IMG/VR virus record: IMGVR_UViG_3300017780_004980
Location: 1 to 64,000 of that record
Direction: 5' to 3' (one strand)
Length of the DNA stretch: 64,000 bases
Source: a virus
In this document: positions 1-64,000 of the stretch, one piece after another
Position numbering within the stretch: position 1 is the stretch's first letter
Layout: every line of letters starts with the position of its first letter
The notes under the pieces: model-generated
Databases searched by the model: none
Seen by the model: the letters and a program-made list of their open reading frames with translations, nothing else
What the model was told of the DNA's origin: nothing
Position numbers and translations under genes: made by a program

Positions 1-80
1 AACTGGGCAATCTCCCTGCCCCTGTCGTCGTTCCCCTGTATGACCAGGCTGTCCAGGGCTCGGTGCGCTCTCGTCTTCAT
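1..80 (-). CDS. hypothetical protein, 5' part only (runs off window edge)
   Basis: ATG at 80 preceded by GGAGG in a hairpin RBS (86-99); open to position 1. Confidence 0.55.
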   Translation of the reverse strand, partial: MKTRAHRALDSLVIQGNDDRGREIAQ

Positions 81-139
81 CTGTCGGTCCTCCATGACCA
101 ATGGGGGGGCGGGGGCCATCCCTACCCCCCGATCTCCTA

Positions 140-427
140 CTACCAGGCGGTGGCTTCGATCTCCCGCCGGTTGCTGTTGTATGCGTCCAGGGCCAGGCCC
201 TTCTTGACAGCCTGTACGGCCCCGAAGCGGGTGCGGCCCTTGCTGGCAGCGATCAGCTTCTCGACATCCTGGCGATCAGTGCATTCGATCACCACGTCCC
301 AACCATGCTCGTACATGGACAGGGCATACTGGGTCAGCACCCAGCTCGTCAGTTCTTCGACCGTCCAGCGGACAGTGTCAGCCCAATCAGTCTTCGGGGG
401 GCGGGGGGTCTTCGTCGTCTGGGCCAT
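140..427 (-). CDS. hypothetical early protein
   Basis: 95 aa ORF, AAGGAGG RBS, own promoter 471-498, GC3-rich codons. Confidence 0.8.
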   Translation of the reverse strand: MAQTTKTPRPPKTDWADTVRWTVEELTSWVLTQYALSMYEHGWDVVIECTDRQDVEKLIAASKGRTRFGAVQAVKKGLALDAYNSNRREIEATAW

Positions 428-470
428 GTGATCCTCCTTGATCTGGCTGGGGGGTGGTTCCCTTACACGT

Positions 471-498
471 ACACTGACACTGTCCCCCTAGGGGTCAA
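471..498 (-). promoter_or_regulatory. sigma70-type promoter
   Basis: TTGACC-N16-CAGTGT; GTCGCTTT box upstream. Confidence 0.6.
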
Positions 499-531
499 GG
501 GGAAAGCGACTGCCTCCCCCTTGGTGCCTGG

Positions 532-837
532 CTAGACCTCGAACACCCCGTTGCAGGCATGTTGTTGTTCCGCCCACCTCTGGGCCGCCAGGGGGTTCCT
601 GAAGGCCGCCTGGTCGAGGCGGGTGAGGCCCTGCTTGCGCCGGACATACAGCTCGAAGCCCCTGTCGGTCTCGACCACGGCCATGCGCTGCTCCGTGTCA
701 CCGTTCCAGTTTTTCAGCTTGAACTCCAGCACCACCCCGGCGGTCTGGGCATGGGCTTCATGCCTGATCTCGTCGCAGGTCCTGCCGACCCCGCCCAGGG
801 CGTCGAACAGCGGCTTGTTTTCGGTCCAGATGCTCAT
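532..837 (-). CDS. hypothetical early protein
   Basis: 101 aa ORF with GGAGG RBS and promoter 874-901. Confidence 0.8.
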   Translation of the reverse strand: MSIWTENKPLFDALGGVGRTCDEIRHEAHAQTAGVVLEFKLKNWNGDTEQRMAVVETDRGFELYVRRKQGLTRLDQAAFRNPLAAQRWAEQQHACNGVFEV

Positions 838-873
838 GTGGGTATCCTCCGTGATCCCGTTGTTTACCCTCTC

Positions 874-911
874 ATCGTGACACTGGCCTGCTGGTTTGCA
901 AGTGGTTGCAA
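874..911 (-). promoter_or_regulatory. promoter whose -35 is half of the TTGCAA operator (896-911)
   Basis: TTGCAA-N16-CACGAT. Confidence 0.6.
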
Positions 912-1154
912 ACTGAAAAGCGACACAGCGTGGGAGCCCCTGGGAGCACTGGGGGCGGCACTGGCCCGAAACAGGTAGGATCGTATGGCAGCCCTGGCGG
1001 CTTGGGCCTGGCGCCCTGGGCCATCACAGGGATGCGCTACCTGGAAAGGCAGAGCCTCTCTTGTCATGGGTGATTGTGTCCTGTCCCAGTGGCCTGGCTG
1101 GGCGGAGCCTGGCGGCACTGGGACATCTCTAGGCTCCCGAGGGGGCCGGCGAGG

Positions 1155-1427
1155 TCACTCGAAGCTGAGGCCTTCCGCGCCGAACACCACCTTGGTCACC
1201 CGCCGGGTCCGGGCCTCCTCCTCGTCGAGCAGGCGGTGGCACAGGGCGTGCTGCACCTTCGCCTCGGCCTCCAGCCTGGTGTGCTTGTCGACGAGCTCCT
1301 GCATCAGCGGGTCCGGCTTCGTCTTCAGGCGCTCCTTCACGACACCCAGCAGCTGAAGCAGGGTCATCTCCCTGCGGTGGGCGAGGCGGCCGAGCTCTTG
1401 CTGTGCGGCAACGACTGGGCTGGTCAT
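1155..1427 (-). CDS. hypothetical protein (helical)
   Basis: MTSPVVAAQQ start, GGAGG RBS, TGATG overlap with upstream gene. Confidence 0.75.
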   Translation of the reverse strand: MTSPVVAAQQELGRLAHRREMTLLQLLGVVKERLKTKPDPLMQELVDKHTRLEAEAKVQHALCHRLLDEEEARTRRVTKVVFGAEGLSFE

Positions 1428-1579
1428 CAGTAACCTCCATGCGAGAGCGACAGGGCCCAGGCGACGCCGACCATGCCGGCGACGATGATGGCGTTCAGCA
1501 CCCACGGCATGACATCGTCAGCGGTGAGCGGGCGGCTGTAGGGCTTGCGGCTGCGGGTGATCTTGCGGCGGGCAGTCAT
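1427..1579 (-). CDS. small membrane protein (basic N-terminus, one TM helix)
   Basis: MTARRK...WVLNAIIVAGMVGVAWALSL; RBS hairpin 1582-1597; promoter 1623-1650. Confidence 0.75.
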   Translation of the reverse strand: MTARRKITRSRKPYSRPLTADDVMPWVLNAIIVAGMVGVAWALSLSHGGY

Positions 1580-1622
1580 CTGGAACCTCCATGTTCCGGT
1601 GGGTGGCCAAGGGCCTACTCGT

Positions 1623-1673
1623 ACTCTGGCACTGGGCGGCTGGGGGTCAAGGGGGATTTGCAAGTGGTTGCAA
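1623..1673 (-). promoter_or_regulatory. promoter plus operator (1658-1673)
   Basis: TTGACC-N16-CAGAGT; TTGCAAGTGGTTGCAA 7 nt upstream of -35. Confidence 0.7.
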
Positions 1674-1687
1674 ATCCCGCCGAGAGG

Positions 1688-1819
1688 CTAGAAACCGAGG
1701 GCCAGAAGGGCGCGAGCCCAAAGGGCGAGTTTTTGGCCAGGTTTCCGAGAAAGAAGGTGAGGGTTCAAAAGCGAGTTGGAAATTGGGGTTTGCAATTTCC
1801 AAAGGGGCAGTTTTTTCAT
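1688..1819 (-). CDS. 43-aa cationic peptide (absent from ORF track)
   Basis: MKKLPLWKLQTPISNSLLNPHLLSRKPGQKLALWARALLALGF; AAGGAGG RBS and promoter 1840-1867. Confidence 0.6.
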   Translation of the reverse strand: MKKLPLWKLQTPISNSLLNPHLLSRKPGQKLALWARALLALGF

Positions 1820-1839
1820 GGTGTCCTCCTTGACCCCCT

Positions 1840-1879
1840 ATCGTCTCATGGCCCGGCTCCGGGTCAAATGAAAAGCGAC
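1840..1879 (-). promoter_or_regulatory. promoter with GTCGCTTTT box
   Basis: TTGACC-N16-GACGAT. Confidence 0.55.
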
Positions 1880-1914
1880 TGCCGGCGGGGATTCTACACC
1901 CCGCCGCCGGCCGG

Positions 1915-2091
1915 CTAGGAGCCCGACAGGTAGCTCGCCAGGCGGTAGGCCGCCTCTCCGGCTTCGAGCCCGTCAAATTGGCCGCCGTCGGCCATGATTT
2001 GCGCCGCCTCCCGGGCAAACTCAAGGGTGAGCCCGTCGGGCAGGTCGGCTTCAAGCGCCTGCTCTACAATGATGTCCAGATCGAGAGCCAC
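1915..2091 (-). CDS. small acidic hypothetical protein
   Basis: GTG start after GGAGG; promoter 2126-2153. Confidence 0.7.
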   Translation of the reverse strand: MALDLDIIVEQALEADLPDGLTLEFAREAAQIMADGGQFDGLEAGEAAYRLASYLSGS

Positions 2092-2125
2092 TTCATCCTC
2101 CGTGATAAGTGTGGTTGACCCGTCT

Positions 2126-2165
2126 ACGATAGCCCGAGCCCCCGGCTGGGCAAGGGAAAAGCGAC
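2126..2165 (-). promoter_or_regulatory. promoter with GTCGCTTTT box
   Basis: TTGCCC-N16-TATCGT. Confidence 0.65.
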
Positions 2166-2171
2166 TTGGGG

Positions 2172-2202
2172 GCAAAGAAAGTCGGCCCCCTGGGGAGGGG
2201 GC
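2172..2202 (-). terminator. probable intrinsic terminator
   Basis: GGCCCCCT-CCCC-AGGGGGCC hairpin followed by GACTTTCTTT on minus strand, just after the 2215 stop. Confidence 0.5.
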
Positions 2203-2214
2203 CGGGGCTCTCTT

Positions 2215-2367
2215 TTAGGAGAGATTTTCCACTGTGAGCCGGTAAAGAGACCCGTCAGTGAGGTAGATTTTGAGGGACTCTTGGTCCTCTTTGAGGAGAA
2301 GTTCGACATCCTCTCTCTTGGAGAGGAGGTCCGTCAGCTGCTCAAGGAATGTGGATTTGTTGCTCAT
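2215..2367 (-). CDS. small hypothetical protein (50 aa)
   Basis: MSNKSTF start, GGAGG RBS, promoter 2399-2426, downstream terminator. Confidence 0.75.
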   Translation of the reverse strand: MSNKSTFLEQLTDLLSKREDVELLLKEDQESLKIYLTDGSLYRLTVENLS

Positions 2368-2398
2368 GTGGTCCTCCATGACCCGTTGGGTATGGGTA

Positions 2399-2459
2399 AA
2401 CGTAACCCGGGACGGCGGGGGAGCAAGAGAAAAGCGCATTTCCGGACAGGAAAAGCGAC
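2399..2459 (-). promoter_or_regulatory. promoter with two CGCTTTT boxes
   Basis: TTGCTC-N16-TACGTT. Confidence 0.6.
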
Positions 2460-2566
2460 TGGCCGGACACAAGGCCGGCACCTGGTCAGCGGCCTCGCCG
2501 GCTCTCCGGCAGGTCGGCGGGTACACCCTCGTACGCCGCCTTCCTTAGACCGGCGGGGCGGGACCG

Positions 2567-2815
2567 TCAGTCGGGCATCAGGATTTCCAACCAGATCGTC
2601 GACTGCTGGTGGTCCGGGGCCTCCCAAGAGGTCTGGGCCATCCCGGAGTGGTTCGTCACCGGGCCGTGGGGGCCGAGGAGGCGGGAGAGGTCCGCGCGGG
2701 TCCGGGCATGGGCGGCGAGGGCCAGCGAGCGATAGGGGTGCGTGCTCAGGACCCGGCGGTGGGGCTCGCGGCCGTCGTCGTCAAAGGCCTGGGTGGTGAG
2801 GGTCAGTTCAAACAT
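2567..2815 (-). CDS. hypothetical early protein
   Basis: MFELTLTT start, GGAGG RBS, promoter 2853-2880. Confidence 0.8.
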   Translation of the reverse strand: MFELTLTTQAFDDDGREPHRRVLSTHPYRSLALAAHARTRADLSRLLGPHGPVTNHSGMAQTSWEAPDHQQSTIWLEILMPD

Positions 2816-2852
2816 CGGGCAATCCTCCGTGATTTGCCGTTGGGTACCAGTT

Positions 2853-2903
2853 ACCGTAGCCCGAGCCCCCGGCGGGTCAAGGGGTTTTTGCAAGTGGTTG
2901 CAA
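2853..2903 (-). promoter_or_regulatory. promoter plus operator (2888-2903)
   Basis: TTGACC-N16-TACGGT. Confidence 0.75.
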
Positions 2904-2921
2904 AAACCCGCCGGGCCTCGA

Positions 2922-3116
2922 TCAGTCGTCAGCGAACTGCCTCACCTCGGCGATCACCGACTGCCAGCAGTCATCTTCGACTGCATGGTCCTCCGGCCAG
3001 CCGGCATCCGCCAGCTTTCCCGCCAGCGTCCAGGTCGGCGACATCGGCCCCGTCGGCGACACCACCTTCAGGGCGGCTACAATCAGGGCCTTCTCGGCTA
3101 CGGTGAGTTCGGGCAT
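2922..3116 (-). CDS. hypothetical early protein
   Basis: MPELTVAE start, GGAGG RBS, promoter 3154-3180. Confidence 0.75.
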   Translation of the reverse strand: MPELTVAEKALIVAALKVVSPTGPMSPTWTLAGKLADAGWPEDHAVEDDCWQSVIAEVRQFADD

Positions 3117-3153
3117 CGGGCAATCCTCCATGAGTGCCGTTGGGTACTCGTCC

Positions 3154-3212
3154 ATCGTAGCCACTACGGCTGCGGGTCAAGAGAAAAGCGACTGCGGCTA
3201 CAGAAAAGCGGC
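3154..3212 (-). promoter_or_regulatory. promoter with two CGCTTTT boxes
   Basis: TTGACC-N15-TACGAT. Confidence 0.65.
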
Positions 3213-3300
3213 ACACCAGCGGCGACCCCCGACGGCGCCTGGCAGGTCAGCGGCATGCTCGTACACCCCGCCTTCCTTGGACCGACATACGCCGCCTTGC

Positions 3301-3558
3301 TTAGACCAGCACCCCCTCCATCGCCTGCTCGGCGATCTCCAGCTGAACGGACGCCTGGTCGTCGACCTGGCTGGGCCAAACGACACCCATCAGCTCCTCG
3401 ACCTTCATCACCGGCTTCGGGTGCGGGCCGAACAGCGACACCATCATCTGCCTGGTGCGGTCGAACTTGTCGGCCGCCAAGCCTGGCGTCAGGTTGCGGA
3501 ACAGGGTGCGCGTCATCTTCGTGCGCCCCTTCGTCAGGGTCAGGACGAGGTCATACAT
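3301..3558 (-). CDS. hypothetical early protein
   Basis: MYDLVLTL start after GGAGG hairpin 3564-3579. Confidence 0.8.
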   Translation of the reverse strand: MYDLVLTLTKGRTKMTRTLFRNLTPGLAADKFDRTRQMMVSLFGPHPKPVMKVEELMGVVWPSQVDDQASVQLEIAEQAMEGVLV

Positions 3559-3655
3559 GCGGGCGATCCTCCATGATCGGGTTGCTTCGCACGGCCTGTG
3601 CCCCCGCCGGTTTCCCGACGAGGGCTGGGCTGGGGGGCTTCTGGTGCCCGGCCGG

Positions 3656-4042
3656 TTAGAGGCTGATCTCGGCTTCGGTCGCCGCCTCCTCAACCACCGG
3701 GGCCGGCGCCGCCGCCTTCTTGGCGGCCATGGCGGCCTTGAGCACCGTCTTCTCGGGCAGGGTGAACTCGACCCCGGCGTGCTCCTTGCCAGTCCGGATG
3801 GCCGCGTAGATGTTGCCGGGCTTGCCGTCCTTCTCGGGGATGGCGATCTCGGTCACCTTCTGGCCGACCTTCTGGGTCAGGCGCCAACCGCCGCTTTCCA
3901 GCTGCTTGATTTCGTAGCCGTCCCGGCTGGAGGTGTAGTGGCCAGGCCCCTGGTAGTTGAAGGCGAACTTCACTTCCTTCGGGGCGGAGGGGGCGGCGGC
4001 CACAGTGGCGGTCGAGGCGGTCAGGTTGGATTTCTTGCTCAT
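3656..4042 (-). CDS. hypothetical Ala/Lys-rich early protein
   Basis: MSKKSNL start, strongly biased codons, promoter 4119-4146. Confidence 0.85.
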   Translation of the reverse strand: MSKKSNLTASTATVAAAPSAPKEVKFAFNYQGPGHYTSSRDGYEIKQLESGGWRLTQKVGQKVTEIAIPEKDGKPGNIYAAIRTGKEHAGVEFTLPEKTVLKAAMAAKKAAAPAPVVEEAATEAEISL

Positions 4043-4118
4043 GGTACGATCATCCTTGATCTGGCAGTTGACCCCCGTGCCGTCCTGGCGTTGGGGGTGT
4101 GTCCTTGTGGACAATTGA

Positions 4119-4169
4119 ACGATGACACTGGGGTCGGGGCTTGCAATAGAAAAATGCAAGTGCTTGCAT
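4119..4169 (-). promoter_or_regulatory. promoter plus variant operator (4154-4169)
   Basis: TTGCAA-N16-CATCGT; ATGCAAGTGCTTGCAT. Confidence 0.65.
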
Positions 4170-4363
4170 TATTTTTCCGTCGCCGCCCTCCCCCGTACGC
4201 ACGTTCGTTTACCTCTTGATCCACCGGCCGGGCTTCGGCTTCGGCAGCGGCCTGGCGGCCAGCTTCAACACAGCCTTCAACAGGCCGGCACTCTTCTTCT
4301 TCGACATACATCGCCTTCCTTGGACCGGCAGCCGCACACATGCGGGCCGCCTTGCTTAGACCG

Positions 4364-4600
4364 TCAGACCAGCTCCATGCAGGCGGCCATCAGCATCTGC
4401 TCTTGCTTGTCCGGCGTCAGGAGCCGGTACGCCTCGGCCATCTCGCCCGTGGCGGGATAGATCACGTTGTCGGCGGTGTAGTCGGCCAAGGCCCCCGGCC
4501 GCTCATCCTCGGGGACATCCTCGAAGTCGGCGCAAATCATCTCGGCTGCCATGCGCGCCTGGCTGGCTACCCACTTCTGCAATTCAGTACGTTCGGCCAT
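4364..4600 (-). CDS. hypothetical early protein
   Basis: 78 aa, AAGGAGG RBS, promoter 4635-4662. Confidence 0.8.
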   Translation of the reverse strand: MAERTELQKWVASQARMAAEMICADFEDVPEDERPGALADYTADNVIYPATGEMAEAYRLLTPDKQEQMLMAACMELV

Positions 4601-4634
4601 TCGTCGATCCTCCTTGATCTATGAGCCTACGATT

Positions 4635-4684
4635 ACGATGACACTGGGGACGCCTGCTGCAAGGCTTTTTGCAAGTGGTTGCAA
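4635..4684 (-). promoter_or_regulatory. promoter plus operator (4669-4684)
   Basis: TTGCAG-N16-CATCGT. Confidence 0.65.
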
Positions 4685-4843
4685 ACGGGCGTGACCTTTA
4701 AACCGTACGGACGTCGTCACATCTACGGCGGCCAGGCTACGGCGGCTACTACGTCGACGGACACACCTGCCGGCGGACACCGCCTTCCTTAGACCGGCAC
4801 CGACTTCCCCTGGTGTAGCCTTCCTTGGAGCATCCCGGCAGTT

Positions 4844-4859
4844 TTGCAAGTGGTTGCAA
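4844..4859. promoter_or_regulatory. TTGCAA-N4-TTGCAA site
   Basis: exact TTGCAAGTGGTTGCAA, intergenic. Confidence 0.75.
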
Positions 4860-4969
4860 CAAGGCGCCTGGCTGGACTGGGTCCCGACGGGGCCCCCTGG
4901 AGGGAGGGGACGGGCTGATCCAGGAAATTTGAGCTGAGGCTACAGAGCCTGGTGGGGGCCCTCGATGTC

Positions 4970-5674
4970 TCACCTGGTGAAGGCGCCTTCTACCCAGGCC
5001 CTGGTGTACACGCCGGCGGAGACAAGCACCTGGTTCATGGAGGTCGGCGACAGATCGGCAATTCCGAAATGCACGAGATCGACCCTGAACTGGCGGGCCC
5101 CATACCAAGCCAGTCGATCCTTCCTCCGGCCTGCTATGCGGGCCATGAGTTCGACGGCGGTGATCGGCCGGGCCTGCGGGGTAACACCAACCTCGGCGCC
5201 AGCTGGTTGAACCTCCGTGTTTCCGACTTCATCCTCCTCGGAACTGCACAGGACTACCCCTGGATCGTCCTTACCTACTCCCCCCTTCTGACTACCGTCT
5301 ATACGCCCTTCTAGGCTTCCTTGGAGCGTCATCAGCTCCTCAGCTACTTCTCTCCATACCTTTAGATATTCCTCCTTCTCTCCCCTCCTTGGAGAGTTCC
5401 TCATCCACTGGTCAATTCTCCCCCGGATTTGGTCGAAATCCTTTGGTGTGTCACTTGCAGGTCTATGGGTTCCCGCCGAAATTTCGTCTTTCATGGCTTG
5501 CAGGCGTCCCCGCAGGTTCTTTTCCTGGGGGCCGAGGGTGCCCTTCAAGGCCTCCATCGTGCTTTCCAGGTTATCTACGTGTCCCTTCCATGGGGCCCGC
5601 CGATGTTGTTTCGGATAGCCCTCCAGGATGGTCGTGATCTGGTTCAGGAGGTCGGTCGGGGTCGGTTTCGTCAT
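4970..5674 (-). CDS. hypothetical protein
   Basis: about 234 aa ORF from MTKPTP; atypical purine-rich middle; start uncertain. Confidence 0.6.
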   Translation of the reverse strand: MTKPTPTDLLNQITTILEGYPKQHRRAPWKGHVDNLESTMEALKGTLGPQEKNLRGRLQAMKDEISAGTHRPASDTPKDFDQIRGRIDQWMRNSPRRGEKEEYLKVWREVAEELMTLQGSLEGRIDGSQKGGVGKDDPGVVLCSSEEDEVGNTEVQPAGAEVGVTPQARPITAVELMARIAGRRKDRLAWYGARQFRVDLVHFGIADLSPTSMNQVLVSAGVYTRAWVEGAFTR

Positions 5675-5700
5675 GGAGGTCCCGCGAATTGGTCGAAATC

Positions 5701-5716
5701 TTGCAAGTGGTTGCAA
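5701..5716. promoter_or_regulatory. TTGCAA-N4-TTGCAA site
   Basis: exact copy, intergenic. Confidence 0.75.
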
Positions 5717-5734
5717 ACTACCAGTGCCGGTCGG

Positions 5735-5917
5735 TCATTTCGCTCCGGGACCGAGTACGGGCCAGCTCCTGTTGCGGTCGACGGGAGCATCATCCTCGTC
5801 GTCCTGGTTCCATTCAGCGTCGCACACCGGGCACCGCCAGTATCCCTGATCAGGGACAGCATCACCGTCCCCGCAATTCGGGCAGAGGTCTTCGTCGTCT
5901 TCAGGCGTGTCGGTCAT
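5735..5917 (-). CDS. small zinc-ribbon protein
   Basis: CPNC...CPVC motif, ATGA overlap with upstream gene. Confidence 0.7.
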   Translation of the reverse strand: MTDTPEDDEDLCPNCGDGDAVPDQGYWRCPVCDAEWNQDDEDDAPVDRNRSWPVLGPGAK

Positions 5918-6147
5918 TGTTCACCCTTCCTTGGACCAAGACGGTTCACGCTGACCGCGACCAGGCGAGCGTTCTTCTCCGGGGCCAGCTGGCCAAAGAC
6001 AGAGAGCACCTTCTCGTCCGACCAGCTGGATATATGGAGCGGCCGCCAGTTGGCGATCAACCACTTGACCATGGCGCCCCGCGCTTCTTCGTGGACCGTG
6101 TTGATGGTGATCTTGTCGCCAACCTGGATAGCGTAGGCCGTGGTCAT
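5914..6147 (-). CDS. hypothetical protein
   Basis: 77 aa, translational coupling on both sides. Confidence 0.75.
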   Translation of the reverse strand: MTTAYAIQVGDKITINTVHEEARGAMVKWLIANWRPLHISSWSDEKVLSVFGQLAPEKNARLVAVSVNRLGPRKGEQ

Positions 6148-6359
6148 TTCTTCTCTTCCATGGCGGTGACGGTGGCGGACTGGACTTCGGTGATGATCCG
6201 GCGGGCCTTGGCCAGGCTGTCGCGGGCGACGAATTCCTTGTCGGTGGTCCGCCGTTCGGCGGTGTCCGCCGGGAAATCCTCCCGCATCTTGTCGATGACG
6301 GCCCAGGACGGGGGGTCGATGATCCTGGCGACCTGTTCTTCGAGGGGCTTGACCATCAT
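6144..6359 (-). CDS. hypothetical protein
   Basis: 71 aa, ATGA overlaps. Confidence 0.75.
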   Translation of the reverse strand: MMVKPLEEQVARIIDPPSWAVIDKMREDFPADTAERRTTDKEFVARDSLAKARRIITEVQSATVTAMEEKK

Positions 6360-6580
6360 TCGATCTCCGTGATCAGGACGGCAACCAATCGAGTGTCCGT
6401 GTCCTGGGTCTTGGCTTCGAACAGGCTGTCGATCTGTTCGGTGGTCGCGCTGTTGCTGACCATAATCCCCGCGCAGGCGACCAGCCAGTTGACCTGGGCG
6501 GCGCGCTTGGTGGGCGAGACGGTCTTCACGTCGATCCCCAACGGGGTTCTGACGGCGTATCCTTCAACAGGCCGTATCAT
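6356..6580 (-). CDS. hypothetical protein
   Basis: MIRPVEGY start overlapping the 6577 stop. Confidence 0.7.
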   Translation of the reverse strand: MIRPVEGYAVRTPLGIDVKTVSPTKRAAQVNWLVACAGIMVSNSATTEQIDSLFEAKTQDTDTRLVAVLITEIE

Positions 6581-7014
6581 GTCGGGGCTCCAAACTTGGG
6601 CGGGACGGGAGCGTCCCAGCCCATCAAAATCATGATGCGTTTCCTGAGAGAGACGGGCAGGCCCATCTCGTCCATATCCCGCCAGGTTGCCGGTCGGATC
6701 AGGTCGCATTCGTAATCGCAGTCGTCGTCGGTCTCCCACCCATCTCCTCGGGTGAAGTGGCCATAGAAGCCTTCCATCACCCACCAGCCGACCTTCTTGT
6801 GCTCAGGGTCGAGCAGGCCCGCGATGGCGTCTTCGAGCATGCCGGCTTCAGCTTCTATAGCGGCGGACCCTCCTTTCGACTGGATTTCGTAGAACTCCAG
6901 GTCCAGCTGCTTCTGGCCGCCGGGGCCGTATTCGAAAAAGTAGTGGCTGCCGCCTTCGACGATCTGGAAGACAATCTTGCTCTTTCCCGGCCGAGGGTGT
7001 TCGTCATTCCCCAT
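6577..7014 (-). CDS. hypothetical protein
   Basis: 145 aa ORF in tightly packed operon. Confidence 0.75.
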   Translation of the reverse strand: MGNDEHPRPGKSKIVFQIVEGGSHYFFEYGPGGQKQLDLEFYEIQSKGGSAAIEAEAGMLEDAIAGLLDPEHKKVGWWVMEGFYGHFTRGDGWETDDDCDYECDLIRPATWRDMDEMGLPVSLRKRIMILMGWDAPVPPKFGAPT

Positions 7015-7174
7015 GGCGTAGACTCGTGATCTTGCGGGGCGCCCCGCCGTTGTACGGATGGAACCAGACGGAGCCGTCCTTCATGGTCAGGTACTCCCCG
7101 GGCAGCAGGTGGCCGGTCTCCGTGTCGCCCTTGTAGAGCGTCCCGACTTCAATAGCGGCGATCTGGTCAGTCAT
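7004..7174 (-). CDS. small hypothetical protein
   Basis: MTDQIAA start with AAGGAG RBS. Confidence 0.65.
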   Translation of the reverse strand: MTDQIAAIEVGTLYKGDTETGHLLPGEYLTMKDGSVWFHPYNGGAPRKITSLRHGE

Positions 7175-7844
7175 CGGCGGGCTCCTTGAGTTCGTGGTGG
7201 GTCCCGCCGTAGGCCAGGCGGTTGTATAGGTCTTCGAGCTCCGCTTCATTCTCCAGCCGCAGCGAGATGCAGGGGAAGACGATGTTCTCGAACGTCCGCT
7301 GCTCGACGATGGTCAGGTCGGTGTAGCGGTGGCCGAACACCGGGAAGTAGCCGGCGACATAGTCGAGGATGGCCGAGATACGCTGCTGGCCGTCGATCAG
7401 CCAGAGGTCGGTCGGATGCTGATAGGTCTCCGGCGTGTTCAGGACATAGTAGCCGATGGGTAGGTTGAGCCACAGGCTTTCGATCAGCTTGGTCTGCTGT
7501 TCCAAGGTCCAGACGGGCGGGCGTTGGAACGGGGGCAGGACGAACCACCCCAGTCGCCGCTCCTGGTCGGTGGGGCGGGCATACTCCAGCCTGCGTTGGT
7601 CGGGGAACAGGTGCTGGATCGTGTAGTGGTGCGTGCCGGCAAAGGGCAACGGCTCGGGCATCAGGAGGCCGTCTTCGTTCGCCTTGCGGAGTATGGCCGC
7701 TTGCCGGCAGCGTTGCGATCCCGGTCCCGCCGGCGCCGAGTGGCTAGGCTTGCAGTCGCTACAATAGACCGTCTGGCCTTCAGCCTTCGGGGGCCGCCAG
7801 CCATAGGCTGACAGGGGCTTGGGCACGCGCTTTCTGTCGATCAT
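7167..7844 (-). CDS. DUF262 (GmrSD N-terminal, ParB/Srx-like fold) domain protein
   Basis: signature motifs LPPFQRPPVWT, LIESLWLNLPIG, LIDGQQRISAI, LYNRLAYGG. Confidence 0.85.
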   Translation of the reverse strand: MIDRKRVPKPLSAYGWRPPKAEGQTVYCSDCKPSHSAPAGPGSQRCRQAAILRKANEDGLLMPEPLPFAGTHHYTIQHLFPDQRRLEYARPTDQERRLGWFVLPPFQRPPVWTLEQQTKLIESLWLNLPIGYYVLNTPETYQHPTDLWLIDGQQRISAILDYVAGYFPVFGHRYTDLTIVEQRTFENIVFPCISLRLENEAELEDLYNRLAYGGTHHELKEPADD

Positions 7845-8272
7845 AGCGGGCCGTCTTCTGACTTAAGGGTGAGGGCTGAACGGGCGTCGAGCCTTGCCAC
7901 GTCATCGAGCATGACTTTGACGCGCGTCCGGAGTTCCTCGGTCGGGGTTTTGCTGTCCACGAACGGCGGCATGAGCCAGCTAATCGCGGCACGCAGGGCC
8001 TCTACCTCACCTTGGGCGGCGGCCAGATCATCGAGGAGGGTGGGTAGGGCATGATACATTGCCGCGATCAGGGTGGCGTTGTCGTGGTTGGCTTGACCGG
8101 CGGACTGGCAAACAGCGATATATGCAGTCAGTCGGGTGTCGCCCTCCATCCACTTTGAGCGCACAACGCTTTGCCCTTGGCCAATTGACCACGCGGCCCA
8201 GTCGCCCTTCGTCGCCTTCTCCAGAAGCCCTCTGAGTTCGCTCATACCAGGGGATTGGGTTGGGGAGGTCAT
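7841..8272 (-). CDS. Ead/Ea22-like protein
   Basis: LRGLLEKATKGDW...NATLIAAMYHALPTLLD pattern typical of this family. Confidence 0.65.
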   Translation of the reverse strand: MTSPTQSPGMSELRGLLEKATKGDWAAWSIGQGQSVVRSKWMEGDTRLTAYIAVCQSAGQANHDNATLIAAMYHALPTLLDDLAAAQGEVEALRAAISWLMPPFVDSKTPTEELRTRVKVMLDDVARLDARSALTLKSEDGPL

Positions 8273-8571
8273 GCGGCTTCTCCTTCGGCGAGCCATTCGA
8301 GACCGGCTTGGGTCGGCAGGCCGTATTGGTCGATCAGGCCGCCGTGGTAGAGTGGCCACGCGCCAGCCAGACCCACCTTCCGTTCTGGGAACTCCGGGTC
8401 GCGGAACGGCTTGCCGTCGATGCTGTCGAGCGTGACGTTACCGCTGTCGGTGTTGACCTCGATCAGAGCGCGACCGGAAGCGATGAAGGCCAGCGCCTCC
8501 ACTACGGCGGGCGCACGGCGCTCGATGACGGAGACGCAACGCTCCTTGTGGCTGAGTAGATGTTCGCTCAT
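8269..8571 (-). CDS. hypothetical protein
   Basis: 100 aa, ATGA overlap with downstream gene. Confidence 0.7.
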   Translation of the reverse strand: MSEHLLSHKERCVSVIERRAPAVVEALAFIASGRALIEVNTDSGNVTLDSIDGKPFRDPEFPERKVGLAGAWPLYHGGLIDQYGLPTQAGLEWLAEGEAA

Positions 8572-8582
8572 TGTGTTTCGCT

Positions 8583-8738
8583 CTAAGCCGCAGAGGGTTG
8601 GGAAGGGGTGGCGGCGTTTGGGCAGGGGCCGTTAGTCTCGCCGAGAACGGCGGCTTCCCGGTTCGTGATGCGGCACCTGACGCATTGCAGCTCGCCGTGG
8701 CCGACGCGGGATGCTTGCCACTCATGCGGAGCGCTCAC
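8583..8738 (-). CDS. small Cys/His protein (51 aa, absent from ORF track)
   Basis: GTG start after GGAGG; HEW...CVRC...C; fills the gap in the operon. Confidence 0.5.
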   Translation of the reverse strand: MSAPHEWQASRVGHGELQCVRCRITNREAAVLGETNGPCPNAATPSQPSAA

Positions 8739-8831
8739 GTCCCCACCTCCCCAGTGGCCGGAGGAGGGGGAAGGGCGGCCAAGTCTTCTGTCTGTGTGGG
8801 GTTTGACGTTTCGTCGGTCATGGCGGTGCTC

Positions 8832-9317
8832 CTAGACGGGCCGGAGGACGGGGATGTTCCAGGGCGGCTGGCAGCCAGGTTCATCGGGGAACATGCCCGA
8901 GTAGTCGCACAGCAACACCTGGAGGACCGGGTATTCCTCCGTGCCGTAGAACTGGCCGGCCTGGATGGTGTACTCGCTGCGGGCCCGGGCGTCGGGCTGG
9001 ACGATTTTCACCGGGAACTTGCCGCCGATGGACACCAGCTCGCCTTCTTCGAAAGGCTGTCCGGGGTTCGGGAAGTACCGGGACGACTGGAGCTCCGCGA
9101 CAGCGGTCAGCACCCTATGGGCGCTTTCCGGCGGGATGTTCGGGACGATCATCAGCAGGTCCGGGATGCCTTTCTCCCGGTGGCCGATGGTGTAGTAGAA
9201 CGACGGCGTGTCGGGCGGGTCGTTCTCGGTCGGAAAGACACCGATGATCTGCCGCCCGTAGATGGCGATGTTGGTGCCGATACCGGCCTGGAATTCCTCA
9301 AACTTCAGTTCGTCCAC
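8832..9317 (-). CDS. DUF4262-like protein
   Basis: FYYTIGH...PDLLMI and VLQVLLCDYSGMFPDEPG motifs; promoter 9352-9379. Confidence 0.7.
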   Translation of the reverse strand: MDELKFEEFQAGIGTNIAIYGRQIIGVFPTENDPPDTPSFYYTIGHREKGIPDLLMIVPNIPPESAHRVLTAVAELQSSRYFPNPGQPFEEGELVSIGGKFPVKIVQPDARARSEYTIQAGQFYGTEEYPVLQVLLCDYSGMFPDEPGCQPPWNIPVLRPV

Positions 9318-9351
9318 GGTGATCCTCCTGATCCCTTTAGGTGGTGACTAT

Positions 9352-9401
9352 ACTCTAAACTGGGAGGCCGGCTGGTCAAGTGAGTTTGCAAGTGGTTGCA
9401 A
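9352..9401 (-). promoter_or_regulatory. promoter plus operator (9386-9401)
   Basis: TTGACC-N16-TAGAGT. Confidence 0.75.
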
Positions 9402-9403
9402 AA

Positions 9404-10816
9404 TCATAGGTCCTTGAGCAGCTGTGCGTACGGGTCCTCCGGCGGTGCGGGCGGCGGGTTTACCGGGGTCGGTTCCTTCGGGACGGCCCCAAAACCCTTC
9501 AGCACCACGGGTTCGTTCTCACTGCTCGCCACGGCTATACCGAAGACCTTGGAGCTGTGTTTGCCAAGTCCTGACGAGGAGCCAGCCAGATACTGCTGGT
9601 GACAATGCGTTAGGTCCACGATGGGACCAGTCCCCTTCGTCGCCTCCATGATCGTAGCGGACACGCCCTTGATGTGCGCCACCTTGGTGTCGTGGTCAAC
9701 GTCCATGGCGGTAATCTTGAACACCCCGGTGCTCAGCTTAAACAGATCGCCGATCAACAGCTGTACAGGCATAGCCTGGATATCCACCTTGAAAGCGACC
9801 GTCGCCGGGGCGGTCCCGGCCTGTCCTTTTGGCCAGGGCGGCGCCGGAACGGCTGGCTTCAAAAATGCCTCCAGCTTCTGGGCGTCCCCACCCAGGGCCT
9901 GCGACTGCCATGCGGTCATTACGGAGGCGTGATCCGCGTCCTTAAGATAGGCCGAGAACGCCGCCCACAGCGCGGAAGACTTGACCTTAAGCGCAGGCAG
10001 GTCCGCGAACATCGCGTACCAGTCGGGCCCTTTCGCCTGGATTATGTGCGGACCCATCTTGTCGGCCTTCATGTATAGGGCCAGGTCCAACTCCCCACCG
10101 ATGTACGCCGGCGGCTTTCCAAGCAGGGGAGAGCACGTGGGCAGACAGTAGTACCCGACCTTGGCATGCGTGAAGGGCGTGTTGCAGGCCATTTGCGTTA
10201 TCGCCTGCATCGCCTGGGTCATCAGGGTCGGATGCCCCGCGACCCGAGCGGCGACGGTCTGCCAGCTGTACGTGCTCTCTACGAACAGGGGCGAGACGTA
10301 GCGCGGCCGGTCGTCGACGAAGTCCTTTACGCTGCTGTACGTCCGGATAATCAGCGGCGGGGAATTCGGCCAGATAAGGGCGCGGAGCGAGTTCCATATC
10401 GGGTTGCATATCCCGACACAGACGATCAGCTCCTCGGCAGGGTAGTTATGGAGTTCGACCGGGGCAGGTGTAGGTGCGATCAAGGCGGCGATCTCCGCCT
10501 GGCTGTACGCTTCCAGGTCATGGTGGCCGATCTGATCTGAACCCCAAGGCGCCAGATCGAAAGCGGGTTTCAGCTTGTGTCCGACGCCGTACATCTTGTC
10601 AGCAGCGGCCTTGTAGTCGGCCATGGTATTCTCAAGGCCGATCTTCAGCTTAGACGTAGCGGCCGAGGGGGTCCCGTCGACCATTTTCAGAAAATACTCG
10701 TCAAAGCCCGTAGTCAGCTTCTTCACAGACTGGAAATTCAAGCCCTTGGATAGCTGCTTTAGGCTGGCCTTATCCTGCTGCTTTTTCTCCCAGACTTTCG
10801 ACTTGTTCTTGGCCAT
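9404..10816 (-). CDS. hypothetical protein (about 470 aa)
   Basis: MAKNKSK start, TGATG overlap with upstream gene. Confidence 0.75.
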   Translation of the reverse strand: MAKNKSKVWEKKQQDKASLKQLSKGLNFQSVKKLTTGFDEYFLKMVDGTPSAATSKLKIGLENTMADYKAAADKMYGVGHKLKPAFDLAPWGSDQIGHHDLEAYSQAEIAALIAPTPAPVELHNYPAEELIVCVGICNPIWNSLRALIWPNSPPLIIRTYSSVKDFVDDRPRYVSPLFVESTYSWQTVAARVAGHPTLMTQAMQAITQMACNTPFTHAKVGYYCLPTCSPLLGKPPAYIGGELDLALYMKADKMGPHIIQAKGPDWYAMFADLPALKVKSSALWAAFSAYLKDADHASVMTAWQSQALGGDAQKLEAFLKPAVPAPPWPKGQAGTAPATVAFKVDIQAMPVQLLIGDLFKLSTGVFKITAMDVDHDTKVAHIKGVSATIMEATKGTGPIVDLTHCHQQYLAGSSSGLGKHSSKVFGIAVASSENEPVVLKGFGAVPKEPTPVNPPPAPPEDPYAQLLKDL

Positions 10817-11352
10817 CAGATCGGCCTCGCAAAGCCGTCGCCCATGTTCTTCGCATACAAGGACAGGAAGTACGGCAGCATGAACCCGGACCATTCCTGG
10901 GGTTTGCTCGGATCACCCTTGGACCACTTATGCCAGGCGACGTTCACCTGGTTCGGAGTGTCCTGGATCGTGTCGTCGACATGGTAGACGAGCGGGGCGT
11001 GCTGGAGGCCCACGGAGAGCGTCACAGGCTCGCCCCACGTCTTGATGACGTGAGGGCTGCTGTAGGCCCCGGCCCAGCCCCCAAGGCTGGCGACTGCTGA
11101 CTGCCAAGGGTTCGACGGGTCGTAGATGAAATGGTTCGCCGAGGGCAGGCTGGCGATGTAGTTTTCGATATCAGCCAGAGTCATGACGCTGCAAGCCATG
11201 AACGAGCCGATGACGTAGACGTCCGCACCCGCCGGCCACTGCTGCCTAAACAAATCGAGCCCTAGCTTACCGCTTAGGGCCCCGGAATTCTTCGACCAAT
11301 TGTCGTCACCCAGCTGCAAGGCCCCGGTGACGAATGACAAGCTGCCTCGCAT
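10816..11352 (-). CDS. hypothetical protein
   Basis: 178 aa, GGAGG hairpin RBS 11357-11376. Confidence 0.75.
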   Translation of the reverse strand: MRGSLSFVTGALQLGDDNWSKNSGALSGKLGLDLFRQQWPAGADVYVIGSFMACSVMTLADIENYIASLPSANHFIYDPSNPWQSAVASLGGWAGAYSSPHVIKTWGEPVTLSVGLQHAPLVYHVDDTIQDTPNQVNVAWHKWSKGDPSKPQEWSGFMLPYFLSLYAKNMGDGFARPI

Positions 11353-11377
11353 CTCGCGCCATCCTCCATGATAGCGA

Positions 11378-11401
11378 CGGCGGGGGCTTTCACCCCCGCC
11401 G
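11378..11401 (-). terminator. GC-rich hairpin (terminator or processing/stability element)
   Basis: CGGCGGGGG-TGAAAG-CCCCCGCCG after the 11414 stop; no U-tract. Confidence 0.45.
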
Positions 11402-11413
11402 CCTGTTGTAGTC

Positions 11414-12670
11414 CTAGACCTCGCCGGAGATCGTCAGGTTCGGGAACATCTCCAGGAACCCGCTGCCCTCCAGAAGGTCGGTGACCAGCCCGCTCTTGTC
11501 CTCGCCGTATTTCTCGGCCAGGTGCGCCAGGTAGTCCTGCGGTTCCGGGAAGACCTTGACCTCCTTGGGGGCCGGGGGCTTCTTCGTCGAGCTGGTCGCC
11601 AGGTATTCGGCGCAGATGTACTCCAGCGCCACGCTCTTGACGTCAGTCTGACCGGCCTTCATCGCCTTCTCCAGCGCGGCTTCGACGGTTTCCAGCTGGT
11701 CGGCGTGCAGCTTGAACTGCATGCTCTTGACCTCGGAAGCCGTTTCGGCCGGCGCCGACCCAACCACGTCCTCGGCGCTGCCGTTGACTTCGGCGGCGAT
11801 GGTCTTGATCAGGGTGTCGGTGTTCATCGACAGAGCCTTGGCGATCCACTCGTCGGCGTTTTCGACGGTCAGGACGTCGACCAGTTCCTTCAGCTTGGTC
11901 CAGCCGACGACCTTGACCTTCTCGTAGGGCACACCGCTGTTCAGCAGTCCCTCGTAAATCTTGATCTGGTACTGGGCCTTGCGGTAGGCCACGCCGAACT
12001 TGGCGCTGATGTAGTCCGGGAAGTTCTTGAACTCGCCGAAGTCGCCAATGTCTTTCAGCTTGGCGAACAGGCCGCCGAGCATGAAGTCCGACAGGCCTTC
12101 CTGTTCCTGAACCCGGAGGATGCGCTCCTCGACGTCCGATTGCTCGGTCATCGCCTCGACTTCCTGCGAGAAGGTCAGCAGCGGGTCAGGTCCGAGGACC
12201 TCGCCGGTCTTGGCACCCATGCTGACCGAGGTGCCGGCGCCGTTCGCCGCCGCCTTCTTCTGCTGGGCCTTGGTCGGCTTGAAGATGACCTTGTTCAGGG
12301 CCTTCTTCTGATCCGGCAGGGACATGGCCTCGAAGCCGTCGACCGGGATGCCGACCGCCGTGTACACCGCCGCGACCTGAGCGGAGGTCAGCTTGTGGAC
12401 TTCGGTCTGCGTGGTCGGGATTTTCGTGGCCTGGGCCTGTTCGACGTCGCCGCCTTCATCGTCGCCGCCAATGTCGGTGTCGGGGTCTTCGAGGACCGCC
12501 GCCTCGGGGGCGACTTCTTCGATGTCGGCTTCGACGAAGCCGTTGTCGTCCCCCGCTTCGGAGCCTTCAGAGGCGTCAGCCTCTTGGTCGAGGGCCTCGT
12601 CGAGCTTGGGATCGGCGGCGGGAGGCGACTTGAGGTTGCCGCCCTTCAGCAGGGCCATGGTGGCGCTCAT
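11414..12670 (-). CDS. putative DNA-binding protein (acidic N-terminus, central HTH resembling DUF3102/ParB-type)
   Basis: GGLFAKLKD..F.DYISAKFGVAYRKAQYQIKIY...VGWTKLKEL; highly biased codons; own promoter 12733-12760. Confidence 0.7.
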   Translation of the reverse strand: MSATMALLKGGNLKSPPAADPKLDEALDQEADASEGSEAGDDNGFVEADIEEVAPEAAVLEDPDTDIGGDDEGGDVEQAQATKIPTTQTEVHKLTSAQVAAVYTAVGIPVDGFEAMSLPDQKKALNKVIFKPTKAQQKKAAANGAGTSVSMGAKTGEVLGPDPLLTFSQEVEAMTEQSDVEERILRVQEQEGLSDFMLGGLFAKLKDIGDFGEFKNFPDYISAKFGVAYRKAQYQIKIYEGLLNSGVPYEKVKVVGWTKLKELVDVLTVENADEWIAKALSMNTDTLIKTIAAEVNGSAEDVVGSAPAETASEVKSMQFKLHADQLETVEAALEKAMKAGQTDVKSVALEYICAEYLATSSTKKPPAPKEVKVFPEPQDYLAHLAEKYGEDKSGLVTDLLEGSGFLEMFPNLTISGEV

Positions 12671-12732
12671 TCTGGAATTCTCCGGGTGTTCAGGGCGCAC
12701 CCTCCTGGTGAGCCTGATGGTTTGTTACGACT

Positions 12733-12760
12733 ATCTTATAGGGTTTGCAAGTGGTTGCAA
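12733..12760 (-). promoter_or_regulatory. promoter overlapped by operator (12745-12760)
   Basis: TTGCAA-N16-TAAGAT; the operator covers the -35 and part of the spacer. Confidence 0.7.
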
Positions 12761-13315
12761 TTAAGTAGTCTTGCGGGACTTCTTAATAACAGGCGGGGCG
12801 CAGAGAGCCGAAACGACCTCCGCTTGCGGAACCGTCAGGTCCTTAAAGGCACAGCTGTGTATTCCCAGGCCGATCTGGGCCAGAGCGTAACCATCCACAA
12901 CGTCGTTTGAAGCATGCTCGAAACCGTATCTCTTGTACACGGCCAGCTTCATGTCTTCTTTCTTCGTACCCGCGCCCATGTACTTCTTCAGACGGGTCGG
13001 GGCTACTTCATGCCAGCGATAGCCGGACTGTCTGAGGAAATACCGGATCACGGTGCCGACGGTGATCAGGGACTCCTGTCCGAACTTGGAATTCAGCGAG
13101 TAGCCTTCGATGCAAATCTCGCCGGGCGTGAACTTCTCCAGCAAAGCGAGCAACCGTTCGGCCTGCCACGATCCTCGATCCAGATAGTCCAGCTTCAACT
13201 TGGCCGGCGGGGCCCAGACCTCCTGGAGCAGAACCTTCGACTGTTGGTTTCGCTCCCCGTCGAGCAGCACGGCTCCGCTGGAGGTCGAACTGATATCGAG
13301 GCCCAGGCTGATCAT
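12761..13315 (-). CDS. ruvC: RuvC-like Holliday junction resolvase
   Basis: LGLDISS, ICIEGY, PTRLKKY, NDVVDGYALA catalytic motifs. Confidence 0.9.
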   Translation of the reverse strand: MISLGLDISSTSSGAVLLDGERNQQSKVLLQEVWAPPAKLKLDYLDRGSWQAERLLALLEKFTPGEICIEGYSLNSKFGQESLITVGTVIRYFLRQSGYRWHEVAPTRLKKYMGAGTKKEDMKLAVYKRYGFEHASNDVVDGYALAQIGLGIHSCAFKDLTVPQAEVVSALCAPPVIKKSRKTT

Positions 13316-14211
13316 TGGTACTTCCCGCTGAAGCATTCCACCATCTTGGCGCACTTCTTCGCCTCGGGCTGGAACGAGTTGGTGCAAGTGCGGTCGGGGA
13401 GGCCCTTGCCGTCCTTCCACGCCTTGTAGGCCAGCGCCCGGTTCCGGTAGGGCAGGACGATCTCGTCGTTGCGGGGGATCGGGTAGACCTTGAAGGGCGA
13501 GAAGGCGCCGTCCTTGAACCCCCAGGTGGCGATCTCCGGGTCCATCTGACCCCAGCCGCCCTTGGTGATGTACATGACGTAGGCGTACTCGCTCTCGATC
13601 TGCGCCATGCGGTGATCCTCGCCGGCGGCCGTGGCCTCCGCGACCGTCTGCATGTAGAGGCAGGTCCGCAGCTTGTGCTCCGCCTTGGGCGCGACCAGCT
13701 TCTTGAACTCGTCCTTCTCCAGCGTCTTGATCTCGACGATGGCCAGCTTCGGGCGGTCAACATCGAGCAGGACGTCCAGGCCACAGCTGGCGAGCGTGAC
13801 CGGGCTGAAGGCGCGGACCTCCTCGTACTTGAACTCCTTGTGGCCACAGCCCTCGACCGTGCAGAACTTAGGCCGCTTCATGAACCGGTACCACTGGCTG
13901 CAATGGCGGCACTTCCAGTCTCCAACCGCCATCCCGATATCCGCGTACCACTGGGTTGCCGCCTCCTGGAGCTCCAGCCCGAGGCGCCAGACCACCCGGT
14001 CAGCCGTGGTGGCGAATTCGTTGGGCAGGGTCTTGGCCATGGCTCGCAGGGCGTGGGCTCGGGGGCAGAACTCCGGGTCTTGCTTGGTGATATCCGAGGC
14101 GTGCAGCTTGGTCGCCGGCCGCCCGGGGCTGAAGCCCGCCAGGTAGGCGTGCAGCGGCTTGCGGATATCCGGGATCGCCTGCTTGATCGTCTTGGTCAGT
14201 TTCAACGGCAT
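13312..14211 (-). CDS. Cas4-like PD-(D/E)XK exonuclease
   Basis: HAS..CPR at N-terminus, D...EIKT, LYM, C-terminal Cys cluster, extra CxxC zinc insert. Confidence 0.8.
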   Translation of the reverse strand: MPLKLTKTIKQAIPDIRKPLHAYLAGFSPGRPATKLHASDITKQDPEFCPRAHALRAMAKTLPNEFATTADRVVWRLGLELQEAATQWYADIGMAVGDWKCRHCSQWYRFMKRPKFCTVEGCGHKEFKYEEVRAFSPVTLASCGLDVLLDVDRPKLAIVEIKTLEKDEFKKLVAPKAEHKLRTCLYMQTVAEATAAGEDHRMAQIESEYAYVMYITKGGWGQMDPEIATWGFKDGAFSPFKVYPIPRNDEIVLPYRNRALAYKAWKDGKGLPDRTCTNSFQPEAKKCAKMVECFSGKYQ

Positions 14212-14573
14212 CAGGCGTCTCGATCCTTCTCCGCCATATAGGCGCGCTCCATTTCCCGGAACAGGGTCTCCGGTACCGCCACCCATGCGCCGAAGGCTTG
14301 GGGTCGCCCGTTCCCCGTGATGAACTGGATGGCCAGGGCCGGGTTCTTCCGGTCCTGTTGCGCCTCCTGGGCGATCTTTGCAAGCACTTGCAATTTGATC
14401 GAGAAGCTCTCGTTCAGGGTCGACTTGTTCTCGATCAGGAAGCCTGGGCGGCGGATATCCCCCTTGGCCCCCTGCATGGCCCCGCTGGCTGGCGTGGCCT
14501 GCCCGTCTAGGCGCTTGGTGGCCCGCAGCTCTGCCATACGCCCTGCGACCCCTATGAGGCCCCTAGGCGGCAT
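14211..14573 (-). CDS. Hjc-like PD-(D/E)XK endonuclease/resolvase
   Basis: GRMAE...PASGA..KGD...IENKST motif. Confidence 0.75.
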   Translation of the reverse strand: MPPRGLIGVAGRMAELRATKRLDGQATPASGAMQGAKGDIRRPGFLIENKSTLNESFSIKLQVLAKIAQEAQQDRKNPALAIQFITGNGRPQAFGAWVAVPETLFREMERAYMAEKDRDA

Positions 14574-15705
14574 TCTCCTCGGCCCCCAACACGTCGTTGC
14601 TGTCGAGCGAGACGTCCTCAGCATCCAGCAGGGCCTGTTCGATGAAGGCCTTGTGCAGCATGGTCCGGAAGTTCACGTCCCCGTAGTAGACGTCCTCGCA
14701 GTCCTTCAGCTTCTGATAGTCGGTACCGCACATGGTCCAGACGCCGGCCTTGGGGTTCTTCAGCAGCCCCGCCTCCTTCATCATCGGGTTCAGGGTGGTC
14801 CAGTCCAGAACCTCCCCGACCTTGTGGCCCTTGAAGGGCTGCATGACGATGTCGTACTCGGCCTTCTGGGCCAGGACCGGGACCTTCCACTTCTTCAGGG
14901 TGGCCGACGTGCTCTTGGCGATGGGCATGGCCGCGTTGATCTTGTTGTCCATGACGTTCGTGCCATAGAGCGACAGCCGCAGCGCATACAGGAACGGCAA
15001 GGCGTTCCCGCCGGGCGTGGTCTCCGGGGAACCATACATGACCCCGATCTTCATCCTGATCTGGTTGATGAAGATCACCGCCGGCATGGAGCCGGACCGC
15101 TCGCCCCGCAAGATAGCGTCCTCGACCTGTCCAAGGGCGAACACCATCTTACGCATCAGCTTGCCGCCGATCCGGGCGTTGAGGCCAGGCAGATCGTTCT
15201 CGGCGCTCTTGTCCATCTCGGCGGTGGCAGCCATGGCGGCGATACTGTCCATGGCGACCATCGACAGGCCCTTCGCCTGGGTGACCTTCTCGACCATGTC
15301 GACCGCCTGCTCGGCGAAGTTCGGCCGCAAGTAGATCACCTTGTCGGGGTTCACTCCCATCGAGCGGGCCCATTCAGGGGTCAGGGCATGCTCAATGTCG
15401 ATGAACGCCGGCCGCTTGTCCGGCTCCAGTTTCTGGGCCGTGGCCATGGTCTTGAGGACGAGGTTCGTTTTACCGGACCCCTCCTTGCCATATACCTCGC
15501 TGACCCGGCCCCGGGGGAAGCCGCCGCCAATGGCATAGTCCAGGGCGAAGATACCCGACGGGGACCGGTCGACGTTGACAGCGGTGATGGCGTCATAGAC
15601 CGACGCCTCGCCATAGTCGTCCTTCATCTGGGCGACGTACTGATCCAGGTCGAAGCCGTCCGGGAGGGTCGAGCCCTTCTTGGCTTTCGCGGGGGTCTTA
15701 GCCAT
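14563..15705 (-). CDS. recA: RecA-like recombinase
   Basis: GGGFPRGRVSEVYGKEGSGKT, FIDIEHAL, FINQIRMKIGVMYGSPETTPGGNAL. Confidence 0.97.
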   Translation of the reverse strand: MAKTPAKAKKGSTLPDGFDLDQYVAQMKDDYGEASVYDAITAVNVDRSPSGIFALDYAIGGGFPRGRVSEVYGKEGSGKTNLVLKTMATAQKLEPDKRPAFIDIEHALTPEWARSMGVNPDKVIYLRPNFAEQAVDMVEKVTQAKGLSMVAMDSIAAMAATAEMDKSAENDLPGLNARIGGKLMRKMVFALGQVEDAILRGERSGSMPAVIFINQIRMKIGVMYGSPETTPGGNALPFLYALRLSLYGTNVMDNKINAAMPIAKSTSATLKKWKVPVLAQKAEYDIVMQPFKGHKVGEVLDWTTLNPMMKEAGLLKNPKAGVWTMCGTDYQKLKDCEDVYYGDVNFRTMLHKAFIEQALLDAEDVSLDSNDVLGAEENAA

Positions 15706-16003
15706 TGGCGCCGGCCAGGTCGGCTTGGACCTCCTCCATGATGGCGCCGATCTTGCCGTCGATCCACTCCTTGGCGAATTCGAAGGCGGCGTCGATCTCG
15801 CTGGTCTCGACATGCAGGCCGAGCTTCACGTCCACCCGGATGTTGCCGTAGGGCTTGGTCGGCTCGGTCAGTCCGAGGGAGACCTCGACGTACTGGAGCG
15901 GCTGGGCTTCAGCCGGGATCGAGTGCTCGACGTTCTCGCTTTTCTGCTTCGTAGGCCCATCGCCGGACTGCACCATCGTCTCCACCTTTGCGTTCTTGGT
16001 CAT
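15698..16003 (-). CDS. hypothetical protein
   Basis: 101 aa with AAGGAG RBS. Confidence 0.8.
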   Translation of the reverse strand: MTKNAKVETMVQSGDGPTKQKSENVEHSIPAEAQPLQYVEVSLGLTEPTKPYGNIRVDVKLGLHVETSEIDAAFEFAKEWIDGKIGAIMEEVQADLAGANG

Positions 16004-16355
16004 TGTTCCACTCCTTCCGTAGAGCTGTGATCGTGTGGCTCAAGGCCTTCTGAGAAGCCGGGTCCTTGAACTTGAGCCGGTTGGTCCGGGCATACAAAAG
16101 CGATCCGATCAGACGGACCTGACGCTGACTGAAAAGGGCTCCCCGCTTGTACGTGCCGTACACGGTCTCGGGGATCGCGCCCCTGTTATAGAGATCATAC
16201 AGAACGTAGCGGTCAACGCCATAGAGAACAGACACCTCTCGTAGCGTCCAGCACGGGGTTTTCAGGCCAGTGTCTGGATGGAGCCGGAAGCTGTTCGGAA
16301 CCGGCATGGCCTTGCGGCTTTCGCCCAGGCCGTGCTTGTTCTTATTGCGCCCCAC
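15909..16355 (-). CDS. MerR/excisionase-like HTH DNA-binding protein
   Basis: WTLREVSVLYGVDRYVLYDLYNRGAIP...RGALFSQRQV; GTG start after GGAG. Confidence 0.6.
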   Translation of the reverse strand: MGRNKNKHGLGESRKAMPVPNSFRLHPDTGLKTPCWTLREVSVLYGVDRYVLYDLYNRGAIPETVYGTYKRGALFSQRQVRLIGSLLYARTNRLKFKDPASQKALSHTITALRKEWNNDQERKGGDDGAVRRWAYEAEKRERRALDPG

Positions 16356-17688
16356 TGTACATCTCCATCTCGACCACCTCGGCACCGATGCGCGTGTAGA
16401 ATTCGTCTCGGGTGCGGACGTATCCCTTGAACACCGGGCTGTCGTCGTCGACCAAATCGAAGACAATGGGCTTCTTCTTGTCCGGATACTCCCGCAGGAT
16501 ACGGCCGACGATCTGCTCGATGTTGGCCAGTGGGGCCGCAAGGATGCAGGTGTCGATCCAGGGCGCGTCGGTGCCCTCGCCCATCTTGCCCGGCGTCGCC
16601 AGGATGATCTCGCAACCCAAAGCGTGGTCGAGAGCCGGGCCGCTCATGGCGCCGTAGTAGTGGCCGATCTTCGAGCGGGGGACGCCCGAGGCCACCAGCA
16701 TACGCTCCAGGAATTCCAGGTGCTCGATGGTGCTGGAGAAGATCACCAGCCTCCGGCCGCGCTCGAAGGTCTTGAGCGACAGGTACGTGATCAACTGGTT
16801 TCGGACCGGGTCCTTGAACAGCATGTTGACGACGTGCCCGGCCCGCCCGGGGCTGTGCGGGATACGCTTGAAGCCGTCAGCGGTCTTCTGCCGGGGGCAG
16901 GTCCAGCCCGTCTTGTAGCGCATCACCTTCGGCTTCATCGGGACCTGGGCCGCCTTGACCCGGACGCGACCGATGTGGGCGTTGAAGACCACCTCCTTGC
17001 CGTCCACCCGCTTCGGGGTCGCCGACAGGCCGAGACGCAGCTTGGAGGGGAACATGGCCGCAGCCCGGCTGAAGGTGTCCGCACCCAGCCTGTGGCACTC
17101 GTCGAAGACCACCATGCCGAACAGGGTGCGGATCGCCGGCGGATACCGGCCAGGGATGGTCAGGGACTTGATCGAGGCGACGACCACCTTCTTGCCGTAG
17201 ACCTGGCACTTGTCTTGCTGGATCAAGCCGATATCGGACGCCTTGAGGTCGGTGAACTGGATCAGCCTTTTGATCCATTGCTTCACCAGATCGTCCTTGG
17301 TGCAGACGATCAGCGTGAAGACCCCGATCTCGTCGATGATCTTCGAGGCGACGACGGTCTTACCGAAGCCGGTGCCGGCCTGGATGATGTGGCTCTCGTC
17401 GTTCCGCAGAAGCTCCAGGCTCTCGTCGACGACGCGCTGCTGCTCCTCGGATCGGGCCACGAACTTGGAGCCCAGCTTCACCGGGTGGCCGTTGACCCGT
17501 TGGTCGTTGGGCCCCTTGGGGCAGGTCATGCGGGGCAGGAAGATGGTCTTCCCGTCCGCCGACACCTCGTACAGGTGCAGGACGTCTCCGAACCGGGAGG
17601 TCGTCGTGTACTTGGCCTTGATGGCGTCGGTACACGGATAGGCGGCCATGGCGCCATACGCCAAAGGGGCTTCGAGCATTTTCATCAT
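16342..17688 (-). CDS. superfamily 2 DNA helicase (UvsW/SSL2-like)
   Basis: GTGFGKT, DECH, GLSATP, QIVGRILR motifs. Confidence 0.93.
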   Translation of the reverse strand: MMKMLEAPLAYGAMAAYPCTDAIKAKYTTTSRFGDVLHLYEVSADGKTIFLPRMTCPKGPNDQRVNGHPVKLGSKFVARSEEQQRVVDESLELLRNDESHIIQAGTGFGKTVVASKIIDEIGVFTLIVCTKDDLVKQWIKRLIQFTDLKASDIGLIQQDKCQVYGKKVVVASIKSLTIPGRYPPAIRTLFGMVVFDECHRLGADTFSRAAAMFPSKLRLGLSATPKRVDGKEVVFNAHIGRVRVKAAQVPMKPKVMRYKTGWTCPRQKTADGFKRIPHSPGRAGHVVNMLFKDPVRNQLITYLSLKTFERGRRLVIFSSTIEHLEFLERMLVASGVPRSKIGHYYGAMSGPALDHALGCEIILATPGKMGEGTDAPWIDTCILAAPLANIEQIVGRILREYPDKKKPIVFDLVDDDSPVFKGYVRTRDEFYTRIGAEVVEMEMYSGAQ

Positions 17689-18194
17689 TGGACGTGCTTC
17701 CAGACCCAACCCTTGACTATACGTTGGATCATAGACCGATCCACGCCGTACTTTTTAGCCAAAATCTTGTACCCCCCGAGGCCGTCCGTGTGATCCTTCC
17801 GAATTGATTTCACGATCTCGGAAGTCAGCTTGGTCGCGTGGTCATCGCCTAGAGAAAACCGGCCTCTTTCCAAGCAGTCAGCGACGTTATCAGCCTGGGT
17901 TCCGCGCAACAGGTGACCCGGGTTTATGCAGCGGGGGTTGTCACAGGTGTGGCGAACCACCTGCCCTTCCTTAATCGGCCCATTGAACGCCCGATAGGAG
18001 GCCCTGTGCGCGTATTGCGTTTTTCCACCCACACTGGTTTTAGCGTAGCCGTTCTTAAAAAGGCCGAGGTTCCAATTCCAGCAACCATTTTCGGCGATTG
18101 TTGAATTCTCAGCCAATCTAATTCTAAGGGCCGCTCTTTTTTCAGCCCGGGTCGACGCCCCGTAAGCCAGGGGCGCTTCAAGCATCTTCATCAT
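17685..18194 (-). CDS. HNH homing endonuclease with C-terminal HTH
   Basis: CWNW..AHRASY..VRHTCDNPRCINPGHL..GTQADN; lower GC than neighbours. Confidence 0.92.
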   Translation of the reverse strand: MMKMLEAPLAYGASTRAEKRAALRIRLAENSTIAENGCWNWNLGLFKNGYAKTSVGGKTQYAHRASYRAFNGPIKEGQVVRHTCDNPRCINPGHLLRGTQADNVADCLERGRFSLGDDHATKLTSEIVKSIRKDHTDGLGGYKILAKKYGVDRSMIQRIVKGWVWKHVQ

Positions 18195-18217
18195 GTTGAG
18201 GCGCCCCCTTCGGCGAC

Positions 18218-18712
18218 CTAGTTGTTGAGCGCCACCAGCATCGTGTAGCGCAGGACCGGGGTGTCTTCGTTGGACAAGGCGAAGATCGAGACCTTGATCG
18301 GTCCGACGATCACCATGTGGAGCAGCGTGTGCGGGCTGATCCCTTTCTTCACCGCCCCGTCCAGCACGGCCAGATAGGCGTCCTGACTGGCCCGGTCGCC
18401 GTCCTTGGCGAGCTCGAACAGGTCCAGGGCCATGCTGTCGGCGTACCAGGCGCCGGCCTCCTTCATTTCGGACAGCAGACCATGGGTGGCCTGAATGTCC
18501 GTGGAGACCTCGGCCTGCCTTTCCGGCCAGGTTTCAGCCGTGCCGAAGGTGACCTTGTAGTCGAACTTCCAGGTGTCCGCCGCCTGGTTCATGGCGGAGA
18601 TCAGCTCGACGACGGCCTCGGGGGTGAGCGCCCATTCCTCGGCGACACGCTTGTCCATCGGGAAAGACAGGAGGCGCCGGTTGACGCCTCCCAGATCGGT
18701 TTCCTCCATCAA
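18218..18712 (-). CDS. hypothetical protein
   Basis: 164 aa, coupled to the SSB gene. Confidence 0.75.
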   Translation of the reverse strand: MMEETDLGGVNRRLLSFPMDKRVAEEWALTPEAVVELISAMNQAADTWKFDYKVTFGTAETWPERQAEVSTDIQATHGLLSEMKEAGAWYADSMALDLFELAKDGDRASQDAYLAVLDGAVKKGISPHTLLHMVIVGPIKVSIFALSNEDTPVLRYTMLVALNN

Positions 18713-19590
18713 AAATCAATTTCGCTTTCGAGCGCCGCGCCGCCGGTGCCAGCCATGCTGGAGCCGATGGTCTTGCCCGACGCCTTCACCCCGAGAGCGA
18801 GGAGCTCCGCCCGGTTGTAGTAGGTCAGCTCCTTCTCCATCTCGGCCGGGACCGCGAGGTCCTCGTAGGTGGCCTTCAGCTTCGAGAGCGGGGTCTTCTC
18901 GACGAAGATGAAGCTGTCACCGACCGACGGCGACTTCTCGCCCCCACGGCTGACTTCGAACGTGCAGCCGGCCAGGCCGCCCTGCTTCGCCGCGTGCTTC
19001 TGAAGCAGGTTCAGGGTCGACCGCTTGAAGGCGAACAGCTTCTTCGACTGCTGGATCACCTGACCCGCCTTGTCGCCGTTCTTGATCGTGTACGGCGTGT
19101 GGTCGATGATCGTCAGGGCGCACATGAGCGTGGCCTCGTCTCCGCCCTCGCAGAGCGGGCAGGGCTCGTCCTGGGCAATGCAGACGAAGTTGCGGCGCTT
19201 GCCGGCGACGAAGATGTAGCCGTGCTCCTTCCACATCGGGACGTCCAGGCAGCCCTCGGCGTCGAGGTGTCCGTCCAGGAACGTGATCTTGTAGTCCTTG
19301 CCGCAGTTATCGGCGCCGATGAAGAACCGCCAGAGCTGGTCACGCTCGGCCTTCTTCGCCTCGGCTTGCACCTCGGCCTCTTGCAGCGCGGCCTTCGCAG
19401 CGGCGCCCTTCTTCAGGAAGCTCATTCCCGTTTTCGCTTTCGTGTCGGAGGTGTCAGGGGCACTGGTCGCCTTGGAGGCCGTGGTCTTGGTGGCGACGGA
19501 GGCTTCCTCGGAAGCCGTGTTCTTGGCGGCGGTCTCGCTGGCCAAGGTCGTGAAGGTGGGCTTCTTGGCGCCCGAAAGGTTCAGAGGCAT
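18709..19590 (-). CDS. single-stranded DNA-binding protein (gp32-like)
   Basis: H..C..CPLC zinc site, OB-like strands, acidic tail ending ESEIDF, replication context. Confidence 0.75.
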   Translation of the reverse strand: MPLNLSGAKKPTFTTLASETAAKNTASEEASVATKTTASKATSAPDTSDTKAKTGMSFLKKGAAAKAALQEAEVQAEAKKAERDQLWRFFIGADNCGKDYKITFLDGHLDAEGCLDVPMWKEHGYIFVAGKRRNFVCIAQDEPCPLCEGGDEATLMCALTIIDHTPYTIKNGDKAGQVIQQSKKLFAFKRSTLNLLQKHAAKQGGLAGCTFEVSRGGEKSPSVGDSFIFVEKTPLSKLKATYEDLAVPAEMEKELTYYNRAELLALGVKASGKTIGSSMAGTGGAALESEIDF

Positions 19591-19658
19591 GTTCGTCTCT
19601 CTAGGATGACGGGTTAGTGTCCGTTAGGGACCCCGGCATTAGGCATGGAGCCTAGACC

Positions 19659-20657
19659 CTAGTCAACTAGCCACTTGTCGAGCGTGACGTATTTTTGGAG
19701 AAGCTCGGCCATCTCTTCAACGGTCAGGGCGCCGCCGTCCCGGGGCTGACCTTCCTCGTCCAGATGGTCGTCGAGATGCAGGTGTCGGACCAGGGCGAAA
19801 GGCGAGGCCTTCTTGAAGTATTCCGTGGTCTTTTGCCGGGCGATGTTGCCTGCCTTGTCCGGGTCGAACATCGTGATCAGCTCGCCGGCCTCCAGCAACC
19901 GGGACAGTTTCTCCTCGGTCAGCGAGGCCGACAACGGCGAGACCACATTCCGGTAGACCTGGTAAGCGCGGGCGTAGTCGAACACGCTTTCGGCCATGAC
20001 CACCGGCTTGTCCCAGTCGATCTTGTCCTCTCCGAGCCAGACCTCCCAGTTGACGTGGCCGTGGTACGGGTAGGCCAGGTACTTGGGCTCGTCGTACGGC
20101 TTGATCGCCCGCCCGTGGAAGCCCGCCAGGACCTTCTTGCCGTCCCGCAGGGGGAAGCATACGCGCTGCCTGTGAGGGTCCCACCGCAGGTCTAGGGCGG
20201 CGCTGACGAGCGGGGGGACGGGCCCGCCCTTGCGGCTCTTGAGGTAGTGCAGGGCGTGACCGGAATTGAACACCGTCGGGAAGGACGCCAGCCAGTCTTC
20301 CGAGAATGGCTTGAACTCCCGGGCCTCCTCCTCGTCCTGTTTTGCAAGCAATTGCAATGGGACGTCACCGATCTCCGCCTCGGACAGGGCCAGCATGGCG
20401 CCGTAGTCCGCCGGCAGCTTGAGGTACTTCATCTCGTAGACCAGCTGCACAAGGTCCCCGTTCCAGCTGCACGAGTTGCAGTGCATTTTCGAGGTCTTGC
20501 CGGGGCTGATCTTGATGCCGAACGACGGGGTCCGGTCGGTGCCGTTCTGGTGCCGGACCTCCGCCAGGGGGCAGGTCAGGTTCCACCATTTCTTGGTCTT
20601 CGTGGACAGCTTGGCGTCGAGGATTTCCGCCAGCTGCTTGATGGCTTCCTTGTCCAC
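19659..20657 (-). CDS. dnaG: DNA primase (zinc finger + TOPRIM)
   Basis: CP...H..D.TPSF...CNSC; GRAI, ESVFDY, FDPDKAG. Confidence 0.88.
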   Translation of the reverse strand: MDKEAIKQLAEILDAKLSTKTKKWWNLTCPLAEVRHQNGTDRTPSFGIKISPGKTSKMHCNSCSWNGDLVQLVYEMKYLKLPADYGAMLALSEAEIGDVPLQLLAKQDEEEAREFKPFSEDWLASFPTVFNSGHALHYLKSRKGGPVPPLVSAALDLRWDPHRQRVCFPLRDGKKVLAGFHGRAIKPYDEPKYLAYPYHGHVNWEVWLGEDKIDWDKPVVMAESVFDYARAYQVYRNVVSPLSASLTEEKLSRLLEAGELITMFDPDKAGNIARQKTTEYFKKASPFALVRHLHLDDHLDEEGQPRDGGALTVEEMAELLQKYVTLDKWLVD

Positions 20658-21101
20658 CTACGCGGTGTGCTCCGGCTTGGTCGACAGCGGCTGGGTCTTC
20701 GGGGTCCGGTTGCCTCGGTTGACGCCGAAGACCTCCTTCTTCTGGGCCCCGGTCAGCAGGTCGTCGACCTTGGTCACCCCGAAGGTGGCGATCTCCAGGG
20801 CCGTCTCCAGGCCGACGAATTCGATCAGCTTCTCCCGGTTCTCGACGAAGCGGTCGCGGCTGTTGGCGCCGTAGATGACCTCCTGCGTCGTGCCCTGGAA
20901 CGTGACCTCGTGGTCCTGGTCCTCGGCCGTTTCGTTGGCCAGCTTCTGGAACTTGTCCTTCAGCGCCTTCAGCCGGACGACGTTCGGGTTCTTCTTCTGC
21001 TTGGCCTCCCAGGCCAGCAGCTTGGCGAACTCCTCCACCTCGTCGGCGAGCGCCGCCGACTGGGTCGCGTCTTCGGGCTTTTTGGTAAGATTGAGCGGCA
21101 T
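20658..21101 (-). CDS. hypothetical protein
   Basis: 147 aa, AGGAGG RBS, promoter 21129-21156. Confidence 0.85.
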   Translation of the reverse strand: MPLNLTKKPEDATQSAALADEVEEFAKLLAWEAKQKKNPNVVRLKALKDKFQKLANETAEDQDHEVTFQGTTQEVIYGANSRDRFVENREKLIEFVGLETALEIATFGVTKVDDLLTGAQKKEVFGVNRGNRTPKTQPLSTKPEHTA

Positions 21102-21128
21102 GAGATGATCCTCCTGATCTACCCCTAT

Positions 21129-21156
21129 ACGATGACACAGGGGTCGGACAGGTCAA
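21129..21156 (-). promoter_or_regulatory. sigma70-type promoter
   Basis: TTGACC-N16-CATCGT. Confidence 0.7.
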
Positions 21157-21184
21157 TGAAAAAACCGGTCAGAAACGCTTGCGC

Positions 21185-21403
21185 TTAAGACGCCTCGTTC
21201 AGTGCGTCAGCGACCGCGCAAGCTACCTCCTTGGAGAAGAACTTCCAAAGGCGGTTTTTGACCTGAATGCCGTTGAAACCAACGGCGTCGGCGACGAACC
21301 ATACCGGCCATTCCGGGTCACGATCATCAGCCGAGCGGGCGAGATACGGCCCGGGCCCGGTATGGGTGATCGTGAATTCTTCCAATTGGACAGTCGCGCT
21401 CAT
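21185..21403 (-). CDS. hypothetical protein
   Basis: MSATVQLEE start after GGAG. Confidence 0.65.
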   Translation of the reverse strand: MSATVQLEEFTITHTGPGPYLARSADDRDPEWPVWFVADAVGFNGIQVKNRLWKFFSKEVACAVADALNEAS

Positions 21404-21465
21404 AGGCCCCGCTCCATGGCAACAGGGCCAAAGACGCCCATGACGATACAGCTCTGAGGCAGCAC

Positions 21466-21735
21466 TCAGAAACGCTTTCGCTCGAAGCCGTAGGGGTCGA
21501 GCAGGAACCGTTGCTTCTTCAGGTTGGCGACGTACAGGCCGGGGCAAACCCGGACCAGCGGGGTCCACAGGTAGTAGCCCCGGCTGTTCTGCTTTCCGTG
21601 CCTGGCGAAGCGGGTCTCGCTGTCCTCGTGGGTCCAGGTCTGCCACCCGAAGCGGAACATGCCAAGGACCGGGGCCAGGAAGATGCCGATGGCGAGGGTG
21701 CCGAAGATGATCGTGATGACGGCGCTCTGGGTCAT
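21466..21735 (-). CDS. small membrane protein
   Basis: N-terminal TM helix AVITIIFGTLAIGIFLAPVLG. Confidence 0.7.
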   Translation of the reverse strand: MTQSAVITIIFGTLAIGIFLAPVLGMFRFGWQTWTHEDSETRFARHGKQNSRGYYLWTPLVRVCPGLYVANLKKQRFLLDPYGFERKRF

Positions 21736-22112
21736 CCTTCGTCTCCCGACCAGCTGATCTTCTCCAGGAAGTCGACCACCCGTTGCTGGTGCTCCTCGCC
21801 TTCGGCCGAGACGTCCCGGGCAAGGCCCGAAGCGAGCTCACCCAGCAGCCAGTTGATCGAGGCGTTGAGCTCCGGGGTGATCCGGGGGATCGGCTTCTCG
21901 CGGAACGGCACCACCCGGACAGTCGTGCGGGGTCTGGACGGCGCCGAAGCGTAGTCCCGGTTGATCGAGACGATCCGATAAATCTTCGCCTTGCCATGCC
22001 GATCCAGCAGGGTCAGCAGCATGTCCTTGGTCGGCTCGGGACTGTCCACGAGATCGTACAGCCGCTCATCGCGGCCGTTCTCCTCGTACTCGTCGATGTA
22101 GAGCCGGCCCAT
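21732..22112 (-). CDS. hypothetical protein
   Basis: 126 aa, coupled stop/start on both sides. Confidence 0.75.
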   Translation of the reverse strand: MGRLYIDEYEENGRDERLYDLVDSPEPTKDMLLTLLDRHGKAKIYRIVSINRDYASAPSRPRTTVRVVPFREKPIPRITPELNASINWLLGELASGLARDVSAEGEEHQQRVVDFLEKISWSGDEG

Positions 22113-22297
22113 CAGCGGGAAACCATAGCCAGGCCGTTGAGGACCTCGGCGGTGGGTTCGTCCGCCGTGGCCAGGATTTGCGGATACCCTTTCGGGCTGT
22201 CCCCGGCTTCGATGGTAACCCGAAGGACGCCCGCCTTCTCGGGGTGCGGGGCGAATACGACCCGGTAGTTGTTGCTCAAGTCGATAACGGCTTTCAC
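22112..22297 (-). CDS. hypothetical protein
   Basis: 61 aa, AGGAGG RBS, promoter 22334-22361. Confidence 0.75.
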   Translation of the reverse strand: MKAVIDLSNNYRVVFAPHPEKAGVLRVTIEAGDSPKGYPQILATADEPTAEVLNGLAMVSR

Positions 22298-22333
22298 CCG
22301 ATCCTCCTGATCTGTTGGGGGTGTTGAGCCTCT

Positions 22334-22361
22334 ACGGTACCTCTGAGCCCAACGGGGTCAA
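22334..22361 (-). promoter_or_regulatory. sigma70-type promoter
   Basis: TTGACC-N16-TACCGT. Confidence 0.75.
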
Positions 22362-22374
22362 GAGGTATGCCGTC

Positions 22375-22572
22375 CTACTCGTTTTCGGGCGGGGCCGGCG
22401 GCGTGGTCTTCCGTTCCAGGGCCACGTCGAGGTGCTTCTCGATGACGTCGCCGGGGTGGGCGCTATCCGCCAGGATCAGAGCGCGGCCTTCGATCCGCAC
22501 AACCGACTGGGTCGGGGAGCAGAACTGCTGGGCGAAGTCGATCATTTCTTTGGTCATGGGCCCCACCGGCAT
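22375..22572 (-). CDS. small hypothetical protein
   Basis: about 60-65 aa ORF overlapping the upstream stop. Confidence 0.6.
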   Translation of the reverse strand: MPVGPMTKEMIDFAQQFCSPTQSVVRIEGRALILADSAHPGDVIEKHLDVALERKTTPPAPPENE

Positions 22573-22901
22573 CGGCTGCGGCCCGCAAAATCAGGGCCGG
22601 CGTGAATGTAAATCTGGCCGCCGTGATAGAGCAGCGTCCAGCTCTCCGTGGCATAGCCGCCAAAGCTGTTCTTGGCAACGATGGTGACGTTCTGGGCCCA
22701 CCCGTGCCAGCGATCTTTCTGGCCGAAGTAGCGGCCGTAGCAGCTGGCTTCTTTCCAGGGTCCGAAGGTGTACCGGGCGCTGTCCGGGTCCTTCAGGCCG
22801 GCGGCCAGAGACTGGATCGTCGGGCCTTCCGTGACCTGTTGGTCGGGAGCGGGCGGGAGGGTGGCGGTGATGGCCGCCGCCATGAGCAGTCCGAGCATCA
22901 C
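22554..22901 (-). CDS. secreted/periplasmic protein
   Basis: signal-peptide-like N-terminus, LKDPDSARY...AKNSFGGY motif. Confidence 0.75.
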   Translation of the reverse strand: MMLGLLMAAAITATLPPAPDQQVTEGPTIQSLAAGLKDPDSARYTFGPWKEASCYGRYFGQKDRWHGWAQNVTIVAKNSFGGYATESWTLLYHGGQIYIHAGPDFAGRSRCRWGP

Positions 22902-22962
22902 ATCCTCCTGTGGTTTGTGTGATACCCCTTACGTCGTGCTTTGGCCCGTCTGGTCAATGGGC

Positions 22963-23388
22963 CTACTTCTTGGAAATCGCCTGATCGAACGGGAGCTGGT
23001 TATAAACCAGGTTTCTATGCAAGGAGGTTTTTGACAGCCCCAATTCCCGGGCCCAGCCCGCGATGGTCAAAGTCTTCCCTTCGTGCTCGTACCAGCGGAC
23101 ATTTTTCCGATTTTCAGATTGGGTCTGGCGCGTCGCCCAGCGGCAATTTCCAGGCTCATACCCCTTTGCCCCGTCTATACGATCTAGGGTCATGCCTTCA
23201 GGGCGTTCACCCATATCCGCGTAGAATGCTCTAAAATCCACCCAAGCGGGGTGTATCGGGACGCCGGCATACACCGGGTCTTTTCCGTGTCTACAACGCT
23301 CAAGCATAGACGCCCAAGTGGCGTAGGTCCGGGTCCCAAACATACCGTGTTTCAGGTTAGGGCTAGGACGACCTTTAGGATACGCCAT
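22963..23388 (-). CDS. HNH homing endonuclease
   Basis: HG..TRTY.TW.SM..RC; TLDRID..KGYEPGNCRWAT..Q; lower GC. Confidence 0.9.
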   Translation of the reverse strand: MAYPKGRPSPNLKHGMFGTRTYATWASMLERCRHGKDPVYAGVPIHPAWVDFRAFYADMGERPEGMTLDRIDGAKGYEPGNCRWATRQTQSENRKNVRWYEHEGKTLTIAGWARELGLSKTSLHRNLVYNQLPFDQAISKK

Positions 23389-24668
23389 CAGTAGATGACT
23401 TCGCTCTGGAGATCGCCGCCGTTTTCGACATCAACCGTGTACTCGTCAAACACCATCCGCACAAAATCCCAGGAGACGTTGAACTCCCCGATCTCGCCGG
23501 ACCGGCCCTTCAGGATGTTGACCCGCCGACGCTTGATCATCTCGGCGTTGCTGTCGTCGTCGTTCTGGAACAGACCCATAACGATGCTGCTGGCCTGCCC
23601 GATGACGTCCGAGTAGCCGATGTGGGCGAGGGTCGGGACCTGGCCCGGCTTCAGCTTGTCGGCCTCCCGCGCGAACTGCCACGAGCAGATCGTCGGCACC
23701 TTCAGGCGCGTGGCCACGGTCTGCTTCAGCAGGTTCACGTTGACCGAGACCTTCTTGAACATCTCGGTCTCCTTCGGGTGGCCGAGCATGTAGGCGCCGT
23801 CGATGTACAGGGCCGAGGGGCCGTACTGCTGGCAGAGGGAATAGACGTCCTCCACCGTGGCGGTCAGGTTGCCGTCGACCACATAGAACGGGGCCTTGGC
23901 GTTCTCCGCCTGCATCAGGGCCTTCTTGACCGCCTGCTTCCCGCCCTGGCCGAACAGGTTCGGGGCATACCCGTCCTTGAAGAAGTCCATGGCGGTCTTC
24001 GTGTACAGGGCGGCCAGCCGCTCCATGATGTTCTCGCGCATCATCTCCATGGAGACGAAGATCACCGGCCGGTCGGTCGTCACCCAGGTATGCAGGGCGG
24101 CGGAGAGCATGAGCCAGGTCTTGCCGAGGCCCGGGCGACCGACGATGGAGACCAAGTCCCCGGCGCGGAGCCCCTTCGACTGCTTCTGGAGGGTCTGCCA
24201 CTGCCAGGGCACCGTCTGGACGCCGTCCGACCAGTGCTGGACGAAGATCGGCCAGTATTCGGCCGCGACCCGGCGGAAGTCCGACACCTGCGGCATCATT
24301 TCCGTGGCGGAGATCGCTTGCAGGCCCAGGGTCATGGTCTCGAACGCCTTCTTCGGGTCGTCCTTGATCAGCTCGTTCGCCTTCTCGGCGGTCAGCTTCA
24401 TCGCCCGGGTCATGTACCGGTCGAACAGGTCCTTGTGCAGGGCGCCGGCGGCGACCTCCTCCGACCCGAGCTCGACCGAGAGCTTCTCCTTGATCCAGGT
24501 CGTCGGCGGAAGCTGGCTGTAGGTCCGGACGTAGTCATCGACGAACTGGAACAGCGGCTTGGACAGCGGGTCCGCGTCGAACAGGGCGCCCATCTGCCCG
24601 TACTTGAGGTATTCGGTGACGTCCCCAGTCTGGATGACGGACGTCAGAAATCTGGACCCTAGCGACAT
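23388..24668 (-). CDS. dnaB: DnaB-like replicative helicase
   Basis: GRPGLGKT, FVSMEM, IDGAY, SWQFAR, KGRSGE motifs. Confidence 0.92.
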   Translation of the reverse strand: MSLGSRFLTSVIQTGDVTEYLKYGQMGALFDADPLSKPLFQFVDDYVRTYSQLPPTTWIKEKLSVELGSEEVAAGALHKDLFDRYMTRAMKLTAEKANELIKDDPKKAFETMTLGLQAISATEMMPQVSDFRRVAAEYWPIFVQHWSDGVQTVPWQWQTLQKQSKGLRAGDLVSIVGRPGLGKTWLMLSAALHTWVTTDRPVIFVSMEMMRENIMERLAALYTKTAMDFFKDGYAPNLFGQGGKQAVKKALMQAENAKAPFYVVDGNLTATVEDVYSLCQQYGPSALYIDGAYMLGHPKETEMFKKVSVNVNLLKQTVATRLKVPTICSWQFAREADKLKPGQVPTLAHIGYSDVIGQASSIVMGLFQNDDDSNAEMIKRRRVNILKGRSGEIGEFNVSWDFVRMVFDEYTVDVENGGDLQSEVIY

Positions 24669-24686
24669 ACTCCCCCGTGACCTTTC

Positions 24687-25331
24687 TTAGACCGGCTTCA
24701 GGTCGCCCTGGCAGGCGAAGCTGGTGCGGAACAACTCGAAGACGCTCGGCATGACCGAAGCGAGCGTTTGGGCCGGCGACCGAACATGGACGACGGTAGG
24801 GGCGCCGCGCTGGGCGCGGTCCATCAGCAGGCGGGGCAGCACGTCAAGCTGGGCCCGCTGCGTCTTGCTGTAGAACTTGCTGTCCTGATGCAGGGCCCAC
24901 TCCTCGGGGAGCAGGAAGTCCCGCACCAGCAGGACCGAGGCTTCGACCTCCTCGCCCGCCTGAATGTACTCGACGATTTCGGCCGGCGACATCAGCCGGG
25001 CGTCGACGAAGTTGCGGACCATCTTGGCGGTCAGCTCCCGCATCTTGGTCGCGGTCTTCGCCGCCTCGTCAGCCGCCTGTATCGGGTTCTTGTTGGTCGA
25101 GGGGCCATAGGCGATCCCGAGCTTGCTGGCGGTCCAGGGTGTGCCGAACTTGCGGTGGACGACGACGTCCTTGATGAACGCCTCTTCGCCCGGCGCCAGC
25201 AGCGTGGGCTCGTTCCAGATCAGGTTCTCGTAGGCGGGGCCTAGCCCCGACCTCCGGGCGACGGCGTGGACGTTCTGGACCAGCCGGTCGTGAACCTCTG
25301 GCCGCAACACGCCGGTGGCGAAGGGGTCCAT
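24687..25331 (-). CDS. putative helicase loader (degenerate DnaC/IstB-like)
   Basis: lies between initiator and DnaB; VLLVRDF and LLMDRAQRGAPTVV resemble the DnaC C-terminal half; no Walker A. Confidence 0.5.
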   Translation of the reverse strand: MDPFATGVLRPEVHDRLVQNVHAVARRSGLGPAYENLIWNEPTLLAPGEEAFIKDVVVHRKFGTPWTASKLGIAYGPSTNKNPIQAADEAAKTATKMRELTAKMVRNFVDARLMSPAEIVEYIQAGEEVEASVLLVRDFLLPEEWALHQDSKFYSKTQRAQLDVLPRLLMDRAQRGAPTVVHVRSPAQTLASVMPSVFELFRTSFACQGDLKPV

Positions 25332-25335
25332 GGTC

Positions 25336-26322
25336 TTAGGCCCACTCAAGGTCAGAAGCATCGTCGGTCTCCGGGTTATCCCCAGGGGGCAACGCCGTCG
25401 TCTTCGAGATGTTCCAGTAGGCGATCATGTGCGGAGCGAACTCATGCAGGTTCTTGGGCTGCGGGAAGCCCCCGCCCTTCAGATACTGCGGCAGCGAGGG
25501 ACCTGCCCACAAGAGAAATTCCGCCCATCGAGCCAGGCAGTAGTGGCAGACCTCCACCCAGTCCTGTCCGCCGAGCTTGGCGTTTGCAAGTGCTTGCAAG
25601 ACCTTCTTCAGCGGACCCATGTAGGCCAGCTTGAACACCGGGACGGCCTGACCCTGAACCTCCTTCAGAGCTCCAGCGTACAGCTCGTACAGGATGGTCG
25701 GACTAACCTTGTGCGGCAGCGCCTTCTTCGCGGGCAGGACGATCTTCTGGTGCATCCCCATGGGCATGCCGGCTTCGAACTCCGCGACCGCCTTCTGCTT
25801 CTCGGCCAGGACCTCAGCCCCTGTTTTCTTGACCACCTGCTCCTCCTTGATTTCGGTGCTCGGCTCCTCCGGCTGCGAAGCGGCCGGATAGTCTTCTGTC
25901 GTTCCCTGATCTTTCCCGATGTTCTCTTCTATATGATACCGGACATGGTGTCCGGTATGAACCGGACATGGTGTCTGGTTTGAAGCGGACATGGTGTCCG
26001 GTATGCCGGCGCCATTCTGGGCCCCCGAGGGGCGCACGAAACGCAGCCAGTAGACCTTGTAGGGGGCGTCCCGCCGGGCAGGATGCCGGGCCTTGTGGAC
26101 GGCAAGCACCCCCTTGTCGGAGAGCGTCTTTAGGGTCCGCGCGATCTGCCGGTCGGACAGGAACACTCCGTCTTCCCGCAACTCAGCGGCGGTGCGCACG
26201 AGCCACTTCTGGCCGGCGTGCTCGTACTTCAAATGGGGGGACCACCTGGCCAACGCATGCAGGATCGCCTTCTCGGAGGCGGTGCGTCCGTACTGGGCGT
26301 AGTTCGGCGGGGGGTTGGCCAT
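25336..26322 (-). CDS. replication initiator (lambda O-like, N-terminal wHTH)
   Basis: WLVRTAAEL..LSDRQIARTLKTLSDKGVL wHTH; internal iterons; upstream of loader and helicase. Confidence 0.75.
   Translation of the reverse strand: MANPPPNYAQYGRTASEKAILHALARWSPHLKYEHAGQKWLVRTAAELREDGVFLSDRQIARTLKTLSDKGVLAVHKARHPARRDAPYKVYWLRFVRPSGAQNGAGIPDTMSASNQTPCPVHTGHHVRYHIEENIGKDQGTTEDYPAASQPEEPSTEIKEEQVVKKTGAEVLAEKQKAVAEFEAGMPMGMHQKIVLPAKKALPHKVSPTILYELYAGALKEVQGQAVPVFKLAYMGPLKKVLQALANAKLGGQDWVEVCHYCLARWAEFLLWAGPSLPQYLKGGGFPQPKNLHEFAPHMIAYWNISKTTALPPGDNPETDDASDLEWA
25936..26001. repeat. three palindromic iterons, putative replication origin
   Basis: CGGACA-TGG-TGTC(C/T)G with GGACATGGTGTC cores at 25941, 25964 and 25987 (23-bp period) inside the initiator gene. 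Confidence 0.75.
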
Positions 26323-26463
26323 GCTTTGTCACTAGGGAAAAAGGGGGGGACCGCGAGCGTCCTTACTCACGGTCCCCAGTTATCCAAGGGCGATGCAAAG
26401 ACGACGCCGGAGGGAGAATTGGCGGTCTAACCCTTGGAGGCGATCAGAGTAGCAGGGTCGGGG

Positions 26464-27294
26464 CTAGTAGTCTTCCCCTTCGTCGCCACCGAAGTCGTCG
26501 GAGCCCTCGTCGTCACCCATGGGCGCGACGTCGGTGCCGGCCACGACCTTGAGCTTGAGCGGGGCCAGCTGCGCGTGCGCCGCCGACGCCTGTGACAGGG
26601 TGGTCAGTTCCTCGACGAGGGCGGGCTTGGCCGGGGGCACGTAGTCGGGGTCCTGCGCGCCGGCCTGTTCGGCCACAGCGGCTTCAGCAGCGGCGATGTC
26701 GTCCTCGTAGGCCTTCATCTGCTCGGCGAAGGCCTTCTCGGCCGCCTCCTTCTGCTGCTTGAGCACGACGAGACGCGCGGCCGGGTCGCTGTGGGCCGCG
26801 ACCTGGGCGAAGAACGCCTCGGCGGTGCCGTAGACGAACTCGTCGAAGTCCTCGGCGGAGACGATCCACTTGTCGAGCGGCACGACAGCCTGGATCAGCT
26901 CCCTGATCTTGCTGGCGTAGCGGATCGCCTTGAGGTCGCCCAGCGCCCGGTTGGCCTCGTCGGGGGTCCGGTCGAGGATGATCGTGCGGATCAGGCTGGC
27001 GCGCTTGTAGTCAGCCTTCTCCCACGGGAAGTCGAACGCCTTGTTCGGCGAGACCGTCTTCTTCGCGGAAGCCTCACCGAACGCCGAGACGTTGGTCTGC
27101 GCCGCCGACCTCATGCGGAAGGCCGCCATGATCTTGGGGCCGTCCTTGTCGACCAGGCCGAACAGCGGCTTGATGCCGAGCTGCATGCCCGTTTCCTCGT
27201 CGCAGGCCACGACGATGTAGTCCATCTTGCCCTCGGTGCCGTACATGCGGGGGTATTTCTCCTTGTCTTCAAACTTAGCCAGGATGGCTTCCAT
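26464..27294 (-). CDS. hypothetical protein
   Basis: 276 aa, AGGAGG RBS, acidic tail. Confidence 0.85.
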   Translation of the reverse strand: MEAILAKFEDKEKYPRMYGTEGKMDYIVVACDEETGMQLGIKPLFGLVDKDGPKIMAAFRMRSAAQTNVSAFGEASAKKTVSPNKAFDFPWEKADYKRASLIRTIILDRTPDEANRALGDLKAIRYASKIRELIQAVVPLDKWIVSAEDFDEFVYGTAEAFFAQVAAHSDPAARLVVLKQQKEAAEKAFAEQMKAYEDDIAAAEAAVAEQAGAQDPDYVPPAKPALVEELTTLSQASAAHAQLAPLKLKVVAGTDVAPMGDDEGSDDFGGDEGEDY

Positions 27295-27295
27295 G

Positions 27296-28510
27296 TCAGT
27301 CCTCCTTGACCGCCGGGTTTAGCAGTCCTTCCTCAGTGAGCGTGGACACCACCGCTTCGTTGATCGCAGCGTGGGCCACCAGTTCGGGGTTCGTCGTCGA
27401 GAACAACGACTTGACCCGCTTCTCAACCGCAGCCTTGGCCGCAGCAGGATCGCCGACCTTGAACGTCTTCAGGACGTTCTGGGCAAAGGGCATCGCCTCG
27501 AAGAGGGTCAGCCCGTGGAATTCGATGGACGCCGAGATGCGGCCTTCCCGGAACATCTCCGGGGGCAGCTTCTTCTCGTCGTTGGTCGTCATGGCGACGA
27601 AGACCTTCGAGCGGTTCTCCTGCATGAACCACAGGAGCTGGCTGCGGATTTTCTCCTGGACGCTGTCACCGCCCTTGGCCATCATCTTCTCGATCTCGTC
27701 CATCAGCAGGACGCAGGGCGCCTCGTGTTTCACCTGGGCGAGGATCGCGGCGACGTTCTGTTCGCTCTCGCCATGCCACTTCGAATTGAAGTCCACCGCC
27801 AGGCGGTAGGCGGGCACCCCCCAGCGGTTGGCGAGGTACTTGACGCCCTGGGTCTTGCCCGTGCCCGGCGTGCCCTTCAGCAGGGCTCCACGGGGCACCA
27901 CACGCCAGTCGTAGTCGCCGAGGAAGTAGTCGCGCTTGCTATCGACGAACGCGGCCCACGCCTTGGGCGGTTCGTAGTATTCGAGGTCGGTGTCGATCTG
28001 GCTGAAGCCTTGCAGCGGCGGAACGATCTGCCGGCGGATCGCCGTGATCGACTGCGGCGTCAGGGCGTCGTTGTCGACGGCGGACAGGCGCATCACCTCC
28101 ACGCTCTCCTTGAGCGTAAGGCCACCAAGAGCGGGCATCAGGGTGCCGACGTAGTCCTTGATCGCCGGCGTCGGCGGGCCGTTCGAGAGAGCCTCCGTCA
28201 AGGCCTTGAAGACCATGTCCCGGGGGGTGATCAGGTCACCGACGTCGAAGGCCTCGGGGATCGGGTTGGTCGGGTTGATCACCAGCAGGGTCGAGCCCGC
28301 CTTGGTGAACTTCTCGTAGACGAGGCGCCAGGGTTCCTTGAGGGCGGTGCCGCCCCAGATGAACAGCAGCGCCTTCTGAAGGATCGTCGTCCCGTCCCAC
28401 TGGATCATGGGCTTTCCGGAGGTGTACCGGATGACGTCGGCGACATTGATGGTGTCGCGCGTCCGCAATGTGATGATCGGCAGCTGGCCGAGGACCGCTT
28501 GTCGTAGCAT
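27296..28510 (-). CDS. AAA+ ATPase (Ycf46/FtsH-like)
   Basis: GTPGTGKT, KWHGESE, DEIEK, TTN..LPPE.FREGR. Confidence 0.9.
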   Translation of the reverse strand: MLRQAVLGQLPIITLRTRDTINVADVIRYTSGKPMIQWDGTTILQKALLFIWGGTALKEPWRLVYEKFTKAGSTLLVINPTNPIPEAFDVGDLITPRDMVFKALTEALSNGPPTPAIKDYVGTLMPALGGLTLKESVEVMRLSAVDNDALTPQSITAIRRQIVPPLQGFSQIDTDLEYYEPPKAWAAFVDSKRDYFLGDYDWRVVPRGALLKGTPGTGKTQGVKYLANRWGVPAYRLAVDFNSKWHGESEQNVAAILAQVKHEAPCVLLMDEIEKMMAKGGDSVQEKIRSQLLWFMQENRSKVFVAMTTNDEKKLPPEMFREGRISASIEFHGLTLFEAMPFAQNVLKTFKVGDPAAAKAAVEKRVKSLFSTTNPELVAHAAINEAVVSTLTEEGLLNPAVKED

Positions 28511-28565
28511 GTGAAACTCGCATCTAGGGCTCCGGTTGTCCGGCTTTTGCCCTTGGTTATGGATT

Positions 28566-28593
28566 ACGATAGCCCTGTGGGGCGACGGGTCAA
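28566..28593 (-). promoter_or_regulatory. sigma70-type promoter
   Basis: TTGACC-N16-TATCGT. Confidence 0.75.
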
Positions 28594-28958
28594 GAGGGGA
28601 AGCGGAATATGCCGTCCTGGCCCCGATAGACCCGCCGCTCGACCTTCTTCTTGTTCTGCCGGAAGGCGACGTAGTGGGTGCCGTCGGCCCGCTGATGGAT
28701 CACCCGGGTCTGGCGGACAGTGCCGCCCTTCGAGTGCGGGAAGTCGATGGGGCAGGGGCCGAGGTTGCGGACCTTGCTGCCGGTCAGGATGACTTCGTGC
28801 CGCACCACAGTTCCCGGGTCGTCGTCTTCCGAGAGGCCGAGGGTGCCCATGCGATACTCGACGGCCTGCCAGATCGCCCGGCGAACAGCCTCCCGATTTA
28901 CGGCACCACCTTCGACTTCGAGGATCACCTCGTATTTGATGATCGTAGGATCAGCCAT
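28590..28958 (-). CDS. hypothetical protein
   Basis: 122 aa in coupled operon. Confidence 0.7.
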   Translation of the reverse strand: MADPTIIKYEVILEVEGGAVNREAVRRAIWQAVEYRMGTLGLSEDDDPGTVVRHEVILTGSKVRNLGPCPIDFPHSKGGTVRQTRVIHQRADGTHYVAFRQNKKKVERRVYRGQDGIFRFPS

Positions 28959-29145
28959 GCCACTTAGGGTCCTTCTTCATCTGGTAGCCGAGCTTGGCTT
29001 CTTCCTTCGTCCAACCCTCGTCCTGCATGCGTTTCAGAGCGAGCTTGTCCTTGTCGGTACGGCAGTGGCCGCACTTCCCGTCCCAGGCTGAAACCTTGCC
29101 CTTGCCGCACCGGCAGGTGATGCGCTGCGGGTTCTTGGACATCAT
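28951..29145 (-). CDS. small zinc-binding protein
   Basis: CRCG...CGHC. Confidence 0.7.
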   Translation of the reverse strand: MMSKNPQRITCRCGKGKVSAWDGKCGHCRTDKDKLALKRMQDEGWTKEEAKLGYQMKKDPKWHG

Positions 29146-29327
29146 TCCTCCCCTTTAGCCGCGAACATAACGCCAGTCCGGGTTACCCTGAACAGGCCAA
29201 GATCAGCGTTGGTGTCCCCTTCCAAGAACGCCTTGTCCAACGCGACGCCGATCAGGCGCTCCATTTCATGCGGCGGCGCGAAGCCTTCGTAGATCAGCTC
29301 CAACGTAAACGTCATGCGCTTGGCCAT
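29142..29327 (-). CDS. hypothetical protein
   Basis: MAKRMTF start, TGATG overlap. Confidence 0.65.
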   Translation of the reverse strand: MAKRMTFTLELIYEGFAPPHEMERLIGVALDKAFLEGDTNADLGLFRVTRTGVMFAAKGEE

Positions 29328-29605
29328 CAGCTCTCCTCCCATTCGGCCAGGAAGCGGTCCCAGGCCCTCTTGGTGTAGCCCTGCTGACTCTCCTGCTCGA
29401 ACTCTTGGTCCGAGTCGACGTCCCGGAACCTGGCGGGGCCGATGCGCCGGCAGGTAGCCCAGTCTTCGACCACACTGGCGCCCCCGGTCTCCTGCCACCG
29501 GCGGGCCTGCATAGCGGCCTTATCGTCCCGGAAGCCGTCCAGCATGAGGACCCAAGGCGGAGTGCCGTCCCGGCCGCGCCAGATGACGTATCGTCTAGCA
29601 GACAT
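29327..29605 (-). CDS. hypothetical protein
   Basis: MSARRYV start, GGAGG RBS, TGATG overlap. Confidence 0.7.
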   Translation of the reverse strand: MSARRYVIWRGRDGTPPWVLMLDGFRDDKAAMQARRWQETGGASVVEDWATCRRIGPARFRDVDSDQEFEQESQQGYTKRAWDRFLAEWEES

Positions 29606-29934
29606 CAGGAGGCCTCCGGCTTCGGGGTGCAGAGCAGGACGGCCAGCAGGCGGTAACAGCCGGTGACGTCCAGGTTCTTGGACATGCGTTCCAGGGCTCC
29701 ATGCGGGTCGTCCCGCTCGATCATCTGGCTGACGTCCTGGATCAGCTCGAAGATCGTCTTGCTGTCCTTCATGCCCATCTGCTTGCAGTTCTCGTAGCCG
29801 GCCTGGCGCCGGAAGAACGGCACCTCGACGCCCATGGCCTCGAATTCGCTTTGGCCGGCCCATTTCTGCTTGGGCGGCTTTCCGGAAACCCATTGCGGCA
29901 TGTTCGGGTCAGGCGCGTTGGCAAAGATGCCCAT
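29605..29934 (-). CDS. hypothetical protein
   Basis: MGIFANAP start, TGATG overlap. Confidence 0.7.
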   Translation of the reverse strand: MGIFANAPDPNMPQWVSGKPPKQKWAGQSEFEAMGVEVPFFRRQAGYENCKQMGMKDSKTIFELIQDVSQMIERDDPHGALERMSKNLDVTGCYRLLAVLLCTPKPEAS

Positions 29935-30152
29935 CACAGGGTCTCCACGGTTTCGGCTTCTTCGAAGCGGACGAGGCGGACCGGCTTGCCCGAGTTGTCG
30001 GCGTGGGCCTGGGCGACCACCCGCATGTTCCTGGCGATGTCCGCCTTGGCGGTGACCAGCGGGGTGTGCTGCCCGATCCCCGGCATGTAGACCGAAACGG
30101 GCCCCTCGGAGCCGTCGGGTTCCTTCACCATCCAAGCGTAGAAGGTGGTCAT
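29934..30152 (-). CDS. hypothetical protein
   Basis: 72 aa, coupled on both sides. Confidence 0.75.
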   Translation of the reverse strand: MTTFYAWMVKEPDGSEGPVSVYMPGIGQHTPLVTAKADIARNMRVVAQAHADNSGKPVRLVRFEEAETVETL

Positions 30153-30319
30153 CAGAACGGCCCCCGGTCGTCGTAGCGGTCGCGGCGCTCGGCCTGTTCT
30201 TCCAGGTGGGCCAGCGATCCTTCGTAGTATTCCTGGCTGTTCACCCAGGCTACGATATCGAACGGCTTGGGGGCGTCCTCGGCGGGGGTGTTCTCGGGGG
30301 GCTTGTCGTCGGTAGGCAT
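30152..30319 (-). CDS. 55-aa acidic protein (absent from ORF track)
   Basis: MPTDDKPPE...DRGPF; hairpin RBS 30323-30338, promoter 30372-30399, TGATG coupling. Confidence 0.7.
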   Translation of the reverse strand: MPTDDKPPENTPAEDAPKPFDIVAWVNSQEYYEGSLAHLEEQAERRDRYDDRGPF

Positions 30320-30371
30320 CTGCGATCCTCCATGATCGGATAGAGGGGCCTGAGAAGGCCCTGTACTCTCT

Positions 30372-30399
30372 ACGGTAGCTAGTTGGCCGGCGGGGTCAA
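30372..30399 (-). promoter_or_regulatory. sigma70-type promoter
   Basis: TTGACC-N16-TACCGT. Confidence 0.75.
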
Positions 30400-30822
30400 T
30401 GGAGAAGCCGGCGGGGGCTTCAGGGGATCACCCAGCTTCGGCTTCTTGGTCCCGAACGGGTCGAACTTCCCGTACCAGGGCTCCGGCATCAGGGTGTTGA
30501 TGATCTGCCGGTTCCGCTGGTCGCAGACGCTCATGATGTGCAGGGCGTCGGCCGTGTTGCCGTTGGCCTTGTGCAGATTGGCCGTCTGGCCGTCCAGCTT
30601 CACCCCGAGCTCCCCCGCGTCGGCGTGCGGGGTCAATTGCGAGACACCCTTCACCGGCACCCGGAGGTCCGGCGGGACGAAGTCACTGCAATTGATCATC
30701 TCCGCTACAATCTGGGGTCTCGGGGTATTTACACAGCCCGCGATTGATAGCGTCGACAAGGCCAGGATCGAGAGGAGCACGAGCGCCGGGCGCCTGCTGG
30801 ATGCGATCTGCGTTGCGTTCAT
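30379..30822 (-). CDS. o-spanin (Rz1-like lipoprotein)
   Basis: lipobox LSIAGC, Pro-rich, overlaps the 3' end of the i-spanin gene. Confidence 0.8.
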   Translation of the reverse strand: MNATQIASSRRPALVLLSILALSTLSIAGCVNTPRPQIVAEMINCSDFVPPDLRVPVKGVSQLTPHADAGELGVKLDGQTANLHKANGNTADALHIMSVCDQRNRQIINTLMPEPWYGKFDPFGTKKPKLGDPLKPPPASPLTPPAN

Positions 30823-31099
30823 GGATCACCACTGTTTCCCGGTCCCGGCTGGCGCCGGCCTGTACGATTGCGAGGACGTCCTGGGCAGTCAGGGCCTCGC
30901 CCTGGGCCTGGGCCGTATCAGCCTTGCCCTGGACGATCTCGACAGCCTGCTTCTCGATGGTCGCCTTCTGGCCGAGGCCGAAGAAGTGCAGGACGTTGCC
31001 GCCCCACGACATCAGCGTGCTCCAGAAGACGAGGATCACGACGATGAAGACCACCGCCCCGATGATCTTCAACCCCCACTTGGCGAGGAACGCCTCCAT
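30683..31099 (-). CDS. i-spanin (Rz-like)
   Basis: N-terminal TM, coiled coil, C-terminal Cys; downstream of endolysin. Confidence 0.8.
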   Translation of the reverse strand: MEAFLAKWGLKIIGAVVFIVVILVFWSTLMSWGGNVLHFFGLGQKATIEKQAVEIVQGKADTAQAQGEALTAQDVLAIVQAGASRDRETVVIHERNADRIQQAPGARAPLDPGLVDAINRGLCKYPETPDCSGDDQLQ

Positions 31100-31549
31100 C
31101 TAGGCTTTCTTGCTCCGCAGCGGGGTGAAGATCGCATTCTCGGCAGACCATCCCATATTGAGGCGGCCTTGGATGGCGAAGTACGTCACCGGACTTATTT
31201 CCGCCCATTCGGCCAACGTCTTAGTTTCCCCGTTTATCGTAATCCATTTAGAGGACCGGCGATTTCGCGCCTGGGTCTGCTGCGTGGACCACTTGCAGTT
31301 CTTGGGCTCATAGTGCCCGTCATTGTCCTTGCGGTCTATGGTCAGAGTGTCAGCGTACCCGGTCTTCAAAGCCCAGGCTCGGAAAGTCTCGAACACCAAC
31401 CACTCGTCACAGACCTTGATGCCTCTTGCCGCGTATTTCTCGTACTCATATCCGACTGTGGCGGAGCATCTTTTAAGCATGCCCCGCCAGATGTTGTGGA
31501 GGCGGGTTCCAGTTTGCCCGTGTCGGGGCCGGCGCTTGATCTCAGACAT
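31100..31549 (-). CDS. HNH homing endonuclease
   Basis: HG..TRL.NIW.GM..RC; TIDRKDNDGHYEPKNCKWST..QARNRR; lower GC. Confidence 0.9.
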   Translation of the reverse strand: MSEIKRRPRHGQTGTRLHNIWRGMLKRCSATVGYEYEKYAARGIKVCDEWLVFETFRAWALKTGYADTLTIDRKDNDGHYEPKNCKWSTQQTQARNRRSSKWITINGETKTLAEWAEISPVTYFAIQGRLNMGWSAENAIFTPLRSKKA

Positions 31550-31597
31550 AAAGACCTTTTAGCGCCGCCCTTTCATCAAAGCAATAGTGAATTTACT

Positions 31598-32083
31598 CTA
31601 GCAAAGCTGATAATGGGGCCCGTCGAGGAAGTCCGCGCCGGCGTGCCGGACCTTGTAGGCCTCCAGGTCGATGCGAAGCCCGGCGCAGGTCGGAGCCAGC
31701 TGGGTGATCTTGCGGTCCCAGATGCCGCCCCAGATCAACGGCACGCCAATGGCGATGGACGCGGCGCGCATGGCGAGGACGATGGGGAAGATGCCGGCGT
31801 CGGACGGCCCGGGCATATCCCAGACCCATTGCGGGCGACCGTCAATGTAGGGCACCAGGTCGACGGCGTGGCTGAAGCCGTCCGCCTGTGCCCGGTGCTT
31901 GGAGTTCATGGTCTTCGACTTGCCCTTGCGGACGAGGAGCGTCTGCTCCGCCAGGGTCCGCAGGCCGTCCATGACGACGAAGTCCTGCTGCGTATTGGCG
32001 ATGGCGTGGTTAACGCAGCTGACCAGGCTCGGGTGGACGCCCTTCAGTTCAGCGAGGCTGCCCGCCCCCAGTCGATAGACCAT
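31598..32083 (-). CDS. endolysin, peptidase M15 (L-Ala-D-Glu peptidase-like)
   Basis: L.GVHP.L, GLRTLAEQ, SKH, HAVDL, WGG.W, DGPHYQL; AAGGAGG RBS. Confidence 0.92.
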   Translation of the reverse strand: MVYRLGAGSLAELKGVHPSLVSCVNHAIANTQQDFVVMDGLRTLAEQTLLVRKGKSKTMNSKHRAQADGFSHAVDLVPYIDGRPQWVWDMPGPSDAGIFPIVLAMRAASIAIGVPLIWGGIWDRKITQLAPTCAGLRIDLEAYKVRHAGADFLDGPHYQLC

Positions 32084-32558
32084 TATCGCCTCCTTCGGCT
32101 TGTGCGTCGGGGCTCTCTCCTGAAGCCCCCGCATCTGAAACCGCACTCTGCTCCGAAATCTGCTCGGTTGCAACCACTTGCAATTCGGTGGTCTTGGTCG
32201 TTTTCGTGGTGGTCTGCGTGGTCTCCGCCTCGGCGTCCACCTCCCCGCTGATCCCGTCCTTGCCGGCGGAGAACTTCAGCTTCTCAAGCCGGTTGCGCTG
32301 GAACCATTGGCCGCCGAAGCCCACCAGCATGGCATAGATTACAGCGATGACTCCGAGCAGGCGGATGCGCTCGATCTCGGTGGGCTGACCCCATTGCGTG
32401 AACCAGCCCGCCAGGATGCAGATCAGGAAGACCGAGACGGCGGTGTTCACCGGCGTGAACAGGAGGGCGAGGACGTCGCGTCCCGCCGAAGCCCAGTCCC
32501 GGATATAGGCCGGGAGGCCGATCATGAATTCGCAGAACCTGGTCCACCACCCACCCAT
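32049..32558 (-). CDS. holin-like membrane protein
   Basis: two or three hydrophobic helices and a hydrophilic tail, immediately upstream of endolysin. Confidence 0.65.
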   Translation of the reverse strand: MGGWWTRFCEFMIGLPAYIRDWASAGRDVLALLFTPVNTAVSVFLICILAGWFTQWGQPTEIERIRLLGVIAVIYAMLVGFGGQWFQRNRLEKLKFSAGKDGISGEVDAEAETTQTTTKTTKTTELQVVATEQISEQSAVSDAGASGESPDAQAEGGDNGLSTGGGQPR

Positions 32559-32582
32559 AGGCGCCCCCTGTGTTGCCTGGCG

Positions 32583-33260
32583 TCAGGCCGATACGGAGAT
32601 ACTACCCGACCAGCCAAACAGCTTTTCGTTTACCACCATAGGCCTGGCCTTGGCCTGGACTTTTATGAAACCCCCATCGGCTTTGCACAGCCGGTAAGAG
32701 CAAGAGAACAGCCGGCGTTCGTCAACAGCGGAGCGCCACTCATGGCGGACCCGCTCGACGTCGTCGGGGTGCAGGATGTTCACCCACCCCCATCCCTGGA
32801 TGTCCGTGACCTGGACCCCGACGAACGTAGCCAGAGACGGGGACGCCCAGGTGTACTGTCCGTGCTCGTCGGTTTCGTAGATCAAGACTGCTTCAGCCAA
32901 GGCCGCGAATATGTGGTCCTGGCGGGAGGCCCACCGCTCCTGCCGTGCTTCTATCCGGGTGATGGCGTCCCTCATCGAGCCACCACCATTGGGGCGGACT
33001 TCAGTGAGGATCGCGGCGAGATTGGCTTCGAGCACGTCAAACTTGGTCTTGACGAATTCTTCGGCCCGCGCGCCGGAGGTGAAGGGTTTCAGCATCGCAG
33101 CTACCACAGCATCTCTCCAGCCTCCCAGGTTGGCCCACACGCCCTTGCCAAACAGCAAAGACCCCAGTGCGGCTAGGGTTCCGACCGTGGCGACCAAGGT
33201 CCCGATATCGGTTTTGACCCATTTGGCCACATGCTCAAACAGCTCCACGAGACCCCCCAT
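32583..33260 (-). CDS. membrane-anchored PAS-domain protein in lysis cassette
   Basis: N-terminal TM, PNGGGSMRD coiled coil, PAS motifs IYETDEHGQYTWAS, GWGWVNILHPDD, YRL...GW.G. Confidence 0.85.
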   Translation of the reverse strand: MGGLVELFEHVAKWVKTDIGTLVATVGTLAALGSLLFGKGVWANLGGWRDAVVAAMLKPFTSGARAEEFVKTKFDVLEANLAAILTEVRPNGGGSMRDAITRIEARQERWASRQDHIFAALAEAVLIYETDEHGQYTWASPSLATFVGVQVTDIQGWGWVNILHPDDVERVRHEWRSAVDERRLFSCSYRLCKADGGFIKVQAKARPMVVNEKLFGWSGSISVSA

Positions 33261-33265
33261 ACGCA

Positions 33266-33281
33266 TTGCAAGTGGTTGCAA
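33266..33281. promoter_or_regulatory. TTGCAA-N4-TTGCAA site at start of lysis cassette
   Basis: exact copy immediately upstream of the PAS gene. Confidence 0.75.
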
Positions 33282-33400
33282 CTAAACTGGGGGCTACCAC
33301 AGCGTGACCACGCCCGCGATACCCCTACCTACCACACTTGGCGAGATCGCCCCTAAAGTCCCAAATAATCTTGGGGATTACTTTCCTTCGTGCGGAGGCG

Positions 33401-33826
33401 TCAGACGACCTCCACCATGCCGGATAGCGTGATGTACGGGAACAGGGTGAGGACCACCCCAAGGACATCCCCGGCCGTGTCTGTCGAGGTGTCCAGGCTT
33501 TGCAGGCCCCCCGTACTGGTATGCGTCCGGGCGCCGCCTGATCCCTCGCTGTCGATAGTCACCACGGTGCCCGAAGGCACGTCAAACTCAAGGTCTACGC
33601 CGGCGGTAACCGTCGCAGGGATCACCTCGCCAAACGAGGGCCGGGCCGTCAGCGCGGGCGAGGCGACGTTTACATACTGCACTGAGGCATTAGCAAGCTG
33701 GCTGGTCAGGGCCAGGGCCGCGTGCCCCCCAGGCGTGTTGTCGGTCACCAGGTCCGACCCACCAATGATCATCCCGACGATCTCTCCTGTCGTGGAGTTG
33801 TATATCACGCTGGTCCCGGCGGTCAT
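33401..33826 (-). CDS. small tail tip-associated protein
   Basis: follows J with ATGA overlap; VIYN..TGEI motif. Confidence 0.7.
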   Translation of the reverse strand: MTAGTSVIYNSTTGEIVGMIIGGSDLVTDNTPGGHAALALTSQLANASVQYVNVASPALTARPSFGEVIPATVTAGVDLEFDVPSGTVVTIDSEGSGGARTHTSTGGLQSLDTSTDTAGDVLGVVLTLFPYITLSGMVEVV

Positions 33827-36800
33827 GTGGCCCTCTTAATTTCGCTGATCGACAGAAGACGGTTAGTGATCGTCACCGTGTTTCCGCTCGTGTTGATCAG
33901 GTAGACCCGGAACGTATGGCTACCAGCAGACAGGCCGGTCACCAACCACTTGAACACTTTCGGCATTTTGACGACCCCGCTACCCGGGGCCCGGACAACA
34001 ATACTGTCGTACACCGAGCCTACAGGGTTTCCCCCAGACGCCGTTATCGTGTTGTCGATGGTCAGGTAGTAGCCGAAATTGTCGTTACCGATGATTTCGT
34101 CGAGGATGTACGCCTCGACCTCCAGCAGGTCTCCCGTGCATACCACCACCAAGCTCATGAGCAGGTTTGCGAACGCCCCGGAATTCACCTGGGTGATCGT
34201 GCTGGTGTTGTACGAGGCGCCGACGGAGTGGATCGCCTTGGTGGCCACCTGCTCGGTTTGCAACAGGCTGGTCGTGGCGTTGATCGAGCCGGAGAAGGCC
34301 GAGACATTCCCCGATGTGTCGACAGCCTTGAACCAGTAGTACCGCTGCACGGCATTTCCCAAGCCACCCCGGGCGTAAGCTCCGGGCGCCGATGCCGCTC
34401 CCTGCACCGTGGCGATCTTGGTGGCCGAACCACTGGAGTTTGACGTGTGCTCCCAGATTTCGATCTGGGCGACATCCGCGTCCGCCGGACAGGTCCAGGT
34501 CAGCATGATCTGGCCGATCATCCCGGTCGCCGCACCGGCCGTAGGGGCGGACGGAGCCGTGGTATCCTTCGCTGACGTGTGGCTGCCTGTCGCCGATGAC
34601 CAGGCGGATTTGTTGCCAAGGCTATCGTAGGCCCGGATGCGGGCGGTGAAACCGACGTTACCCTTGACAAGCCACTCGGCCCTGTTGGTCGAGGTCGTCA
34701 GCTGGGTGATCGTGCTGCCGCCTTCGGTCAGCTCGACATTGTAGCCGGCGAGGTCACTTTCGACGTTGGCCGTCCAGGCGGCCACCAGGACCACCCGCTG
34801 CTTTCCATCGGTATCCAGGGTGACGGAGGAGGACAGCGCCAGGCCGGAAGGAACCGCCGGCGGCGTGGTGTCAATGTCCGAGGTCGAAACGGTCGTGGTC
34901 GTGGCGCTGACCACCGTCGTGAAGGCGCTGGCGTTACCGGAGAAGTCCACCGCCTTGAACCAGTAGTAGTACAGGGTCGAGTTGGCCCGGCCGGTGCGGC
35001 TGTAGGTCTGGCCGGCGGCCGAGGTCGCCTGCACCGAAGCGATCTTCGTGGCCGTGCCCGAGTCGTTGGCCGTGTTCTCGTAAATGTCGACGTGGTCAAG
35101 GTCCGCCGCCGTGGGGTTGACCCACGACAGGCTGACAGCCTGGAAGCCGGCGGCTGCGGCTGGCGACGTCGGGGCGCTGGGGGCCGTAGTGTCCGCCGTG
35201 GAGGTCTGGGTCACCGGGGTCGTGTACGCCGAGCGGTTGCCCAGCTTGTCCACGGCCAGCACCTTCACCGCATAGGAGACATTGCCCTTGACCGGGAAGA
35301 TATCGCTCACGGCGGTGCCAATGGCCCGCACGACGTACGCTCCGCCGTTCTCGGAGACGGCGATCTCATAGTGGTCCAGGTCGCTGTCGGCGACGCCCGT
35401 GAAGCTGGCGGTCATCTTGACCACCTGGGTACCGTCAGTGTCCAGCGTCAGCGCCGAGGACAGACCCAGCCCGGTCGGTACCGCCGGCGCCGTCGTGTCC
35501 AGGTCTCCGCCGACCACCCCGACCGTCGTGCCGCTGGCCACGGACGTGAACGCCGAGGCGTTGCCGGACGTATCTACGGCCTTCAGCCAGTAGTAGCGGA
35601 GCTGCCCCGTGGCGAGACCCGAACGGGTCCAGCTGCCGCCCGCCAAGGGCTTGGCGGTGATCGTGGCCACCAGGGACGCCGAACCACTGGAGTTGGACGT
35701 GTGTTCGTAGACCTCCACGAAGGCCAGGTCGGTCGCCGCCGGGTTGACCCAGGCGAGGGCCAGGTTCTGCAAGCTGGCGGTGACGGCAAAGCTGCTGGGC
35801 GCGGACGGCGCCGTCGTGTCCTTCGCCGAGGTATGCGTGCCGGTCGCCGAGCTCCAGGCGCTCTTGTTGTTGAACGTATCATACGAGCGAACACGGGCCG
35901 TGAAGCCGACGTTCCCCTTGACCTGCCATTCGTAGCGGTTGGTGGCTGCGTTGAAGATCGTGACGTCCGAGCCTTCGGTCAGCTCGATCTCGTAGCCCTT
36001 CAGGTCCGTCTCGACGTTCGCGGTCCAGGTCGCGGACAGCTTCACGCGCTGGGTGCCGTCAGTGTCGACGGTCAGCACCGAAGACAGGGCCAGGTCGGCG
36101 GGGACGCCAGGCGGGGTGGTGTCTACCTCGTTCGTCTGGATCACCAGCGGGGTCGCGGTCACCGACGCCGAGAAGGCCGACTTGTTGCCGCTCTTGTCCA
36201 CCGACTTGAAGAAGAAGTACCGGGCGACGCCGTTGGTCAGGTTCCCCCGCACGAACGACATATTGGCCGAGGGCGCCCCGCCGACGGTCGTGACCAGAGT
36301 GGCGCCTACCGACGTGTTGGTGCTGTTCTCGTAGACCTCGACGACATGGAAGTCGGCAGCTACCGGATTGGTCCAGGTCAGGGTCACCTGCGAGAAGCCG
36401 GCCGTAGCCGACAACGAGGTGGGGGTAGACGGAGCCGTCGTGTCAGCCGCCGTGGTGTGGGTCACCGCCGTGCAGAGCGCCGAGCGGTTGTTGACCCGGT
36501 CGAAGGCCCGGAGCTGGATGTAGTAGAGCTTGCCCGGCTTGGCCAGGAACTCGTCGTGGTTCGTCGACGTGATGTTGACGTGACCCAGGCCCGTGCTGTC
36601 GCCGTGCTCGAAGTAAATGACGTCGTAGCCGGCCAGGTCCGCGTCGACGTTGGCGGTCCAGTCCACGACCATCTTGACCACCAGGGCGCCGTCGACGTTG
36701 CTGGCGATGGACGACGTGACCGTGGGCGTCGCCGGGACCGCCGGCGGCGTGGTCTCCATGTCCGCGACGGCGACGGACGGCGTGGTCAGCGTCTCCTCGT

Positions 36801-39800
36801 CCGTGGGATCGCCGTAGCCGAATTCGTCGTAGTGCCGGAACCGGTAGTAATAGGTCGTGCCCGGGTCCAGCGCGAGCGTGACGTTCTCGCGGCCGATGGC
36901 CCACTGATGGCTGAGGTCCGTCAGGACGCCAGGCGAGGTGCCGGCGTAAACAATCACCCCCCGGTAGTCGGGGTCCACGATCTCGTCGAAAGTGAACGTC
37001 ACCCCGTAGGCCGTAACGTCCACCTCCGAAGGCTCGTAGGCCGGCGGCGGCGGGTTGGCGATGGTGACCGTGGTCTCGGTGCTGGCGACGTCGTTCTTGT
37101 CGATCAGCGCCACGCTGATCTTGTACTCCCGCACGCCGGCGCTGACGAGAAGCAGGTCGTCAATCGGGATGGTCAGGCGGGGCGTGTGCGTGGTGTAGGT
37201 CTTCAAGATCGACAGGGTGTCGGTGTCGCGCAAGCGGACCCGGAACTCCTTGAAATACGGGTCCACCCCGTCGGTCGGCAGCGTCCCGTCCGGCGCGTAG
37301 ATGGGCTTGGCCAACCATTGCAGGAAGACGTTCCGGCCCGACCACTCAAGGCCCCCGCCCTGGATTTCGACGTCGGTGATCAGCGTCTTGCCCGAGGCGG
37401 TACCGGCCGTCAGGTCGATGCGGCGCAGCTTGGGCCGCGACTTGTAGCCCTTCAAGCTGACAGCCCGGACCCAGACGGTGACGTACTCCATCTTCGGGTT
37501 CGGCAGCGTCACCTCGGTCATCTTCTGCATGGGCAGGACGATGATGTTGTCCTCCCCGTACTGGACCGAGACGATGTACCCGTCGAGGTAGGGGTCGGGG
37601 CTGGCCTCCCAGTCCACGTAGAGGAAGCCCTGCGAGGTCGTGCCTTGGGTTCGCGCGGTGTAATAGCGGAGCGACATGGTCGCCACCGGCTCCACCACCT
37701 CGGTGCCAGGCAGATCGGAGAACGCCCGGGTGACTTCCGGGATTTTGTTCTCGATCAGGGCGAACTTCTCAGGCGCGTGCTGGGTCCCCAGGACCTTGTA
37801 CTGACCCTTCTCCTCGTCGTCCGCGATGGACATGATCCGGAAGCTGCGGGGCTCCAGGACGTCCGACGAGACGCCGAACATGGCATTGACGATGGGCATG
37901 TCGTCGCCGTCGAGCGGGGTCACCAGGGTGGCCGTGATGTAGTCCCCGGTTCCCGGGTTGACCAGTTCGCGCTCGACCATCTGGTTGCCGGCGGTGATCG
38001 TGGTCAGGTAGTAGGTCCGCGCACCGTCGAAGGACAGCGGCCGGTCGAACTTCACCTCGCTCGTGGAGACCTCACGCAGACGGCCGGCCCATTCCGCCTG
38101 GGTCATCATCGGGTCGTAGATATCGACGATGCTGCCCGGCAGGATATCGGCCTCGCCCATGCCGATGCGGAACTGGACGGTGTCGGTCTCCAGGTATTCA
38201 GTGTGCAGGGCGAAGCGGGCCAGCCGCAGGGCCTGGGCCTTGCTCGTGCAGCCGTACGCCGTGATCGACAGGACGTTGTAGCCGTACCGGAGGATGCCCT
38301 CCTTATGCTCCACCAGGAGGTCGTCGGCGATGTAGCCCAGGTCCGGGTTGGTCCAGGTCACCGTACAGGCGGTGTGCCGGGCCCGCAGGGCCGTGCCGCT
38401 GTAGTTGAAGACCCCCTCGATGACGTTGGCCGGGGAGAACACCTTGGTGGCCGGCTTAGGGGCGTCCTGGATGAAGGTCATCTGGCCGGCGGCCCAGACG
38501 GCGCTCGTCCGCATCATCCCGCAGATCGCGGTGATGGCGTTGTAGGCCGACATACGCTGGTTGACGACCGTGTTGAACGTGAACATCGGCTCGACGCCGG
38601 CGAACTCGATGTCGTCCGACCCCATCGTGGTGATGGCGTGGCAGCAGCGGAAGAACTTGTCGGCGTAGGTCCCGCCATAGACCGCGAAGGTAGCGCCCAG
38701 GACGTCGCCGGCGGCGTCCATGTCCGTGGCTCGGGTCATAGCCAGGTCTTGGCCGTTGTAGACCCAGATGCCGTTCTCGGCTTTGTCCGTCTGCCCGATC
38801 AGACCAACCCGGACCCCCGCGTCCATCTTCCAGCCGTCGATGTATTCCGGGGCGTCGTTGACGTCGATGTTGACGTCGCTGACCAGGGTCACCCGCTCCT
38901 TGCGGACCTCGACCACGTCGGGATCGAAGCCTACCCCCGTGCCGTCGGACACCAGCCGGTCGTTGTACCGGCCGATGTTGTACAGGTCCCATTTGCTCAC
39001 CCGCGCGTCCGGCAGCACCTCGCCGATGCCGAAGCGGGTGTTGGTCAGCAGGTCCCACAGCACCCAGGCCGGATTGTTGCAGTAGGCCAGCTTGAACGTG
39101 CCGTCCCAGATACCCTCGTAGGTGCGCTCGATGGGATCGTAGTTCGACGGGACGTTGATGATCCGCCCGTAAATCTCGTAGCCCCGGCTGGGGAACGAGT
39201 TGCCGAAGAACTCGGCGTCGAACTGGCAGCCGAACAGGGCCGTGTCCGGGTAGATGTAGCGATGGTCGACGATCTCGGTGTACGAGGTCCAGAAGAACCG
39301 CGACTGCACATTGGCGCTGTCGTCGTCCGGCGAGACCCGACGCACCCGCACGTCCCAGGGGCCGGTCCCGTCGAGCGGGATGCGGTACTGCTGCTGGAAC
39401 TGGGACGTGGTCTTGCCCCGGATCGGCTCCGCCACCTTCTGCACCCAGGCCGAGCCCGGATTGTTGGCGTTCGACCGGACCTCAATCGAAATCTCGACCT
39501 TGTATCCGGTCAACTCACCGGTGTCGGCCACGGCCTGGGTCAGGCCGGACAAGGTCAGCAGGACCCGCACGGCGTTGGCGTTGTCGTTGTTGATCCGGCG
39601 GACAAGGGCGCCCGAGTAACTGTCACCCAGGTGCTGGACCTCGACCCCTACACCGAAGGGCGTGGTCGTGGCCTCGAAGCCCTCGATCACATCCTGATCA
39701 GGCAGGCCGAGGCGCCATTTGATAGTCGCCCCACCGAAGTTGTAGGTCCGGTCCGCGTTCTGGAACGGCGTGTCATTCAGGTAGACCGACCGAAGGCCGT

Positions 39801-39981
39801 TCACCAGCCCCCTGATCGGACCCTCACTGACGACGTCCAGCACCTTGGCGATGGACTTCGACTGGAGGGTGTTCGGGTACTCGTACGGCTCCTGGCCGCC
39901 GTTGCCCCCGGACTTACCCCCGGAGCCCATACGCTCGCCCTGCGCCAGCAGGGGATCGCGCACTTTGATCAGGGCCGCCAT
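33823..39981 (-). CDS. tail tip / central fibre protein (lambda J-like) with FN3 repeats
   Basis: SEGPIRGLV, W.G.FK.AY.NNPAW, QA.RLAR..L.TE..E; eight DTT(A/P)P FN3-like repeats. Confidence 0.93.
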   Translation of the reverse strand: MAALIKVRDPLLAQGERMGSGGKSGGNGGQEPYEYPNTLQSKSIAKVLDVVSEGPIRGLVNGLRSVYLNDTPFQNADRTYNFGGATIKWRLGLPDQDVIEGFEATTTPFGVGVEVQHLGDSYSGALVRRINNDNANAVRVLLTLSGLTQAVADTGELTGYKVEISIEVRSNANNPGSAWVQKVAEPIRGKTTSQFQQQYRIPLDGTGPWDVRVRRVSPDDDSANVQSRFFWTSYTEIVDHRYIYPDTALFGCQFDAEFFGNSFPSRGYEIYGRIINVPSNYDPIERTYEGIWDGTFKLAYCNNPAWVLWDLLTNTRFGIGEVLPDARVSKWDLYNIGRYNDRLVSDGTGVGFDPDVVEVRKERVTLVSDVNIDVNDAPEYIDGWKMDAGVRVGLIGQTDKAENGIWVYNGQDLAMTRATDMDAAGDVLGATFAVYGGTYADKFFRCCHAITTMGSDDIEFAGVEPMFTFNTVVNQRMSAYNAITAICGMMRTSAVWAAGQMTFIQDAPKPATKVFSPANVIEGVFNYSGTALRARHTACTVTWTNPDLGYIADDLLVEHKEGILRYGYNVLSITAYGCTSKAQALRLARFALHTEYLETDTVQFRIGMGEADILPGSIVDIYDPMMTQAEWAGRLREVSTSEVKFDRPLSFDGARTYYLTTITAGNQMVERELVNPGTGDYITATLVTPLDGDDMPIVNAMFGVSSDVLEPRSFRIMSIADDEEKGQYKVLGTQHAPEKFALIENKIPEVTRAFSDLPGTEVVEPVATMSLRYYTARTQGTTSQGFLYVDWEASPDPYLDGYIVSVQYGEDNIIVLPMQKMTEVTLPNPKMEYVTVWVRAVSLKGYKSRPKLRRIDLTAGTASGKTLITDVEIQGGGLEWSGRNVFLQWLAKPIYAPDGTLPTDGVDPYFKEFRVRLRDTDTLSILKTYTTHTPRLTIPIDDLLLVSAGVREYKISVALIDKNDVASTETTVTIANPPPPAYEPSEVDVTAYGVTFTFDEIVDPDYRGVIVYAGTSPGVLTDLSHQWAIGRENVTLALDPGTTYYYRFRHYDEFGYGDPTDEETLTTPSVAVADMETTPPAVPATPTVTSSIASNVDGALVVKMVVDWTANVDADLAGYDVIYFEHGDSTGLGHVNITSTNHDEFLAKPGKLYYIQLRAFDRVNNRSALCTAVTHTTAADTTAPSTPTSLSATAGFSQVTLTWTNPVAADFHVVEVYENSTNTSVGATLVTTVGGAPSANMSFVRGNLTNGVARYFFFKSVDKSGNKSAFSASVTATPLVIQTNEVDTTPPGVPADLALSSVLTVDTDGTQRVKLSATWTANVETDLKGYEIELTEGSDVTIFNAATNRYEWQVKGNVGFTARVRSYDTFNNKSAWSSATGTHTSAKDTTAPSAPSSFAVTASLQNLALAWVNPAATDLAFVEVYEHTSNSSGSASLVATITAKPLAGGSWTRSGLATGQLRYYWLKAVDTSGNASAFTSVASGTTVGVVGGDLDTTAPAVPTGLGLSSALTLDTDGTQVVKMTASFTGVADSDLDHYEIAVSENGGAYVVRAIGTAVSDIFPVKGNVSYAVKVLAVDKLGNRSAYTTPVTQTSTADTTAPSAPTSPAAAAGFQAVSLSWVNPTAADLDHVDIYENTANDSGTATKIASVQATSAAGQTYSRTGRANSTLYYYWFKAVDFSGNASAFTTVVSATTTTVSTSDIDTTPPAVPSGLALSSSVTLDTDGKQRVVLVAAWTANVESDLAGYNVELTEGGSTITQLTTSTNRAEWLVKGNVGFTARIRAYDSLGNKSAWSSATGSHTSAKDTTAPSAPTAGAATGMIGQIMLTWTCPADADVAQIEIWEHTSNSSGSATKIATVQGAASAPGAYARGGLGNAVQRYYWFKAVDTSGNVSAFSGSINATTSLLQTEQVATKAIHSVGASYNTSTITQVNSGAFANLLMSLVVVCTGDLLEVEAYILDEIIGNDNFGYYLTIDNTITASGGNPVGSVYDSIVVRAPGSGVVKMPKVFKWLVTGLSAGSHTFRVYLINTSGNTVTITNRLLSISEIKRAT
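34270..36760 (-). repeat. four tandem A-B pairs of fibronectin-III-like domains (about 630 nt period)
   Basis: TT(A/P)P starts near 36757, 36443, 36124, 35820, 35499, 35193, 34872, 34566. Confidence 0.8.
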
Positions 39982-40877
39982 CAGATGAACACCGGGTCTT
40001 CGATGGTGTCGTCGTCGTCCTCGCCGCCGACGATGGTATCCCAGCCGGGCATCACCGTGCCCGGGTCGACACCACCATTGTCAATACCACCTCCGTTGCC
40101 ACCCCCGCCACCACCAGGCCCAATCGGGACTTCGCTGTAGCCGTCGTAGGTGCCTTCCGGAACGATCTGGATTTTATCGGCCTGGAGGTCGGAAGCAGCC
40201 ACCACCGAGCCCGCCCGGTGCTTGCCGTAGACGATAGGCACGATGTTGCCTTGCTCGGTCACATTGGCCACCCCATCGAACAGGAAGGAGTTCGTGTCCT
40301 TCGCTTGCGAGGAGGTCGAACCGGCCGGCGACGGGGCGGCGAGCATGGCAATCCCGGACAACGCGATGGCCGCGCCGAACATGGCGATCTGACCGTAGCT
40401 GATGCCCATGAAGGCAGGGGCGGACATGGCCGCGCCGGCGGCGGCGAAGTCCCCGGAAAGGAACGGCGAGGTGGCGCCGGCGGAATAGACCGTGACGACA
40501 ATCAGCACGATGCCGATGATCACCTTGGCGACGCCCTTGCTGTCCTGCTTCCTCTCGGCGCTTTGTTGCTGCCGCGAGATGGACCGACGGTTCTGCTGCC
40601 ACGCATTGCTCGGCTGGTTTACGGCGTCACCGACGGGGACCGGAGTGAAGATGATCTCGCCGTCGGTCAGCCCCAGGAACAGGGTGTCGTAGTCGAGCTC
40701 GTATTCGTGGCCGCGCCGGACCTGGGTGATGCGCCAGGAACCCTCTGCGATGGCGGTCTCGAAGCCCTCCAGCTGACAGGCGAGGGCTTTCACGGCTTCG
40801 ACGGCGGACCTGACGTCCATGAGGTAGGGGCCGCCAAATCGCTCACCGAGCGACCCCTTCAGGATCACCTTGTTCAT
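39981..40877 (-). CDS. tail assembly protein (lambda I-like)
   Basis: L.G.LG.RFG, SFLFDG..N...QG..VPIVYG. Confidence 0.9.
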   Translation of the reverse strand: MNKVILKGSLGERFGGPYLMDVRSAVEAVKALACQLEGFETAIAEGSWRITQVRRGHEYELDYDTLFLGLTDGEIIFTPVPVGDAVNQPSNAWQQNRRSISRQQQSAERKQDSKGVAKVIIGIVLIVVTVYSAGATSPFLSGDFAAAGAAMSAPAFMGISYGQIAMFGAAIALSGIAMLAAPSPAGSTSSQAKDTNSFLFDGVANVTEQGNIVPIVYGKHRAGSVVAASDLQADKIQIVPEGTYDGYSEVPIGPGGGGGGNGGGIDNGGVDPGTVMPGWDTIVGGEDDDDTIEDPVFI

Positions 40878-40897
40878 TGCCCCCGATCCCTTGCCGC

Positions 40898-41617
40898 TTA
40901 GGCTTCGATCATACTCTCATGCCGCAACCACCTGGCCGCCCGGTTCGCCCACACTTCGGCGGCGGTGACCGTGCTCAACTGGCCCGGCATGTGGTGATAG
41001 ACGCGCCCATCACCATTGTAGACCAATGCGTGTTGTTCGGTCTTGAAGTCCAGCTTGAACGTGAAAATGTCCCCGGCTTTCGCCTCCGAGAGGGACAGGC
41101 CTTTCATCTCGACAAAGCCGTATTGCCTGAAGTGATCGACGTACAGGTTCTCGCCTTTCTCCCACCAGCGATCCTGCCGCACGAAGTCCGGGAACAGGCG
41201 GTTCTGCTTCTGCCACCACCAGGATCGGAGGAGCGCGAAACAGTCGAAGATGCCATGGCAAAACGGGCGACCTTCCAGCTCCCAGTCCAGGAGATGGTCT
41301 CCGAGTTCCAGGTGGACCCACCCGGTCATCGGGTGGTGGGCTGCGATCACATACGGGATGCCGACGTCGATCTGAGCCCGCATGTCGCCGCAACTGGGAT
41401 GTATCGGCCCATCCGGGTGGCTGTGGACGATGGCTTCCAGCAGCGGGTCTTCGAGGTACCGGTCCATGTCAGCGTTCGACATGGCGAAGTGTTTCTCGGG
41501 GTCCAGGTCGACGTTCTTGAGCCGGACGTACTTGTCGTTGTGGATGATCCCGAGGCACTCCTCCGGGAACACCTCTTCCGCGTGGCGGACAATCTCCGCC
41601 CGGTGTTTCTCAAACAT
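40898..41617 (-). CDS. tail assembly protein (lambda K-like, JAB + NlpC/P60)
   Basis: PEECLG, HSHPDG, DCFALLR, H.LVY.G....HH. Confidence 0.92.
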   Translation of the reverse strand: MFEKHRAEIVRHAEEVFPEECLGIIHNDKYVRLKNVDLDPEKHFAMSNADMDRYLEDPLLEAIVHSHPDGPIHPSCGDMRAQIDVGIPYVIAAHHPMTGWVHLELGDHLLDWELEGRPFCHGIFDCFALLRSWWWQKQNRLFPDFVRQDRWWEKGENLYVDHFRQYGFVEMKGLSLSEAKAGDIFTFKLDFKTEQHALVYNGDGRVYHHMPGQLSTVTAAEVWANRAARWLRHESMIEA

Positions 41618-42345
41618 CAGCCCGCTCTTGTTCTGGACATCCCAGGAAAGCCCCCGAAGGGCTTGTTCACGCTGACAGGGTAGCGCAGGGAGCAGCCGGC
41701 GTCATCATTGGAACAGACGTCCTGCTCCGGGTCCACGGTGGGCTCCCCGTCGACCGTGAACATAGCGTCTCCCGCGTAGGGGCAGGGTCTGACCGTCGAG
41801 ACATCGAAGGAGGCCGCGTCCGCGTTGTAGCGCCGGTAGCGCAGCAGGCAGATATCCTTGAAGCAGGGCCGACCAACCAGGCGGTCCCCGGTGTCGGCCA
41901 ACACCCGCAGCGCAAACTCGCCGTACAGGTTGTTCAGGTTCAACTTCTGCTCGATGACGAACAGGTCGTAGTGGATCATGGCGTTGCCGTCAGCCATCGG
42001 CTTACCGTCGAGGAACTGCTCGAAAGTGACGATCCGGGTCAGCTCGGCCCCGACCATGTCCCCGTAGGCGACGACCAACCCGGCCGCGAACTTGTTGTAG
42101 TTCGGGACCACCACCTTCGGCTGGGGCGTCTCTCCCGTGGCCGTACGCTCGATGCCGGTGATGTTGATGGCGGCCTGCGAATACACCTGGCCGGCGAAGG
42201 AGATGGGGCTGCCGTCAGGCTCCGACGAGATCGTGAAATAGTAGACGTCCGTGGCGCCGATGGGGGTCAGGTCCAGTTTGTAGAGCTCCACCCGGGCGCC
42301 TGGTGTCAGGCTCTGCTGGGCGGCGAAAAGCTCGGGGGTGCTCAT
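41617..42345 (-). CDS. minor tail protein (lambda L-like)
   Basis: VELYKLDL, four C-terminal Cys, PFGGFPG. Confidence 0.92.
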   Translation of the reverse strand: MSTPELFAAQQSLTPGARVELYKLDLTPIGATDVYYFTISSEPDGSPISFAGQVYSQAAINITGIERTATGETPQPKVVVPNYNKFAAGLVVAYGDMVGAELTRIVTFEQFLDGKPMADGNAMIHYDLFVIEQKLNLNNLYGEFALRVLADTGDRLVGRPCFKDICLLRYRRYNADAASFDVSTVRPCPYAGDAMFTVDGEPTVDPEQDVCSNDDAGCSLRYPVSVNKPFGGFPGMSRTRAG

Positions 42346-43226
42346 CCTTCGACAACCTGCTCAAACGTGGCTTCGATGGTGTAGTTGCTGGCCGAGACCC
42401 GCCGACGGGTGTACCGGGGGGCCAACCACTTCTTCCGGTCCGTCACCACCGCCCCAACCTCCGAGGTGCCATTGGTCACGCCGGTACCGCTGACGGCCGC
42501 CGAGCCCAAGGTCCCCGCCGCCAGGTCGACGTTTATGTAAGCGGAGTCCGAGACGGTCGTGCCGTAGACCATGGCGCGGACCTCCGTGCGCTCATCGAAC
42601 TTCACCAGCCAGACCGCCTCGTAGTCGATGTCGGAAGCCGCCTTGGCGATACCAGGCAAGGTGACCAGGTGGCTGCTGGTGACCCCGTTTTCGGTGACGA
42701 CGTACCCGCCGAATTCTTCCTCGTGGTTGTAGACGGTGGCGTCGTAGACCGTCGTGACGTTGGTGTCAGTCCAGGTCGTAACGTCCTGCTCGGTGATCGA
42801 CAGCAGCTCGGTGTCAGAGCCTACCACCTTCAGCGATACCGATCCGATGGTGAAGGCGTCCATGCTGTTGCCGGCAAAGGAGATCGCGCCCCCGGACAGC
42901 GCGTACAGCCGCAGGGCCAGGGTGGTGTGTGCGGAACTCACCGTGAACCGGTGGGTGATCGACACCCAGTCCGGCGACAGGTTGAACGGCAAGGCGTACC
43001 AGAAGCTCTCCACCGCCTTGCGAGCCCGCAGGAACCGCCAGATTTCGGCGGCTTCTTCCCGGGTGAGGTTCTCCCAGCGGAGCATAACCCTGGCGAGATC
43101 GTGGTTGATCCCATCCTGGGACCGGCCGACGTAGCCGTCCCCGAACGTCTGACGCAGGACCCGGGGCTCCCGGCTGTCATCGAGGTCGAAGCTGGGCCCG
43201 ACCGGGGGTTCGAAAGTCAAGGTCAT
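42342..43226 (-). CDS. distal tail protein (lambda M-like) with inserted beta-sandwich domain
   Basis: FGDGY..R..DGIN, FL......F.Y..P, ATFEQV; about 180 aa insertion. Confidence 0.85.
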   Translation of the reverse strand: MTLTFEPPVGPSFDLDDSREPRVLRQTFGDGYVGRSQDGINHDLARVMLRWENLTREEAAEIWRFLRARKAVESFWYALPFNLSPDWVSITHRFTVSSAHTTLALRLYALSGGAISFAGNSMDAFTIGSVSLKVVGSDTELLSITEQDVTTWTDTNVTTVYDATVYNHEEEFGGYVVTENGVTSSHLVTLPGIAKAASDIDYEAVWLVKFDERTEVRAMVYGTTVSDSAYINVDLAAGTLGSAAVSGTGVTNGTSEVGAVVTDRKKWLAPRYTRRRVSASNYTIEATFEQVVEG

Positions 43227-43227
43227 G

Positions 43228-52768: not shown

Positions 52769-53725
52769 CTAGGTGGTGGCGCCGATGTTGTCGTAGCGCA
52801 CGACGGCGTCAGCTTCTTCGATCTGAAGGGCGACGCGGGCGGTCAGGACGATGATGTAGACGCGGGCAGTGATGTCCTTGTCGTACTCCATCGAGACCTG
52901 GCGCTGGATGCCGAAGATCAGGTTCTTCGGGTTGCAGAACAGGCCGTCGCTGTCGGGCATTAGCGCAACCGGCACCAGCGGCGAACCGTAGGGGCTGATG
53001 GCGCGTTGGCCGTTGACCACGTCGTCGCCGAGGGCGGTCGGGCGGTCGGCCAGGGTGTCCATGTACTCGGTGTACTGGTCCACCGACACGAAGTGCCGCA
53101 TCGAGCCGACGTCGCGCAGGTAGGCCTTCGGCATGGCCATCTTGCCGCGCTTGAAGGTCGTCTTGGAGATCGTGGCGTTGGCCCGGTCCACGACGTTGCC
53201 GTCCTGGTAGCCACGCTTCAGATACCCGTCCTGCATGGCGAGGTAGGTGTCGCCGCTGTCGTCGTCGGCCAGGATGCCGAGTTCTTCCAGGTCGAGGGCC
53301 GCCCGTTCCGCGATCAGTTCGATCAGGGTGGTGCGGAGGCCGCCGGGGCCGCCGTTGGAGCCTTCGTTGTTGGCCGCGCCGGCGCTCTCGATGTTGTCTT
53401 CCAGGACATCGTAGGGCAGGCGGATTTCCGCGATGACTTCGTCGGTGTCGAGCTGGATTTGCTCGGTGGTCGGCTTGGCGCGGTCGCCCGAGCTCAGGGC
53501 GGTCGAGGAGACGGCCTTGCGCAGGATGCGGCTGCCGAAGCCGATCTTGTTGATCTTGCGTTGCGGCGCCGACATGCCAACCACCCGGACGTCCTGAAGC
53601 AGGGTCGGCTGAATGATCATCTTGCGGATGAAGGTGTCGGCTTGTTCCGGCAGCAGCAGGCCGCCGTCGGTGGTCAGGTCCGAGAGGGCCAGATCGGCCT
53701 TACGGAGCAGGGATTGGTTCTTCAT
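52769..53725 (-). CDS. major capsid protein (HK97 fold)
   Basis: GGLL.PEQA..FI, LEDNIE, P.NLIFG; position after scaffold. Confidence 0.9.
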   Translation of the reverse strand: MKNQSLLRKADLALSDLTTDGGLLLPEQADTFIRKMIIQPTLLQDVRVVGMSAPQRKINKIGFGSRILRKAVSSTALSSGDRAKPTTEQIQLDTDEVIAEIRLPYDVLEDNIESAGAANNEGSNGGPGGLRTTLIELIAERAALDLEELGILADDDSGDTYLAMQDGYLKRGYQDGNVVDRANATISKTTFKRGKMAMPKAYLRDVGSMRHFVSVDQYTEYMDTLADRPTALGDDVVNGQRAISPYGSPLVPVALMPDSDGLFCNPKNLIFGIQRQVSMEYDKDITARVYIIVLTARVALQIEEADAVVRYDNIGATT

Positions 53726-53752
53726 TTCGGTAGCCCCCAAAAGGTTTGCTGG

Positions 53753-54937
53753 TTAGCCGCGCAGCCGCGCGACCTGGCCGGCGCGACGGTCGCGTTCGGC
53801 CTTCTTGTCATTCACGAAGGGATCGCTGAAGCCGGTGTCGATCAGACCGAACTGTCCGTTGTCGGACCGGTCGCCCTTGCGGGTGACCTCCGGGTCTTCT
53901 TCGGTATCTGCTCCCACGATGCCCGAACCGAGCACGTCGTCCATCTTCTTCAGACCGGCGGAAGTGGCCGCGACCTGTTCGGTCAGGCTGGTCAGGGCGG
54001 TACCCTGCTCATCCTGCTTCTTGGCCACGCCCTCGACGACGCCGGACATCTTCTCGATGGCCGCCATGACCGCAGCCAGGCCGTCCGGCTCGGCCGTTTT
54101 GGCGACCGTGGCGGGGGCATCAGCGGCGGGTTCGGGAGCAGCTTCCGGGTCCGACTTCTCGGCCGCCACAGGGGCGGCTTCGGCAGCGGGCTCGGGAGCC
54201 GGTTCCGCAGCGGCCGGGGCCGGCGCGGGGTCGCCCTTCTTGGTGCTGTCGGTCGTGGCCGCGATCTCCCCCTTCGGGGCGTCAGCCTTGAGGACAACAT
54301 CTTCCAGCTTGAAGGCGTTGACAGGGATCGCCTTGACGGTCCCCAGAACCACTTCGGTGAAGTCGGACAGAGCCGCTTTCACCAACTTGGCGGCATCGGC
54401 AGGCGAGGACGCCATGCCCATGGTGTTGTAGATCGTGTCCATCAGGGCCGAGCAGGCGATGCTGACCATCGGGAGGGCGCCCTCCTGGGAGAAGACCTCC
54501 TTGAAGTCGCCGCTCTGCCAGTTGTAGCCCTCGAAGCCCTTGGTCAGGGTTTCCGGCATGTCGGCGACGCCGATGAAGACGTGATCGTTCAGCTTGACGG
54601 CGACGTAGTCGTCTTCGTCGCGGAAACCTTCCTGCTTGAACAGGTAGCCGGTTTCCTGTTCCTCGACGTTGTCGACGGTGAAGCCACCCTGGGTCACCAG
54701 ACCCGAGGCTTCTTCCATCGAATAGGTCTTGGCGACGGCGATGAAGCCCACCGACGGCGGGGCGAGCACCTTGTCCTTCTTGCGGAAGGCGAACACCCCC
54801 AGGTCGATGCCAGCCATGTTGTCTTCCCCTGATTTGCGCTTCACCAGCCGGAACGGCTCGCGGTTAGCCCCGTGATCGACGAGAGAGATGAACTGAACTT
54901 TTCCGCGCGTCAACTCGTTTGCAGTAGTTTTGGACAT
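53753..54937 (-). CDS. scaffold / head assembly protein
   Basis: FISLVDHGAN..PF..VK N-terminus, Ala/Pro linker, coiled coil. Confidence 0.7.
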   Translation of the reverse strand: MSKTTANELTRGKVQFISLVDHGANREPFRLVKRKSGEDNMAGIDLGVFAFRKKDKVLAPPSVGFIAVAKTYSMEEASGLVTQGGFTVDNVEEQETGYLFKQEGFRDEDDYVAVKLNDHVFIGVADMPETLTKGFEGYNWQSGDFKEVFSQEGALPMVSIACSALMDTIYNTMGMASSPADAAKLVKAALSDFTEVVLGTVKAIPVNAFKLEDVVLKADAPKGEIAATTDSTKKGDPAPAPAAAEPAPEPAAEAAPVAAEKSDPEAAPEPAADAPATVAKTAEPDGLAAVMAAIEKMSGVVEGVAKKQDEQGTALTSLTEQVAATSAGLKKMDDVLGSGIVGADTEEDPEVTRKGDRSDNGQFGLIDTGFSDPFVNDKKAERDRRAGQVARLRG

Positions 54938-55678
54938 CTAAGCCCCCACCATTTTCTCGATAAAGGCGAACCGATGGGAGTGATCCCCAGATTTCTCAGT
55001 CGCCGTGCCACGCTTGATGACGTGGAGATGGCTCGTGCCGTCCGCGTCGGTGTGTATGGAAGTTCGGCCGCCGATCAACTTTCCGTCCTCGTCGTAGTAG
55101 ACCTCGAACTCGTGCTCGTGGTCGTCCGAACCTGACTTGAAGGTGCGACCAAAGGCGACGCCCGGCGCCTCGATGACCAGCTCGGCCTCCTTACGGACAG
55201 CGAGCACCTCCATGCTGAAGCCGTTCAGAGTGCCGTCTTTCACCAGAGCCCACAGCTCGGGGTCGGGGATTTTCACCGCCACCACCCAGCTACCAGGGAT
55301 CGGGAAATCCGGGTCGCCCTTGCGGACGATGAAGCTCTCGACCACGAAGCAGCCGTAGGCCCGGTTGTCGTGCATGACGTCGATGGCCTTCAGGTCGCCG
55401 TCCTCGGCGTACTTGTAGGCCATGGTCTCGATTTCCGAGGCCGTCATGAAGTCGTTGTGCGTGTCCGGCACGTCGGGCGCGTAGACGACGCCCCAGACGA
55501 TTTGCTTGTCGGCGTCAGCCTTCTTGCTGAAGACCAGGTCCGCCCCAGGGACGTGGGTGATTTCGTCCATCACCGGATCGACGACGCCCTTGCGCCGGCC
55601 AAGCTGTCGCTCCTCGTCCGTAAGACGGAACGGCAGGAGCACTCGGCCCCCCAGCGCGTGTTTCGTGATCCCCGACAT
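54938..55678 (-). CDS. XkdF-like prohead serine protease
   Basis: QIVWGVVYAPD..D.H.D, D.MHD, GSWV, W..VKDG.LNGFSME. Confidence 0.88.
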   Translation of the reverse strand: MSGITKHALGGRVLLPFRLTDEERQLGRRKGVVDPVMDEITHVPGADLVFSKKADADKQIVWGVVYAPDVPDTHNDFMTASEIETMAYKYAEDGDLKAIDVMHDNRAYGCFVVESFIVRKGDPDFPIPGSWVVAVKIPDPELWALVKDGTLNGFSMEVLAVRKEAELVIEAPGVAFGRTFKSGSDDHEHEFEVYYDEDGKLIGGRTSIHTDADGTSHLHVIKRGTATEKSGDHSHRFAFIEKMVGA

Positions 55679-55698
55679 GCCTGCCTGTATCAGGCACT

Positions 55699-55714
55699 TT
55701 GCAAGTGGTTGCAA
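55699..55714. promoter_or_regulatory. TTGCAA-N4-TTGCAA site between portal and protease
   Basis: exact copy, intergenic. Confidence 0.75.
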
Positions 55715-55723
55715 GACCCCTGC

Positions 55724-57328
55724 TTACGCAGCGGCGGGCGTTTTCACCGGGGTCGGCTTCTTGCTGCCGGGCTTCACCTGATTGGCCGTCGCGCTGTTCG
55801 CCGGCGCCGGGTTCTTCAGCCCCTCGATTTCAGCGGCCCCGCGCTCCTCGAATTCCTGGTCGGCCCCCGGGCGCACAGTCAGATGCAACGAAGTCGAGGT
55901 GTTGATCGCCTCAACCAGTTCAGTCGGCGTGATCGCCCGCGCATTGACGGCGAGCTCCAGGGCGGTGAGCTGGTTGGTCACATCGTTGACCGAGGTCGGC
56001 AGAGACCGGAACGCCACCGAACCAGTCGGGTCGAGCTCCCGGATGATGGTCGAGTTGATCGTGGCGTCGAACTCCCGGCGCATGGGGGCAAACACCTGGG
56101 CCTCGGCCATCGTGTACGAGGCGTAGGCGGTGGCGAAGGTGTAGTCCTTGGCCGACCCGACGAACAACGGAGGCAGGCGCCAGGCGCGGCGGATGCGCTC
56201 CTCGCACTTGGCGTCGTAGTTCTCGAACATGCTGTCCTTCTGGCGCTCGTTCCCGAACCGCTCGACCGTCACCCGGACGGAGCCACTGCTGTCCAGGCTG
56301 CCGCCGGAGGCGTAGGTCTCGAACACCGGGACGCCCTGTTTCGCGCCCGGCTTGGAGGCCAGGTAGTGCTGCAAGTCGATCTTGGCCTGCGTGGCCATGA
56401 TCCCGCCGTGGACGAAGACCATGAAGGGCGGGACGCCGCCCGCGTTGAAGTAGTCGAGGTTGAACTCCTCGGCCTTGCGGCTGCCCAGCACCGACGGGGT
56501 CTGGGTGATCCAGGCCGGCACGCAATACGGCGTGTCCACGTCCGGCATCTTGGTGAAGGCCAAGATTTCGGAGCCGAGCTCCTTCTTGGTCATCATCTTG
56601 ACCCGCTCGTTCGGCTCCTTGAACTCGCCGTTCTTCTTGTTGATCGGCAGCGGGCAGCCGTATTCCTTGAAGTAGATGAACTTCGAGCCCAGCTGCTGGA
56701 CATACCGGCGATAGCGCATCGCCGTGTTGACCTTGATCTCCTCCCCGCCCCGCCAGATCGAGATGTTGACGGTGATCGGCTCGCCGAGCTTCACCATCCG
56801 CATCGGTTTGGGGTCCAGGCGGCGAAGCATGACCAGCTGTCCGCGCATGTTGCGGACGATCTCGACGTAGGCCATGCCGAAAATCTCGACGTCCTCGCCG
56901 ATCTGCTTCCGCAGCTGGTTGAAGGTAGTCTTCGGCCAGACCTCGTCGAAGAATTCCAACACCTTCTTGGCTTCGGGCGTGATCTTGGCTTCGCCCTCCA
57001 GGTTCGGGTCCTTGCTCTCGACGACGTAGCCCGTCCCGTGGACGTTGGTCACGACCGCCTCGATGCAGGCCTGAACGGCGTTGCTCTGCTGGACGAGGCC
57101 TTGCAGGAGCTTGGGCAGGAACGGCGGTTCGATGATCCCCGAGGAGGCGCCGGCGACGCCGCTGCTGACGTACTTGCCGGCGAACTCGTCCTCATACTCC
57201 AGACCATTCGGCTCGACATCGGCCTTCGACAAGAACGACTTCATCGGCCGGATGAAGTTGTAGCCGACCTCCCGGATTTGCTCCTGGGCTTCCTTGATCG
57301 TGACTTCACCGGCCTCGGCCATGAGCAT
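55724..57328 (-). CDS. portal protein
   Basis: FG.AYVEIVRN, YF..GGVP, RLPPLFVG...Y..ATA. Confidence 0.9.
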   Translation of the reverse strand: MLMAEAGEVTIKEAQEQIREVGYNFIRPMKSFLSKADVEPNGLEYEDEFAGKYVSSGVAGASSGIIEPPFLPKLLQGLVQQSNAVQACIEAVVTNVHGTGYVVESKDPNLEGEAKITPEAKKVLEFFDEVWPKTTFNQLRKQIGEDVEIFGMAYVEIVRNMRGQLVMLRRLDPKPMRMVKLGEPITVNISIWRGGEEIKVNTAMRYRRYVQQLGSKFIYFKEYGCPLPINKKNGEFKEPNERVKMMTKKELGSEILAFTKMPDVDTPYCVPAWITQTPSVLGSRKAEEFNLDYFNAGGVPPFMVFVHGGIMATQAKIDLQHYLASKPGAKQGVPVFETYASGGSLDSSGSVRVTVERFGNERQKDSMFENYDAKCEERIRRAWRLPPLFVGSAKDYTFATAYASYTMAEAQVFAPMRREFDATINSTIIRELDPTGSVAFRSLPTSVNDVTNQLTALELAVNARAITPTELVEAINTSTSLHLTVRPGADQEFEERGAAEIEGLKNPAPANSATANQVKPGSKKPTPVKTPAAA

Positions 57329-57332
57329 CCCC

Positions 57333-57348
57333 CTGCAAGTGGTTGCAA
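57333..57348. promoter_or_regulatory. near-exact operator between polymerase and portal
   Basis: CTGCAAGTGGTTGCAA. Confidence 0.7.
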
Positions 57349-57354
57349 CGCCGA

Positions 57355-59769
57355 TCAGGCGGGCAAAACATACTTCTTGCAATCGCTCATATTCGTCCCG
57401 ACTTCAAGGTCCACCGGGAAGTCGATCTGGTGGTTCCAGCCCATCGTGGACTTCAGGGGCAGGGTCGACATGATCTCCTTGACCCGGCCCAGGTAGTAGT
57501 CGGCATGCTCGGCGTTGACATAGCCGTACAGGTTGTCGTGGGTAGCTCCGGCGATCCAGAGCTTGTCCTCTCCGCCAATGTCGGCTTCGAGCAGGGCCGC
57601 CGCCCAGATGTTCATGTCCGACAAACAGCCCTGGACCGGGCTGTTGATCGCCTGGCGCTCGGCTTCGGACTTCAACTGCCAGTTCTTCGAGTTGATCAGG
57701 GGAAGGTGGCGGACCCGGCCAAGCGGAGAAACCACCCATTCGTTCCGGCGGGCGAAGTCGATGTAGTCTTCGTGCCACGCGACCAGACCCGGGTAGGTCT
57801 CGAAGAACTTGTTCCGTACGCCCTCGGCCTCCTCGGCCGAGAGCTTCAGGCCGTAGGCCGTCCGCGCGTACTCCCGGAAGCCCGGGGCCTGCATGCCGTA
57901 CAGCAGGCCGAAGTTGGCCGGCTTGGCCCGGTTCCGGAACTTGGCGAACAAGGACTTGCCTTCGGACCCCTCCTCCAGTTCGTTCAGCGCCAGGAATTCG
58001 TCGAGCTCATAGCCAGCCATCGACGCCCCGGTCACCGCGTGCAGATCGAGCCCCGCCTTGTAGGCGGCGAGCATCGTCTCCTCGTTGGCGAGACAGGCGG
58101 TGATCCGCAACTCACCCTGGCTGTAGTCGGCCGACCAGAACACCATCCCGGGCGGCGCCGGGAAGCAGGCGCGCAACCGGGGAGCCCAGACCTTGTCGTG
58201 CTTGGGCACCGTCTGCATGGCCGGCTCCTTGGCCGCCAGTCGTCCGGTGACCGTACCGCTGTCATCGGCACTGGTGTCGTCGAACATGGCGCCGGCGAAC
58301 AGCATGTAGGTCGGATGGAACCGGCCATCGGGCCGCAGGTGCGCCAGGAAACCCCGGACATAAGTGCCGAGGAACTTCCCGCACTTCGACCACTCGGAGT
58401 AGGCCTTGATGAACGGACCCGCGACCTCATGGTCCGCGAACAACATCAGGTGGGCCTTGTTGATCTGCGGGTCCTGCTTCTTGTCCGTCACCATCAGCGG
58501 CTTCAGGTTCAGGCCGGCAGGCGAGAACAGGAAGTCCCGGATCATGGTGCCCCGGGTCAGGCTCAGGTCATCGGCGTAGCGGGCGCGGATGCGTCCCGGG
58601 ATCATCTGGAGGGCGACCTTCTCCCACTTGGCCATCTCCTCCATGAGATCGAGCTCAAGCTGCTGGAACTTGTCCAGGTCCACCACCAGTCCCCGGTGCT
58701 CGATCTTCTCGAACGCCCGGGCCGCCGGGTGCAGCACCTTCGTGTAGAACCGCGACAGGATCGGCTGCTGTCGGAGCTCCTCCTTCATGTAGTCGGCGAT
58801 CCGGTAGGCCGCGTCGGTATCCCCGCCGGCGTAGATCAGGAACCCCTCGGGGTCCTTGACTATCTCCTTCTCCATCTTGCCCTTGTCGGCCGTGGAGGCG
58901 AAGGGGTCGTCATAGCCGCCAATGGCCGTGTGCTCCTTGGCGTGCCAGTTCAGGCCGTTGCTCCGGTTCTCGTTCAGCAGCGATCCGACTATGGTCGTGT
59001 CCAGGCGGAAGTTGGTGCACTCAAGCCCCCACTTCACCCTGATCCAGTTGAGGTCGAACTTCAGGTTCGCGCCGATCAGCGCCACCCTCGGGTCGTTGAG
59101 AAGGGTGCGCAGCTCCGACAAAAAGAGGGACAGGTTCTTCGGGTCTTCGAAGTGCGGGTCCATCATGTTGATGACGTCCGCGACCCCCTCGGCGACGGTG
59201 ACCTGCACCGTGACGATTTTCTTCTCGGGGTACCACGGGTGGAAGCCCATCGTCTCAAGGTCTAGGGAGACTTGGATAGGCTTCTGTTTGGCCTCGTAGG
59301 ACTGTCGCACATACTCTTGGACGTACTTTAGGGTGGTTGTGTAGGCGTACGTGCCGACAGGAGGCTGGAGGCTCTGGGTGGTCAGGTACCTGTGGGCCAG
59401 GCGGATGTCCCAGATGATCTGGCCCGCCTTGTCGGCCTCCATGTTGGCCAGGGCCGGGGAGAACGACACCATCCAGTGACCGACGCCGACCGGCTGACCC
59501 TCGTTGTCGAGGCAGGTATGCGTGAACAGCTTGCCCCGCTGGCCGGTCACCGCCCGGTTCTTGGGGACCACGCCCGCGTACTTCAGCTCCTCGTAGATAT
59601 CGGAGCCCATACCTAGGACCAATTCATCGGGGTCCGGGTAGACTACCTTCTGGACCTTGTGCTCGATGATCCGCCAGTCGACGACCGGCGCCAGCTTTGG
59701 CATCACCGTCTTGACCGTCTTCTTGAGGCCGGCGTCGTCGTTCTTGCACCAGAAAGTCAGGATGGCCAA
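57355..59769 (-). CDS. polA: family A DNA polymerase (3'-5' exonuclease + polymerase; N-terminal UDG-like remnant)
   Basis: DLETMG, NLKFD, YAGGD, TGRL, DYSQGELR, R..AK..NFGLLYG, HD. Confidence 0.95.
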   Translation of the reverse strand: MAILTFWCKNDDAGLKKTVKTVMPKLAPVVDWRIIEHKVQKVVYPDPDELVLGMGSDIYEELKYAGVVPKNRAVTGQRGKLFTHTCLDNEGQPVGVGHWMVSFSPALANMEADKAGQIIWDIRLAHRYLTTQSLQPPVGTYAYTTTLKYVQEYVRQSYEAKQKPIQVSLDLETMGFHPWYPEKKIVTVQVTVAEGVADVINMMDPHFEDPKNLSLFLSELRTLLNDPRVALIGANLKFDLNWIRVKWGLECTNFRLDTTIVGSLLNENRSNGLNWHAKEHTAIGGYDDPFASTADKGKMEKEIVKDPEGFLIYAGGDTDAAYRIADYMKEELRQQPILSRFYTKVLHPAARAFEKIEHRGLVVDLDKFQQLELDLMEEMAKWEKVALQMIPGRIRARYADDLSLTRGTMIRDFLFSPAGLNLKPLMVTDKKQDPQINKAHLMLFADHEVAGPFIKAYSEWSKCGKFLGTYVRGFLAHLRPDGRFHPTYMLFAGAMFDDTSADDSGTVTGRLAAKEPAMQTVPKHDKVWAPRLRACFPAPPGMVFWSADYSQGELRITACLANEETMLAAYKAGLDLHAVTGASMAGYELDEFLALNELEEGSEGKSLFAKFRNRAKPANFGLLYGMQAPGFREYARTAYGLKLSAEEAEGVRNKFFETYPGLVAWHEDYIDFARRNEWVVSPLGRVRHLPLINSKNWQLKSEAERQAINSPVQGCLSDMNIWAAALLEADIGGEDKLWIAGATHDNLYGYVNAEHADYYLGRVKEIMSTLPLKSTMGWNHQIDFPVDLEVGTNMSDCKKYVLPA

Positions 59770-59772
59770 TGT

Positions 59773-60321
59773 CTAGTCCCCGGGAAGCGCCAACTCCATT
59801 TGGCTTTGGGGGGCGAGCCTGGAAGGGGTCACCCACCCCTCTACAGTAGCCTCTCGGGCGGCAGATGCAAGGACGTGGGGGCGGAGGCTTTCGAGGATTT
59901 CGTCAATCGGGGCCGGGTCCAGCTTTTCGAACAGGCCGGTCATCGCCGTGACCCGCCCCTTGATGCCGGGATCGGTCAGCACCTTGCGGCTGTCCAGCAT
60001 GATCAGGTCGAAATCGGGCACGATGGGGCCCGGGTTGTCCGCCGTCGGAACGTACGTCTGTGTCGCCACCAGATACAGGCTGCCGCGCAGGTGGACGACG
60101 ACCGCGATCCGCTCCGGGAACACGTAGTTATCGCCCCACTCGATCCGCGACGAAACGATCACGGCATTGAACTTCATCGTCAGGCCCAGCGTCGGGGCCT
60201 TGACCTCTCGAACCACCTCGCCCCGGATGACCTGCTGGTCATTGGCGTCCAGGGTCATGTTGAGCATGTCGGCCAGGGGGTACAGGGCCGAGGGGGTCAG
60301 TCTTTTCAGGCTGTCTGCCAC
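59773..60321 (-). CDS. hypothetical protein
   Basis: 182 aa in operon with polymerase. Confidence 0.75.
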   Translation of the reverse strand: MADSLKRLTPSALYPLADMLNMTLDANDQQVIRGEVVREVKAPTLGLTMKFNAVIVSSRIEWGDNYVFPERIAVVVHLRGSLYLVATQTYVPTADNPGPIVPDFDLIMLDSRKVLTDPGIKGRVTAMTGLFEKLDPAPIDEILESLRPHVLASAAREATVEGWVTPSRLAPQSQMELALPGD

Positions 60322-60536
60322 CGGATTTTTCCTTCTTCAATACGGGCCCGCATGTCGGCCATCTTGGCCCCAAAATACCGAACCTCGAAGGTCCAGCCGG
60401 CCAAGCCGTTGCCGGCGCCGTCAGCCTTCTTGGTCACCTTCAAGATCAGAGGTTCGCCAAGGACCGCCACCGGGCCGGGCACCTCGACGGTGTCTCCCTC
60501 GACCATCTTCATCAGGTTTCTGGCAGATGCGTTCAT
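60306..60536 (-). CDS. hypothetical protein
   Basis: MNASARN start, ATGA overlap, GGAG RBS. Confidence 0.7.
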   Translation of the reverse strand: MNASARNLMKMVEGDTVEVPGPVAVLGEPLILKVTKKADGAGNGLAGWTFEVRYFGAKMADMRARIEEGKIRWQTA

Positions 60537-61378
60537 GCGACCAGGGTCTCCATAATAGCCACGGGGGGCAGGGGGGTGCAGAGAGAGACCATCGAGCAAA
60601 CCGCGTGGACGGCACCCAAAATCTTGTAGATATCGACGAAGTTGGCGCACTGGACGTGCATCGACATATACTTGTCGCTCATGCCGCCATCGCCGCCGTT
60701 GCCGAACATGCCGGCCTGGGTCATCAGGTTGGCCAATTGTTGGCCATACTTCTCAAGCCGGATGCTAACCGAGTAACCCTCGTCGTCATCCTGTTCGAGG
60801 ATACGGACCGCACAGGCTACGGCCGGCGACAGGAAGACGACAAAGTACCGGCTTCCGGTGCTTGTGCCTTTGACCGGATAGAGCAGCTGCGAAGCCGTCT
60901 CCAGCGCGGTCTGCGGGGCCGTTTTCCCGTTGCCTTGAAACACCGGATAGGCGGGTGGGGTCCAGACCTTGGGGTCCGGGTCGACCGGGGTCTGGATGGT
61001 CTCTACGGAGGCCCCCACCAGGTCCGCGTCGCCGGTGACGGTCAGCTTGCCCGCTTTCAGATCAGACTTAGGCGGTTGCCCGGGGCTCGGGGTTTGCATG
61101 AAGGTCAGGAGCTGCGTCAGATGCCCGTGCAGGATTGAGATCAGCGTCAGGTGCGCCGAGTTACTGAGGTCCGCGCCGCTGTCCACCATGGTCAGCAGCA
61201 AGTGCGTGGTCAGGGGTATCTGGTATCCCGCCGCCGTCGGCAGCGCCTTCGAAATGGCTTTCAGGTACGCGCCGCTGACCTGGAACTCCAAGTCGTCGTC
61301 GGTCTGGACCATCAGGTCGTTCAAGACGATTTCGAGTTCCGGGGTGAACTTCAGGTCGTCGACTGTGATCTTCGTCAT
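60533..61378 (-). CDS. hypothetical protein
   Basis: MTKITVDD start after hairpin RBS 61380-61395; promoter 61450-61477. Confidence 0.8.
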   Translation of the reverse strand: MTKITVDDLKFTPELEIVLNDLMVQTDDDLEFQVSGAYLKAISKALPTAAGYQIPLTTHLLLTMVDSGADLSNSAHLTLISILHGHLTQLLTFMQTPSPGQPPKSDLKAGKLTVTGDADLVGASVETIQTPVDPDPKVWTPPAYPVFQGNGKTAPQTALETASQLLYPVKGTSTGSRYFVVFLSPAVACAVRILEQDDDEGYSVSIRLEKYGQQLANLMTQAGMFGNGGDGGMSDKYMSMHVQCANFVDIYKILGAVHAVCSMVSLCTPLPPVAIMETLVA

Positions 61379-61447
61379 GTGATCCTCCGTGATCAGTACC
61401 TTCTGGACTTCCGTCGAACCTATGGTGTGTAGGTCTAGGTACGTCAT

Positions 61448-62197
61448 CTACGATATCTCTGCCCCCTCGGGGGTCAATATGGAAGCCGACCAGATGGACA
61501 GATGTTCGTTCAGGGGCCCGCCCGTCGTGATGATCTTGCCCGAGGCCGGCGGCTTGGTCGGCTTGTAGGCATCGAAGTCCTGCAACTTACCGCCCGTGAT
61601 CTTGGACAGCGTGGGCTTCTTCGCCTCATACGAACCCCAGCCGGCGTGGTGGAACAGATCGGCCTTGCTGCCCTCCACCTTCTTGGCGCCGTAGGTCGCG
61701 TGCAGGAAGTTGACCTGCTTGCTGTTTTCCACCGCCTTCTTGCAGTAGTTCACCCGCACGAAGGTGATCGGGTCGTCGTCCGCTGGCACCAGCCGGGCGC
61801 GCAGGGCTGCCAGGAACATACCGGTCCGGCCGTGGCCGCCGATGCAGCCACAGTGGATTTTCTTGCCCTCCTTGAGCCTGGACGCCGTCCATTGGACCAT
61901 GTTCTCGAACTCAGAGGGACTGGTCGGGATATCCATGTCCTGGATGCGGAAGAAGACCTCCTCGCCCTCGGTCCAGGGGTAAATCTTCGAGGTGGGCCGC
62001 ATACCGCTGTCGAAGCCGATGTAGATATCGGCGTCCTTGACGATGGGGCTGATGCAGCTGCCGCCGTAGATCGTCAGGCCTGGGGCGATTTCCAGAGGGG
62101 GGTGGCTTTCGTAGCAGCGGGGAGGTACCGGCCCTTTGGGAGTCTTGCTCTCCCAGCCGTCGAAATCCTCCCACTGCTTCTTCTTGGGTTTAGGCAT
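61448..62197 (-). CDS. PTP/dual-specificity phosphatase-fold protein (CX5R)
   Basis: IQDMDIP general-acid loop, HCGCIGGHGRTG, VR..YC..AVE..Q. Confidence 0.85.
   Translation of the reverse strand: MPKPKKKQWEDFDGWESKTPKGPVPPRCYESHPPLEIAPGLTIYGGSCISPIVKDADIYIGFDSGMRPTSKIYPWTEGEEVFFRIQDMDIPTSPSEFENMVQWTASRLKEGKKIHCGCIGGHGRTGMFLAALRARLVPADDDPITFVRVNYCKKAVENSKQVNFLHATYGAKKVEGSKADLFHHAGWGSYEAKKPTLSKITGGKLQDFDAYKPTKPPASGKIITTGGPLNEHLSIWSASILTPEGAEIS
61450..61477 (-). promoter_or_regulatory. sigma70-type promoter
   Basis: TTGACC-N16-TATCGT. Confidence 0.75.

Positions 62198-64000: not shown

What the first reader, a model, noticed from the sequence alone, without database searches (positions are those of the whole stretch)
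17650..18194. HNH endonuclease captured the helicase N-terminus and supplied a recoded replacement
Seen: both the HNH gene (18156-18194) and the downstream helicase (17650-17688) begin MMKMLEAPLAYGA, yet 9 of the 10 non-Met codons differ synonymously (ATG ATG AAG ATG CTT GAA GCG CCC CTG GCT TAC GGG GCG versus ATG ATG AAA ATG CTC GAA GCC CCT TTG GCG TAT GGC GCC). The HNH stop overlaps the helicase start (ATGA). Inference: an intron-less homing element inserted after codon 13, took over the native RBS and start, and restored the helicase with a diverged 5' end that resists cleavage and deletion by recombination.
Basis: partly seen in the sequence, partly recalled or inferred. Interest (0 to 1): 0.72.

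Follow-up and report, generated by a model that had tools for sequence, protein, structure and literature searches.

The report
Homing endonuclease rebuilt helicase gene start
A selfish HNH nuclease gene sits inside the start of a phage helicase gene, uses the helicase's own first 13 codons as its start, and brought a differently spelled copy of those codons that keeps the helicase whole; this layout is known from fungal mitochondria, but there at the other end of the gene.

Summary
The HNH ORF (17685-18194, minus strand) and the SF2 helicase ORF (16342-17688, minus strand) both begin MMKMLEAPLAYGA. The two 39-nt copies differ at 9 positions, all silent, and the HNH stop overlaps the helicase start (ATGA).

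- **The 13 residues belong to the helicase.** More than 50 homologues share the motif, and none of 42 HNH homologues has it.
- **The HNH is foreign.** Its GC3 is 0.62 against about 0.9 for the phage, and the low-GC3 tract runs on through about helicase codon 19.
- **Relatives lack it.** About 60 related loci have primase-gp293-helicase with no HNH. One related phage (L015/L016) has an HNH_3 gene abutting the helicase start with no duplication.

Best reading (about 0.6): a free-standing homing endonuclease gene entered together with a donor allele of the helicase 5' end. Its left junction formed in frame after resident codon 13. The resident start now drives the HNH, and the imported 5' end restores the helicase.

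Resistance to cleavage and to repeat deletion is plausible but untested. No close relative was found, so no empty allele could be compared. The closest precedent is the mitochondrial mobile-ORF gene hybrids (Allomyces, Glomus), which are mirror images of this. I rate it a new variant of a known kind.

The parts
18218..18712 (-). gp164, the upstream ORF (164 aa). It has native-like composition and is specific to this lineage.
   Evidence: GC3 is 0.89. It has no Pfam family and no tblastn match in 80 related loci.
18195..18217 (-). 23-nt leader with a Shine-Dalgarno-like AAGGGGG. This is presumably the resident helicase translation-initiation region, now serving the HNH ORF.
   Evidence: Sequence. 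In the predicted RNA fold the SD is paired.
18169..18208 (-). Predicted RNA hairpin. GGGGGCGC, which includes the SD, pairs with GCGCCCCU of codons 7-9 of the upstream copy, and the start codons lie in the loop.
   Evidence: the 86-nt fold has -36.1 kcal/mol, z = -2.63, and 3 of 200 shuffles fold as well. The equivalent region at the helicase start has z = -0.03.
18156..18194 (-). Upstream 13-codon copy (MMKMLEAPLAYGA). It is a remnant of the helicase 5' end fused in frame to the HNH body.
   Evidence: It is a disordered tail in the HNH model, with pLDDT below 50 for residues 1-8. No HNH homologue has it.
17685..18155 (-). HNH body: an HNH_3 / His-Me finger nuclease followed by a C-terminal helix-turn-helix. 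It is a compositionally foreign gene.
   Evidence: Pfam HNH_3 scores 40.4 bits against a cut-off of 24.8. PHROG 59 HNH endonuclease, E = 6e-32, and an HTH PHROG over residues 117-162. All 14 invariant family columns are kept. The top Foldseek match is I-HmuI, 1u3e. GC3 is 0.62.
17877..17951 (-). Catalytic/zinc core of the HNH (residues 82-106: H82, C84, D85, N86, C89, N91, P92, H94, N103, D106).
   Evidence: These columns are invariant in the 23-sequence alignment A2.
17685..17688 (-). ATGA overlap of the HNH stop and the helicase start (translational coupling inferred).
   Evidence: In L015/L016 the homologous HNH overlaps the helicase start as TGATG.
17650..17688 (-). Downstream 13-codon copy, the working N-terminus of the helicase.
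   Evidence: P8 is invariant and G12 and A13 are conserved in at least 90% of 24 helicases. In the helicase model residues 1-10 have mean pLDDT 88, with strands at 10-11 and 14-18.
17632..17688 (-). Helicase codons 1-19, the low-GC3 tract continuous with the HNH. Inferred to be the donor-derived 5' end.
   Evidence: Codons 2-19 have GC3 0.60 and the next 60 codons about 0.95. The maximum-likelihood change-point puts the end at helicase codon 19 (support range 8-24). 'HNH body only' is 4.5-6.4 lnL units worse. Seven HNH-less high-GC3 relatives show no such dip.
16342..17688 (-). SF2 (ResIII/DEAD) helicase gene of the replication module.
   Evidence: Pfam ResIII E = 2e-23. There are 936 homologues at E <= 1e-20, typically 445-460 aa. 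Synteny is primase-gp293-helicase.

Best explanation
A free-standing HNH homing-endonuclease gene (HNH_3 nuclease plus a C-terminal helix-turn-helix, I-HmuI-like) has invaded the 5' end of the phage's SF2 helicase gene. The incoming DNA was the endonuclease gene together with the first 13-19 or so codons of the donor phage's own helicase. In the donor the endonuclease stop already overlapped the helicase start, as is still seen in L015/L016. On the right, the insert joined by homologous exchange within the first 20 or so helicase codons. On the left, it joined illegitimately but in frame after resident codon 13, probably at or near the endonuclease's break site. Three consequences follow. First, the resident ribosome-binding site, start codon and 13 codons now open the HNH ORF, replacing the HNH's own lost N-terminus. 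Second, the donor-derived 5' end, coupled through ATGA, re-creates a complete helicase. Third, the two copies encode the same peptide but share only 30 of 39 nt, because they come from two lineages in which the helicase was under purifying selection. That divergence should also remove the cleavable target from the occupied allele and reduce loss of the insert by repeat recombination. What is shown: the duplication, the helicase origin of the peptide, the foreign composition of the HNH plus the helicase 5' end, absence of the HNH from most relatives, and an HNH at the same spot in one relative. What is inferred: the donor/recipient history, the illegitimate left junction, translational coupling, endonuclease activity and immunity.
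For: - **Duplication.** It is exact at the protein level and all 9 differences are silent.
- **Helicase origin of the peptide.** The motif ..PLxYGAMAxYP.. is conserved in more than 50 helicase homologues, with P8 invariant. It is structured in the helicase model, absent from 42 HNH homologues, and a disordered tail in the HNH model.
- **Foreign composition.** HNH GC3 is 0.62 against 0.88-0.95 for neighbouring genes. The low-GC3 tract is best bounded at HNH codon 5 to helicase codon 19; excluding the helicase 5' end costs 4.5 lnL. Seven HNH-less high-GC3 relatives show no 5' dip: mean difference -0.01, sd 0.08, against about -0.35 here.
- **Relatives.** About 60 related loci have gp293 directly followed by the helicase. 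L015/L016 carry an HNH_3 gene (35% identity, also GC3 0.62 against 0.85) abutting the helicase start with a stop/start overlap and no duplication.
- **Nuclease looks intact.** The catalytic core is complete and the best structural match is I-HmuI.
- **Precedents.** One-sided homing with illegitimate junctions is documented for T4 (review PMC2988022). Mitochondrial mobile ORFs carry a foreign gene end and leave the native end as a diverged duplicate (PMC3630166).
Against: - No close relative exists in the collections searched (the best helicase match is 66% identical), so neither an empty allele nor a donor allele could be compared.
- The GC3 argument for the helicase 5' end rests on about 15 informative codons. 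Among this phage's own genes, 6.5% have an equally low N-terminal GC3.
- 13 of 13 identical residues together with silent divergence at saturation level is a mild coincidence for two independently evolved alleles. The nearest relative shares only 9 of 13 residues. Nine of 10 differing codons has P = 0.006-0.125 even under fully independent codon choice. This leaves room for selection on the DNA sequence itself.
- The upstream copy cannot be assigned compositionally to resident or donor.
- The contig is a metagenome assembly, and the junctions were not checked against reads.
Confidence: 0.6

Rival explanations
1. The duplication arose within one lineage as two identical 39-bp repeats. Silent changes then accumulated under selection on the DNA itself, to escape self-cleavage of the re-created target and RecA-mediated deletion between the repeats. 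This is true 'recoding'.
For: Nine of the 10 codons that can differ do differ. That is at or beyond the expectation for fully independent codon choice (expected 4.9-6.9; P(>=9) = 0.006-0.125), with no amino-acid change. The phage encodes its own RecA, so 39-bp identical repeats 507 bp apart would be unstable. A perfect downstream copy followed by codon 14 onwards would re-create any target that spans the junction.
Against: Several of the changes would have gone towards codons that are rare in this phage (AAA 0.09, CCT 0.07, TAT 0.16, TTG 0.16). The low-GC3 tract continues past the repeat to codon 19 (TAT17, TGT19), which recoding of the repeat does not explain. No simple mechanism gives a perfect 39-bp duplication flanking the insert. 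If changes had also fallen in the unconstrained HNH copy, some should be non-silent.
Confidence: 0.2
2. The 13-residue peptide is kept on both proteins because it works on both, for example as a tag that docks each of them to a replisome partner, or as a translation-initiation module. The silent-only divergence would then reflect purifying selection on both copies after an old duplication.
For: There are no amino-acid differences despite near-saturated silent divergence. Both genes lie in the replication module.
Against: The copy on the HNH stops in the middle of the conserved helicase motif and in the middle of a predicted beta-hairpin (strands 10-11 and 14-18). It is predicted disordered on the HNH. 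No other HNH of the family carries it, and the HNH at the same site in L015/L016 does without it.
Confidence: 0.08
3. Assembly artefact: a chimeric join of two co-occurring strains, one with and one without the HNH, in the metagenome assembly.
For: The record is a metagenome-assembled viral genome, and reads could not be examined.
Against: The junctions share no repeat long enough to mislead an assembler. The join is exactly in frame and supplies a start codon to an HNH ORF that otherwise has none. The contig closes with direct terminal repeats and is rated 100% complete.
Confidence: 0.04
4. The HNH ORF lies in a self-splicing intron, an intein or a translational bypass, so that one continuous helicase is made across it.
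For: Phage HNH genes often sit in group I introns. Homologous helicases elsewhere carry inteins.
Against: Rfam has no match on either strand of 16300-19000 at E <= 1. The HNH ORF ends in a stop codon and has no Hint/intein domain. A complete helicase ORF with the conserved N-terminus already starts at 17688, so splicing would duplicate the peptide. The 507-nt distance is far beyond known bypassing.
Confidence: 0.02

Closest known systems
Mobile-ORF (mORF) gene hybrids of fungal mitochondria: Allomyces macrogynus atp6 and Glomus sp. atp6, atp9, cox2, nad3 (PMC3630166, which cites Paquin et al. 1994)
   Same: An endonuclease ORF is inserted in phase in a host gene and carries a foreign copy of the displaced gene end that completes the gene. 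The native end survives next to it as a duplicate. The duplicates are well conserved as protein but only 64-81% identical as DNA, compared with 77% here.
   Different: There the C-terminal end is replaced, and the native remnant lies downstream and is often untranscribed. The enzymes are LAGLIDADG or GIY-YIG and the genome is mitochondrial. Here the N-terminal end is replaced in a phage, the enzyme is HNH, and the native remnant is put to use as the endonuclease's own translation start.
Intronless homing by free-standing endonucleases of T4-type phages (Seg and Mob proteins), with co-conversion of flanking markers
   Same: An HNH nuclease plus DNA-binding domain sits as a free-standing gene tucked between genes. 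It is sporadically present among relatives, its spread is expected to carry neighbouring donor sequence, and the occupied genome is protected by sequence differences at the target (review PMC2988022). L015/L016 show this plain arrangement next to the same helicase.
   Different: Classical cases leave no duplication and do not fuse the endonuclease to the target gene's first codons. Activity and homing are not shown here.
[quoted passage not shown]
   Same: It provides the mechanism proposed for the left junction: homology on one side only, with the other junction formed at microhomology.
   Different: That is an experimental intron system. The original paper is not in the library and could not be read. 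No microhomology can be assessed here because the donor sequence is unknown.
T4 mobA plus the gene 60 bypass insert as a mobile cassette (own knowledge: Bonocora et al. 2011; located through but not read)
   Same: A phage HNH endonuclease travels with a piece of sequence that alters its own target in the occupied gene while the host protein is still made.
   Different: There the protective piece is a 50-nt untranslated gap that ribosomes skip. Here it is an alternative spelling of 13-19 codons plus an ordinary restart.
Genes in pieces created by endonuclease insertion (Aeh1 nrdA split by mobE; own knowledge)
   Same: An HNH gene inserted inside an essential phage gene without loss of function.
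   Different: There the host protein is made as two polypeptides that assemble. Here the helicase is made whole and only a 13-residue remnant is left on the endonuclease.

Membership tests
HNH (His-Me finger) homing endonuclease, HNH_3 / I-HmuI type | HNH_3 domain above the curated threshold | tested here: met
   PF13392 scores 40.4 bits against a cut-off of 24.8, residues 61-104. PHROG 59 'HNH endonuclease', E = 6e-32.
HNH (His-Me finger) homing endonuclease, HNH_3 / I-HmuI type | Catalytic and zinc-binding residues retained | tested here: met
   All 14 invariant columns of a 23-sequence family alignment are present (H82, C84, D85, N86, C89, N91, P92, H94, L95, G98, N103, D106, R112, G49).
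HNH (His-Me finger) homing endonuclease, HNH_3 / I-HmuI type | Fold like a solved HNH homing endonuclease, with a separate DNA-binding domain | tested here: inconclusive
   The model has pLDDT 87.7. The top Foldseek match is I-HmuI (1u3e) with probability 1.00, but E = 2e-3 and TM = 0.34; I-PpoI comes next. The C-terminal HTH is supported by PHROG 517. A sequence search of the PDB found nothing.
HNH (His-Me finger) homing endonuclease, HNH_3 / I-HmuI type | Sporadic presence at a fixed site among related genomes, and foreign composition | tested here: met
   It is absent from about 60 syntenic loci and present next to the helicase start in L015/L016. GC3 is 0.62 against about 0.9 here, and 0.62 against 0.85 in L015.
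HNH (His-Me finger) homing endonuclease, HNH_3 / I-HmuI type | Site-specific cleavage of the endonuclease-less allele and super-Mendelian inheritance | not testable with these tools
   This needs purified enzyme and mixed infections. The host is unknown.
mORF-type gene hybrid (endonuclease carrying a replacement gene end) | Endonuclease ORF inserted in phase within a host gene, flanked by two copies of the gene end | tested here: met
mORF-type gene hybrid (endonuclease carrying a replacement gene end) | The copy that completes the gene is the imported one | tested here: inconclusive
   Composition places helicase codons 1-19 with the HNH, but this rests on about 15 codons. 6.5% of the phage's own genes have an equally low N-terminal GC3.
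mORF-type gene hybrid (endonuclease carrying a replacement gene end) | The displaced copy matches the allele of close relatives that lack the element | not testable with these tools
Group I intron with an internal endonuclease ORF | Ribozyme core recognisable by a covariance model | tested here: not met
   No Rfam match at E <= 1 in 16300-19000 on either strand.
Intein | In-frame insertion without a stop codon, with Hint splicing blocks | tested here: not met
   The HNH ORF ends in TGA and has no Hint/intein Pfam domain. True inteins in homologous helicases look quite different.

The most novel reading that the evidence does not exclude
The element is a self-contained knock-in cassette: a phage homing endonuclease that always travels with an alternative spelling of its target gene's first codons. 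It expresses itself from the resident gene's start signals and keeps the essential helicase alive by stop/start coupling. The near-maximal silent divergence (9 of 10 codons) would then be the product of selection on DNA sequence, against self-cleavage and against RecA-mediated loss, rather than a by-product of ancestry.
Probability: 0.2. Interest if true: 0.75.

Novelty: new variant of a known kind. Interest (0 to 1): 0.55.

Why it matters
It shows in one locus how a selfish nuclease gene can enter the coding sequence of an essential phage gene without an intron or intein. It borrows the host gene's start and brings a replacement gene end. If the silent differences do protect against cleavage and deletion, this is a natural example of the design used in engineered gene drives and knock-ins, where a recoded, cleavage-immune rescue copy is linked to the nuclease. 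For phage genomics, it warns that short duplicated gene starts next to HNH genes mark recombination boundaries and hybrid genes. It also extends a layout so far described for the 3' ends of mitochondrial genes to the 5' end of a phage gene.

Tried and rejected
- **Intron.** An Rfam scan of 16300-19000 at E <= 1 found nothing.
- **Intein or bypass.** Rejected because of the stop codon, the missing Hint domain and the 507-nt distance.
- **Closer relatives, for an empty or donor allele.** Single-protein scans of viral and metagenome contigs found none. Degenerate patterns for PLAYGAMAAYP(C) had no hits in either collection.
- **Apparent overlapping helicase segments.** Those flanking inserts in L037, L064/65 and L071 looked like further duplications but are inteins in single long ORFs.
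- **Other genes in the gp293-helicase gap.** The ORFs there in L013, L027, L031, L050, L054 and L064 had no tblastn match to the window's HNH, and none has a duplicated helicase start.
- **HNH tree.** It does not resolve whether the window's and L015's enzymes are sisters.
- **Codon-usage likelihoods.** They cannot assign the upstream copy to resident or donor.
- **Homology beyond the 39 nt.** None was detectable. A repeat finder failed on strand syntax and was replaced by that alignment.
- **PDB sequence search with the HNH.** No hit.
- **Parker et al. 1999.** The paper is not in the library.
Full report
**Observation.**
On the minus strand, a 169-aa ORF (17685-18194) is followed by a 448-aa ORF (16342-17688). 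Both begin MMKMLEAPLAYGA. The stop of the first overlaps the start of the second (ATGA, 17685-17688).

A degenerate pattern for the peptide matches only these two places, with none expected by chance. No other pair of ORFs in the 97.8-kb genome shares a start peptide.

The two 39-nt copies differ at 9 positions: eight at third codon positions and one CTG/TTG first position. All are silent. Nine random substitutions never left the peptide intact in two million trials. Nine of the ten non-Met codons differ. Similarity stops at the edges of the 39 nt.

**What the genes are.**
The window is part of a complete 97.8-kb viral genome with direct terminal repeats.

The downstream gene is an SF2 helicase (ResIII/DEAD). 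It sits in a replication module with a DnaG-type primase, an SSB-like protein (gp293; PHROG 17226 of unknown function, plus a weak hit to an SSB family) and a RecA.

The upstream gene is an HNH_3 endonuclease with a C-terminal helix-turn-helix.
- It keeps all 14 invariant residues of its family.
- It folds confidently (pLDDT 87.7).
- Its best structural match is the homing endonuclease I-HmuI, followed by I-PpoI, though with a modest TM-score.
- Its homologues in isolated phages are annotated mainly as HNH or homing endonucleases, for example gene 7.7C of Citrobacter phage CR44b.

**Whose peptide is it?**
The helicase family has 936 homologues at E <= 1e-20, typically 445-460 aa. It has a conserved N-terminus of the form ..PLxYGAMAxYP... 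P8 is invariant, and G12, A13 and Y17 are conserved in at least 90% of 24 sequences.

In the helicase model the first ten residues have mean pLDDT 88. Residues 10-11 and 14-18 form strands, so the 13|14 boundary falls inside a structured element.

None of the 42 HNH homologues carries the peptide. In the HNH model residues 1-8 have pLDDT below 50, and there is no secondary structure before helix 16-29. The alignment suggests that the peptide replaces the first few residues of an ancestral HNH N-terminus.

The 13 residues are thus native to the helicase and are an appendage on the HNH.

**Evidence for an insertion.**
Neighbouring phage genes have GC3 of 0.88-0.95. The HNH has 0.62.

In about 60 related viral loci the order is primase-gp293-helicase, with only a short gap before the helicase. 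The window has two extra genes there. One is gp164, which has native-like composition and no homologue in those loci. The other is the HNH.

One related phage, sampled twice as L015 and L016, carries an HNH_3 gene (35% identical; GC3 0.62 against 0.85 in its neighbours). It lies directly against the helicase start, with its stop overlapping the start (TGATG), and there is no duplication. That is the plain free-standing arrangement, and it shows that this family of enzymes colonises this exact spot.

A second HNH_3 gene elsewhere in this genome (74092-74535) is equally foreign in composition and is also wedged between two genes by overlaps, again without duplication.

**Which copy came with the element?**
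The low-GC3 tract does not end at the HNH stop.
- Helicase codons 2-19 have GC3 0.60, with AT-ending codons at positions 3, 6, 8, 11, 17 and 19. The next 60 codons have about 0.95.
- A two-state maximum-likelihood change-point places the start of the tract between the end of gp164 and HNH codon 17. It places the end between helicase codons 8 and 24, with the best solution running from HNH codon 5 to helicase codon 19.
- Confining the tract to the HNH body costs 4.5 lnL units compared with extending it to helicase codon 19, and 6.4 compared with the best solution.
- This is not a general N-terminal effect of the family. Seven HNH-less relatives with high GC3 show no dip (mean difference -0.01, sd 0.08, minimum -0.13; about -0.35 here).
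- It is only moderately unusual within this phage: 6.5% of its genes have an equally low N-terminal GC3, on crude start calls.

I conclude, with moderate confidence, that the helicase's present first 13-19 or so codons arrived together with the HNH. The upstream copy cannot be assigned by composition. However, it sits directly behind a leader with a Shine-Dalgarno-like AAGGGGG, as a native gene start would. In a predicted hairpin the leader pairs with codons 7-9 of that copy (z = -2.63). The downstream start shows no comparable structure.

**Mechanism proposed (inferred).**
- **Donor layout.** A donor phage had the layout seen in L015: the HNH stop overlapping the start of its own helicase.
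- **Break and right junction.** After a break in the recipient's helicase 5' end, the right side was repaired by homology within the first 20 or so helicase codons. This copied the donor's 5' end and the HNH.
- **Left junction.** The left side had no matching flank, because gp164 is lineage-specific. It joined illegitimately after resident codon 13.
- **Documented mechanism.** One-sided homing with junctions at microhomology is documented for T4 (review PMC2988022).
- **Why in frame.** An in-frame join would be favoured because the essential helicase, which lacks a strong ribosome-binding site of its own, is reached by ribosomes that start at the resident signals and terminate at ATGA.
- **Why only silent differences.** The two copies differ only silently because each evolved as part of a working helicase in its own lineage.
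- **Side effects.** The occupied allele no longer contains the recipient-type sequence across the junction. The repeats are also too dissimilar (runs of identity of at most 8 nt) for efficient recombination by the phage's RecA.

**Caveat and main rival.**
Thirteen identical residues together with silent divergence at or beyond saturation is a mild coincidence. The nearest known relative shares only 9 of the 13 residues. Even if codons were drawn independently, nine or more differing codons has P = 0.006 (phage usage for both copies), 0.06 (phage against HNH-like usage) or 0.125 (uniform usage).

Selection on the DNA itself, meaning true recoding after an initially perfect duplication, is therefore not excluded (about 0.2). 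Against it:
- several changes go towards codons that are rare in this phage;
- the low-GC3 tract continues beyond the repeat;
- there is no simple route to a perfect 39-bp flanking duplication.

Three further readings are less likely.
- **A shared functional tag (about 0.08).** The copy on the HNH cuts the conserved motif and a predicted hairpin in half and is predicted disordered.
- **An assembly artefact (about 0.04).** The exact in-frame join supplies the only start codon of the HNH, and there is no repeat at the junctions.
- **An intron, intein or bypass (about 0.02).** There is no Rfam hit, the ORF ends in a stop codon, and there is no Hint domain.

**Comparison with what is known.**
The closest precedent is the mobile-ORF gene hybrids of fungal mitochondria (Allomyces atp6; Glomus atp6, atp9, cox2, nad3). 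In those, an endonuclease ORF enters a gene in phase and carries a foreign copy of the C-terminal gene end. The native end is left as a duplicate that is 64-81% identical in DNA but conserved as protein (PMC3630166).

The present case is the mirror image. It involves the N-terminal end, a phage and an HNH enzyme, and the displaced native remnant is reused as the endonuclease's own translation start. In the literature searches made here I found no description of this for a phage. The searches were limited and some key papers are not held.

It also relates to intronless homing with co-conversion (T4 Seg/Mob), to the mobA/gene 60 cassette, and to genes in pieces. It differs from each of these as listed under Closest known systems.

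**Verdict.**
I rate it a new variant of a known kind, with interest about 0.55.

**Limits.**

Noticed in passing
genome 74092-74535 (-), outside the window; L008:1486-1929: A second HNH_3 + HTH endonuclease gene (35% identical to the first). It is also compositionally foreign (GC3 0.63 against 0.87-0.91 in its neighbours). It is wedged between a 315-aa and a 207-aa ORF by a 4-nt overlap upstream and an 8-nt overlap downstream, with no duplicated gene start.
   Followed up: partly
L015:2992-3483 (the same sequence in L016): The HNH next to the helicase in this related phage has no ATG or GTG start. Its homology begins right after the TGA stop of gp293 and in the same frame, and the first possible start is a TTG nine codons in. 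It may depend on reinitiation or readthrough from gp293, so here too the endonuclease lacks its own translation start.
   Followed up: partly
L037:2187-4571, L059, L077 (Walker A site); L062-L065, L071, L063 (DExH site): Homologous helicases in related phages are interrupted by in-frame inserts at two sites. L037, L064/L065 and L071 were read through as single long ORFs and look like inteins. For L059, L062, L063 and L077 this is inferred from the BLAST layout only. Two database homologues carry intein Pfam domains (P0002, P0012). This helicase therefore attracts several kinds of selfish element.
   Followed up: partly
window 18169-18208 (-): A predicted hairpin pairs the Shine-Dalgarno-like GGGGGCGC of the HNH leader with codons 7-9 of the upstream copy (z = -2.63). 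The spelling of the downstream copy could not form it. It may throttle translation of the HNH, and through coupling that of the helicase.
   Followed up: partly
window 18218-18712 (-): gp164 lies between gp293 and the helicase module. It has no Pfam family, only a marginal PHROG hit, and no counterpart in 80 related loci. Its composition is native-like. In several relatives the same gap holds other unrelated small genes, so this junction is a hot spot for accessory genes.
   Followed up: partly
window 18709-19590 (-): gp293 is conserved next to the primase and helicase in nearly all related loci. It belongs to PHROG 17226 (unknown function) and has a weak hit to an SSB family, so it is a likely but uncharacterised replication protein.
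   Followed up: no

What the first reader, a model, noticed from the sequence alone, without database searches (positions are those of the whole stretch)
32583..33281. Membrane-anchored PAS-domain protein heading the lysis cassette: possible signal-responsive lysis control
Seen: a TM helix, a PNGGGSMRD coiled-coil segment and a complete PAS domain (IYETDEHG..., GWGWVNILHPDD, YRL...) with no output domain. It is first in the order PAS, holin-like, endolysin, (HNH), spanins, with a TTGCAA operator directly upstream. Established knowledge: PAS domains are ligand, redox or light sensors or interaction modules, and antiholins are encoded beside holins. Inference: a sensor-type antiholin or holin partner that times lysis to a cytoplasmic cue. 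I do not know of this being characterised.
Basis: partly seen in the sequence, partly recalled or inferred. Interest (0 to 1): 0.8.

Follow-up and report, generated by a model that had tools for sequence, protein, structure and literature searches.

The report
PAS-tipped single-pass phage lysis regulator
A freshwater phage encodes, just ahead of its holin-like, endolysin and spanin genes, a single-pass membrane protein from a large phage family usually found beside lysis genes, here carrying a cytoplasmic PAS sensor-type domain, which suggests (but does not show) that host-cell bursting could be tied to an intracellular signal.

Summary
The gene (CDS 32586-33248, minus strand, 221 aa from GTG) encodes an N-terminal TM helix, a conserved ELRPNGGSSMRDAINRIE-type helix-break-helix, and a C-terminal PAS_3 domain (E 2.9e-13; pLDDT above 94) with nothing after it. 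It heads the series 2-TM holin-like, M15-type endolysin, HNH, i-spanin, o-spanin.

The N-terminal module belongs to a large phage family (phrog_9869; 4216 clusters at 50% identity), mostly 70-140 aa. The family is predicted N-out/C-in and often lies beside endolysins and small membrane proteins. About one in ten of the best-scoring relatives carries the same PAS domain, and one adds a receiver domain.

Profile comparison (84%, E 7.6e-6) and shared PHROG hits link the module to LysF1b/LysA2b. These are single-TM mycobacteriophage lysis regulators shown in 2026 to work with a 2-TM partner. In related cassettes, the slot just upstream of homologs of the 2-TM gene holds other single-TM coiled-coil proteins.

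Best reading (0.55): a LysF1b-like lysis regulator with a cytoplasmic PAS input. "Antiholin" is not supported, and sensing is untested. Five of 14 PAS-bearing viral clusters lie outside lysis cassettes. No paper in the held library describes the PAS fusion. I class it as a new variant of a known kind.

The parts
33266..33281 (-). 16-bp motif TTGCAACCACTTGCAA, just 5' of the gene's GTG start. It is a genome-wide repeated site, a possible regulator-binding site.
   Evidence: 18 copies of TTGCAA-N4-TTGCAA in the window against 0 in 100 shuffles. In the early region the motif abuts TTGACC -35 boxes. No promoter-like pair follows it here.
32586..33248 (-). CDS of the TM + PNGG-motif + PAS protein (221 aa from GTG 33248; stop at 32583-32585; the longest ORF starts at TTG 33281).
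   Evidence: (P0001). Single copy in the 97.8-kb phage genome.
33150..33206 (-). N-terminal transmembrane helix (residues about 15-33).
   Evidence: Hydropathy window 1.89. The family-wide positive-inside count is 10 K+R before and 108 after the helix, across 32 clusters, which indicates N-out/C-in. In the window protein itself the count is 2 against 2.
32949..33002 (-). Family hallmark motif EVRPNGGGSMRDAITRIE (residues 83-100). It forms a helix-break-helix.
   Evidence: N87, G89, S91 and D94 are invariant in 17 PAS-bearing members and 17 mostly short members. phrog_9869 match, E 3.8e-6. The model shows helices 60-84 and 90-116 with a break at 85-89.
32586..32897 (-). C-terminal PAS domain (residues about 118-221), predicted cytoplasmic, with no domain after it.
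   Evidence: Pfam PAS_3, E 2.9e-13. pLDDT 94-98. Foldseek hits to ARNT PAS-B and Aer PAS. BFVD full-length look-alikes named 'PAS domain [uncultured Caudovirales phage]'.
32052..32558 (-). 2-TM holin-like protein (169 aa), likely N-in/C-in, with a long acidic, Thr-rich tail. It starts 24 nt after the PAS gene's stop codon.
   Evidence: No Pfam or PHROG hit. 16 homologs of about 115 aa, one from a Caulobacter MAG. In related loci its homologs lie directly upstream of an endolysin gene (L106, L107, L112, L113) or up to two genes from one (L110, L114); these enzymes were assigned by eye. The L002 gene after its PAS homolog belongs to the same family (hhalign 95.9%).
32168..32183 (+). Second copy of the 16-bp motif, inside the 2-TM gene and upstream of the endolysin start, in the opposite orientation.
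31601..32083 (-). Endolysin (M15-type peptidase), soluble, with no SAR or signal segment at its N-terminus.
   Evidence: phrog_465, E 1e-37. Weak Peptidase_M15_4 hit. The N-terminus contains charged residues.
31100..31549 (-). HNH endonuclease inserted between the endolysin and the spanins.
   Evidence: phrog_3377, E 3.9e-50.
30683..31099 (-). i-spanin (Rz-like).
   Evidence: phrog_214, E 0.0024. N-terminal TM.
30379..30822 (-). o-spanin candidate (lipoprotein, lipobox LSIAGC), overlapping the i-spanin gene.
   Evidence: Sequence. No family hit.

Best explanation
The gene encodes a single-pass inner-membrane protein with a short N-terminus outside and the rest in the cytoplasm. It fills the 'single-TM lysis regulator' slot of this phage's lysis cassette.

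Its N-terminal module (TM helix, linker helices and the RPNGGxSxRD helix-break-helix) belongs to a large phage family. That family is probably a sister of the LysF1b/LysA2b regulators of mycobacteriophages. Those regulators are needed for efficient and correctly timed lysis and work genetically with a 2-TM holin-like partner.

By analogy (inferred), the window protein acts in the membrane with the 2-TM protein encoded 24 nt downstream. Together they would set when the membrane is permeabilised, so that the soluble M15-type endolysin reaches the wall and the spanins finish the job.

The PAS domain hangs on the cytoplasmic end of the last helix, in the way PAS domains connect to signalling helices in sensor proteins. 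It most likely changes the regulator's oligomeric state or conformation in response to a cytoplasmic input. That input could be a small ligand, the redox or energy state, or a partner protein. This step is inferred and unshown.

Shown: domain architecture, family membership, predicted topology, synteny and recurrence of the fusion. Inferred: the lysis function itself, the interaction with the 2-TM protein, and any sensing.
For: Architecture:
- PAS_3, E 2.9e-13.
- phrog_9869 on the N-terminal part.
- AlphaFold2 pLDDT 82 overall and above 94 in the PAS domain.
- Foldseek PAS hits.

Family size and the fusion:
- A profile of the module finds 4216 representative clusters at E <= 1e-3, mostly 70-140 aa.
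- 15 of the 150 best carry the same PAS domain.
- 14 of 32 viral-contig clusters do so too.
- P0057 adds a Response_reg domain, E 2.5e-17.

Topology: K+R count is 10 before and 108 after the TM helix, and 31 of 32 clusters have more after it.

Lysis linkage of the family (tool-verified neighbours within 3 genes):
- Window: endolysin, 1e-37.
- L002: endolysin, 7e-57.
- L003: endolysin, 1e-52.
- L023: endolysin, 2e-22.
- L052: endolysin, 7e-60.
- L044: holin 7e-12 and endolysin 3e-22.
- L030: VanY, 1.7e-20.
- L010: Rz-like spanin, 6e-4.
- Prophage loci L089, L093, L095: a glycoside-hydrolase-like endolysin with a peptidoglycan-binding domain (L089) and Amidase_2 endolysins (L093 also with a peptidoglycan-binding domain).
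- Isolates: Thermobifida phage P1312 gp40 lies next to an amidase, and Streptomyces phage TurkishDelight has endolysin, holin, then the family member.
- Small TM-protein genes make up 30 of 125 genes within 2 positions against 19 of 422 at 4 or more positions away (odds ratio 6.7, p 1.3e-9).

Link to characterised regulators:
- D29 gp30 (LysA2b) matches phrog_404 at 2.8e-25.
- Family members L030, L038, L089 and L092 hit both phrog_9869 and phrog_404.
- hhalign of the module profile against nine LysF1b/LysA2b homologs gives Prob 84%, E 7.6e-6, aligning the TM helix and MRDAINRI with LRDDLDRL.
- Same-architecture controls score 0.5-2.6%.

Slot argument:
- In loci with homologs of the 2-TM gene, the gene just upstream encodes another single-TM coiled-coil protein (L107, L113, L114) or an XhlA-like protein (L110).
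- In the window and in L002 (42% identical PAS protein), that slot holds the PAS protein.

Function of the relatives: PMC13056207 and bioRxiv 10.64898/2026.08.27.747656.
Against: - No experiment exists on any member of phrog_9869.
- Direct comparison of the window's module with the LysF1b profile is not significant (Prob 1%, E 0.056). The link rests on profiles and bridging members.
- The window's linker is only 28% charged, against 50% or more in LysF1b/LysA2b.
- Five of the 14 PAS-bearing viral clusters lie in non-lysis contexts. L006 lies between terminase and portal. L025 is beside the major head gene. L015 follows an RNA-ligase-like gene. L005 and L008 lie among nucleotide-metabolism genes, assigned by eye.
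- All 11 viral loci with homologs of the 2-TM gene lack the family, so the 2-TM family does not need it.
- Only G130, W155 and G215 are nearly invariant in the PAS domain. No known cofactor-binding residue is conserved.
- My gene caller and TM counter are crude.
Confidence: 0.55

Rival explanations
1. It is a lysis regulator, but the PAS domain senses nothing. It would serve only as a dimerisation or scaffolding module that replaces the charged coiled-coil tail of the short family members, and lysis timing would be constitutive.
For: - PAS domains commonly act as dimerisation modules (established knowledge).
- The top structural matches are PAS-B domains of ARNT/HIF heterodimers.
- Short family members end in a coiled-coil where the PAS domain sits.
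- No conserved cofactor-binding residue is present.
Against: - One relative adds a receiver domain after the PAS domain, which points to real signalling in at least part of the subfamily.
- The PAS domain is kept at 23-42% identity across at least 29 clusters. This fits either reading.
Confidence: 0.2
2. It is not a lysis protein. It would be a membrane-anchored signalling or host-takeover 'moron' placed at the tail/lysis junction, for example interfering with host PAS or two-component signalling or with superinfection. The family's nearness to lysis genes would only reflect a common insertion spot for small membrane-protein genes.
For: - Five of 14 PAS-bearing clusters are far from recognisable lysis genes.
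- Cassettes with the same 2-TM family work without it.
- A 119-nt gap with a repeated regulatory motif separates it from the tail genes.
- A PAS-REC relative exists.
Against: - The gene lies 24 nt upstream of the 2-TM gene, with no terminator between them.
- The same adjacency is kept in L002 at 42% identity.
- The slot holds other single-TM lysis-type proteins in relatives.
- There is a profile link to proven lysis regulators.
- Endolysin neighbours recur across unrelated phages.
Confidence: 0.2
3. It is a releasin-like factor (as Mu gp25) that frees a membrane-tethered endolysin, or a tail or virion component as the PHROG label 'minor tail protein' suggests.
For: - It has the same N-out/C-in single-TM layout as Mu gp25.
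- In L017 the next gene is weakly DUF2730-like (6.8e-4).
- The phrog_404 label.
Against: - There is no likeness to DUF2730 (no Pfam hit; hhalign 0.5%).
- The window's endolysin has no SAR or signal segment, so there is nothing to release.
- The 'minor tail' label of phrog_404 is positional, and its member D29 gp30 behaves as a lysis regulator (bioRxiv 10.64898/2026.08.27.747656).
Confidence: 0.05

Closest known systems
LysF1b (Girr gp35, NBJ gp33) and LysA2b (D29 gp30), single-TM lysis regulators of mycobacteriophages (PMC13056207; bioRxiv 10.64898/2026.08.27.747656)
   Same: - Single N-terminal TM helix with predicted N-out/C-in topology and a helical cytoplasmic part.
- Encoded next to a 2-TM holin-like gene and endolysin, usually after the tail genes.
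- Profile-profile match at 84%, E 7.6e-6, with the motif in register.
- Bridging members hit both PHROG families.
   Different: - The window protein carries a C-terminal PAS domain.
- Its linker is 28% charged rather than 50% or more.
- The host is probably Gram-negative, as spanins are present.
- The gene order is 1-TM before 2-TM.
- The motif is PNGGxSxRD rather than NTHDTNLRD.
- Direct single-sequence similarity is not significant.
- No functional data exist.
Mu gp25 releasin (DUF2730, PMC9239132)
   Same: A membrane-tethered cytoplasmic protein with N-out/C-in topology, encoded in a lysis region.
   Different: - No sequence relation.
- Mu gp25 serves a SAR endolysin in a holin-less phage. 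This phage has a soluble endolysin and a 2-TM holin-like gene.
XhlA of Bacillus prophage PBSX (Pfam PF10779), a membrane-associated partner of the holin XhlB (function recalled from memory)
   Same: - A small coiled-coil plus one TM helix, encoded beside a holin and endolysin.
- An XhlA-like protein fills the same slot in locus L110 (2.6e-4).
   Different: - Opposite order of coiled-coil and TM helix.
- No significant match to the window protein.
Aer and other membrane-anchored PAS sensors
   Same: A cytoplasmic PAS domain tethered to the inner membrane. The PAS fold matches Aer PAS at 21-22% identity.
   Different: - No HAMP or kinase-control output.
- FAD binding is untested, and the sequence match to Aer is not significant (E 1).
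- Here the 'output' would be the membrane helix itself.
Classical antiholins (lambda S107, T4 RI and RIII, P1 LydB) (from memory)
   Same: Both are thought to tune holin triggering.
   Different: - No homology.
- Different topologies, or dual-start isoforms of the holin.
- The nearest characterised relatives of this protein promote lysis rather than delay it.

Membership tests
PAS fold (Pfam PAS_3, PF08447) | Profile match above the curated cut-off | tested here: met
   50.3 bits against a 25.6-bit cut-off, E 2.9e-13. Confirmed by a six-frame search of the genome, 52.2 bits.
PAS fold (Pfam PAS_3, PF08447) | Five-stranded antiparallel sheet with flanking helices | tested here: met
   The model has strands 122-126, 132-135, 181-188, 194-206 and 209-219, with helices between them, at pLDDT 94-98. 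Foldseek TM-score is about 0.8 to ARNT PAS-B and Aer PAS.
PAS fold (Pfam PAS_3, PF08447) | Bound cofactor or ligand (not required for membership, but needed for a sensor claim) | not testable with these tools
   Only G130, W155 and G215 are nearly invariant. There is no conserved Cys or His typical of LOV or heme PAS domains.
phrog_9869 / TM-RPNGGxSxRD family | Profile match and hallmark motif | tested here: met
   phrog_9869, E 3.8e-6. The motif residues N87, G89, S91 and D94 are invariant. A family profile finds the gene at 3.4e-25.
phrog_9869 / TM-RPNGGxSxRD family | Single N-terminal TM helix, N-out/C-in | tested here: met
   The family count is 10 K+R before and 108 after the helix. The window protein alone is neutral (2 against 2), so its topology rests on homology.
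LysF1b/LysA2b single-TM lysis regulators | Sequence homology to Girr gp35 or D29 gp30 | tested here: inconclusive
   Profile-profile comparison gives Prob 84%, E 7.6e-6. Bridging members hit phrog_404 and phrog_9869. The window module alone against the profile gives Prob 1%.
LysF1b/LysA2b single-TM lysis regulators | Single N-terminal TM helix, N-out/C-in | tested here: met
   compare the description.
LysF1b/LysA2b single-TM lysis regulators | Cytoplasmic tail with about 50% or more charged residues | tested here: not met
   The window linker is 28% charged and short family members are 32-46%. D29 gp30 is 50% and Che8 gp35 is 53%.
LysF1b/LysA2b single-TM lysis regulators | Encoded beside a 2-TM holin-like gene in the lysis cassette | tested here: met
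   The 2-TM gene starts 24 nt downstream and the endolysin follows. L002 has the same arrangement.
LysF1b/LysA2b single-TM lysis regulators | Deletion gives a lysis defect | not testable with these tools
   Needs the phage or a reconstituted cassette.
Mu gp25 releasin (DUF2730) | DUF2730 profile match | tested here: not met
   No Pfam hit at E <= 0.1. hhalign against Mu gp25 gives Prob 0.5%.
Mu gp25 releasin (DUF2730) | Paired with a SAR endolysin needing release (as in Mu; other DUF2730 types pair with soluble endolysins, PMC9239132) | tested here: not met
   The endolysin N-terminus carries charged residues and has no hydrophobic segment.
Antiholin | Inhibits its cognate holin until triggering | not testable with these tools
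   No homology to known antiholins was seen. The nearest characterised relatives promote lysis.

The most novel reading that the evidence does not exclude
Phages of several host phyla carry a one-protein 'sense and lyse' device. A cytoplasmic PAS domain would read a host signal such as energy or redox state, a metabolite, or a host phosphorelay (through the PAS-REC relative). It would pass that signal along a signalling helix to a single-TM lysis regulator, advancing or delaying holin triggering. Lysis timing would then depend on host physiology rather than running on a fixed clock.
Probability: 0.25. Interest if true: 0.85.

Novelty: new variant of a known kind. Interest (0 to 1): 0.66.

Why it matters
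Lysis timing sets phage burst size and fitness. The known controls are holin accumulation, collapse of the proton-motive force, dual-start antiholins and T4 lysis inhibition. None of them, as far as I know, uses a standard signalling domain.

A PAS domain, and in one relative a PAS plus receiver domain, fused to a lysis-cassette membrane protein would give a direct and testable route by which host physiology could set the time of lysis.

The work also does three other things:
- It ties an unannotated family of more than 4000 clusters (phrog_9869) to the recently characterised LysF1b/LysA2b regulators.
- It extends that class beyond actinophages to phages with spanins.
- It flags misleading database labels: 'minor tail protein' for phrog_404 and 'sensory protein kinase CreC' for Thermobifida phage P1312 gp40.

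Tried and rejected
- tblastn of the protein and megablast of the region against 50,697 phage records found nothing.
- Mu releasin membership was rejected.
- The module profile found nothing in the PDB sequences.
- Protein atlas hits were below 0.8 and serve only as leads. One of the three best clusters is named 'putative Holin'.
- The window's neighbours have no BLASTP relatives among genes of the 80 family loci.
- A six-frame Amidase_2 search over 32 records found only one hit. Most records are fragments, so I dropped the plan of measuring distances to endolysins family by family.
- P0057 was not found in viral contigs.
- The alignment A3 was too diverse for a genome scan.
- A weak PAS_3-like hit at 11642-11791 was not confirmed by Pfam on the whole ORF.
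- Reads: only contigs were available. One metatranscriptome contig covers 31771-32102, the 5' part of the endolysin gene, and none covers the PAS gene. This says nothing about its expression.
- The promoter/terminator scan found no sigma70-like promoter in 30.0-34.5 kb and no more terminators than in shuffles.
Full report
**What is there**

The window is part of a complete 97.8-kb phage genome with direct terminal repeats, about 63% G+C, from a freshwater metagenome. On the minus strand the genes run as follows:
- a 2052-aa tail fibre gene (33823-39981);
- a 141-aa gene of unknown function;
- a 119-nt gap;
- the gene in question;
- 24 nt later, a 169-aa 2-TM protein;
- an M15-type endolysin (phrog_465, E 1e-37);
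- an HNH endonuclease;
- an Rz-like i-spanin with an overlapping lipoprotein o-spanin.

The longest ORF starts at TTG 33281. The database gene call (P0001, 221 aa) starts at GTG 33248, behind a GGGGGG run. The first 16 bases of the long ORF are a repeated regulatory-looking motif, so 33248 is the better start.

**The protein**

Residues about 15-33 form a hydrophobic helix. Residues 83-100 read EVRPNGGGSMRDAITRIE. Residues about 118-221 are a PAS domain, supported by:
- PAS_3, E 2.9e-13;
- pLDDT 94-98;
- Foldseek hits to ARNT PAS-B and Aer PAS.

The model shows four long helices before the PAS domain, with a break exactly at PNGGG. Nothing follows the PAS domain. A search among longer proteins found only cellular multi-PAS kinases and sigma54 activators, matched through the PAS part. 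The gene is single-copy in the phage.

**The family**

Only three full-length relatives turned up in a word-indexed search of 5.8 billion proteins. A scan of viral contigs with the motif gave 80 loci in 32 clusters at 70% identity:
- 14 clusters have the TM helix, motif and PAS domain.
- 18 clusters are short proteins of 65-147 aa, with the TM helix, the motif and a short coiled coil.

A profile of the N-terminal module finds 4216 representative clusters at E <= 1e-3 among 1.84 billion proteins. Most are 70-140 aa. Fifteen of the best 150 carry the same PAS domain (offline HMM). One of these, P0057, continues into a receiver domain (E 2.5e-17).

PHROGs files the module under phrog_9869 (unknown function). 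Some members also hit phrog_15431 ('holin') and phrog_404 ('minor tail protein'). BFVD holds two full-length look-alikes, named only 'PAS domain [uncultured Caudovirales phage]'.

**Topology**

Across the 32 clusters, the 15 residues before the TM helix hold 10 Lys+Arg and the 15 after hold 108. In 31 of 32 clusters there are more after the helix. The family is therefore predicted N-out/C-in, with the motif and the PAS domain in the cytoplasm. The window protein alone is neutral (2 against 2).

**Is the family linked to lysis?**

Tool-verified neighbours within three genes:

| Locus | Neighbour | E-value |
|---|---|---|
| Window | endolysin | 1e-37 |
| L002 | endolysin | 7e-57 |
| L003 | endolysin | 1e-52 |
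| L023 | endolysin | 2e-22 |
| L052 | endolysin | 7e-60 |
| L044 | holin; endolysin | 7e-12; 3e-22 |
| L030 | VanY | 1.7e-20 |
| L010 | Rz-like spanin, followed by a lipoprotein | 6e-4 |

Further points:
- Amidase_2 and NlpC/P60 hits below the Pfam cut-offs stand next to L014 and L073; the L047 and L045 neighbours are BLASTP relatives of these.
- Three actinobacterial prophage loci (L089, L093, L095) have endolysin-type genes directly downstream: a glycoside-hydrolase-like protein with a peptidoglycan-binding domain in L089, and Amidase_2 proteins in L093 and L095.
- In cultured phages, Thermobifida phage P1312 gp40 precedes an amidase. Streptomyces phage TurkishDelight has endolysin, holin, then the family member.
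- With a crude TM counter, small TM-protein genes make up 30 of 125 genes within two positions of the family gene. They make up 19 of 422 genes at four or more positions away in the same loci (odds ratio 6.7, p 1.3e-9).

The linkage is not universal. Among the 14 PAS-bearing clusters:
- Four lie in verified lysis cassettes (window, L002, L003, L010).
- Three more are followed by small membrane proteins (L009, L017), or have a small membrane-protein gene two genes downstream (L007).
- Five lie elsewhere. L006 is between terminase and portal. L025 follows the major head gene. L015 follows an RNA-ligase-like gene. L005 and L008 are among nucleotide-metabolism genes, assigned by eye.

**Link to characterised proteins**

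Two 2026 papers describe LysF1b (Girr gp35) and LysA2b (D29 gp30). These are single-TM, N-out/C-in proteins. Their deletion gives small plaques, altered timing and reduced burst. They work genetically with a 2-TM partner, and suppressor mutations map to that partner (PMC13056207; bioRxiv 10.64898/2026.08.27.747656).

The evidence for a link:
- D29 gp30 matches phrog_404 at 2.8e-25.
- Four members of the window's family hit both phrog_404 and phrog_9869.
- A profile of nine LysF1b/LysA2b homologs (A4) aligns with the module profile (A2) at Prob 84%, E 7.6e-6. The alignment covers the TM helix, the linker and the motif.
- Controls with the same architecture score far lower. Mu gp25 scores 0.5% and 2.4%, and the window's i-spanin scores 2.6%.
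- The window's module alone against A4 is not significant, although it aligns in the same register.

I take homology as probable, not proven. The charged-tail feature of LysF1b is not met (28% against 50% or more).

**The slot argument**

The 2-TM protein has 16 homologs of about 115 aa, one from a Caulobacter MAG. Eleven viral loci carry such homologs. None has the family or a PAS gene within 4 kb.

In those loci, however, the gene just upstream of the 2-TM gene encodes one of the following:
- another single-TM coiled-coil protein (84 aa in L107 and L113; 100 aa in L114);
- a weakly XhlA-like protein (L110, 2.6e-4).

In several of these loci a GH19-type or M15-type endolysin and, in some, spanin-like genes come after it, by eye. 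L002 encodes a PAS protein 42% identical to the window's. There the same cassette appears with the PAS protein in that slot:
- The gene after it belongs to the 2-TM family (hhalign 95.9%).
- The 4-TM gene before it matches the 4-TM gene of L107 (3e-21).

So the PAS protein sits where these cassettes keep a single-TM accessory protein. The 2-TM family does not depend on this particular partner.

**The 16-bp motif**

TTGCAA-N4-TTGCAA occurs 18 times in the window against none expected. In the early region it abuts TTGACC -35 boxes. One copy lies at 33266-33281, 17 nt before the GTG start, with no promoter-like pair after it. Another lies inside the 2-TM gene in the other orientation. What the site does at this position is open.

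**Interpretation**

The best-supported reading is a LysF1b-like single-TM lysis regulator that has gained a cytoplasmic PAS domain.
- 'Antiholin' is not supported, because the characterised relatives promote lysis.
- Sensing is plausible. The PAS domain is joined through a long helix, the fusion recurs, and a PAS-REC relative exists. It remains untested, and the PAS domain may only dimerise.
- A non-lysis membrane signalling role cannot be excluded, given the five PAS-bearing clusters outside lysis cassettes.

Literature searches found no description of a PAS domain in a phage lysis protein.

**Limits**

- Gene calls in the loci come from my own simple caller, and the TM counts from a hydropathy window.
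- Most viral records are fragments.

Noticed in passing
window, 18 sites (896, 1658, 2888, 4669, 4844, 5701, 9386, 12745, 14378, 20342, 25584, 32168, 33266, 43614, 51387, 55699, 57333, 63965): A 16-bp motif, TTGCAA-N4-TTGCAA (mostly TTGCAACCACTTGCAA on the minus strand), occurs 18 times against 0 expected. In the early region it lies directly upstream of TTGACC -35 boxes. This looks like a binding site for a phage regulator.
   Followed up: partly
P0057 (metagenome protein, 362 aa): A family member with the TM helix, a PNSG motif and PAS_3, plus a C-terminal response-regulator receiver domain (E 2.5e-17). Its genomic context could not be fetched.
   Followed up: partly
L004:10467-12629: The gene after a PAS-bearing family member is an S8 subtilase interrupted by an intein with a LAGLIDADG homing endonuclease.
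   Followed up: no
L110:1216-1407 and L017:3619-3909: The accessory slot next to holin-like genes holds a weakly XhlA-like protein in L110 (2.6e-4). In L017, the gene after a PAS-bearing member is weakly DUF2730 (releasin)-like (6.8e-4). Both are below the Pfam cut-offs.
   Followed up: partly
L083 (Thermobifida phage P1312 gp40) and phrog_404: Database labels look wrong. P1312 gp40, a member of this family, is deposited as 'sensory protein kinase CreC'. phrog_404 is labelled 'minor tail protein', although its member D29 gp30 is reported to be a lysis regulator.
   Followed up: partly
window 31100-31549 (-): An HNH endonuclease gene (phrog_3377, E 3.9e-50) lies between the endolysin and the spanin genes, splitting the lysis cassette.
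   Followed up: no
window 30400-33400: Near-identical pieces of this region occur in freshwater metagenomes from three other studies. One contig from a metatranscriptome library covers 31771-32102, the 5' part of the endolysin gene. Contigs cannot show expression level.
   Followed up: partly
window 11642-11791 (-), in the 428-aa ORF 11414-12700: A six-frame search gave a PAS_3-like hit below the cut-off (E 0.0045) in the putative regulator gene whose promoter carries the 16-bp motif. A Pfam scan of the whole ORF found nothing.
   Followed up: yes
L107, L113 (3247-3735), L110 (704-1219), L002 (9435-9920): A conserved protein of 162-171 aa, in which a crude hydropathy count finds 2 to 4 TM segments, with a PxPWS..A..P.QD motif precedes the single-TM slot in several Caulobacter-type lysis cassettes (L002 against L107, BLASTP 3e-21). 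Its function is unknown, and the window phage lacks it.
   Followed up: partly
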